From positions 1 to 32,000 of the forward strand of contig JAFGBS010000014.1 of NCBI GenBank assembly GCA_016933055.1: a stretch of DNA of 32,000 nt, in the 5' to 3' direction. A program made the position numbers and the translations under genes. Source of the stretch: Promethearchaeota archaeon (GTDB lineage: Archaea; Asgardarchaeota; Lokiarchaeia; Sigyniarchaeales; Promethearchaeaceae). This document shows, piece after piece, positions 1-32,000 of this stretch (positions within the stretch are counted from its first letter, which is position 1; each line of letters begins with the position of its first letter). The notes beneath the pieces were generated by a model. It saw only the letters and a list, made by a program, of their open reading frames with translations. It ran no database searches and had not been told where the DNA came from.

Positions 1-857
1 GAGGCTTCGAGAAATCAACTTCTTAGTATAGGCTGGAAAAAAGAAGCGGATAAGCTTTTATCAGCTATTAATATGTATGAAAATTTCTATCAAAAGGATG
101 TTCTAGATAGAAAGAAGCTCCAGCTAATAGAAAAAATGGATGAACAGGAGAAAAAACGATTGCAAGAAACTATTCGTCTGCAAAAAGAAGAAGACGAACT
201 AAAGGAAATGGAACGGCTAAAAAAATTAACAGAAATAGAAAAAAAGAAAGCTTTAGAGGAGGAAATCAGCAAACAAGTATTTAAACAGATAGAAGAAATT
301 GAAAAGGAAGTAAAAGAATATAATGAACACCCTATAAATGAGAAAATCACTAGTGCAAGCCCCTATTTGCGTGCAAAAAATATATATCAGTCCGCTCGAG
401 ATGAGTTACTGAAGATTGGGTGGAAAATTGAAGCAGACAAATTGCTAACACCCATTTCAATGTATGAAAATCTCCATCATAAAGATCAAATGGAACGAGA
501 AAAACTTCATTTGATAAAGAAAAAGCAGATGGAAGAACAAAAAAAACTAGAAGAATCAATACGATCACAAACAGAAGAAGTAGAACGAAGAGAACAGGAA
601 AAACGACAGAAGTTAGAAGAGATAAGCAAAAAGAAAGAACAAGAAGACCAAATAAGCAAAGTCACATTCCAAGCGATTGAAGATATTGAAAAAGAAGTTA
701 AATTCTATAAGGAACACGCACTTGCAGAGCATTACGCTTTGGACTGTCCGTATTTGAGAGCTAAGAATGTATATGAGGCTTCGAGAAATCAACTTCTTAG
801 TATAGGCTGGAAAAAAGAAGCGGATAAGCTTTTATCAGCTATTAATATGTATGAAAA
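1..857 (+). repeat. Exact 83-nt intragenic direct repeat (copies at 1-83 and 775-857, offset 774 nt = 2 x 129 codons)
   Basis: The sequence from gaggcttcgagaaatcaac to attaatatgtatgaaaa is identical at both loci and diverges abruptly afterwards. Confidence 0.95.
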
Positions 858-3800
858 ATTGCTCTATACAGATGAAATAGAGCGAGGAAAATTCCTTGAA
901 AAACAAGAAAAAGAGAAAGAAGAGAAAAGAAAATTATACGAGTCTATTCAAATACAAAAAGAAGAACGAGAACGACAAGAACGAGAACGAATACGCGCAC
1001 TTAGGGAGCAAGAATTACAAAAACAACACGAAACAGACGTAAGTGAGAAAGCGTTTCAATTAATTGAAGATATTGAGAAAGACGTTACACATTATAGAGA
1101 GCGAGTGAAGATAGAAAACTATCATCTACCCTGCCCTTATGATCGAGCTATAGAAGTCTATAAAACTGCTCAGAAGATGCTCATGGAAATAGGCTGGAAA
1201 AAGGAAGCGGATAAACTCACCAATAGTATACGCGTATATGATAGATTATCTAATGAAGATTTGGAAATTCGGAACAAATTCAAAGCGAAATTAGAAAAAG
1301 AAAAAGAAGCAGAAAGAGAACTGCAGGAAACCATTCAAAGAGAAAAGGAACGTCTTTTATTGGAAGAAGAAAAAAGAAAAAGCGAATTGGAAAAATTTGA
1401 TAAGAAAAAAAGGGAAACCGAACAACTGCAGCAATCTGCATATGAAAAATTAGAAGCAGGAAACCGTTATATTCAAGAAAAAGAGTTTGACAAAGCTTCT
1501 GAAGAACTACAAGAAGCACTTAAACTCTTCAAGAAGATCAAATGGAAATCCGGTATTAAATTAACCGAAAATGCAATAAAATATAAGGAAAATGAACAAG
1601 AGAAATTTGAGCGTTTACTCCAGCACGAACGTCTCGCTTTGCAAGAAAAAGTGAAGAAAGAGCAAGAATTCCAAGAATTCTTAGAGGAACAAAGAAGAAT
1701 TAAAGATCAAGAAGAGCAGAATAGGAAATTGGAATTATTACGCATTGAAATGGCAAGTAAAAAAGTAAGTGAACAACAAGAAAGTGCATTCAATAAATTA
1801 GAAGAGGGAAATGATCTTGTTAAAATCCGTGAATTTGATAAAGCAAATAAACTCTACTTAGAAGCATTGAGCATTTTCCAAGATATTGGTTGGGTAGATG
1901 GTGTAGAGAAAACTAAACAATCTATTTCTCATAATCTAATTGAACAAGAACGCTATAAGCAACATCTGGAATTTCAGAAAAAGCAAGAACAAGAAAGACA
2001 AAAAGAAGAGCAAGAGTTAAACGAATTAATAAGAAAGAGGCAGGAATTAACACAATTGGAAGAACAAAAAAAGCGATTACAAATCGAACAGCAACATGAA
2101 CAAGCTGAGAAAATTAAACAAAGACAACAAGAAGCGCTTGAATTACTAGAACAAGGTAATGAAAAAACCACCCAAAATCTATTTGATGAAGCGGAAAAGG
2201 ACTTCAATCATGCGATGACAATATTCCAAGAAATAAAATGGAGTCATGGGATTAAGATCACCGAAGAAGTACTGAAACACAATGCTGAAGAAAGAAGTAG
2301 ATTCTTACAATTACAAAAGAGAGATGAAAAAGCACGCCTTGAGCAAATTAAGCAACAAAAAGAATTGGAACAGATGTTAGCTAAACAAAAATTAACGGCT
2401 CAACAGGAGGCACGACTAAAAGAGTTACAACAAGCTCAAGAAACGGAGAAAAAATTCCAAATTCAATCTATGCAAGAAGAAGCTATGCTATATTTAGAAA
2501 AAGGTAACGAAGCGATACAAATTAAGAAGTTCAATCAGGCTAATGCGCTTTTTGCTTCTGCTATGAAGATCTTCCAAGAAATGGGATGGCAAAAAGGAAT
2601 TGAAATGACGAATAGTGCCTTAGATTACAACCAAAAAGAATTGTTAAAATTCGAAAATGAAAGACTGCGAGAAGAGCAAAAGAAGCAAGAAGCTTTAAGA
2701 AGGCAAGAAGAAATTAACCAACTTATCAAGGAATCAAAAGCAGAAGAAATACAGAAGCAACTTGAATGGAAAAAGAAGTTGGAAGAGAAAACACAGCGTA
2801 TTGACGAAGAAAATAGCATAAAAGATCAAATTTTTGCACTACTTGAGAGAGGAAGTAAGCTTGCTGCGAAAAATGAATTTCTCTCTGCAATTGAGTTATA
2901 TAAAAAGACTATACCCCTATTTGAGAAAATCTCTTGGCCACTAAAACGGGATCAAGTAATTGATCTTATTGACTCTACTCAACAGGATTATGATAACTAT
3001 CGCAAGCATTTGGCAAAAGAGGAAGCAATACGGAAAAAACAGGCTGAAGAAGAAGAACAAATGAGATTGCTGATCCAAAGTGAACAAGAGAAGGAAAAAG
3101 CACGCCAGAAACTTATCCAACAGCAGCAATTTGAGCAGCAAGAACGTGATAAACGGAATGAAGAATTACGAAAAGAAGCGGCAGAAGAAATCAATAAGGC
3201 AAGCGTGATGCTAGAACGGCGAAAATTTGAAAACGCTATAGAAAGCTTGAATATTGCTCTTTCAAATTTCAAAAAACTCGGTTGGGATAAAGAGGCAAAA
3301 GTTACCGAAGAAAGAATTGCTGAAGTGAACAAGCAAAGACGAGAAACCTACAAACCCATTGATCGTGAAGAATCAGCGAGTGATATGGAAATTTCTGAAC
3401 AAGGGTATGGCCAAATAGAAGAGGCAGATAAATTCATACGACAAAAAAAATATCGAAAAGCACTTCCCTACTTAGAGGAGGCTGCACGATTGTTTGAAAA
3501 AATTCAGTGGACCAAAGCTATTAAGATGGTTGAACGTCGAATTCGTGAAACGGAAAAATTAATCACAGAAAAAGAGGAACTAATTGAAAAATTACGTTCT
3601 CGTCGCTCTCGAAAAACAGAAAAAGAAGCATACCAGCTTTTGGAAAAAGTAGATAAATTTCGACGAGAAAATCATTATGATTATGCATTAACTTCTGCAA
3701 AAGAAGCTCAAAGAATATTCCAGGATTTGAAATGGGAAAAAGAAGCAGCTGAATTAGATAAATTGATTCATACTATTGAAAAGGAGAATGAGGAACAGAA

Positions 3801-3939
3801 AGTAGTACGGACCCAGGAACAAAGCGAAAGAATGGAAAAAATTAAGGTAGAGGAAGAAGAAGAAAGAAAGATTCAAGAAATAATCGAGGAGAGACGAAGA
3901 AGGAGGAGAGAGACCCGCCAGAAACTCAAGGATGAATAA
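1..3939 (+). CDS. Giant (>1312 aa, 5'-truncated by the window) E/K/Q/R-rich tandem-repeat protein: TPR-like helical hairpins separated by charged helical or coiled-coil linkers
   Basis: Frame +1 is open from base 1 (EASRNQLLSIGWKKEADKLLSAINMYEN), so the ATG at 73 is internal. Twelve Trp-anchored units (W codons at 34, 421, 808, 1195, 1543, 1891, 2239, 2587, 2935, 3283, 3508, 3733). Stop TAA at 3937-3939. Confidence 0.85.
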   Translation, partial: EASRNQLLSIGWKKEADKLLSAINMYENFYQKDVLDRKKLQLIEKMDEQEKKRLQETIRLQKEEDELKEMERLKKLTEIEKKKALEEEISKQVFKQIEEIEKEVKEYNEHPINEKITSASPYLRAKNIYQSARDELLKIGWKIEADKLLTPISMYENLHHKDQMEREKLHLIKKKQMEEQKKLEESIRSQTEEVERREQEKRQKLEEISKKKEQEDQISKVTFQAIEDIEKEVKFYKEHALAEHYALDCPYLRAKNVYEASRNQLLSIGWKKEADKLLSAINMYEKLLYTDEIERGKFLEKQEKEKEEKRKLYESIQIQKEERERQERERIRALREQELQKQHETDVSEKAFQLIEDIEKDVTHYRERVKIENYHLPCPYDRAIEVYKTAQKMLMEIGWKKEADKLTNSIRVYDRLSNEDLEIRNKFKAKLEKEKEAERELQETIQREKERLLLEEEKRKSELEKFDKKKRETEQLQQSAYEKLEAGNRYIQEKEFDKASEELQEALKLFKKIKWKSGIKLTENAIKYKENEQEKFERLLQHERLALQEKVKKEQEFQEFLEEQRRIKDQEEQNRKLELLRIEMASKKVSEQQESAFNKLEEGNDLVKIREFDKANKLYLEALSIFQDIGWVDGVEKTKQSISHNLIEQERYKQHLEFQKKQEQERQKEEQELNELIRKRQELTQLEEQKKRLQIEQQHEQAEKIKQRQQEALELLEQGNEKTTQNLFDEAEKDFNHAMTIFQEIKWSHGIKITEEVLKHNAEERSRFLQLQKRDEKARLEQIKQQKELEQMLAKQKLTAQQEARLKELQQAQETEKKFQIQSMQEEAMLYLEKGNEAIQIKKFNQANALFASAMKIFQEMGWQKGIEMTNSALDYNQKELLKFENERLREEQKKQEALRRQEEINQLIKESKAEEIQKQLEWKKKLEEKTQRIDEENSIKDQIFALLERGSKLAAKNEFLSAIELYKKTIPLFEKISWPLKRDQVIDLIDSTQQDYDNYRKHLAKEEAIRKKQAEEEEQMRLLIQSEQEKEKARQKLIQQQQFEQQERDKRNEELRKEAAEEINKASVMLERRKFENAIESLNIALSNFKKLGWDKEAKVTEERIAEVNKQRRETYKPIDREESASDMEISEQGYGQIEEADKFIRQKKYRKALPYLEEAARLFEKIQWTKAIKMVERRIRETEKLITEKEELIEKLRSRRSRKTEKEAYQLLEKVDKFRRENHYDYALTSAKEAQRIFQDLKWEKEAAELDKLIHTIEKENEEQKVVRTQEQSERMEKIKVEEEEERKIQEIIEERRRRRRETRQKLKDE

Positions 3940-4107
3940 TTAATTGTCCTTATTGCCTTTCTCTATTGGGATTACTAATTCATTTCGTATAAGATCTCGA
4001 ATAGCAACCCTTATAGCTTCAGATCTGCTGGGAAAGTGTCCATCATCAACTAATGATTCTAACGCCGTTAAATATCGTTCTGGTATATGAACAGTGATCA
4101 TTTTCAT
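3940..4107 (-). CDS. CopG/Arc/MetJ ribbon-helix-helix transcriptional regulator (55 aa), CdrS-like
   Basis: Not in the ORF track. Manual translation gives MKMITVHIPERYLTALESLVDDGHFPSRSEAIRVAIRDLIRNELVIPIEKGNKDN: alternating beta-strand ITVHI plus the FPSRSEAIR helix-2 motif. SD-like GAGGA lies upstream on the minus strand. Confidence 0.85.
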   Translation of the reverse strand: MKMITVHIPERYLTALESLVDDGHFPSRSEAIRVAIRDLIRNELVIPIEKGNKDN

Positions 4108-4142
4108 TATAGATCATCCTCAAATAGACTTTTTTGTATGTA

Positions 4143-4223
4143 AATATGTATACCCACATATATACCTAAATACATATTGAGATAATACCACCGTCAATGC
4201 CGCTAGCCAATGCCATTGGCTAG
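4143..4223. promoter_or_regulatory. Candidate operator palindromes in the divergent promoter region
   Basis: Perfect 10-bp inverted repeat CTAGCCAATG-C-CATTGGCTAG (4203-4223); 9-bp inverted repeat AATATGTAT (4143-4151) / ATACATATT (4170-4178); TATACC repeated at 4149 and 4161. Confidence 0.4.
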
Positions 4224-4296
4224 TAGTAAAATTTTTCAATTATTGATTATAATGGATGCACGGATATTTAGAAAACACACATAAAATGACGAAAAA

Positions 4297-4617
4297 ATGA
4301 AAGAACAACTTCAAAAACACCTTAAAGATGGTGAACCGTGGGAAAAAATGATTACGGATATTCCAGGGGTTTTTATTGTCCGAGTTCCTGGACCAAAAAC
4401 TAATCCCAAAAATGCACGATTAATGCTTGAGATCAATCCTGTGGATGAGGATGGAAAACCCAAAAAAAGAAAAGGATTATTTTTATCTGATCGAGAAACC
4501 TACATTCAGTATTTTGAATTACTTAGTGATGACCGAATCAATAAAATTCTACTGACTTTAGAAGAAGTAAATCCGAAAAATCAGTCCAAATCGATGAAGA
4601 AACTAAAAATTGAATAA
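4297..4617 (+). CDS. Hypothetical protein, 106 aa
   Basis: Clean ORF with globular-looking composition (PGVFIVRVP, LEINP, KKRKGLF). No family recognised with certainty. Confidence 0.7.
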   Translation: MKEQLQKHLKDGEPWEKMITDIPGVFIVRVPGPKTNPKNARLMLEINPVDEDGKPKKRKGLFLSDRETYIQYFELLSDDRINKILLTLEEVNPKNQSKSMKKLKIE

Positions 4618-4734
4618 GACATTTTCTATTGCATAAATTTTCAAAAAATTAAAATTCTATCTATTATTTGAGATCGACATATAATTTAGATTGAATAACT
4701 GAAGGAATCCAAATATTTGACGTAAGGTGGAAAA

Positions 4735-5088
4735 ATGCCAGCTCCAACAGGTCCAAGTAATAGCATTACAAGAAAACTCATCCGATCTTTATGGAAAACC
4801 AACACAGGAATTTGGAGAAGAATCTCTGAGATATTATCAAAGTCTTCTCGTGATCGACCAGAGATAAATTTGTACCGTTTGAACAAATTAACAAAAACCG
4901 ACGATATAGTAGTGGTACCTGGAAAAGTACTGGGTGCTGGTACTCTAGATCACCCCATTACAATTGGATCACTTATGATTTCTCAACTCGCATTAAAGAA
5001 GTTGACCGAGTCCAAAGGAAAATTCATGACAATCGAAGAAATGATGAAGAAATACAAAAAAGGGAGTAACATAAAAATACTGATTTAG
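4735..5088 (+). CDS. rpl18e: 50S ribosomal protein eL18 (L18e)
   Basis: IWRRISEILSKSSR...INLYRLNK, VVVPGKVLGAG motifs; SD AGGTGG at 4725-4730. Confidence 0.95.
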   Translation: MPAPTGPSNSITRKLIRSLWKTNTGIWRRISEILSKSSRDRPEINLYRLNKLTKTDDIVVVPGKVLGAGTLDHPITIGSLMISQLALKKLTESKGKFMTIEEMMKKYKKGSNIKILI

Positions 5089-5098
5089 GTGACGATCT

Positions 5099-5560
5099 TT
5101 GACTAAATGGAAGAAATTGGATGCAACTGGCTTGATATTAGGAAGGTTATGTAGTATAATCGCAAAACGTGCTTTAATGGGTGAGAAAATAGTAATCACG
5201 AATGCAAAATTCGCCGAAATTTCTGGAAATCGAGGTCAAATTATTGAACGCTATCAGCATTATAAATCGATAAAAACTGCTTCTAATCCGAAAAAAGGAC
5301 CATTTCGCGTAGGTATCCGACCGGACATATTCGTTCGAAAAACTATTAGGGGAATGTTACCAAAAAATGATCGCGGTAAACAAGCATTAGGAAATATCCA
5401 TGTATATATTACCGGAATTCCCGAAGATAAAAATCAATATGGTGAATGCGAAGATTTTACTCTTGGAAAAAAATATCAAGCATTTAATCTTGGAAGGAAA
5501 TCAGTTTCCGTGGAAGATCTATGTAAAGTAATTGGTTGGAATCAAGGAGGGTTATCATAA
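5099..5560 (+). CDS. rpl13: 50S ribosomal protein uL13 (TTG start)
   Basis: LDATGLILGRLCSIIAK, RPDIFVRKTIRGMLPK; SD AGGTGA at 5087-5092 supports the TTG start at 5099. Confidence 0.95.
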   Translation: MTKWKKLDATGLILGRLCSIIAKRALMGEKIVITNAKFAEISGNRGQIIERYQHYKSIKTASNPKKGPFRVGIRPDIFVRKTIRGMLPKNDRGKQALGNIHVYITGIPEDKNQYGECEDFTLGKKYQAFNLGRKSVSVEDLCKVIGWNQGGLS

Positions 5561-5961
5561 TGAAAGTAGTTCAAGAAACGGGGAAGCGAAAGAGAGCTGT
5601 TGCTCGGGCTACATTAAAGCCTGGAACGGGATTAGTCAGAATAAATAGTGTTCCAATAGAACGATATCAACCTGAAATCGCCCAAATGAAGTTAAAAGAG
5701 GTATTCCTTATAATTAAAGATCCCAAATTAAAAGATGTGGATATAAATGTGAGAGTATACGGTGGCGGTGTTATAGGAAGAGCAGATGCGGCTCGAATGG
5801 CGATTACACGAATTATAAACAAATATTTGGGTAAAAAAAGAGTTACAAAAGCCATTAGAGAATATGATAAGTCCATGCTTTCGGGTGACAAACGTAGAAT
5901 AGAACCCAAAAAGTGGGGTGGACCCAAAGCTCGGGCAAGAGTACAGAAATCCTACCGATAA
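5560..5961 (+). CDS. rps9: 30S ribosomal protein uS9
   Basis: TGKRKRAVARA, VYGGGVIGRADAARMAI, RRIEPKKWGGPKARARVQKSYR. The true start is probably the ATG at 5560 overlapping the rpl13 stop (TAATG), with SD GGAGG at 5546-5550, rather than 5536. Confidence 0.96.
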   Translation: MKVVQETGKRKRAVARATLKPGTGLVRINSVPIERYQPEIAQMKLKEVFLIIKDPKLKDVDINVRVYGGGVIGRADAARMAITRIINKYLGKKRVTKAIREYDKSMLSGDKRRIEPKKWGGPKARARVQKSYR

Positions 5962-5986
5962 TCTCATTGATTCATTTTCTTATATG

Positions 5987-7624
5987 TTATTTTAATATTC
6001 CTTCTTCAATTAAATCCAATACACGAGACAATACATCCGATTCTGATATATAACCATCCCAAGTTTTAGATAGTTGAACAAGAATTTGATCAATAGTCAT
6101 CATAGATTCTTTTCGTACGGTTTCGACTATTAAACTCTCCAGTGTAGTCAACAATGCCTTTTTCTGATTGTAAACTACATCAGATAATGTGAATATACGA
6201 TCATAAGGGATATTCTCCGGAAAAGGATTGAAATATTGATAGAATAATTTATCTATGTGTGGTTTTATTCCCATAAGATCGATAACTCGTTGTTCGAACA
6301 CATCCTTGAATTCATTTTCAATTACTTGGATGAATTCTTTGGTTTTTTGAAGGTAAATTTTTTCAGGATGCTTTTTGAACCGTAGTATTGTCTTGACACC
6401 TGAGTTACCAGTTCCAATAATCGCATGCAAATTCCCAAAATCTAAATAATCCACTTCTTGTATTTTCTTAAATCGTAAAAATCGATCACGTACTATTTCC
6501 ATAGTTTGCATTAAACCAGAGAAAATCGTTATTTCATTTGAATCGCTTTTTGTACGGGTATATAAATGCCTTCCTATATGAAGAATAATGAGATCTTGTA
6601 AATTATCATAAGTTATATATTCAGAATTAGGATTGTGATATGAAATACTTTCAATTTGATTATTTCGTTTCAATATTGCTAATATTTTCTTACTTTCAAC
6701 GATAGAATTGCCTAATGCTAAAAGATTAACCAGATTGGGTTCAAAATTCATTTGAAGGCATTTCTTTATTTGCTCATTGGATTCTTGAGTTAAAATATCT
6801 AATTCTTCCTTGGGGAGATCATCCAGATTAATACTTTGTTCCCAAAATTCCATTAAGGTTTTCGATTCAGAATTATTTAATCCCCAAATCAACTCCAACG
6901 AACGTCTTGTAATAGTGAATTTATTTAAATGTTCAAATTCAGTGAGGTAATATATTCCTAGTTCAATCGAATAATGTTCCTCTTTCATGTCGTTAAGATG
7001 ATGGTGTAATTTTGACAACATTCTATCGATTGTTAAAGGACTATATTCCTTAGGAACCCATTTTTTTGAGCATTCTAAAAGCTCCGGTAACCTCCGAAAA
7101 AAAATACTTTCATTTTCCGTCTCATTTATATCAAAATAAAAGGTGTTAATCCCAAACACTTTGTTAAAGAGTTTTTTTAGATGTAGGTTGTAAAAGAATT
7201 TACTAAGTTCCCTGCGAGGAGTATCACCATTATAATTCATCCCGATTAGAAGTAATGGTATATATGACCTTCGGATTTGGCTGATTTTCGAAAAAAATTC
7301 CTTGCATTCATCAGAAAGAGTGATATTTGTATTATCACACACCATAATGATAGCATCTGCTTCTCGAAATTCCTTTTTGGGAGTTATTATCGTAGAAAGA
7401 AGCAATGGTTGTATCAAATAAATTCGTAATTTATATTTGCACTGTCCAAGCAACTTCTTACGAGTAAATTTCTCATTGGGAAATTCGAAATATACTAAGG
7501 CAGTTTTCCCAGGTGTAGATTGGAATCCTAAATAGTTTCGAAACTTCGATACAGCTTCTTGATCCCCACACAGCAAGATATTATAGGAGTCCATTTTACT
7601 CATAGTACTTTCTAAATATCTCAT
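5987..7624 (-). CDS. Multidomain protein: degenerate small-GTPase-like N-terminal domain, longin-like domain and probable C-terminal winged helix
   Basis: N-terminal pattern NILLCGD...FREADAIIMVCD...IPLLLIG follows the Rab/Roc fold with G1, G3 and G4 motifs lost. Residues ~342-450 (LIILHIGRHLY...IFSGLMQTM...IQEVDYLDFGN...FIQVIENEF) fit a longin-like pattern. Ends with LDLIEEGILK. The start may be 7603 or 7594. Confidence 0.6.
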   Translation of the reverse strand: MRYLESTMSKMDSYNILLCGDQEAVSKFRNYLGFQSTPGKTALVYFEFPNEKFTRKKLLGQCKYKLRIYLIQPLLLSTIITPKKEFREADAIIMVCDNTNITLSDECKEFFSKISQIRRSYIPLLLIGMNYNGDTPRRELSKFFYNLHLKKLFNKVFGINTFYFDINETENESIFFRRLPELLECSKKWVPKEYSPLTIDRMLSKLHHHLNDMKEEHYSIELGIYYLTEFEHLNKFTITRRSLELIWGLNNSESKTLMEFWEQSINLDDLPKEELDILTQESNEQIKKCLQMNFEPNLVNLLALGNSIVESKKILAILKRNNQIESISYHNPNSEYITYDNLQDLIILHIGRHLYTRTKSDSNEITIFSGLMQTMEIVRDRFLRFKKIQEVDYLDFGNLHAIIGTGNSGVKTILRFKKHPEKIYLQKTKEFIQVIENEFKDVFEQRVIDLMGIKPHIDKLFYQYFNPFPENIPYDRIFTLSDVVYNQKKALLTTLESLIVETVRKESMMTIDQILVQLSKTWDGYISESDVLSRVLDLIEEGILK

Positions 7625-7711
7625 AAAAATTCACTTAGTTAAGTCTTAGCTCCAAAAATATAGTCACAAAAATTCCAATAAATTTTGAATGGGAGTTATC
7701 GATTTTTATGT

Positions 7712-9799
7712 CTAATTAATAAATGATAGATTCTCGGATAGTTCAATCAAGTTACGCTTCATTAAATTAATGAAAGCTGACCAATCATCTGTTGGAGTAA
7801 AGCATTGGAAGTTTTTACAAAGATAAAGTGAATATTTATCGTTAAAAGAGAATTTTTCTAATAATGCCCGTAGTTCTGGTAGGACTTTCTCTTGATACCA
7901 TAAATGTAATCGTGGTGTATAAAACGTGTGAATAAATGTAATCATATGTTCTACGGATTTTGATTTATCGAGGATCACGATATCAATAGAGCCATATAAA
8001 TACCATTGAAGCGATAGAAGAACAGCCCCATATCCTGTAGGATGAGTATGAGCTTGATCTATAAACGAGAGTAATGCGAATTCCGCCTTATGTAATAATG
8101 TTTCTTCCCCCGTATAGTAATATAACTGAAGCAAATTTTCTGCCATTACCGCATTAGGGCTAGGAAGGGGCATATCTGAACCTAATTTCATACGTATAGA
8201 AACATCTGTATTTAGTTTACTGGAAAAAAAATACCCTTGATTCTCCCTATCTGCAAATTGTGTTTCTACTATCTCAATTAAATTTCTAATAAGTGAATAG
8301 GTTGCGCGGTTGGGATAATATTGAAAATCTACTAATAACGCTTGTATAAAATATGCATAATCATCCAAATGTCCTATTGTTTTTCGGATTCCTGATTCAG
8401 GGTCTAATACACGGTATAAGATCTGTTCTTTGGGAGAATAGAGTCGTTGAGATATCGATTCTACAATCATATGCGCAATTATTCGAATTTTAGGATCATT
8501 TAGAATCCGATATGCAGAATAAAAACTGCTTATCATTAAACTAGTCCATGCAGTGAGGATTTTTAGATCTAAACTAGGAGGAATACGTTTCTCTCGAATT
8601 GAATGTAAAGATTTTAGGATCTGAGTAAATTCATTTTTATATTTCTCTACCAACTCCTCATCGCTGATGTAGAGATGATTGGTGTTGTGCTCGAAATTGC
8701 CTATTTCCGTCACTCCGTAAGCTTGAAAAAATAGTTTTTGCATTTCTGTTGGTATGATTTTCTCAAGCTCAGTTTTTTTCCATACATAGTATTTTCCTTC
8801 TTCACCTTCACTATCTGCATCTAATGCAGAATAGAATCCATTTCCCTCGCTGTACATGTGATTAATTACCCAATTGATAGTTTCACGTACCACTTCCTTA
8901 TACCGAGCTTTTTGAAAAACATAATATGCTTCGGAATATACCTGTATAGCCAAAGCATTGTCATATAACATTTTTTCGAAATGAGGAATTATCCATTGTT
9001 GATCCACAGAATATCGCGCAAATCCTCCTTCCACATGATCATAAATACCCCCATTAGCGATGTGATCCAAAGTGTTTTCCAATTCTTCTTTGATAATCTC
9101 ATATTTATTGGGTTGAGTTTTTTCGAATTCTGCAATTTGACGAATAATAAATAAGAGGCTAGTAAAATTTGGAAATTTAGGAGCCGTCCCGAATCCCCCA
9201 AAGGTAGAATCAAAAGAAGATGCTAAACTTTCCATCGCTCTTTCTAAAATGTTATGCGTGATCTCGTCGTTATCTGGAGAAGTCGGTCTGGAAATTTTCG
9301 TTAAGGTATCTAAAACTTGATTTCCCGTATGTTCAATATCATGTCGACGTGTTTGATATAGTTTGACGATTTCTTGTAAAATTTCGGTGAAACTTCTCAT
9401 CCCAAATTTCCGTACGTTAGGAAAATAGGTTCCAGCAAAAAATGGCTTTTTCCCATGAGTCATAAAAATTGTTAATGGCCATCCCCCTCGTCCACCCATC
9501 ATTTGAATAACGTGTTGGTAGATTTGGTCAAGATCTGGTCGTTCTTCTCTATCTAACTTGATAGAGATAAAATAATCATTAAGATATTGAGCAGTTTTCT
9601 CGTCTTCAAAAGACTCATGAGCCATAACATGACACCAGTGACATGTAGAGTAACCAATTGAAAGAAATACGGGTTTATCCTCCTCCTTCGCTTTTAAAAA
9701 TGCTAGTTCTCCCCATGGATACCAATCCACAAGATTATACATGTGCTGTTTTAAGTAGGGGGAACTCTCCCCAGCTAAGTGATTTGCTGTTCGATTCAT
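7712..9799 (-). CDS. Thioredoxin-domain protein with six-hairpin glycosidase-like fold, YyaL/SSP411 (SPATA20) family
   Basis: [75 protein letters not shown]. Confidence 0.95.
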
Positions 9800-9872
9800 T
9801 ATATATTAGAAAAATAGTTCTTGACATTTGAAACTAGAGATTATAAATCAATAGAACTCATAAAAACAGGGA

Positions 9873-10022
9873 TAAAAATGAAATGGAACTACAGAGAACT
9901 TTTGCATTTGATCACACAAATCCCCGAGGTAAATTTTTTTTATATGTATTTTTGGTATTTCAAATAGGAGATATCCGCCAATTCCCTTTTAAGGGGGGTT
10001 TCAATACTCCATTTCATTTTTA
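9873..10022. mobile_element. Possible MITE-like element: 150 bp bounded by a perfect 15-bp terminal inverted repeat
   Basis: TAAAAATGAAATGGA (9873-9887) and TCCATTTCATTTTTA (10008-10022). The outer TA dinucleotides could be a TA target duplication. No transposase in the window. Confidence 0.4.
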
Positions 10023-10170
10023 AATTCAAAGATATTAGTAGAATAGTTATAAGAATTCCTAAGATCAAGGAGATATAATTACTCGGTGTGGTTGTTGCAA
10101 CTTCTGTTTCTTATGTAATCATGTAAAGGATTCTTCATGGGTTAAACTCTTGCTCATGAGTTATATTACG

Positions 10171-10926
10171 TTATCTTCCTATTCTTCGATTTCGTTTTAA
10201 ATAGGCTTTCAAATCTTCTAAGAGCATATCTTTATTGTAATCGGGCCATAAATCAGAACGGAATTTGAATTCTGCATAACTAGAGTCCCACAATAAAAAA
10301 CCTGACAACCTAGCCCCATCTTCCATTCCCGTCCGAATAATATAATCCAATTCAGGAAAATCATAGGTATACAAGTTTTGTTTGATTGTAGACCGATTTA
10401 TCTCTTCCATGGGAATCTTGGATCGAATAATTTTTTTAACAGCGTCTACAATTTCATCTTGTCCATCATAAAGTACACAAAAATTAATAAAATTATCATG
10501 GTATTTCTCGGTTGCTCGATTCATCTTTTCAATTTTTTCTTGAATTTCCTTGGGTAAATTATGTAATCTGCCAATTAGTCGCACGCGTACTCTTTTCTCT
10601 CGTATTAAAGGTTCAGAAAGCACGTCTTCTACTCCTTTGATTATGAGTTTAAATAGATATTTTACTTCCTTTTCGGTTCTATATTTGACATTTTCATTTG
10701 ATAAAGCATATACACTTAAATAAGGAATTCCTGCCTGGAAAATTGGATAAAGGATGGATTTCAACGTCTGGTATCCCGCTATATGTCCTTTTGTAACATC
10801 TTTGCTCCCTTTACGTGTGATCCACCGTCTATTTCCATCTAAAATTAAACCAAGATGAACCGGAAGCTTATCTTTATAATTAATATGTAACTCCTCCAGT
10901 GTAGAGATGTTATCTAAGTCGCTCAT
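10171..10926 (-). CDS. uppS: cis-prenyltransferase (polyprenyl/undecaprenyl diphosphate synthase family)
   Basis: PVHLGLILDGNRRW, YALSNEN, LDYIIRT...RLSGFLLWDSSYAE, LWPDY...RNRRIGR. Likely start is the ATG at 10926 (MSDLDN); the ORF track start of 10965 is upstream. Confidence 0.95.
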   Translation of the reverse strand: MSDLDNISTLEELHINYKDKLPVHLGLILDGNRRWITRKGSKDVTKGHIAGYQTLKSILYPIFQAGIPYLSVYALSNENVKYRTEKEVKYLFKLIIKGVEDVLSEPLIREKRVRVRLIGRLHNLPKEIQEKIEKMNRATEKYHDNFINFCVLYDGQDEIVDAVKKIIRSKIPMEEINRSTIKQNLYTYDFPELDYIIRTGMEDGARLSGFLLWDSSYAEFKFRSDLWPDYNKDMLLEDLKAYLKRNRRIGR

Positions 10927-11006
10927 TTTTTTATTCCGCGGATTTTTTGTAATAAAAGAACTCAATTAATTTTTTATGAGGGGAAGTATTAATTGTTAAT
11001 CGTATT

Positions 11007-12593
11007 ATGCAAGACTTGCTAAACGTGGGAATCGATTCCATTGGATTTTATGCACCACGGTTCTATATCGAATTGGAGGAATTAGCAAAAGCACGCAAAG
11101 TATCCCCAAATAAATATAAAGAGGGATTACTCCTTAAAGAACTTCGATTTACGGATATAGGTGAGGACATAATATCTCTCGGATTCCATGCAGCAAGAAT
11201 TGCACTTCAAAGAGGAAATATTAACTCCCAAGAAATTGATGGTGTGTTTGTCGGAACAGAAACGGAAACTTATGCAGCGAAATCAATTTCCAATATATTT
11301 ACTGAACTATTGGATATTCCTCCTAATTGTTTAACCCAAGATATTATGAATACATGCGCATCAGGTACCTTAGCTATATTAGATGCAATCTCTCTCGTGG
11401 AATTAAGAATTGTAACTAAAGCCTTAGTCATAATTACGGATATATCGAATTATGAAAAACATAGTGCGGGAGAGCCAACACAAGGAGCTGGTGCGGTTGC
11501 ACTAGTTATTTCAAAGAATCCCCGGATTGCTTCCTTTTCCCGATCTTTCGGGAAAGTGTCTGGAAATGTGGATGATTTCTTTCGCCCAAAAGGTAATAAA
11601 AATGCTCAAGTATTTGGAAAATATTCTGTTCAATCCTATTTAAACCTCCAAATGAAAGCTTATGAGAATCTTGAAAATCAAATTGGTGACATCAATGCAG
11701 ATTACTTCATTTTTCATGGTCCTTATGCACGATTACCCTTAAAATTGATGTATAAACTAATTTCTAAAAATTGGCTTTATCGCATTGAAAAAAAGATAAG
11801 TAAATATACACCCTTTCCAAATTCGGATATATTAGATCGTATATTCAGCAATGTATCAATAGTACCTGATTTTATTGTGAACAAATTAGCGGAGATTACT
11901 GCAAATTCTGAGGAATTTGAATCAATTAAGATGCGACTGCGGGATGTGATCAAAAACACAGTTTTACCTCAACTACATATTCCTATGTATTTTGGTAATA
12001 TGTATTCAGCCTCATTATGGGCTCAGTTGCAATATTTGCTCGAAACGGCATTAAAACCAAATGATTATGTATATTTCGGATCCTATGGTTCTGGGGCAAC
12101 CTGTATATCGGGATTAATTAAAATAAATGAGAGATATTCTGAAGTAATTAGGAATCCCCCCACAGTTCGGGATATTATGACTAATAAAGTGAAGAAATCC
12201 ATTCCTGAATATGAAGAGATTAAATACAATCAACTTAAACCAGAATTAGTATGGGCGAAAATACAATCACTAGAGGATCATCCAGGCTATACTCTTCGGT
12301 ATTGCGATAAAGGTTGCTTGTTATCACCAATTCAAGGCATAGAATATTGTCCAAAAGGACATAGTGGAATCAATACATTATATTTTCCCATTTATGCAAC
12401 TTTAATAACTATTATAAAGCCTTTTGATCAAAATGATTTAAGTCCATTGAAGGATGGTCTTGTTCTACTGATTGGAAAACCCCATATAGGTTCTACCTTA
12501 GAATTTGAATTAAGACGTACCCAATCAAATGAAGAAGGTAGTGAAGCAAAAGGATTATTGAATTGGATACCGATTTATAATGCAAATATTTAG
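11007..12593 (+). CDS. mvaS: HMG-CoA synthase (MvaS-like) with a fused C-terminal DUF35-like Zn-ribbon/OB-fold domain
   Basis: VGIDSIGFYAP, catalytic triad E85 (GTETE), C117 (NTCASG), H237 (FHGPY); GEPTQGAGAVA, GNMYSASL, FGSYGSGA. About 120 extra C-terminal residues with C433-x3-C-x10-C-x3-H and IGSTLEFELRR...GLLNW. Confidence 0.9.
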   Translation: MQDLLNVGIDSIGFYAPRFYIELEELAKARKVSPNKYKEGLLLKELRFTDIGEDIISLGFHAARIALQRGNINSQEIDGVFVGTETETYAAKSISNIFTELLDIPPNCLTQDIMNTCASGTLAILDAISLVELRIVTKALVIITDISNYEKHSAGEPTQGAGAVALVISKNPRIASFSRSFGKVSGNVDDFFRPKGNKNAQVFGKYSVQSYLNLQMKAYENLENQIGDINADYFIFHGPYARLPLKLMYKLISKNWLYRIEKKISKYTPFPNSDILDRIFSNVSIVPDFIVNKLAEITANSEEFESIKMRLRDVIKNTVLPQLHIPMYFGNMYSASLWAQLQYLLETALKPNDYVYFGSYGSGATCISGLIKINERYSEVIRNPPTVRDIMTNKVKKSIPEYEEIKYNQLKPELVWAKIQSLEDHPGYTLRYCDKGCLLSPIQGIEYCPKGHSGINTLYFPIYATLITIIKPFDQNDLSPLKDGLVLLIGKPHIGSTLEFELRRTQSNEEGSEAKGLLNWIPIYNANI

Positions 12594-13779
12594 GCACTCT
12601 CCGATTTTTAATCAATTGAAGCAAGATTATCAAGATATAATACACTATTTGGAAGAAAATCACTATCACATAGAACCTGTCCCAACATATCAAACGGCTA
12701 ATTATGATTTCGGAGAAGAATGCGCTATTGCATTCCCAATTCAAGGTCTATTAAAATATCATGGAATGTTAGATTCCTATGAGAGAATTGCGCTGTTCCC
12801 CAGTATATCCCTTAATAATGATGCGTTCTATACCGTTACTTACCTCAAATTTGATCCTGATTTGATCGAGGACATATTTTATTTAAACGGTAAAGTACAA
12901 TCCCACAACAATGAATATGAACGAGTAAAATTCCAATTAAACAAGATTCGGAACCATGCTGGAGTTCAAAGTAAAGCATTTATTATATCAAGGAATTTTA
13001 CTAGAACTGATTCTGCACAATTATCAGGAAAAGGATTGGGAACATCAGCGGCTGGAGGTGCCGCAATAGCCCGAGCTGCGTTTTCGATTCTATATAAGGA
13101 TAAAATATATGCAAACAATTCTCGGTTACAAAGTGTTTTTTCTCGATATCTATCTGGTTCAGCTGCAAGAAGCAGCGTAGGTGGTTTTGCATTATGGATG
13201 AGTAAACCTGATAGAGAAACATGGAATAGTTATGCAATACGTTTAGATACTCCTGAATATGAGGATTTTATTAATACAATCTCACTTATTTCCATCCCTT
13301 TTAGTTCCTCCTTTAGTACTTCTTTAGCTCATAGACTTGCTCCAAGTTCTCCTTTTTACCAAAAATGGTGTTTATCACGTAAAGAAAAGATATTCAAATT
13401 TCTTCAAGCGTTTCAAGATCGGGATTTTAAGATTATAGGAGAATTAGCTGAAGAGGATTCCAGAATTTTACATCAAATTAGTAATACAGCAGATTTTGGA
13501 CTTACGTATTGGAACGATAAAACAAGAGAATTAATGAATTACGCTGATCAGATGAAAAAAAAAGGTATCCCTGTTTATTATACAATAGATACTGGCCCCT
13601 CCGTAGTATTTCTCACTCAAAAAAAATATGAAGATCAAATAATTCAAGACTTACATCTCCAATTTAAATTATCTTCAAAAATATTTAGGGGATCTGTAGC
13701 CGGACCAAGCAAATTAATTCCACCAAATTCTAATTTAATTCACCTATTGGATGATGACTTTGAAAAATTCAGCTCCTAG
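12580..13779 (+). CDS. mvaD: GHMP-family mevalonate decarboxylase, haloarchaeal/Chloroflexi-type phosphomevalonate decarboxylase
   Basis: AFPIQGLLKYHG (haloarchaeal PMD has AHPIQGLVKYHG), GLGTSAAGGAA, SGSAARS, PVYYTIDTGPSV. Overlaps the mvaS stop by 14 nt. Confidence 0.85.
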   Translation: MQIFRHSPIFNQLKQDYQDIIHYLEENHYHIEPVPTYQTANYDFGEECAIAFPIQGLLKYHGMLDSYERIALFPSISLNNDAFYTVTYLKFDPDLIEDIFYLNGKVQSHNNEYERVKFQLNKIRNHAGVQSKAFIISRNFTRTDSAQLSGKGLGTSAAGGAAIARAAFSILYKDKIYANNSRLQSVFSRYLSGSAARSSVGGFALWMSKPDRETWNSYAIRLDTPEYEDFINTISLISIPFSSSFSTSLAHRLAPSSPFYQKWCLSRKEKIFKFLQAFQDRDFKIIGELAEEDSRILHQISNTADFGLTYWNDKTRELMNYADQMKKKGIPVYYTIDTGPSVVFLTQKKYEDQIIQDLHLQFKLSSKIFRGSVAGPSKLIPPNSNLIHLLDDDFEKFSS

Positions 13780-14926
13780 TTCGCGACTACCTGGTTTTCA
13801 TAATCTTTCCATCAAGGAACGACAAGAAATTATAAAGAAATTATCAGGTTTAACTAATGAAGAAATAGATCAATTAAATAACTTCGGAAATCTGGGAATG
13901 GAGTTAGGAATTAAATTTTCAGAAAATGTTATTGGAGGATACACCTTACCAATTTCAATTGCTACTAATTTTCAAATTAATTCGAAGGATTACCTTGTTC
14001 CCATGGTCACGGAGGAATCCTCTGTTGTTGCAGCAGCATCTTATGGTGCTAAATTAGCTCGAAAATATGGAGGTTTTGTTTGTGATCCTTTAGAAAATCT
14101 AATGATCGGTCAACTGCAGATTTTACTGGAAAAACGAGATGACATCGAAAATTTTATCCGACCATTAAAATCAGAATTCCTAAGGAAAATCAACGAACAA
14201 CACTCTACTTTATCATCAGTGGGAGGGGGTGCGAAAGAACTAAGATTTAGAAAAATACAATCTAGCCGGGGTGGAATGGGTATTCTTGAATTGGAAGTTG
14301 ATGTGGTGGATGCAATGGGAGCAAATATTGTTAATTCTATGATGGAAACCCTTGGAAAACTACTACAAAGGAAATATCATGAAAAAATCCGTGCAAAAAT
14401 AGTTTCTAATCTCGCCATAGGTCGAATATGCAAATGTAAAGCAATTTTTGATACAGAAGAAATGGGAAGAGATGTAGCACATAAATTAGTAGATATCTAC
14501 GCATTTGCTGAAGCAGATCCATACCGTGCTGTGACCCACAATAAAGGTATAATGAATGGAATTATTGCATTAGCATTAGCAACAGGGAATGATACACGTG
14601 CTTTAGAAGCAGCTGCTCATGGATATGCTTCAATTGATGGAAAATATAGACCTTTAAGTCGATTTTATTTAAATGAAGAAGGAAATTTAGTTGGATCTAT
14701 ATCAGTTCCCTTACCTATGGGTATTATAGGTGGAATCACATCTATGAATCCCGTATCTAGAATTGCCTTAAAAATTTTGGGCATTTCCACCGCTACAGAA
14801 TTAATACAAATCGCAAGTGCGGTGGGTTTGGCTCAGAATATTTCCGCCCTTAGGGCACTTGCCGACGAAGGCATCCAAAAATCTCACATGCGATTGCATG
14901 CACGAAAATTTGAAAATAGAAGATGA
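13751..14926 (+). CDS. mvaA: HMG-CoA reductase, class II
   Basis: SRLPGFHNLS, ENVIG, PMVTEESSVVAAAS, DAMGAN, THNKGIMNG, GNDTRALEA, GIQKSHMRLHAR. Confidence 0.95.
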   Translation: MMTLKNSAPSSRLPGFHNLSIKERQEIIKKLSGLTNEEIDQLNNFGNLGMELGIKFSENVIGGYTLPISIATNFQINSKDYLVPMVTEESSVVAAASYGAKLARKYGGFVCDPLENLMIGQLQILLEKRDDIENFIRPLKSEFLRKINEQHSTLSSVGGGAKELRFRKIQSSRGGMGILELEVDVVDAMGANIVNSMMETLGKLLQRKYHEKIRAKIVSNLAIGRICKCKAIFDTEEMGRDVAHKLVDIYAFAEADPYRAVTHNKGIMNGIIALALATGNDTRALEAAAHGYASIDGKYRPLSRFYLNEEGNLVGSISVPLPMGIIGGITSMNPVSRIALKILGISTATELIQIASAVGLAQNISALRALADEGIQKSHMRLHARKFENRR

Positions 14927-14930
14927 GACG

Positions 14931-15875
14931 ATGATTATTGCATCAGCACCCGGAAAATGTATATTACTTGGAGAACATGCAGTGGTGTACGGATATCCAG
15001 CCGTTGCAGTTGCGTTAAACATTCGATCTTATTGCTCAATTCATAGAATCTCTGAAAAATACATTCATTTTAATTTACCAGACCAATCTTTTGACATAAT
15101 ATGTGAAAATTTAGAACAATTACTAAAATCAATCCCTCAAAAATACCTACAATTTCCTCAAGTACTAGTTAGTCTATCTAAGCGATTTAATTTCAAAGTT
15201 TCTAACATATCAATCCAAATTCAATCAAATTTATGGAGAGGAGCGGGATTAGGCTCATCAGCATCAACATCAATAGCTTTCTTATTTGCCATCTTTCATC
15301 TATACAGAGTGGATAAAAAATTCATACCTGAATTTGCATTCATGATGGAGAAATATGTCCATGGAACACCATCTGGAATTGATAATAGTGTTTGTTATTG
15401 GGGGGGTACCTTAGTTTTTCAAGAGAAAATAAGAGAGAAATTCACGATTCCTAAATTTCCTATGTTGATCACGCATTCAGGAACTACTCATAATACCGGA
15501 AATATTGTTAGAGAAATAAAAAATAGCTCTTCTTCTATGAAAAAATCATTCTCGGAAATTGGACAGATAGTTCAAGAAGGATTAAACGTGCTAAAACTGG
15601 CAGACCTTGTGCGTTTAGGTGAACTGTTTAATAAAAATCATGATATTTTGTCAACAATGGGAGTTTCAACAGAAGATATCGAAATTATTCGAACAATAGC
15701 CTTAACAAACGGTGCTTATGGCTCCAAAGTCACAGGAGCGGGAGGGGGAGGATGTGTGATTTCATTAGGGGAGTTGAATAATTTAAAAAAAATCAAATCC
15801 ATCCTTCATCTCAGAGGATATATCAGCAAAATATCTTACGTGGATTATAATGGTGGTAGAATTGAATCAGAATAG
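14931..15875 (+). CDS. mvk: Mevalonate kinase
   Basis: ASAPGKCILLGEHAVVYG, GAGLGSSAS, HGTPSGID, SKVTGAGGGG. The start is placed at ATG 14931, 4 nt after the mvaA stop; the ORF-track start at 14817 lies inside mvaA. Confidence 0.95.
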   Translation: MIIASAPGKCILLGEHAVVYGYPAVAVALNIRSYCSIHRISEKYIHFNLPDQSFDIICENLEQLLKSIPQKYLQFPQVLVSLSKRFNFKVSNISIQIQSNLWRGAGLGSSASTSIAFLFAIFHLYRVDKKFIPEFAFMMEKYVHGTPSGIDNSVCYWGGTLVFQEKIREKFTIPKFPMLITHSGTTHNTGNIVREIKNSSSSMKKSFSEIGQIVQEGLNVLKLADLVRLGELFNKNHDILSTMGVSTEDIEIIRTIALTNGAYGSKVTGAGGGGCVISLGELNNLKKIKSILHLRGYISKISYVDYNGGRIESE

Positions 15876-16648
15876 ATCGGTAATTATCATAAAGATTGGA
15901 GGAAGTGTGTTAACATATAAAAAGATTCTAATGAGCCTAAGGAAAGTTATTATAGACTATATATTAGATCAATTATCAGAGATTTGATAAAGATTTATCA
16001 TTGTTCATGGGATGTGTTGTTTGGTCACACTGTTATAAATAAATGCACAATACATTAAGGTTCAAATAAGAAAAAATGAAATTATTCACTAAGATTAAGA
16101 AAAACTTGTATTCTCACGTTAGATTTAAATTTAACGTTCAATCAAAGCTTGATAGATCGAAATGTGGCAAGCATTCTTTTATATTCCTCCAGTGTATATG
16201 AATAAAAAAACGATCAAGTCTATTTTCAAAATACCATTTTGACCATTGAATCCTTGCAAAATTACGAGACTGTACCCGTTCTTATGGAGTAGTAATCTTT
16301 CAATCCCCCCCCATTTTCTAATGTGACGGGAGATCGGCTCGTACAGGAGATTTTTACTCATATTTAATCCTATATTGTCAAGAAAGTTATTTATGCATTT
16401 GGTCAATACGGAACAATCATAAATCATAAATCAATTGAATAAATTCATTGTTCCGGACCAAATTCCCTACCTATTAAAGGGAAAAGTGATGCTGTTCAAC
16501 GGGCAGGGGGACTTAAAGAAAAGTTATAAGAGATCCGCTGATATATCGGTTGATTATTACCGTTATGTTGATAAATGGACTTAAAAATAATCACATGACG
16601 CCTTCAACTCAATCCAATGGTATTCTTTGCTCGAAATTTGAAATTTGA
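15862..16648 (+). pseudogene. ipk: Decayed isopentenyl phosphate kinase (amino-acid-kinase superfamily) pseudogene
   Basis: Colinear motif remnants: IIIKIGGSVLTYK (15883-15921), tandem stops at 15985-15990, FIIVHG (15994-16011), -1 frameshift, FGH (16020-16028), VPVL plus frameshifted xGVV (16272-16294), TGDRLV (16326-16343), KKVIY, GGLKEKL (16506-16526), INGLK (16571-16585), stop at 16646-16648. Total span is about 262 codons. Confidence 0.85.
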
Positions 16649-16839
16649 ATTGAATGTAAGACGTACAGCAAAATCTTCCGATAATTCAGAAAATATGATC
16701 TTTAAGAAATTCTACACACGAATTCTGATAATTATTATTAGGGCGATAGAGCTCAAATTCATAGATCTTGCGCAATAACTTTATAAATTCGCTCTACAAT
16801 TGTTTCATAGATATTTAACGAATAACGGAATGAAAAAAA

Positions 16840-17973
16840 ATGTTTGATTTTGAAGAAGAAGAAGAATATCGGGATGAAACGGATACAGGAGATGAAGCAG
16901 AGCAATACGATGCATTTCGAGAGGAAGACATCGCCGCCGAAAAAGAAATTGTAGCAGAGGGAAAAGATTACACCTTAATTGAAGTTGATTTGTGGGCAAC
17001 CTCCCTCCATGATGCAAAAATAGGTATTCGTCAAGATGCACAGTACCAATCAAAATCTCGACAGTTCACAAAAACATCAGAAGTTATTGGAAATGTTGTG
17101 TTTCACACTGGATGGGATGAAAATCGTCAAAAAGAGAATTATGAGGAAGTTATAACTATAGATCAAGAGTTTTGGGATATTGGAAAAAAATCCAAAATTA
17201 TGCAAATAGTCCAAGATCGGTATTCTGATTATGATCCCAAAAAATTTGCCCGTATGATGCGAAAATTAGTTATTAAGACTTTTGTAGATTTGGGTCGTAA
17301 ACAAGAAGAACGGATGCGAGGAAGATGGACTGGTAGTTTTGAAGAATCCCAAGTAATGTCGTTAGTTATGACATTCGGAGATCGAAGAAGGCGTAATCCC
17401 CTACCGTTCTTTTATGTAGATATTCCAGGTTTTAAATATCGAGTGCCAGTGACACGGGTTCACACAATAATTGGAGATCGATATGTATTTCCAATGATTG
17501 ATGATGAAACCAACTCAGTAGTACCTTATTTAATAGAAGAAAGACGATTTACTTTCGGTCAAGACTATCAGCTATTTGATGGAAGGACAATGAAAAAAAT
17601 TGCCGTAATTAATGATGTTGCGATAAATATTGGAGGCAAAGTTAATATCAAATTCAAAAAGCCAAAGATTGATAAAAATGGGGAATTAATTGATCCTTGG
17701 GAACATTTAAGGAGAAATTATGTATTTCAACGTATAATTATTTTGTTTGCTGCAAGTTTAAACTATTTTCATTCAATTTATCGGCAATACCGACGAGTCC
17801 ATCGTGCAATGAAGACTTTACGGAGTTATCAGAAAGACAAGGGAAAGCTTTCTCTTATGGAACAAGAAGAAAAGTACCGACAAGCCAAAAAGAAGATGAG
17901 AATCCTGAAGTGGTACCCTGTATGGGCAAAAGAGTTATCACTTCATTATAATCCACGCAGAGTTAGAACATAA
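16840..17973 (+). CDS. Hypothetical protein with an acidic N-terminus, a possible LURP-one/Tubby-C-like beta-rich domain and a basic C-terminus
   Basis: 377-aa ORF; N-terminal EEEEEYRDETD. The segment EERRFTFGQDYQLFD...KKIAVINDVAINIGGKVNIKF...RIIILFAASL resembles the LURP-one pattern by eye. Confidence 0.6.
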   Translation: MFDFEEEEEYRDETDTGDEAEQYDAFREEDIAAEKEIVAEGKDYTLIEVDLWATSLHDAKIGIRQDAQYQSKSRQFTKTSEVIGNVVFHTGWDENRQKENYEEVITIDQEFWDIGKKSKIMQIVQDRYSDYDPKKFARMMRKLVIKTFVDLGRKQEERMRGRWTGSFEESQVMSLVMTFGDRRRRNPLPFFYVDIPGFKYRVPVTRVHTIIGDRYVFPMIDDETNSVVPYLIEERRFTFGQDYQLFDGRTMKKIAVINDVAINIGGKVNIKFKKPKIDKNGELIDPWEHLRRNYVFQRIIILFAASLNYFHSIYRQYRRVHRAMKTLRSYQKDKGKLSLMEQEEKYRQAKKKMRILKWYPVWAKELSLHYNPRRVRT

Positions 17974-17977
17974 ACTC

Positions 17978-17986
17978 TTTTTTTTT
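17978..17986 (+). terminator. Oligo-T tract, candidate archaeal intrinsic terminator
   Basis: T9 run 4 nt after the stop of 16840-17973. Confidence 0.4.
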
Positions 17987-18082
17987 ATTGAATAAGGGTA
18001 TATGATTTCGAGAGATTAACTTTTTTAATTACCTTTGAATAACATATATTTTTGGTATTGGATAATTAAGTAGCGATACGGT

Positions 18083-19762
18083 ATGACGACAAAATACATA
18101 TTTGTGACTGGTGGTGTGATGAGTGGTATTGGAAAGGGTGTCACCACTGCATCTATCGCAAAACTACTACAATTTAGAGATTTTAATGTGTCTATTATGA
18201 AAATTGATCCCTACCTAAATATTGATCCTGGCACATTAAATCCGGTTGAACATGGGGAGTGTTTTATCACCGAGGAAGTATGGACTTTTGATCCATTACA
18301 TGGTGACCAACACAAAATCATGCAACCTGTAAAAATTGCGGAATTAGATCAAGATTTTGGAACTTATGAAAGGTTTCTTGGTCAATTTATTAATCCTTCT
18401 CACAATATAACTTCTGGTCAAATTTACTTCAGTGTGATTTATAAAGAACGTGCAGGGAAATTTCTAGGAAAAACCGTTCAACTAATTCCTCATTGTACTG
18501 ATGAAGTAATCCATCGTATGGTTGATACCGCCACTAATGAGAATTTAGATGTATTATTAATCGAATGTGGCGGAACTGTAGGAGATTTAGAATCTACCAT
18601 GTTTCTTGAAGCATTTCGACAATTTCGATTACAATTACCAAAAAAAGACACCCTGTTGGTACATGTTACCCTTGTTCCTTACTTAAAAACAGTAGGACAA
18701 CTCAAATCTAAACCGACACAACATTCAGTGCGTGCCTTACAAAGTATGGGTCTGCAACCGGATGTAATGGTATGTAGATCAGAAATTCCATTAACGAGTA
18801 GTGTGCGACAGAAAATATCATTATTTTCAAATGTTCCCGAAAATGCAGTGATAAGTTCTCCCGATCTTCCAACTATCTATAGACTACCCTTGAAATTTGA
18901 AGAACAAAAACTGGGAGACTATATCTGTGATTTATTAGATGTAAAGCCTAAACTCGTCAAATATGATCCCATCCGTAATTATTCCGAATGGAAAAAAATG
19001 GTAGAACTGTACACATCCGCAAAAGATTCTATAACAATCGCCATGCCAGGGAAATATATTGAAATTCCAGATAGTTATGTTTCCATAAATGAAGCTTTAA
19101 CTCATGCTTGTGCCCATGAGCGCGTGAAATTAAATATAAATTGGGTAGACACAGAAAAAGAAGCAAAAGTAGAACTCAAAGGATGCGATGGCATTCTATT
19201 AACTCCCGGTTTTGGAAGTAGAGGAGTAGAGGGTATGATTGAGTGCGCTGAATATGCATTAGAGCATAAAATCCCTTACTTAGGTATTTGTTTTGGCGCT
19301 CAATTATTTTACATTGCATTTTGTCGAAAAATTCTCGGATTAAAAGGAGCGCATACCACAGAGATAGATCCTAATACACCTTATCCTGTAGTAGACTTCT
19401 TAGAGGGTCAGAAATCACTAATGGAAACTGGAGGAACCATGCGCTTAGGTGCATATGATATTTATGTGGATCCATCGACCAAATTATTCCAAGCATACAA
19501 AAAAGAAATAATACGTGAAAGGTTTCGTCATCGATTCCATATAATGGAGAAATTTCTAAATGATAATCCTAAATCAAAGGAACTGAAAATTTCTGGAAGG
19601 GATGAAACCGGAAAAATTGTTAATGCAATAGAGTTGGTTGACGAAGATCACTGGATGATTGGTACACAATTTCATGCTGAATTTAAAAGTCGACCTTATG
19701 CACCGTCTCCATTATATCACGCTTTTATCAAAGCTGTTAAGAAGAATCGAAGTATCCAATAA
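18083..19762 (+). CDS. pyrG: CTP synthase
   Basis: KYIFVTGGVMSGIGKG, KIDPYLNIDPGTLNPVEHGE, ECGGTVGDLES, KSKPTQHSV, PGFGSRG, LGICFG (catalytic Cys), QFHAEF. Confidence 0.98.
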   Translation: MTTKYIFVTGGVMSGIGKGVTTASIAKLLQFRDFNVSIMKIDPYLNIDPGTLNPVEHGECFITEEVWTFDPLHGDQHKIMQPVKIAELDQDFGTYERFLGQFINPSHNITSGQIYFSVIYKERAGKFLGKTVQLIPHCTDEVIHRMVDTATNENLDVLLIECGGTVGDLESTMFLEAFRQFRLQLPKKDTLLVHVTLVPYLKTVGQLKSKPTQHSVRALQSMGLQPDVMVCRSEIPLTSSVRQKISLFSNVPENAVISSPDLPTIYRLPLKFEEQKLGDYICDLLDVKPKLVKYDPIRNYSEWKKMVELYTSAKDSITIAMPGKYIEIPDSYVSINEALTHACAHERVKLNINWVDTEKEAKVELKGCDGILLTPGFGSRGVEGMIECAEYALEHKIPYLGICFGAQLFYIAFCRKILGLKGAHTTEIDPNTPYPVVDFLEGQKSLMETGGTMRLGAYDIYVDPSTKLFQAYKKEIIRERFRHRFHIMEKFLNDNPKSKELKISGRDETGKIVNAIELVDEDHWMIGTQFHAEFKSRPYAPSPLYHAFIKAVKKNRSIQ

Positions 19763-19927
19763 TTTTCTATTTTTAATAGAGATTTATCTTACATATACCT
19801 TGTTAACTGTTTAATTAATTGGGTGTTAATAATGGTGGTAAGGTATTTTGGCTAATTGTAAACCAAATAAAATGTATATCACAACAAGACTCTGAGTAAT
19901 CATATTTGGGAGTCTAGGTCTTTACAT

Positions 19928-21361
19928 ATGGAAAAATTAGAGGAATTGAATCAACTAAATATTACAGACCTCCCTGATTTCGCTCAAAACCTCTCCCAAA
20001 GCCTAAAAAAAAAATATGAAGCTTATCATCAGATCGATGTCCTTAAATCACCCCATTCTCTTGATGGAATATTTTCCTATGTCATTCCCGAATATGCAAG
20101 AGATATTATAGATTTAGAAATCAAGAAAGTCCATTTTGTTAATATTTTTCGACAATTTCAGACGTTTATAGAGATGGAATCCCAATTATCTAGTTATTTT
20201 ACCCAAGAGGAGGTTCCGGAATCAAAAATCATTTTTCCAGTTGAGAATAAATCCCTAGAAAATTTTAACATTGCAGCCGTAGACGGGAGTTTTGTCCGAA
20301 AATGCTATACAAATTTCGAATTTGCTTTATTTCGAGCAATATCAGTAATATACTCGATTAAATCCGAAAATGTAGATATAAAGTATTATCCCGAGATAGA
20401 TGGTTTCCAGAATTATCGAATGAGCCGAATTATGGATAATGTTACTGAACAAGTCACCAATTCGCAAGTATCAATTGATCTGGCACTCATGGAAATCCGT
20501 TTAGTAAATGATTTACTAACTAAATATCCAGATAAATTGGACATGATCATTTTGGATGGATCTATCCTTGCAGAACCATTAAATTTACTATCCTATTCCT
20601 CGCAAAATACGGAATTAATGACTTCTTATTCATATTTGGTCAACGAATATAGAAAATTATATGACCTCTGTGACTTGCGAAAAGTGGATCTTGTAGGAAT
20701 AATAAAGGACACAAGGTCTTCTACGTTTCGGAAACTGATATCCCGTAGAATCCCCCAAATATTAGCTAAATTAAATAATCTTAAACTCACTCAGATTGAT
20801 TATAGGAAATTATTGCCACATTTTTCTGACTTGGATCTATTCCATCGGATTTTAGAAACTGGTGATAGATCTTGTGTATTTTCTATCAACTCTGCAGGTA
20901 CCTCGTGGATACCCCGCCAATTGGAGATCTTAAAGTCAGAAATTAAACCACACCATACATTTCTTAAAGAGTACTTGTTTTATGCATGCTACATGAAACC
21001 GGTTCAATATGATTTCCCCATTCGAATAGAAATTCATCAAAATAGGAAGAATGGTAAACCTGAGATCATTCAATCAAAAATCCATAGGATTTGTGAGAAT
21101 CTATATCCGTTATGTTCTAAATTTGAGAATTTTGCAATACCTATTCCGCAAATTGAAGCACATCTACGTGCTAAATTGACACATAATGACTTACAAATTG
21201 TAATCAATTCTCTTACACGCCAGATCAGTGAAGAAGTTAAAAATTATGCAAAAAAAATGATATTTAACCATTTAGATAATGAGATCTCTAGAAATTTTGA
21301 TGAATTCTTGTTAAGTAATAATTTTTTAGTACCAAAACGACGAGAAAGAATGCCCTTATAA
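19928..21361 (+). CDS. nurA: NurA-family nuclease (RNase H-like fold)
   Basis: NIAAVDGSF, LMEIRL, MIILDGSI, VGIIKDTRS, IRIEI, IPIPQIEAHLRAK. Confidence 0.8.
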   Translation: MEKLEELNQLNITDLPDFAQNLSQSLKKKYEAYHQIDVLKSPHSLDGIFSYVIPEYARDIIDLEIKKVHFVNIFRQFQTFIEMESQLSSYFTQEEVPESKIIFPVENKSLENFNIAAVDGSFVRKCYTNFEFALFRAISVIYSIKSENVDIKYYPEIDGFQNYRMSRIMDNVTEQVTNSQVSIDLALMEIRLVNDLLTKYPDKLDMIILDGSILAEPLNLLSYSSQNTELMTSYSYLVNEYRKLYDLCDLRKVDLVGIIKDTRSSTFRKLISRRIPQILAKLNNLKLTQIDYRKLLPHFSDLDLFHRILETGDRSCVFSINSAGTSWIPRQLEILKSEIKPHHTFLKEYLFYACYMKPVQYDFPIRIEIHQNRKNGKPEIIQSKIHRICENLYPLCSKFENFAIPIPQIEAHLRAKLTHNDLQIVINSLTRQISEEVKNYAKKMIFNHLDNEISRNFDEFLLSNNFLVPKRRERMPL

Positions 21362-21364
21362 ATT

Positions 21365-21913
21365 TTACATAGGTTTAGAGCATTTATAACAAATTTTAGG
21401 ATTGGATTGATATTCGGTACCACAATGAGGACATTTTGAAATTAAATGAAGTTCTTGTGTTATTAATTGCTTTTTATGCTTTTTTTTTCTAAATAAAATT
21501 CGAAGAGAAACTGGAATATATAGTAGCAAAAGAATTGCACAAGTTAAACCAAATCCTCCAAGTAAATTCATTTTTAGAAGATTATAGGAATTGGGGGAGT
21601 TCTTGTTCATTAACATAATGGCAAATAAATAAATGAAAAGTTCCGTTCCTATGGTATAGAGGGGAATTTTCCAATCAGGTTTTACAATAATGCTAAAAAA
21701 TCCCATAGAGACCAACCAACATATACTATATACCCAAGGATCTATCTGACCCCCGAATATGTTAAAATTCATTGTAAAAAATGAGATGATAGATTGCTGG
21801 GAGGGACTAACCCCAATATCAACAAGAATGAGAGGGATACCTAAACACCCGACTAGAATCATCATCCAATTAATTAATATCAAATAAATGGGGTTTTTTA
21901 TAGCAATTATCAT
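21365..21913 (-). CDS. Membrane protein (about 4 hydrophobic segments) with a C-terminal C4 zinc ribbon
   Basis: Hydrophobic stretches, a basic RKKKHKK segment, then CPHC-x10-CYKC. Confidence 0.75.
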   Translation of the reverse strand: MIIAIKNPIYLILINWMMILVGCLGIPLILVDIGVSPSQQSIISFFTMNFNIFGGQIDPWVYSICWLVSMGFFSIIVKPDWKIPLYTIGTELFIYLFAIMLMNKNSPNSYNLLKMNLLGGFGLTCAILLLLYIPVSLRILFRKKKHKKQLITQELHLISKCPHCGTEYQSNPKICYKCSKPM

Positions 21914-22082
21914 GATGGGATACCATTTTCATGAGATTTCGAAAATTTTTTTAGTTAGGATTTATATACGACATTACTGCTTTGATTCTACTCGCTATTT
22001 GTCTTAATATCATGCATGAATTTAAGATGTTACCTTCCATCACTAGACTAAGAAAGAACGCAAAAGGGTGTTAAAATAGTAA

Positions 22083-25000
22083 ATGGCTTTATCCGGAATT
22101 TCTCGTGTAATTGACAAAATTAAATTTGGGCTGCTTTCACCAGACGAAATTCGTAAAATGTCTGCAACCCGCATTATTACTGCAGATACTTATGATGATG
22201 ATGGTCTACCACTAGCTTCAGGATTGATGGACCAAAAACTTGGGACTATTGAACCCGGACAGAAATGTACCACTTGTGGTAACCGCGTTGGACAATGTCT
22301 CGGTCATTTCGGGCATATCGAATTGGCACGACCCGTAGTGCATGTTGGTTTTGCAAAGCTTCTGCTTAAATTGTTGCGAAGCATTTGTCCGGAATGTTCT
22401 CGGTTATTACTCTCCGAAGATCAATTTGAGGATTTTAAAAAGCGAAAAGAGCAACAAGTAAGGGTTTTCGAAAATGTAAGTGATGTACTCATTCAAAATA
22501 TATTTAAAACCGCCCGGAAAACCAAACAATGCCCCTATTGTGGAGCAGAACGTAAAAAAATTACGATTGAAAAACCCACAACCTATTATGAAGAAGTAGG
22601 ATTAGATCAACCAAGACGTTTGTATCCCGATGATATCCGAGAAAGACTCGAAAAAATGAATGATGCGGATTGTCGATTATTAGAAATTAATCCAGAAGCC
22701 ACACGACCTGAATGGATGATTTTAACAGTATTACCTATTCCACCCGTCTGTGTACGCCCTTCTATTACCCTTGATAGTGGAATTCGATCAGAAGATGACT
22801 TAACTCACAAATTAGTAGATGTAATTCGAATCAATGCTCGATTACGGGAAAACATAGAAGCAGGCGCACCTCAACTTATCGTTGAGGATTTATGGGAGTT
22901 ATTGCAATATCATATTACGACCTTTTTCAATAACGAGGTAAGTGGAATCCCCCCCGCACGGCATCGTTCTGGACGAGCATTACGCACATTAACACAACGA
23001 TTAAAGGGAAAAGAGGGACGTTTCCGAAGTAATCTCAGTGGAAAACGTGTAGATTTTTCAGCACGTACAGTAATATCACCAAATCCTCATATTTCCATAA
23101 ACGAAGTTGGAGTACCCGAAATTATAGCAAAAATTCTTACTGTGCCAAACCATGTTACTGAATGGAATATCGAGGACATGAAACAACTTATTATTAATGG
23201 TCCAGATAAACATCCTGGAGCAAATTACATCATTCGAACCGATAGTCGCAGAATTGATTTACGATATGTGAAAGATAGGAGTATTATCGCTGACACCGTT
23301 GAACCGGGATATATTGTTGAGCGGCATCTTAAAAATAAGGATCTTGTATTATTTAATCGACAACCTTCTCTACATCGAATGTCTATCATGGCACATGAAG
23401 TACGAATAATGACGGGGAAAACCTTCCAGCTTGCATTGCTTGTTTGTACACCTTATAATGCAGATTTTGACGGGGATGAAATGAATCTTCACGTCCCTCA
23501 AAGTGAGGAAGCAAGAGCAGAAGCTCAATTTCTGCTTAAAGTTCAAGAACATATTTTATCTCCACGATATGGGGGACCCATCATTGGTGGAGTTCATGAT
23601 TTTATTTCGCTCGCTTATATTTTTACGCGTAAATCGTCATTATTCGATAAAAATACTACGTATCAATTATTAGAATGGGGAAATGTTTTTCAACGCAATC
23701 CTGAATTCAAATTATCAGATTTGAAACCCGAAACCACCGATCCAGAACCTTTATACTCGGGAAAAGCGATTTTTAGTACAATTTTACCCAAAGATTTGAA
23801 TATGCAATTAAAATCCAACTTTTGTCAAAAATGCAAAGATGGATGCAAAGAAGAAGACTGTGAATTCGATGCGTATGTAAATATTGTTAATGGAGAACTA
23901 ATTTCGGGAGTTTTAGATGAAAAAACTTATGGAGCGGGAAAACCTACAACCATTTTACTTCGAATCACTAAAGACTATGGACCAGATGCAGCGAGAAAGT
24001 TTTTGGATGATTCAGCTAGTATGCTGTTGTACTTTATTATGCATCATGCATTGACGATGGGATTAGATGAAGTTGATATTACTTCAATTATGCCAAAGAT
24101 TAACGAAGTGATGGCTAAAGCTAACCAACAATGTGATACTTACATAAAGGCATTTTATGAAAACGATGAAGAAACAATGCCTTGCGCACCAGGACGTACT
24201 TACAAAGAAACTTTAGAACTGCGTATACGCGAGGTATTGAATAAAGCACGTGATGAGGCCGGAAAGATCGGAGCAATTCAATTAGGGGATTCAGCTCACT
24301 CAGTCATAATGACCAAAAGCGGAGCTCGAGGGAATCCACTCAATCTAACCCAAATGGCTGCATGTGTAGGACAACAAGCCGTCCGAGGAGATCGAATTCA
24401 TCGAGGATTTTCAGATCGGACTCTACCTCATTTTAAAGTCCATGATCTTACTGCAAGAGCTCGTGGTTTTGTCGAATCCTCTTATCGCAAAGGTTTGGAT
24501 CCTATAGAATTTTTCTTCCATGCTATGGGGGGGCGAGAAGGTCTTGTAGACACCGCTGTGCGAACTTCTTCATCTGGTTATATGCAGAGACGATTGGTTA
24601 ATGCTTTACAAGATATGGTTGTACAAAATGATGGGACAGTAAGAACTTCTACCGATAACATAATCCAATTTGTCTATGGTGATGATCGCGTAGATCCAGC
24701 CAAATCCGACCATGGAGAAGCTGTAAACGTTAAAAATATTTTTCTGAAAGCGAAAAACATGTATGAATATTTTCATTACGAAAAGGAAGTACAAGAAAGA
24801 AAATTTCAACGATTAGAAGAAGAGGGAAAGCTCACTAAAGAAATCAAAAAACAACAGGATTTAATTGAAAATTATGAACCAGTATTTGATGCCGAAGTAA
24901 AATTTCCTAAAAAAACCGAACCTAAGAGCAGTAAAAAGAAAACAGAGAAAAAGAAAACTGTTTCTAAAAAAGCCTCTGAAAAAGCCAAAAAGATGACATC

Positions 25001-25178
25001 TACAAAAAAAGAATCAGAAAGATTAGAGAAAGAAGAAACAGAATCCAAATATACCGATGAATATTTTCATAAATTATACAATGAAGAAACAGGAAAAACC
25101 GCAATTTGGCGTGGTTCTCTCACTCAGATATTTCTCAAATGGCTTGAGAAGAAAAAGGAAGAATTAGGGGTGAAATAA
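22083..25178 (+). CDS. rpoA1: DNA-directed RNA polymerase subunit A' (Rpo1N) with a ~140-aa C-terminal extension
   Basis: CPGHFGH-like [37 protein letters not shown], catalytic [34 protein letters not shown]. Confidence 0.98.
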
Positions 25179-25179
25179 A

Positions 25180-26388
25180 ATGACAGAAGTAGCTTCAAAA
25201 GAATTCAAAACTAAAACATTGGAATATTTAGAGAGTAGAGGAATTCCTCATAGTATCATTGGAGAAATGGACAGTTTTATGAAAGATATAGAATTTTCTA
25301 AAGAACAAGTCCAATATTTTGCTGACCAAGTATATCTAAGTTACCTTAAAGCTATGATTGTCCCAATGGAACCGATCGGAACAGTAGCAGCCCAATCTAT
25401 TGGGGAACCAGGTACTCAAATGACCTTGCGAACTTTTCACTTTGCGGGAGTATCTGAATTCTCGGTCACCCAAGGACTCCCAAGGTTAATTGAGATAGTG
25501 GATGCTCGTCGTAATCCATCAACTCCCATCATGTACGTGTTTTTAACAGAGGAATATTCGAAAAATCAGAAGAAAGCACGAGAGATTCACCAAAAAATTG
25601 AACAAATTCGTGTTGACAGTATAGCTTATGATGTGGAGATTGATTTAGCTGATTATTCAATCGTAGTATATTTGGATGAGGAATTATTAGAAGACAAAGG
25701 ACTTGAAATCGAGGATATCAATAAGAAACTAAAGAAATATGGAAAAAAAGGTACTATCGAAACAGATCTTGAGAATAATTGCATTATCATTAACCCTGAG
25801 TTAGAAGATATTCAAAAATTACAAAAACGTCGGGAAAAAATCTTAAAGACCTTGATATCAGGTATAAAAGGAGTTAAACGGGGAATAATTTATAAAGAAG
25901 ACTCAAATGAATGGGTTATCCAAACTGAGGGGACAAATCTCGCAGAAGTACTTAAAATAAAAGGTGTAGATAGTACACGAACTATTTCAAACCATATTCA
26001 TGAAATTGAGAAAATTTTTGGAATTGAGGCAGCACGGGAGATAATTATCAGAGAATCCAAGCAAGTGTTGCGTGATCAAGGATTGGATGTGGATCAAAGG
26101 CATCTTCTTGCTATGGCAGATTTAATGTGTTTCACGGGTCGGATACTGCAAATTGGTCGACACGGTATTTCAGGAGTAAAGGAGAGTATCCTTGCAAGAG
26201 CTGCTTTTGAAGTTACGATCAAACAACTGATCAATGCTAGTGTATCTGGTGAGGAAGAGAAATTGAAGGGAATTCCTGAAAACGTAATAATTGGTCAATT
26301 GGTTCCAACAATTGGTACAGGAGCCATCAAATTGCAAGCTGATCTTCAAAAATATCGAGAAATTTTACAAGATATGTCTGAAGATTAA
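25180..26388 (+). CDS. rpoA2: DNA-directed RNA polymerase subunit A'' (Rpo1C)
   Basis: [61 protein letters not shown]. Confidence 0.98.
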
Positions 26389-26567
26389 TCTTTTTGTATT
26401 TTTTCTTTAAAAAGAGGAATTCGGTACTTTTGGTACTTATCTTGTGGAGAAAACTTGGGAGGATGAGGATTCTTCACTTTGGATCCGCATCTTGAACAAA
26501 TATTTATCGATAAAGTATACTCTTCACATTTCGGACAGTAATGAAGCATTTTGGGCATGATCATCAA
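26385..26567 (-). CDS. nop10: H/ACA RNP protein Nop10
   Basis: CPKC...YTL...CSRCG...[16 protein letters not shown]. Located directly downstream of eIF2-alpha as in other archaea. The start may be ATG 26564 or 26558. Confidence 0.93.
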
Positions 26568-26569
26568 GA

Positions 26570-27388
26570 TTAATCTGTTCGTTCAAATAAGAATTCCCCA
26601 TTATTCGATTCAATATATTTCTGTATAGTATCCGTGATTTTTTTCAGATATCCTTCTGCTTTACGATAATCACTTGCTATTACCCGCAACGAATAAACAG
26701 GTGCTCCAATATAATGGATATGTAATTCAGTTAACTTATCTTTCTTAATTTTTTCTGAAGCTTTAAATGCGTCTTTAATGATCTCTATCCCATTTTCATC
26801 ATATACAACTAATTCTAACTTTCCTTCGATTTCGACTTGGGACAACTGGATATTACTATCAATCATTTCAAAAAGTTCGGTTAAAAGATCCTCTGATATG
26901 TTTAAATCTAATTTTTTTAATTCCTCAATTCCTTCTTCTTTAATGCCATCAAAAGCATCATGAAGAGTACCATAAACATCCAGCATAGGAAAGCCTATTT
27001 TCTCGTATACTTGCTCTAAATTCATCTTATGATGGTTTCCAAATAATCGAAAGAGATTTTCACACTTCCGCTCGAACTTCCAATCACTCATTACATTCGA
27101 TTGTTGTTCGTTATTTACTCTTCGTAATGATAAGTCAATATGACCTTTTTCTGGATTGACTCGCAAGACTTTGAGGACGATACGTTGATTAAGCTTTACA
27201 TAGTTGGTAATATTACGAATCCAGCGATTCGCTAATTCAGATATATGTACCATTCCACGAGCACGTCCTCCTCTAGTATTACCCTCGTAATCCTCTAATT
27301 CCACGTAGATGGCCATACGTTCGATATCCACAACTTGTACAACAACAAGTTCATCCTCAACAGGAAAAGGCTGTCTTTTTTTAACCAT
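26570..27388 (-). CDS. eif2a: Translation initiation factor aIF2/eIF2 subunit alpha
   Basis: S1 domain (FPVEDELVV...[16 protein letters not shown]...HIDLSLRRV) and C-terminal YIGAPVY; SD GAGGA upstream. Confidence 0.96.
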
Positions 27389-27464
27389 AACGCATCCTCG
27401 AATTCAAAAATATTGATTCTTACCATTAAACACATTATATTTATTTTGTGGTTAGAATACGAAA

Positions 27465-28142
27465 ATGACCGTCATTCAAATATCTTTTCCTTGTATTGAA
27501 AATTGCTCAAAATGTGAATTATGTAAACAGATTGAACAGTTACAAAATTCTAAAATTAAAACTTATGTCGATGACAGGATAGCGGAATTCAAAAACATCT
27601 GTTTATCAGATAAGAAAGAACTATTCCTTGAGATGTGTTTTTGTATCTTAACAGCAAATTTCAATGCAATGAGAGCAATTCAAATTCAAGAACAAATAGG
27701 AATCGATTTCATTATCCTTTCCCAAGAGGATCTTGCTAGAAAATTAAAGGACGTGGGCTATCGGTTTCCAAATATAAGAGCCCAGTATATTTGTGAATCT
27801 AGAAAACATTATCATACTCTTAGAGAGAAAATATTATCATTTAGTTATACTGAGCAAAAACTATTGCGTACCTGGCTGGTAAAAAATATAAAGGGATTAG
27901 GTTTAAAGGAAGCAAGTCATTTTTTGCGCAATATTGGGTATGAACATTGTGCAATTATTGATTTTCATATTATAGACCTTCTCGTATCGTATGGCATAAT
28001 TGAACGTCCGAAAAATCTTACTAAAAAAAGGTATGAAGAAGTAGAACTAATATTGGAAAAAATTGCACATATTCAAGGAGTAAATTTAGCAGAACTTGAC
28101 TTATATCTATGGTATTTGGAGACGGGAAAAATTTTAAAGTGA
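27465..28142 (+). CDS. ogg: Archaeal-type (OGG2) 8-oxoguanine DNA glycosylase/AP lyase
   Basis: ELFLEMCFCILTAN, GYRFPNIRAQYI, HhH motif IKGLGLKEASHFLRN, AIIDFHI, LDLYLWYLETGKILK with terminal Lys. Confidence 0.93.
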   Translation: MTVIQISFPCIENCSKCELCKQIEQLQNSKIKTYVDDRIAEFKNICLSDKKELFLEMCFCILTANFNAMRAIQIQEQIGIDFIILSQEDLARKLKDVGYRFPNIRAQYICESRKHYHTLREKILSFSYTEQKLLRTWLVKNIKGLGLKEASHFLRNIGYEHCAIIDFHIIDLLVSYGIIERPKNLTKKRYEEVELILEKIAHIQGVNLAELDLYLWYLETGKILK

Positions 28143-28143
28143 A

Positions 28144-28953
28144 TTAGTATACGGCAAATAAAATTAGAACCAATAATATTGTTAGGCTGCCCAATAAAAA
28201 ACAAACATAATGAAAAGGGATTTTCCGAGCAATTAATAGTAAAGCATCCATCATAAAATACCCAACGATAGCGACAAGTGCCATTAAGAAAAAGTAATCC
28301 CATGAAAAACCCAAGGATTGTCCGCCAATAATAATGTCAAATAGCAGATCGAAAACAATCCCTGCTAGGACTGCTGGGAGAGAAATAAGGAAACTCATCT
28401 TGAAAGCGTCTTCTTTTTTAAAACCACGAGTAATCAAATAGGTATAGGTAACACCTGAACGACTGATTCCGGGTAAAATTGCAAATCCCTGAACAGCACC
28501 AAGCCCAATTTCATCCCATAATTTTCTATCATTCATAGAAAGGTTAGTTTGGGTTCGTCTGATCCCATATTGCAAAAAAGAACCTGTAACAAGTAATGCA
28601 ACTCCTGTGAGTAAAGTAACGATCCACCCTGCCGCTTCTGTAAAAAATTCTTCCATAAATAATTTAAGAGGGATGGCGATCATTGCTGTACTTCCAACTG
28701 ACACAACCAACAATCTCAGTAAATTTTTATCTCTTAGTAACACTGCATCGATGTATTGCTTTCGATACTTAAAGAATACTGCAATTGCGGTGCCAAGATG
28801 AAAATATAATGCGATTCTAATCGCGGTAGATGCATCTAAGTGAAATCCATTCACTGTTGTTATAACGATAAAACCTTCACTACTAACTGGAAACCATTCT
28901 AGGATAGATTGAATGAGGGCAAGAATAAGACGCTGCCAGAATTTAAGTTCCAT
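28144..28953 (-). CDS. uppP: Undecaprenyl-diphosphate phosphatase (BacA/UppP family)
   Basis: QSILEWFPVSSEG, HLGT, QGFAILPGISRSGVT, SFLISLP, multiple TM helices. Probable start is ATG 28953 (269 aa); the ORF track start 29070 is a TTG. Confidence 0.9.
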   Translation of the reverse strand: MELKFWQRLILALIQSILEWFPVSSEGFIVITTVNGFHLDASTAIRIALYFHLGTAIAVFFKYRKQYIDAVLLRDKNLLRLLVVSVGSTAMIAIPLKLFMEEFFTEAAGWIVTLLTGVALLVTGSFLQYGIRRTQTNLSMNDRKLWDEIGLGAVQGFAILPGISRSGVTYTYLITRGFKKEDAFKMSFLISLPAVLAGIVFDLLFDIIIGGQSLGFSWDYFFLMALVAIVGYFMMDALLLIARKIPFHYVCFLLGSLTILLVLILFAVY

Positions 28954-29099
28954 AAAGGGGGAAATGTTTAACCAGATATAAACAAATGGAATGATGAATG
29001 ATTCTAAATATGAATCTGTCGAAACGTTTAAAAGGACAAACTTACTTTCCCTAGACAATTGCCTAACCAAAGTCTCTTTTTTAAAAAAGACTTATAAGG

Positions 29100-29381
29100 A
29101 TGAAAAAAATGAAGATGCATGCAATAGTATCGGGTAAAGTTCAAGGAGTCTTCTTTCGAGCGAATACTGCTGATGTAGCCAATCGTCTTGGAGTAACGGG
29201 ATATGTGAGAAATTTAAGTGATGGAAAAGTAGAGGTTGTTGCCGAGGGATCGCATGATAAGTTATTAGAATTACTCAAATGGCTTCATAGAGGGTCTATA
29301 TGGGCTCAAGTAGACGCTGTACAGCATGAGTTTTCAGAAAATGAGGAAGAAGACTTTATGAACTTTACGATACATTATTAA
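29100..29381 (+). CDS. acyP: Acylphosphatase
   Basis: VSGKVQGVFFR, GYVRNLSDGKVEVVAEG, F.I.Y C-terminus. The start may be ATG 29109. Confidence 0.96.
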   Translation: MKKMKMHAIVSGKVQGVFFRANTADVANRLGVTGYVRNLSDGKVEVVAEGSHDKLLELLKWLHRGSIWAQVDAVQHEFSENEEEDFMNFTIHY

Positions 29382-29387
29382 TAAAAA

Positions 29388-30257
29388 TCAAAGCTCTTTT
29401 TTTGATTCAATAAATTGTTTTAATGCATCCATATTGAGTTTACGCTTGTATAACGGACTTTTATTGGTTTCATAGATCATAGTAGCTTCCCAAAAGGTTC
29501 TTTTGCTCGAATTACGATAAATAATGCCTAAAGGATATTTCTTGGTTTCGATTGCTTTTTGGAAAGCCTGCATTCTATCTGTGGGATCGTGTGAATCGTC
29601 TAAGATGTAGGTATTTTCTTTATACCACTTGAAAGTATTTAATTTATTAAAAGAAACACAAGGACTGAAAGCATCTACCAATGAAAAACCTTTATTTTTT
29701 ATTGCAGCTTTAAATATGTCTTTAGTTTTTTCCTGATCTCCCACAAATACTCGAGATACAAAGGATGCGTCTAATGCGACTGCGGCAGCAATAGGATTGA
29801 ACGGTTCATTGCTCACCCCATATATTTGAACTGGAGTTTCCATGCCTTTATCACTAGTTGGAGAAGCTTGCCCTTTAGTCAATCCATATACTTGATTATT
29901 ATGAGTAATCACAGTGATATCGGGGTTACGCAGTATTTGCTGATTAAAATGGTTACCCCCTTCCCCATATATACAACCATCACCCGAATTCACAATCACG
30001 GTCAATTCTGGGTTAGTGGCTTTAATTGCCATGGCAACAGCTAAGGGGCGACCATGTAATCCATTAAACATATGTCCTTTCATATATTGAGGTAGTTTAG
30101 CAGCTTGTCCGATTCCCGATACAAAAACTGTTTCTTCTGGAGTTATTCCCAGTTCTGTTAAGGCTTCTTTCAATGTTTTATGCAAAGTGAAGTTACCACA
30201 ACCTGGACACCAAGCGATCTCTTCGGTGTTGTAATCAAAAGGATTTCCCATTATCAT
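29388..30257 (-). CDS. 2-oxoacid:ferredoxin oxidoreductase beta subunit (KorB-like; substrate not determinable)
   Basis: [22 protein letters not shown]-binding SGDG...[22 protein letters not shown]. Confidence 0.94.
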
Positions 30258-31975
30258 TTTCCTCCTTTTATTTTAGATCGAATAAAGGATATGACTTCTT
30301 CCACGGAAAAAGGTTCTCCATTGGATTTCAAGTAGACTCGATTTTTTTTAATATCAATGTCTGTATATAATTTTAGGAGTTTAAGGAATTGTCCCGTTGC
30401 ATTTCCCTCAATCAATAGTAAATTTTTGGCTTCATGAAGAACTGATTTTGTATTTTTGGGCACAGGAAATACTTGAGAAAAATGAACTCCTGCGATTTGG
30501 GAATCATTCAACTCTTCCAACGCCTCTTTTACAATTAAGTAACTCGATCCCCAACAGATTACTAAGGTATCAAATTCTTCACTTCCAAAAGGTTCCAATG
30601 GAATTGGAGGTTCTATTTGCGAAATGGTTAACCCTTTCTTATAAATACGTTTATCGATCATTTTCTCCCGTACACCTCGTAAGTCTTCGGTAATATGCCC
30701 CCATTCATCGTGTTCATCACTATCTATTCTCACAAAACCTTCTCCAAATCCAGGAACTCCACGAGGAGATATGCCATTTTTTGTATATACATACCTTTTA
30801 TACTCCGAATCCGTCTCTATAAAAGCATGTCTAATCCCAATAATGTTCATATCTTCCGGAGGGACATTATAATACGAATCTACCAGATATTGATCCGTTA
30901 GGATGAACACAGGAATTTGTAATGCATCTGCAAGATTAAATGCATGTTGGGTGAGAAAAAATGCTTGTTCTATTGATCCGGGAGCAAAAATGATGCGGTG
31001 AAATTCTCCATGACCTGCATTCAATGCTAGATTTAGATCTCCTTGAGCGGTTCTTGTAGGTAATCCCGTTGCTGGTCCCGGTCTTTGCGCTAAATGAATT
31101 ACTAAGGGAGATTCGATCATTCCTGTCAAAGATAACCCCTCACTCATTAGTGAAAATCCCCCACCTGAAGTAGATGCTATTCCTCTCGCTCCTGTATACC
31201 ATGCTCCGATTGCTTTATTAATCGCTGCGATTTCATCTTCGGCTTGATCAACAACGATATCAAATTTTCTGGAATGTTGGGCAAGAAATACCAGTGTTCC
31301 AGTCGATGGGCTCATGGGATAAGCGGAAATAAAATTGCATCCACCCGCAATTGCACCTAATCCTACTGATTGATTCCCGTCTAATAGAATCTCATTTATG
31401 ACATTTGGTTCCTTTTCCATCTCGGGTATTATATCTTTAAGTGTTTCACCCTTTTTATGACCTCTATTAAAGGAATTAATATTTTTATTTAAGATCAACT
31501 CTCCTTTTGTTTCAAACCGTTGTTTGATAAACTGCAGTGCACTTTTTTCAGGAATTCTGAAAATTCCAGATAGGACACCTACTGCAAATACATTCATAAA
31601 TTTTGAACCAATTTCCTTTTTAATTTTCGTAAAAGGAACCGCAATGCATTGGTAATCAGGGTATTCTCTCTGGTTAATTAAATCGGGATCTGTGAGAATT
31701 ATTGTAGATTTAGATAAACGATGTTGTACATGCTCAATTGCATTTTTATGTAAAGGGATAAGTAAATCAATCCGGTCAACATAAGCTCGTACCCTCTTCT
31801 TTCCCGATCCAATGCGCAATTCTGTCGAATTCATACCACCTCTCACTCGACTCATATACTCTTTCGTAGCGTAGACATTATATCCCGTCATTTTAAAGAG
31901 ATTTACCATGAATTGTTCCACAGTTTGAATGCCTTGTCCTGCTGCGCCGACAAGTACAATAGATAAATCATCCAT
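30254..31975 (-). CDS. 2-oxoacid:ferredoxin oxidoreductase alpha subunit (fused gamma-alpha, KorA-like)
   Basis: [70 protein letters not shown]. Overlaps the beta gene by 4 nt. Confidence 0.95.
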
Positions 31976-32000
31976 TTGGGTTTCACATCATAGTTTTGAT

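Follow-up and report, generated by a model that had tools for sequence, protein, structure and literature searches.

A predicted beaded-rod protein of Lokiarchaeia, with TPR-type knobs on single-helix-like linkers, as a probable fixed-geometry scaffold

The first gene of the window (the whole stretch of 32,000 nucleotides that was analysed) probably encodes a beaded rod, in which 16 knobs of the TPR type are carried on helices resembling single alpha-helices (SAHs) and which would serve as a scaffold or spacer of fixed geometry. Its reading frame (1..3939, plus strand) is open from base 1 and closes with a stop codon after 1312 codons, which are the C-terminal ones; the gene is 5'-open because the window begins at a contig end. 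The first-pass annotation had the protein continuing upstream of the window, and the N-terminal 494 codons were indeed located on the minus strand of another contig (G000:C16:2-1483). Both flanks, on C16 and C22, surround one single gene on a relative's contig, and alignment to that uninterrupted gene (module spacings 116, 112, 129 five times, 116 six times, 75, and 75 aa) leaves exactly 156 nt unaccounted for between the two contigs, so that the assembly gap swallows about 52 aa (~156 nt) of the gene. The last 38 nt of the reverse complement of C16 equal C22:582-619, while C22:1-83 is identical to C22:775-857, and it is this repeat that broke the assembly. Judged by this alignment, the whole protein comprises ~1,858 aa and 16 modules split over the two contigs, with anchor spacings of 116, 112, and 129 aa in the C16 portion. 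A hydrophobic stretch is absent from the protein (maximum Kyte-Doolittle 19-residue mean 0.64), which is predicted to be soluble and cytoplasmic; its host is a Lokiarchaeia-type Asgard archaeon, as the Asgard-like cell of the first-pass annotation had suggested. A 55-aa ribbon-helix-helix (CopG-type) gene (3940..4107, minus strand) is convergent with the rod gene and abuts its stop codon, and a CopG-type gene lies beside relatives of the rod gene in the same arrangement on four other contigs. A UPF0182 protein is also encoded in the neighbourhood.

In the translated frame, anchor tryptophans stand at aa 12, 141, 270, 399, 515, 631, 747, 863, 979, 1095, 1170, and 1245, with three intervals of 129 aa, six of 116 aa, and two of 75 aa (387, 348, and 225 nt), and a module profile HMM places its anchor on exactly these 12 residues; the single non-anchor Trp (aa 923) falls within a linker. 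These spacings had been read from the DNA by the first-pass annotation, as had the motif around the 116-type Trp and the ending EEEEERK...ERRRRRRE, and all of them recur in the translation as described. The notion of three exact periods holds within the window and has to be loosened beyond it, as one unit of 112 aa occurs on C16 and lengths are not universally exact across the family. Modules come in only two sizes (standard, 54 aa; long, 67 aa), as do linkers (62 and 21 aa), and these combine into the three periods: 129 aa is a long module with the 62-aa linker of constant length, 116 aa a standard module with that same linker, and 75 aa a standard module with the 21-aa linker. The long-type modules, on the plus strand like all parts of the gene in the window, lie at 1..81 (module 1, cut by the contig end, Trp 12), 268..468 (Trp 141), 655..855 (Trp 270), and 1042..1242 (Trp 399), the last two with a CPY loop motif; in the 67-aa module at 268..468, for example, helices A and B are joined by an 11-residue loop that terminates in PY and are followed by the start of helix C. 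Each is followed by a charged linker of 62 aa, four in the span 82..1428 (nt 82-267, 469-654, 856-1041, and 1243-1428). Standard modules follow at 1429..1590 (Trp 515), 1777..1938 (Trp 631), 2125..2286 (Trp 747), 2473..2634 (Trp 863), 2821..2982 (Trp 979), and 3169..3330 (Trp 1095), the 54 aa of the first containing one TPR motif and the beginning of a third helix, and the 116-aa units have their five charged linkers, again of 62 aa, within the span 1591..3168 (nt 1591-1776, 1939-2124, 2287-2472, 2635-2820, and 2983-3168), each being the predicted middle of a 93-residue helix. The two 75-aa units have 21-aa linkers at 3331..3393 and 3556..3618, leading to the standard modules at 3394..3555 (Trp 1170) and 3619..3780 (Trp 1245, the last of the protein). 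The first of these short linkers may form a hinge and not a rigid helix, given its Pro 1119, its acidic and Ser-rich stretch, and the two glycines (Gly 1135 and Gly 1137) with which the next module opens. The protein ends in a 52-aa charged tail with an EEEEE and an RRRRRR run (3781..3936), which the ortholog retains. Pro (10) and Gly (19) are scarce among the 1312 aa and nearly all lie in or beside the modules. Tandem Repeats Finder reported no long period in the window DNA of the gene, DNA identity (66-76%) is kept only among the 129-type units, and the 116-type modules are pairwise only 19-39% identical in amino acid sequence with undetectable DNA similarity; the Trp periodicity is neither chance nor a recent DNA repeat.

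Structure prediction of repeat units, which had been put forward as a check on an extended array, returned isolated knobs on helices of 93-98 residues. An AlphaFold2 model of aa 470-767 (146 aligned rows) has a pLDDT of 96 and helices at 2-23, 27-43, 47-139, 143-160, 163-255, 259-275, and 279-297, and the 129-type stretch aa 215-424 has a pLDDT of 95.2 and helices at 2-25, 37-53, 57-154, 166-182, and 186-209, a high pLDDT of a long helix not being proof of a stable monomeric single helix in solution. The predicted order is helix A, helix B, and an unbroken helix that enters the next module, 98 residues long after long-type modules and 93 residues long in the 116-aa units. Superposition of the models on compact TPR proteins gives an rmsd of 45-100 A, and single knobs superpose on three-helix bundles at 1.2-2.5 A. 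The protein is therefore modelled as an all-helical beaded rod that lacks compact packing, neither disorder nor a compact globule being predicted; the pTM is only 0.55, and the relative placement of the knobs is therefore uncertain.

The E/K/R/Q-rich segments between the knobs had been annotated as either SAH or coiled coil, and the former option has fared better than the latter. Pro and Gly are absent from unit positions 14-87 in 147 homologous units, and the linkers are ~52% charged and 11% Gln. Opposite charges are over-represented in them at i+3 (1.27-fold) and i+4 (1.25-fold), and like charges are depleted at i+4 (to 0.60-fold). The best heptad a/d occupancy per linker (0.29-0.47) equals the shuffle expectation, with no heptad signal, and no significant 3.5- or 3.6-residue periodicity was detected in the linkers of the family profile; a canonical coiled coil was rejected on the missing a/d seam and the non-significant 3.5-residue power. 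Long, Pro/Gly-free, E/K/R-dominated, and provided with opposite charges at i/i+4 and no hydrophobic seam, the linkers display the sequence features expected of SAHs, and together with the uninterrupted predicted helix this pattern favours the single-alpha-helix option over the coiled coil. The ER/K single helices of myosin VI and X and of caldesmon, which act as rigid spacers, are likewise Pro/Gly-free and E/K/R-rich with the i+3/i+4 pattern and long predicted helices; the rod linkers differ from them in being broken at strict intervals by folded knobs, and textbook ER/K helices are more charged and less hydrophobic, the ~52% of the rod linkers standing at the low end. Strongly hydrophobic residues make up ~20% of the linkers, at positions conserved across the 147 units, and could mediate oligomerisation or partner binding. 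It is on them that an unlikely alternative is built, according to which linkers of different chains pair in parallel or antiparallel fashion, as coiled coils or by knob-on-helix contacts, into dimers, filaments, or a mesh closer to an intermediate-filament or spectrin-type skeleton than to a monomeric rod. Conservation of the linker sequence itself (59% identity and dN 0.29 between orthologs), beyond what length alone would need, speaks for such pairing. However, neither single linkers nor the family profile carry a heptad or 3.5-residue signal above shuffles, the hydrophobic positions are not confined to one helical face, the charges are of the intrahelical i+3/i+4 type, and the monomer models are confident in the absence of a partner.

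The TPR-like hairpin of the first-pass annotation was recovered by profile comparison. In a comparison with the PDB, the module profile scored 16-21 bits per motif on designed consensus TPR proteins and recognised the natural TPR proteins RPAP3, TOM70, and HOP at 1e-7 to 1e-5, and in Pfam the protein's own modules give weak, sub-threshold matches to TPR_2 and TPR_11 (E 6e-4 to 7e-2), which together place the modules, by sequence, in the TPR clan with one TPR motif each. Helices A and B share the signature of TPR_1 (PF00515) and TPR_2 (PF07719), but canonical TPRs of 34 aa pack head to tail into a superhelix with a ligand groove, whereas the rod motifs are solitary, have a one-helix cap, and are parted by a helical spacer of 62 or 21 aa, so that no groove of at least three repeats is possible. 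A canonical tandem TPR domain was accordingly rejected, with motifs 75, 116, or 129 aa apart and models consisting of isolated knobs. The knobs also recall MIT (PF04212; Vps4, katanin, MITD1, and calpain-7), a three-helix TPR-like bundle of ~60-70 aa, and it has been considered, as a decidedly unlikely possibility, that they are functional MIT domains of a multivalent ESCRT-III binder, which would line up many MIM-binding sites on ESCRT-III polymers while membranes of Asgard cells are remodelled. Matches to Pfam MIT at E <= 0.01 were obtained for 60 of 148 single family modules (41%, best 4e-8), two paralogs taken whole (P0004 and P0019) score above the gathering threshold of MIT (108.9 and 72.5 bits vs a cut-off of 30), and the knobs fit the archaeal Vps4, katanin, and MITD1 structures (2w2u_B, 5lb7_B, and 4a5x_B) at 1.7-2.5 A with Z 9.2-9.6; structural Z scores of 9-11 are non-specific for helical folds (Z < ~13), and designed bundles and TPR fragments score alike. 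Against this stand the rod protein itself (P0001), which has no MIT match at E <= 1 and whose single modules have none at E <= 0.1, and the module profile, to which calpain-7, an MIT chain, matches at only 1.3e-3, TPR proteins matching far better. In addition, no ESCRT gene occurs in any examined neighbourhood of family members, and no conserved polar patch was found on the module surface; the columns conserved family-wide are core positions only and thus do not point to a ligand site in common. MIT domains, moreover, are placed terminally in enzymes or adaptors, in one or two copies, whereas the family modules occur 12 to 21 times along a rod.

Two other repeat architectures offer a likeness. 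Spectrin rods (spectrin, alpha-actinin, dystrophin, and plakins) have a period of ~106-122 aa and three-helix bundles whose last helix is continuous with the first of the next repeat, which yields an elongated rod; one knob can be overlaid on a plakin fragment of plectin at 1.2 A (72 residues). Spectrin helices are all of ~30 residues and their bundles abut, whereas the bundle helices of the rod have 17-22 residues and ~50 connecting residues are bare; a spectrin repeat was rejected, with no match of the rod protein to PF00435 at E <= 1 and helices of 22, 17, and 93 residues that are not three similar ones. The staphylococcal protein Ebh is a giant prokaryotic protein that forms a long rod from a fixed helical repeat of ~126 aa, but it is bacterial and surface-anchored, with two packed helix bundles per repeat and without bare single-helix spacers, and we know of no sequence relation between it and the rod protein.

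Of 75 genomes from one order of Lokiarchaeia, 74 contain the family, which was found in none of the 226 genomes searched from the other 28 families of the phylum. A profile search at E <= 1e-30 yielded 131 clusters (50% identity), the longest proteins reaching 2,927 aa, and 974 unit intervals in the relatives show a sharp mode at 116 aa (n=221) with secondary classes at 127-130 and 75-78 aa, a distribution at odds with freely varying unit lengths. Lengths of 101-112 and 120-125 aa account for ~10% each, and because such units also occur, the length constraint appears to be position-specific and not a single universal number. The rod protein can be aligned to its ortholog over 1,818 aa (54-66% identity) without a single gap. 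Over 4,154 positions of eight genes that neighbour it on these two contigs, 18 gap openings were counted, a rate from which ~8 gaps would be expected in the rod alignment (Poisson P ~4e-4, with units and orthologs sharing descent, so that counts and z-scores overstate independence). Synonymous sites of the orthologs are saturated (pS 0.82), dN in the modules is 0.22, and the dN of modules and linkers alike is far below the saturated dS; pairs within a paralog family, 52-68% identical over 2,121 aa, similarly show no more than one gap opening. Gap-free orthologs at saturated synonymous divergence therefore support selection on the unit length of the rod protein, in line with the earlier proposal that strict length combined with drifting sequence implies selection. 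That the exact spacing is merely a leftover of tandem duplication in generic low-complexity helical filler, with too little time for indels, is highly improbable, for although the 129-type units retain their DNA identity, relatives carry long equal-length runs such as 127 aa twelve times, as after recent amplification, and the number of long-unit intervals differs between genera (5, 7, and 13), the 116-type modules have diverged beyond DNA recognition, the neighbouring genes do have gaps, and position-specific unit lengths are held across genera in the paralog family.

In the beaded rod that we favour, each small three-helix knob would consist of a single TPR motif (helices A and B) capped by the initial turns of another helix. 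This third helix would run on for 93-98 residues, patterned by intrahelical salt bridges along its Pro/Gly-free, E/K/R/Q-rich course, and turn into helix A of the next knob. With an ideal helix rise, the knobs would lie ~11-12 nm apart, or ~5 nm in the short units, and the whole molecule would measure ~0.16-0.18 micrometre. One residue inserted into a continuous helix would rotate everything downstream by ~100 degrees, and selection would therefore remove indels and let the sequence drift. The most likely role is that of a scaffold or spacer of fixed geometry, on which small, equivalent knobs for docking recur at defined distances and phases. We infer the rigidity of the monomeric single helix, these dimensions, and a scaffold or ruler function; in the cell, the protein may act as a tether, cross-linker, or spacer. 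A bolder version, which is quite unlikely as it stands, would make the proteins order-specific, phase-calibrated rulers or cross-linkers, whose knobs would bind a periodic polymer or lattice, with Lokiactin filaments, Asgard tubulin, and ESCRT-III polymers as candidates, or else membrane-anchored partners, for instance the neighbouring UPF0182 protein. Whether in the cell body or in its long protrusions, such rods might fix spacing or stiffness, and the three unit classes would then be interchangeable spacer lengths that tune the geometry.

Asgard archaea are studied for the origins of eukaryotic cell architecture, and to our knowledge few of their structural proteins are known beyond the homologs of actin, tubulin, and ESCRT. 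The rod proteins form a large, unannotated family that is near-universal in one order. The combination of a fixed-interval knob-on-helix prediction with unusually clear indel intolerance makes them a concrete candidate, open to testing, for a ruler, spacer, or elastic scaffold of the Asgard cytoplasm. The family would also be a natural instance of a principle of protein engineering, in which small binding modules are separated by rigid helical spacers; should a partner be identified, cryo-tomograms would be expected to reveal the 11-12 nm spacing.

Frame 1 of the window runs without a stop codon from base 1 until the stop codon at 3937-3939 and encodes a 1312-aa product (P0001), the C-terminal part of a predicted rod protein built from repeated helical modules, or knobs, each marked by one anchor Trp. 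The source genome comprises 3.76 Mb in 36 contigs (91% complete), and the window covers the opening 32 kb of contig C22. The start of contig C16 encodes, on its minus strand, an N-terminal piece built the same way, 494 aa long and with its anchors at residues 72, 188, 300, and 429. Because the final 38 nt of the C16 piece recur unchanged at C22:582-619, and C22:1-83 recurs unchanged at C22:775-857, the contig break falls in repeats, and the rod gene is split by the assembly between the two contigs. On the contig of a relative carrying the ortholog (L034), both flanks surround a single rod gene, with GH35, GH57, a UPF0182 gene, and a small ORF upstream and an RHH gene, a 106-aa ORF, L13, S9, DUF255, UPP synthase, and HMG-CoA synthase downstream; its module spacings are 116, 112, 129 (five times), 116 (six times), 75, and 75. 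The L034 rod gene carries one frameshift, and S9 and UPF0182 on that contig are split by frameshifts as well (13690-13735 and elsewhere), a pattern that seems to reflect assembly errors and not genuine pseudogenes. The C16 and C22 pieces align with this ortholog without a gap and leave exactly 156 nt uncovered, from which, by synteny, the full rod protein would measure ∼1,858 aa and contain 16 modules.

The first-pass annotation had described exact Trp periods of 129, 116, and 75 aa in strongly diverged units, and both observations are borne out. Anchor Trp residues occur in P0001 at aa 12, 141, 270, 399, 515, 631, 747, 863, 979, 1095, 1170, and 1245, giving spacings of 129 (three times), 116 (six times), and 75 (twice), and a module profile HMM places its anchor exactly on these 12 residues; Trp 923 is an extra residue located in a linker. 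The 116-type modules are only 19-39% identical to each other. In the unit alignment, helix A of the following module starts 81 aa after the anchor Trp whether the unit is of the 129 or the 116 type, and 40 aa after it in the 75 units. The 13 extra aa of the 129 units sit within the module as a lengthened helix A plus a loop of 11 residues, usually with CPY at its end. The three periods therefore arise from two sizes of module, 67 and 54 aa, paired with two sizes of linker, 62 and 21 aa. The idea that the classes of unit length are set apart by full helical turns (+7, +11, +14, or +18 residues) was suggestive for some peaks only and was rejected, since lengths often differ by as little as 1-3 residues and the 13 aa that separate 129 from 116 units lie partly in the loop. 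As had been noted for the segment between hairpins, the protein is rich in Glu (18.8%), Lys (14.3%), Gln (9.3%), and Arg (7.2%), and its 10 Pro and 19 Gly fall nearly all within or beside modules; Pro and Gly are absent at unit positions 14-87 in all 147 homologous 116-aa units. No hydrophobic stretch was found in P0001.

AlphaFold2 modeled aa 470-767 with 146 homologous rows at a pLDDT of 96 (helices at model residues 2-23, 27-43, 47-139, 143-160, 163-255, 259-275, and 279-297) and the 129-type stretch aa 215-424 at a pLDDT of 95.2 (helices 2-25, 37-53, 57-154, 166-182, and 186-209). From the helix limits in both stretches, each unit is predicted to consist of helix A, helix B, and then a single uninterrupted helix of 93 or 98 residues, which would supply the third helix of one knob at its start and helix A of the next knob at its end, in keeping with the TPR-like hairpins, helical segments, and extended array proposed earlier. 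A Foldseek search of the PDB with the three-module model gave no global match and nothing at E ≤ 0.001, only local TPR/MIT rows with a huge global rmsd. Superposition onto compact TPR proteins gave an rmsd of 45-100 Å, and single knobs superposed on three-helix bundles at 1.2-2.5 Å, which agrees with the extended, beaded shape that the models suggest; the pTM of 0.55 means that the orientation of one knob to the next cannot be relied on. Calculated from ideal helix rise and not from coordinates, a long unit would span about 11-12 nm and the whole protein about 0.16-0.18 μm.

The linkers of P0001 are 42-63% charged and ∼20% strongly hydrophobic. Residue pairs of opposite charge are over-represented 1.27-fold at i+3 and 1.25-fold at i+4, and pairs of like charge fall to 0.72-fold and 0.60-fold at the same spacings, which fits the single alpha-helix that had been named as typical of such spacers. 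The coiled coil offered with it fared worse: the best a/d occupancy in P0001 linkers is at shuffle level, and hydrophobicity profiled across the family shows no significant periodicity of 3.5 or 3.6 residues. The sequence pattern is thus that of charged single alpha-helices and not of coiled coils. Because the charge fraction is modest and hydrophobic positions are conserved, the helix may nevertheless oligomerize or bind partners along its length. An oligomeric, coiled-coil-like skeleton is an unlikely description of the protein, although the strongest of the competing ones.

Regarding the identity of the knob, Pfam TPR models match P0001 and its single modules only below threshold, and Pfam MIT does not match them (E ≤ 1 for P0001, E ≤ 0.1 for the modules). 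A profile of 148 modules matches designed consensus TPR proteins first, followed by RPAP3, TOM70, and HOP (1e-7 to 1e-5), compared with only 1.3e-3 for the MIT domain of calpain-7. Family-wide, Pfam MIT is found at E ≤ 0.01 in 60 of the 148 single modules and whole paralogs score above its gathering score. In structure, the knob fits MIT domains as well as it fits any small three-helix bundle. From the TPR-first profile matches and the non-specific MIT fits, the knob is placed in the TPR clan, as the earlier TPR-like assignment anticipated; its shape may be MIT-like, P0001 itself is not an MIT member by sequence, and an MIT function is only putative. NCBIfam and a phmmer search of whole P0001 against PDB sequences returned no match, and the ESM Atlas feature search (best score 0.88) listed unnamed bacterial clusters and TPR clusters, which serve as leads only. 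A multivalent MIT scaffold for ESCRT-III, to which the family-wide MIT matches would correspond, is quite improbable; neither ESCRT nor cytoskeletal genes were found in the examined neighborhoods of the rod gene, its orthologs, or the paralogs of a second family of the same order.

The rod protein and its ortholog align over 1,818 aa at 54-66% identity with no gap. In eight neighboring genes of the same two contigs (56-83% identity), gaps open 18 times over 4,154 positions, a rate at which ∼8 gaps would be expected in the rod alignment (Poisson P ∼4e-4). Synonymous sites between the two rod genes are saturated (pS 0.82), and dN reaches 0.22 for the modules and 0.29 for the linkers. Within a paralogous group of 2,120-aa proteins, pairs that are 52-68% identical show 0-2 gap openings in 2,121 aa, and the spacing vector 113, 118 or 119, 116, 116, 116, 117, 114... 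is common to all members. Among 974 intervals from 143 representatives at ≤50% identity, 116 aa is a sharp mode (221 intervals); lengths of 113-119 aa account for 44%, 126-132 aa for 14%, 72-80 aa for 10%, and 101-112 and 120-125 aa for about 10% each. On the earlier question whether homologs keep the 116/129 period, same-family orthologs retain 116 and 75, have 127 or 130 where P0001 has 129, and also contain a 153-aa unit, with 5 to 13 long units. Unit lengths are therefore quantized and tied to position, not universal, and copy number shifts by whole units. DNA identity of 66-76% is kept only among 129-type units and Tandem Repeats Finder detected no long-period DNA repeat in the rod gene; that the array is a neutral relic of duplication is very hard to credit beside the gap-free, synonymously saturated alignment.

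All named homologs come from Promethearchaeota or Lokiarchaeota metagenome-assembled genomes. A two-linker profile matches 74 of the 75 other genomes of one Lokiarchaeia order (6/6 and 68/69 in its families f1 and f2) and, across 28 further families of the phylum, none of 226 genomes; a profile search of 1.84 billion representatives gave 131 clusters at E ≤ 1e-30; a related-locus search of genome contigs with the P0001 sequence confirmed nothing. A 632-aa paralog with five modules (spacings 106, 103, 124, and 116) is encoded at C22:45074-46969 on the minus strand, 13 kb past the window, and module-bearing ORFs also occur on C24, C35, and C27 of the same genome and at the end of a 1,157-aa ORF on C28. 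The f2 paralogs of 2,122 and 1,641 aa are located elsewhere (L031-L033), where genes for a RACo-type protein, two small Arf/Ras/Roc-type GTPases, and a ThiF (E1-like) protein accompany them as a conserved block, joined in one lineage by an E2 (UQ_con) gene. No description of the family or its architecture in Asgard archaea was found in the literature.

Several genes recur around the rod gene and its orthologs. A 55-aa RHH (CopG-type) gene at 3940-4107 on the minus strand (PF01402, E 7e-9) directly abuts the rod stop codon and has the same convergent placement in L034, L035, L036, and L037, where an ORF of 108-136 aa also holds the position just upstream of the rod gene; in this genome it is a 136-aa ORF (C16:1611-2021, minus, the rod strand) with weak winged-helix matches only (E 0.016-0.06). 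Divergent to the rod gene is a 1,068-aa UPF0182 (PF03699) multi-pass membrane protein (C16:2152-5358, plus) that carries a Cys-rich segment resembling a zinc ribbon at its N-terminus, as well as a charged cytoplasmic stretch. It is syntenic in four same-family genomes (this one included) and in a single contig further removed, and another contig lacks it. The recurrent ORF of 106-113 aa is here a 106-aa ORF at 4297-4617 (plus) that lacks a Pfam family, is 71% identical in the ortholog contig, and groups by Atlas features with ∼109-aa archaeal hypothetical proteins of several phyla (score 0.92). It was rejected as a rod partner, being a widespread archaeal family immediately 5' of ribosomal-protein genes, with which it may belong instead. 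Elsewhere the window carries ordinary housekeeping genes of archaea (ribosomal proteins, mevalonate pathway, split RpoA, aIF2-alpha, NurA, and CTP synthase). The mevalonate cluster at 11007-15875 (plus) includes a 528-aa HMG-CoA synthase-like protein with an additional thiolase-N match, a diphosphomevalonate decarboxylase/mevalonate-3-kinase-like protein, HMG-CoA reductase, and a GHMP kinase, with UPP synthase and a DUF255 thioredoxin-like protein upstream. ORFs at 5987-7624 (minus, 545 aa, 71% identical in the ortholog contig) and 16840-17973 (plus, 377 aa) have no Pfam family.

Taken as a whole, the structural and selective reading, a beaded helical rod in which geometry rather than exact sequence is under selection, is probably correct, and any specific cellular role is held with less confidence. 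In a continuous helix, a change of ±1 residue would rotate all downstream parts by ∼100 degrees, which explains why substitutions build up but indels are purged. As for function, the rod would most plausibly act as a fixed-geometry scaffold or spacer, holding out equivalent knobs at set distances.

Follow-up and report, generated by a model that had tools for sequence, protein, structure and literature searches.

What does a small-GTPase fold do in an archaeal protein from which every motif for nucleotide binding is missing? The question is raised by an open reading frame (ORF) in a 32,000-nucleotide stretch of Promethearchaeota DNA (the window), in which the initial annotation had recognized a pseudo-GTPase, a longin-like domain, and a winged helix (wH). 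Structure and profile tests supported this architecture, and the predicted folds indeed matched GTPase and longin folds. Computational analysis established these folds, the loss of the motifs throughout the family, purifying selection on the gene, and a longin-wH module shared with other proteins. The protein is a conserved and apparently undescribed Asgard fusion of a small-GTPase fold lacking GTP-binding motifs with a eukaryote-style longin/wH module, and it probably serves as a GTP-independent scaffold.

The family and its distribution

The window derives from an Asgard archaeon of Lokiarchaeia type: its ribosomal and RNA polymerase genes are archaeal, and those homologues that bear a name belong to Promethearchaeota/Lokiarchaeota. 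The gene (Table 1) has no long overlapping ORF, and Met8 (position 7603), at which several homologues begin, is a possible alternative start. No Pfam family matched the protein at E values up to 1. Relatives numbered 26 in a 50%-identity library and about 30 over all searches, with identities of 19-74%, and the complete ones are nearly all 540-590 aa long. With a profile built from an alignment of 25 homologues (A1), full-length orthologues were detected in only seven of the 400 Asgard genomes, always as a single copy. These seven genomes represent two families within one order, and thus the protein family is old within the order but patchy. Most Lokiarchaeia searched, a one-contig genome among them, yielded no copy of the gene, so that the protein does not belong to the core of the Asgard longin/GTPase network. 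The top feature match in the ESM Atlas was an unannotated 563-aa cluster, mostly from Thorarchaeota (score 0.90), and the phylum-wide search of the 400 genomes yielded no Thorarchaeial orthologue. A search for related loci in a genome-contig collection found none, and a sigma-70 promoter/terminator scan, of a type unsuited to archaea, stayed at chance level.

Table 1. Features of the pseudo-GTPase gene and its convergent neighbours (window coordinates)
Feature	Residues	Position	Strand	Remarks
Gene for the pseudo-GTPase/HTH/longin/wH protein	545 aa	5987..7624	-	from ORF analysis
Pseudo-GTPase domain	10-190	7055..7597	-	small-GTPase fold, Rag/Arf-like by sequence profile
Degenerate G1	20-27	7544..7567	-	first Gly alone mostly kept; helix in place of glycine loop in the model
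Y-F-E-F-P-N, end of beta2	45-50	7475..7492	-	most conserved motif of the domain
G3 position	69-73	7406..7420	-	Asp and Gly lost; Gln72 in half of diverse homologues
G4 position	128-132	7229..7243	-	[NHT]KxD in no homologue; columns variable
Helical middle region	196-330	6635..7039	-	linker helix, a probable HTH, and an HTH/wH-like unit
Longin domain	334-468	6221..6625	-	best conserved domain, helix 1 (F368-R379) above all
C-terminal wH-like three-helix unit	492-545	5990..6151	-	acidic, no full wing, part of longin-wH module
Ribosomal protein genes L18e, L13, S9		4735..5961	+	convergent neighbours, outside the gene

A small-GTPase fold without nucleotide motifs

The N-terminal domain has the six-stranded G-domain fold of Ras-superfamily small GTPases, and the strings GDQEAVSK and IGMNYN, quoted earlier as its degenerate motifs, are exact in the sequence. 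None of the 25 aligned homologues has G1 (GxxxxGK[ST]), and G3 (DxxG) and G4 ([NHT]KxD) are likewise absent from the aligned positions in all 25. An orthologue with an intact P-loop was found neither among these sequences nor among further relatives, and since related genomes have nothing in the gene's slot, no active version is hidden there. The pocket columns after the first glycine are 12-45% conserved and vary more than any other part of the domain, so that no new conserved motif has replaced the lost ones. In the predicted model, helix 1 extends from residue 22, just two positions past G20, and the glycine-rich loop is therefore absorbed into the helix. The protein very probably binds no nucleotide. 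A candidate P-loop relocated to residues 33-41 was rejected, as it is seen in the window's sequence and not in homologues.

The domain is not decaying but is under purifying selection. Comparison with two relatives gave pN values of 0.17-0.19 and pS values of 0.70-0.87, and dN/dS, where unsaturated, was about 0.11, similar to that of the neighbouring DUF255 gene. The conserved residues of the domain lie at the end of beta2 (Y45, F46, F48, P49, and N50) and in switch II (L76, P82, and F86); among 16 diverse homologues, F46 is 94% and P49 100% conserved. By its conservation, the Y-F-E-F-P-N stretch is a candidate protein-binding face. A G fold, degenerate G motifs, and conservation among orthologues together are the features of a class-i pseudoGTPase.

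The sequences nearest to the domain are Asgard GTPases matched by Pfam Gtr1_RagA and Arf, and the best Foldseek matches were Gtr/Rag and LokiRagO (PDB 8yl2). Among the 25 members, none was matched by Gtr1_RagA. Like those Asgard Rag/Arf-like GTPases that are fused to a longin or roadblock domain (Tran et al. 2024, PMC10933270; Liu et al., bioRxiv 2020.10.19.343400), the protein carries a GTPase-fold domain and a longin in one chain. Unlike them, it has none of the G1, G3, and G4 motifs that they keep, a 145-residue helix-turn-helix (HTH) region separates its pseudo-GTPase domain from the longin, and a wH follows the longin. It also departs from the Rag/Gtr plan, in which a G domain with intact motifs leads directly into a roadblock or longin domain, and its geometry differs: with both domains aligned, the rmsd to LokiRagO is 17.5.

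The nearest active relatives of the domain are widespread Lokiarchaeial GTPases of 415-435 aa (L019-L037, e.g. L028:973-2223), which begin with an unannotated helical domain of 130 residues and end in a coiled tail. The genome that encodes the pseudo-GTPase protein also has an active Rag-like GTPase of about 526 aa (G000:C2:213604-215181; L057:4605-6182), in which, by eye, a wH and a longin/roadblock region seem to follow the G domain; relatives of it, frequently arrayed in tandem, occur in 25 of the 61 Lokiarchaeia genomes. An origin of the pseudo-GTPase protein from this family was considered and found unsupported: HHalign matched the G domain alone, weakly (15%), and the middle, longin, and wH regions were unmatched.

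Middle region, longin domain, and terminal unit

The middle region comprises a probable HTH at about residues 220-262, in which E231, G248, and W261 are invariant and T239-R240 is 88% conserved, and then an HTH/wH-like unit at about residues 272-330. Foldseek returned nothing significant for this region, profile comparison gave no match between the middle HTH units, or between either of them and the terminal wH, that would mark an internal repeat, and searches of PDB sequences with profiles of the longin, the middle region, and the wH yielded weak or unrelated matches at most.

The longin domain shows the beta-beta-alpha-beta-beta-beta-alpha-alpha order of longins without the N-terminal helix of roadblock domains. 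In GAP-type longins such as NPRL2, FLCN, and SMCR8, the Arg finger sits in the beta4-beta5 loop. The present domain has no conserved Arg in that loop, and the GP motif that marks GAP-type longins (PMC12290439) was found before beta2, in the beta1-beta2 loop, in 0 of 25 sequences, which disfavours GAP activity.

In the model, the terminal unit follows the order H-S-H-H-S and the chain stops short of a full wing; matches to wH families of Pfam were weak. It had been proposed as a possible DNA-binding module, a view that our data do not support: it has no basic recognition helix or wing, and its net charge is -5 (family median, -2.5; median of the third helix, -2). The C-terminal 220 residues are homologous throughout to the longin-wH module of other Lokiarchaeial proteins (HHalign 99.5%), namely the cytoplasmic tails of large single-pass surface proteins and NPRL2-like longin proteins. 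Unlike the membrane-tethered tails, the module is here soluble and joined to a pseudo-GTPase. A homodimer prediction for residues 190-545 scored 0.24 against a mark of 0.42, which counts neither for nor against a dimer.

Proposed role, alternatives, and genomic neighbourhood

We put at about one half the probability that the protein is a soluble, single-copy class-i pseudoGTPase acting as a constitutive adaptor in the Asgard longin/GTPase network. It would have originated when a Rag/Arf-like Asgard GTPase domain was fused to a short HTH region and a mobile longin-wH module, and the fused domain would then have lost all its nucleotide-binding motifs. The pseudo-GTPase domain would be held in one conformation, with its conserved beta2/switch-II face permanently available for binding proteins. 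Through its central helix, the longin may pair with another longin or a roadblock domain, either of a surface-protein tail or of a Rag-like GTPase, and the acidic wH may make protein-protein contacts. The protein would thereby link or stabilise parts of the network rather than switch.

Similar small-GTPase folds that lack G motifs, are conserved, and presumably bind proteins are found in the class-i pseudoGTPases AAGAB/Irc6p (PMC12490416), p190RhoGAP pG1/pG2 (PMC5593906), and CENP-M. AAGAB grips the sigma subunits of AP complexes, which have a longin fold, via its beta2-beta3 and beta6-alpha5 loops (PMC12490416), and the former loop is in the same place as the best-conserved motif of the Asgard family. 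No sequence relationship to class-i pseudoGTPases was detected, and no such Pfam family was matched among the 25 members; the resemblance is thus an analogy and likely convergent. AAGAB/Irc6p was not among the fold matches listed for the domain, which does not by itself count against orthology. The known class-i pseudoGTPases come from eukaryotes, have a separate chain as their partner, and have been tested biochemically, whereas the Asgard protein is archaeal, fused to its own longin, and known from sequence and model. By this analogy, the archaeal domain might grip a longin as AAGAB grips sigma subunits and, as a constitutive adaptor or a chaperone of assembly, connect the longin tails of surface proteins with the small-GTPase network, which we regard as doubtful.

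A role as a direct GEF-like regulator, comparable to TRAPP or Mon1-Ccz1, for an active small GTPase of the Asgard archaea is unlikely. The longin would then provide the platform for catalysis, and the dead domain would serve for recruitment or as a built-in placeholder. The closest fold to the longin is TRAPP sybindin (TM 0.73), with weak matches to Pfam Sybindin in 2 of 17 members; longin and roadblock dimers are mainly GEFs (PMC10933270), and the genome contains about 44 ORFs with the canonical G1-G3-G4 pattern. However, no GTPase gene is a conserved neighbour, nor is a longin, roadblock, or ESCRT gene consistently found nearby in the readable loci.

The neighbourhood instead raises a quite unlikely role as a ribosome-associated or nucleic-acid-binding factor, such as an assembly factor or transcription regulator, acting via the middle HTH units. 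A eukaryotic pseudo-GTPase of 40S assembly, Tsr1, offers a comparison. Of the 18 readable loci, 15 have the 3' end of the gene directly against L18e-L13-S9, and in 17 the distance is no more than 7 kb, these loci being kin and not independent samples; two of the non-abutting loci are 6.6 kb from S9 and one is elsewhere. In the window, it ends 25 bp from the stop of S9, and the convergence with the ribosomal cluster already pointed out thus belongs to a conserved neighbourhood. Such strict adjacency keeps the ribosomal link as a minor rival, as do five co-oriented loci about 80-160 bp upstream of L18e and the conserved T239-R240. On the other hand, the remaining 10 abutting loci are convergent on S9, so that the gene is not co-transcribed with the ribosomal genes there, and the charge of the HTH and wH units ranges from neutral to acidic. 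The linkage can be explained by inherited synteny without co-regulation, because the three arrangements follow the family tree with two changes in total, genes for SHMT, EPSP synthase, a tRNA methyltransferase, and an unknown family stay together in one block through three families despite changes of strand, and close relatives without the gene have an empty slot in an intact block.

Other genes in these loci and in the window were also noted. About 500 bp upstream of the orthologue that left the ribosomal block is a 255-aa gene with a weak longin-profile match (L054:8092-8856, minus strand), a possible partner. In a conserved run of three genes, situated a few genes from the pseudo-GTPase slot (L041:1999-4137, plus strand; also L044, L046, and L056), the last encodes an atypical GTPase of 204 aa. 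A gene at window 16840-17973 (plus strand) encodes a protein of 377 aa, acidic at its N-terminus and without a Pfam family; it is conserved close to the ribosomal trio at 8 of 19 loci, and at two or more it stands next to the pseudo-GTPase gene in divergent orientation. Directly upstream of L18e, a conserved 106-aa protein without a Pfam family is encoded (4297-4617, plus strand), and the usual predecessor of L18e, the gene for RNA polymerase subunit D, is missing from that place. A 1288-aa charged helical-repeat (TPR-like) ORF (73-3939, plus strand) has probably been truncated by the start of the contig; in several relatives, giant proteins related to it (1300-1900 aa) are encoded at the same place beside a small ribbon-helix-helix gene, and a 55-aa ORF (3940-4107, minus strand) stands where relatives have an RHH_1 gene. 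An isoprenoid cluster (10171-15875) encodes a prenyltransferase, HMG-CoA synthase (528 aa, about 150 C-terminal residues past the Pfam match), a mevalonate decarboxylase/3-kinase-like protein, HMG-CoA reductase, and a GHMP kinase. RNA polymerase subunit A' (22083-25178, plus strand; 1031 aa) has about 160 extra C-terminal residues, its Pfam matches stopping at 869.

Binding of a nucleotide or small ligand through a non-canonical site, as in a class-ii pseudoGTPase or a ligand sensor, is very unlikely. The fold is intact under purifying selection, G20 persists, Q72 is kept in half of the family, and the window's protein has a chance-like GKT at 39-41; but this GKT falls in switch I of one sequence only, the pocket is the least conserved part of the domain, and a helix fills the P-loop in the model. 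An ESCRT-II-like or ESCRT-linked adaptor role of the wH units, also suggested by the initial annotation, is highly improbable, the signal being one Pfam match in 1 of 17 members and a structural comparison in which many wH domains tie.

Fusions of GTPases with longins, and narrow architectures of shuffled domains, are already known in Asgard archaea (PMC10933270; bioRxiv 2020.10.19.343400), as are pseudoGTPases in eukaryotes, while a full-text literature search found no paper on an Asgard pseudoGTPase under that term. The significance of the protein is limited by its patchy distribution and by how common lineage-specific domain shuffles are in Asgard genomes in general. Nevertheless, Asgard GTPase counts and regulator models presume working switches, and here a G domain has been kept under selection across two Lokiarchaeial families after the loss of every nucleotide motif, a loss that makes the family invisible to Pfam and motif-based surveys. 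As a soluble and well-predicted protein, it provides a test case for nucleotide-independent pseudoGTPase scaffolds in archaea and for the binding target of the widespread longin-wH module. If the AAGAB-like grip on a longin were true, pseudoGTPase-longin scaffolding would already exist in the prokaryotic relatives of eukaryotes.

Follow-up and report, generated by a model that had tools for sequence, protein, structure and literature searches.

Between the stop codon of the mevalonate kinase gene (mvk) and the ATG at 16840, the window, which is the whole 32,000-nt stretch of archaeal DNA analyzed here, contains 964 nt in which every stop-to-stop frame is shorter than 90 codons. Gene callers register merely an intergenic gap at this site. 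According to the published reading, the mevalonate route of Lokiarchaeia uses phosphomevalonate decarboxylase and needs isopentenyl phosphate kinase (IPK), and order CR-4 has DMD-like decarboxylases without phosphomevalonate kinase (PMC11052028). The question raised by this locus is whether the gap hides a dead IPK gene, and which enzyme then makes IPP. We believe, with a probability of about 85%, that the gap is a unitary pseudogene of the operon-linked IPK and that a paralogue elsewhere in the genome probably converts isopentenyl phosphate to IPP.

The IPK-1 relic behind mvk

In this study, the mvk-linked paralogue was named IPK-1 and the paralogue away from the operon IPK-2. An IPK HMM of 270 positions was made from 25 mvk-linked IPKs of relatives and the IPK-2 of this genome (G000). 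The HMM matched the gap at 15859-16636 on the + strand. Three + frames together aligned colinearly to positions 2-268 of the 270, and nothing scored in the reverse frames of the gap. When all six frames of the 3.76-Mb genome were searched, segments A and B (Table 1) had E values of 4.7e-16 and 4.7e-10, respectively; the intact IPK-2 ranked above the relic, and the sole other match was pyrH, which was weak. The initial annotation had claimed a decayed IPK gene hidden after mvk, and the colinear frameshifted alignment on which that claim depended is present and significant genome-wide.

Table 1. Features of the mevalonate operon, the IPK-1 pseudogene and the downstream flank, in window positions.
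Feature	Position	Strand	Description
HMG-CoA synthase	11007..12593	+	first gene of the operon, intact; Pfam HMG_CoA_synt_N and HMG_CoA_synt_C
GHMP-family mevalonate-phosphate decarboxylase	12580..13779	+	intact; Pfam MVD-like_N and MDD_C; PMD or DMD type
HMG-CoA reductase	13751..14926	+	intact; PF00368, 317 bits
Mevalonate kinase (mvk)	14931..15875	+	start probable; TIGR00549 227.3 bits, above cut-off 163; stop 15873-15875
IPK-1 pseudogene, whole	15862..16648	+	ancestral start TTG 15862 (ATG 15850 possible too); terminal TGA 16646-16648
Segment A	15859..16014	+	frame of 15850; profile 2-53; 40.8 bits; KIGGSVLT glycine loop and IIVHG; stops TGA 15985, TAA 15988
Frameshift 1	16015..16019	+	1 nt missing within HGxGSFGH: 8 nt from GGG of HG to TTT of FGH, 9 required
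Segment B	16020..16538	+	frame of 15852; profile 56-235; 60.7 bits; FGH, VPVLME, NVTGD, AGGLKEKL
Segment B stops (n=8)	TAA 16056, TGA 16077, TAA 16203, TAG 16290, TAA 16293, TAA 16365, TAA 16440, TAA 16527
Frameshift 2	16539..16540	+	frame switch between profile 235 and 237
Segment C	16541..16636	+	frame of 15851; profile 237-268; 6.8 bits, i-E 2e-4; LINGLK
A+T-rich spacer	16649..16839	.	28.5% G+C; precedes the next gene; without IDI2 remnant
Conserved 377-aa protein	16840..17973	+	starts ATG 16840; no Pfam or NCBIfam match

All the motifs named at the outset stand at the proper profile positions. The KIGGSVLT loop is unbroken; HG and FGH persist as well, yet the 1-nt deletion puts them in different frames, and VPVLME, NVTGD, and AGGLKEKL stand for PILYGD, IISGD, and VTGGIKGKL, respectively. 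The relic carries 10 in-frame stops (7 TAA, 2 TGA, 1 TAG) and 2 frameshifts, which makes twelve lesions. The earlier estimate of about ten stops of TAA and TGA type was thus right in number, with TAG to be added, and its figure of at least three frameshifts was too high, as two suffice. The proposed TTG start at 15862, overlapping the mvk stop by 14 nt, and the proposed end at 16648, which is the end of the terminal TGA, were both confirmed.

The relic is hardly shortened, spanning about 259 codons where the profile has about 267 positions. With an X placed at each break, the read-through sequence of the relic reached 137.0 bits against the IPK-1 HMM (positions 3-266 of 270), whereas the intact reference, IPK-1 orthologues from genera excluded from the model, scored 260-330 bits; this means that slightly under half (about 45%) of the signal remains. 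The scores of the best single-frame piece were 28.0 bits on NF040647 (cut-off 120) and 18.3 bits on PF00696 (cut-off 24.9), both below the cut-off, and the open frame of about 260-290 codons of a functional gene is missing.

The mvk loci of 40 relatives were collected; among the 29 relatives' loci retrieved, 27 have an IPK directly next to mvk. The read-through relic reached only 41.6 bits on the IPK-2 HMM, compared with its 137.0 bits on the IPK-1 HMM. In the trees, the relic fell within the IPK-1 clade, with 100/100 support for the IPK-1/IPK-2 split, and its branch was 1.6-2.7 substitutions/site against a median of 0.2-0.3, that is, 6-12 times the median. These scores, the tree, and the site after mvk assign the relic to IPK-1 and not to IPK-2. 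The gap is a non-functional full-length IPK-1 gene, orthologous to the mvk-linked IPK of relatives. A tblastn search of the region with the G000 IPK-2 matched the N-terminal 52 residues only (E 4e-4); because this paralogue is too distant, a profile of mvk-linked IPKs was required.

The other genes of the operon were also evaluated. HMG-CoA synthase scored 240.7 bits on TIGR01835, under the cut-off of 360.35, and is 81.6% identical to its orthologue in L068, a contig described below. The GHMP-family decarboxylase scored 146 bits on TIGR01240 and 140 bits on NF040704, each under the cut-off. The mechanical ORF opens at GTG 14817, but mvk itself probably starts at ATG 14931: similarity of the long ORF (14817-15875) to relatives starts only at residue 37-42, and MIIASAPGKC agrees with the N-terminus of the protein of the congener G001.

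Genuine lesions and repeated loss in the clade

The 194-kb Logan contig X1 is identical to the window over 14900-17400 and is not counted as independent because it possibly comes from the window's own source sample. Short contigs of a hot-spring metagenome from another study (X2) match the window at 100% identity in 15875-16040, 16367-16530, and 16593-16843, and they confirm four stops and frameshift 1; the X2 and X3 contigs do not cover 16076-16327, and six of the ten stops are backed solely by the likely source run. The lesions of the relic are genuine and not an artefact. The earlier argument against sequencing error holds, given the X2 identity over these five lesions and an independently broken orthologue in the closest relative. 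Two metatranscriptomes of the same study contained next to none of the words of this stretch and are uninformative on expression.

In public data, the mvk nearest to that of the window is 60% identical to it and lies on L068 (a 59-kb ENA contig) and L069 (a Logan contig), with the same gene order. After mvk, L068/L069 carry another IPK-1 pseudogene with the identical TTG start and 14-nt overlap. It matched profile positions 3-150 and 153-269 in two frames, has 3 stops and 1 frameshift, and scored 201 bits when read through. The number of lesions common to this relic and the window relic is 0. In the tree, the two relics group as sisters (89/87), with branches of 1.62 and 1.01 substitutions/site against a median of 0.29, and their protein identity is 38%, compared with 60-88% for the flanking genes. 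Relic against relic, the identities at the first, second, and third codon positions were 55.9%, 64.2%, and 39.0%, respectively (chance 28%); in the neighbor genes, they were 68-87%, 79-96%, and 42-53%, respectively. The second > first > third pattern points to long protein-level selection after the split, hence we infer that the two inactivations were independent and fairly late, bearing in mind that alignment bias could inflate the codon pattern somewhat.

Seven further loci of the clade (mvk 46-54% identical), including that of G001, have a nitroreductase gene of 190-193 aa in the slot and lack IPK-1, the gene order being mvk, nitroreductase, a 375-aa gene, and pyrG. The interval from mvk to the next gene in G001 holds no IPK remnant. 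A 6-bit trace between mvk and the nitroreductase gene in L070 was rejected as too weak, and an mvk-based search of metagenome contigs for related loci found no relative. In all 9 clade loci, an orthologue of the 377-aa protein comes after the pseudogene or nitroreductase gene, and this gene is the downstream border of the lost IPK-1/IDI2 slot throughout the clade. The L068/L069 relic, together with the seven loci without IPK-1, indicates repeated loss, and by this comparison of loci IPK-1 was lost at least three times inside one genus-level clade. The comparison of orthologous loci proposed in the initial annotation thus brought out both the usual place of IPK beside mvk in relatives and a separate pseudogene in the nearest one.

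IPK-2 and the end of the pathway

G000 has four other amino-acid-kinase genes, one of which, IPK-2 (C36:87512-88333), is an intact IPK. It scored 173.6 bits on NF040647, above the equivalog cut-off of 120, and its best solved-structure matches are all IPKs (7N9D/7LNT, E about 1e-33, residues 5-260). The identity of IPK-2 to the mvk-linked IPKs of relatives is only about 30%, and IPK-1 and IPK-2 resemble characterized IPKs about equally well. Orthologues of IPK-2, 44-69% identical, were found in 9 of 40 relatives (G001, G004, G006, G008, G010, G013, G025, G026, and G032). All of these but G001, where IPK-2 is the sole IPK, also have the mvk-linked gene, so that the two are old paralogues. The IPK-2 orthologues track species grouping, and IPK-2 is a vertically inherited paralogue, not a xenologue. 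Replacement by a paralogue or a xenologue elsewhere was the first of three possibilities raised originally, and it holds, with a paralogue. A second ipk or a phosphomevalonate kinase had also been envisaged; the ipk exists as IPK-2, and no archaeal phosphomevalonate kinase in G000 was over the cut-off.

The range of IPK-2 is Asgard-wide, covering Promethearchaeota, Thor-, and Hodarchaeota. At the phylum level, an IPK-1-type gene is present in 25 of the 29 genomes with an IPK-2-type match. This frequent co-occurrence suggests that IPK-1 and IPK-2 are not fully redundant.

A membrane protein of 262-275 aa (275 aa in G000) lies directly 5' of IPK-2 on the same strand in 17/17 loci and has an invariant G-DG-AD--GR--G motif. 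The 275-aa protein had no Pfam or NCBIfam match, and Foldseek against the PDB returned nothing at E <= 0.001, with a weak CdsA match only (E 0.14). Its AlphaFold model (pLDDT 88.6) reached a TM of 0.79-0.81 to the phytol-kinase and polyprenol-kinase clusters, and the feature score of the protein for the VTE5/polyprenol kinase family was 0.94-0.95. The membrane protein and IPK-2 look like a two-step module from prenol to prenyl diphosphate. Because IPK-2 always follows the phytol-kinase-like protein, it is possibly a prenol-salvage kinase, and its native substrate may be a longer prenyl phosphate. In this family, a heme-O-synthase-like UbiA prenyltransferase lies upstream.

In relatives, IPK-1 lies directly downstream of mvk and is translationally coupled to it. 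It probably became dispensable at the base of the clade, after which the copies were inactivated independently. The window copy gained ten nonsense substitutions and two small indels without a large deletion, and isopentenyl phosphate is now probably converted to IPP by the intact IPK-2 on C36, a predicted activity that is the simplest explanation. We infer that IPK-2 covers this step, and its presence weakens the metabolic implication that the organism has no IPK. The relic is most likely functionless and may persist since the lineage removes dead DNA slowly; the many nonsense substitutions, few indels, and lack of shortening suggest that deletion bias is weak here.

The end of the pathway could instead have been dismantled. 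Here the clade would have repeatedly dropped the IPK-1/IDI2 end, IPK-2 would act in a VTE5-like prenol-salvage pair, and IPP and DMAPP would come from an undescribed isomerase or from two-step salvage of prenols or allylic primers supplied by a partner, possibly a syntrophic one. We regard this as unlikely, although it deserves to be kept in mind. The fate of the isomerase speaks for it. IDI2 follows IPK-1 directly in relatives, as in G010 (Promethearchaeum syntrophicum), with the order mvaS-mvaD-HMGR-mvk-IPK1-IDI2; a sister family has IPK-1 and IDI2 fused, and of 41 genomes, 34 have an IDI2 score above the cut-off. The best IDI2 scores in G000 (91% complete) and G001 (76% complete) were 53.5 and 48.6 bits, respectively, and belong to an FMN L-lactate-dehydrogenase-like protein; neither IDI1 nor IspH was found. 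Neither the window relic nor the L068/L069 relic has an IDI2 remnant alongside, and the ancestral IDI2 site is certainly empty in all nine clade loci. The operon had been described as otherwise intact, which is true of the four upstream genes and not of IDI2, the next gene in relatives, which is gone without trace. The conserved pairing of IPK-2 with a protein whose model resembles phytol/polyprenol kinases also fits salvage. However, since G000 and G001 are incomplete MAGs, the absence of the isomerase means only 'not found'. The upstream four genes have stayed intact under purifying selection, with second codon positions 79-92% identical to those of L068; this would be odd in a pathway without an outlet. 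IPK-2 exceeds the IPK equivalog cut-off, and one report (PMC8500459) describes the IPK class as substrate-flexible, so IPK-2 may well accept isopentenyl phosphate. A loss of lipid-precursor autonomy, raised in the initial annotation, is kept as a possible reading because IDI2 was not found anywhere in the assembly. The missing IDI2 and the IPK-1 loss raise the question of the DMAPP source in these archaea. The literature search turned up no paper describing two IPK paralogues or a missing IDI in Lokiarchaeia.

Other traces of pathway loss were also considered. An intact AcnX was not found in G000, and an AcnX-like remnant on contig C13 was rejected as a second mevalonate-pathway fossil, as its 7 bits against the AcnX linked to mvk in sister families amount to no match. 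The loss of G010's second IDI2-like paralogue could not be followed by synteny, because its surroundings are not conserved in G000. A second mevalonate-kinase-like GHMP kinase is present on contig C5.

We have so far taken the relic as functionless, and it might instead have been co-opted as a 45-codon N-terminal ORF that is still open (15850-15987), as an operon 3' UTR or terminator, or as the promoter region of the next gene. The N-terminal 54 codons (segment A) retain 64% of what an intact orthologue scores, compared with 14-37% in the remaining segments, and the full length was kept without deletions. However, the small ORF is not shared by the sister relic, whose first stop comes at codon 19 (TGA 5986, L068), and the region is missing altogether from the seven nitroreductase loci. 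The Rfam search over the window matched no family, and the small ORFs of the gap, including an 82-aa minus-strand ORF, had no family beyond the AA_kinase trace itself. We consider co-option highly improbable. That the gene is functional, its breaks being sequencing or assembly errors, an alternative code, or programmed recoding, was raised only as the genome is a MAG, found no support, and is practically untenable in view of twelve lesions with all three stop codons among neighbors open under table 11, identical independent contigs, a profile score below half that of an intact gene, a broken catalytic HGxGSFGH, and the long terminal branch.

Likeness to known systems

The decayed-paralogue reading preferred here corrects the annotation of this site. 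Pathway surveys would miss the IPK-1 loss, or count one IPK while unaware of the non-operon paralogue. With two old IPK paralogues in Asgard archaea, the recurrent loss of IPK-1 is a natural experiment on whether IPK-2 serves the mevalonate pathway. These findings bear on the debate over the evolution of the Asgard mevalonate pathway and lipid autonomy (PMC11052028).

In length and motif order (the K-x-GGS loop, HGxGSFGH, GD, SGD, GG-x-K-x-K, and INGLK), the relic is like archaeal IPK (NF040647 IPPK_Arch; PF00696 fold; 3K4O, 3LL9, 3LKK, 7LNT, and 8U0K), and like the IPK of relatives, including Promethearchaeum syntrophicum, it lies directly after mvk. Unlike a functional archaeal IPK, it is broken by ten stops and by two frameshifts, the first of which falls in the His motif. 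As a pseudogene, the IPK-1 relic is real but fairly ordinary: as in other unitary pseudogenes after the loss of one of two paralogues, the dispensable gene is dead and the paralogue is kept. In contrast to ordinary prokaryotic decay, the relic is dominated by substitutions and has nearly kept its length, its sister decayed independently, and a third lineage replaced the gene.

The operon with synthase, GHMP decarboxylase, reductase, and mvk, and with neither a PMK over the cut-off nor an intact AcnX, resembles the Haloarchaea-type mevalonate pathway (phosphomevalonate decarboxylase plus IPK) that PMC11052028 assigns to Lokiarchaeia. It differs from that type in that the operon IPK is dead, IDI2 was not found, and the sole IPK is the paralogue paired with a prenol-kinase-like membrane protein.

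This pairing can be compared with the salvage route of plants. In plant phytol salvage, the phytol kinase VTE5 acts first, and the phytyl-phosphate kinase VTE6 follows. Similarly, the protein before IPK-2 on C36 is predicted to be like VTE5 in fold, carries the motif GGDGLADIIGRKYG, and is followed by a candidate second kinase, which could add the second phosphate. Unlike in the plant VTE5-VTE6 pair, the putative second kinase at C36 belongs to the IPK family and not to VTE6/DUF92.

Neighbours of the intact isopentenyl phosphate kinase and the missing isomerase

The intact paralogue IPK-2 is encoded on contig C36 in a conserved module, which consists of a UbiA prenyltransferase similar to heme O synthase, an HTH_10 protein, a membrane protein of 275 aa resembling phytol/polyprenol kinases, and IPK-2 itself. 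The membrane protein adjoined IPK-2 in all Asgard loci examined (17/17), and we consider this pair a candidate two-step prenol salvage route.

In relatives, the type 2 IPP isomerase IDI2 lies directly 3' of IPK-1, the mvk-linked kinase that is a pseudogene in the window, and in many of them the two are fused in a single open frame of 577–665 aa. No IPP isomerase was found in the whole genomes of the window's organism (G000) and its congener (G001) when IDI2 types A and B, IDI1 and IspH were searched; the top IDI2-like match was an FMN protein resembling L-lactate dehydrogenase (C16:128409-129503).

Features discussed, with their positions
Feature	Position	Remark
Ancestral IDI2 site	window 16649-16839	
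Conserved 377-aa protein	window 16840-17973	before pyrG (CTP synthase)
UbiA/HTH_10/membrane kinase-like/IPK-2 module	G000:C36:85003-88333 = L051:3003-6333	outside window
Second mevalonate-kinase-like GHMP kinase	G000:C5:68153-69109 = L053:2153-3109	TIGR00549, 153.6 bits
AcnX-like fossil	G000:C13:13362-14543 = L052:2362-3543	second fossil; 1.18-kb gap without ORF
Two tandem small ORFs	L068:7138-7323 and 7407-7553	gap past IPK-1 relic, sister lineage
IPK-1/IDI2 fusions		G015, G017, G019, G023-G025, G027, G029, G031, G033-G035, G040, G003

Comparison with the closest relative

Between G000 and its closest relative (contig L068), the decarboxylase, reductase and mvk (window 12580-15875) were merely 60–65% identical, and the HMG-CoA synthase, the 377-aa protein and pyrG were 78–88% identical. 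Part of the mevalonate operon thus evolves rapidly. The products of the tandem small ORFs of L068 have Lys/Pro/Ala repeats (KPAPKPAAKPAPK...) and acidic tails; these ORFs are missing from the window.

The 377-aa protein belongs to no known family. Its paralogue (25% identity; G000:C6:125154-125852) adjoins pyrH (UMP kinase), and the pyrG and pyrH neighbours possibly tie both proteins to pyrimidine nucleotide metabolism.

Mevalonate kinase, a similar GHMP kinase and pathway variants

The mechanical gene call includes window 14817-14930 in mvk: it lets the ORF begin at GTG 14817, with a 110-nt overlap with the HMG-CoA reductase gene. Homology and the G001 protein indicate that the start would be ATG 14931, 5 nt past the reductase stop. 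The GHMP kinase on C5, a type also carried by relatives, scores slightly below the TIGR00549 cut-off of 163, and we would name it, with a question mark, as a candidate phosphomevalonate kinase.

The fossil on C13 resembles the N-terminal third of AcnX: it aligns with positions 19-145 of the 400 in Pfam AcnX at 39.9 bits and is interrupted by five stops. It did not match the mvk-linked AcnX of the sister families. Those families of the order (f2, f3 and f4; loci L054-L059) carry an archaeal-type cluster in which a UbiD-like decarboxylase and AcnX are joined by mvk and IPK-1(-IDI2). In the window's family, the operon comprises HMG-CoA synthase, decarboxylase, HMG-CoA reductase and mvk, and AcnX is mostly missing. 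Therefore, two mevalonate-pathway variants occur inside one order.
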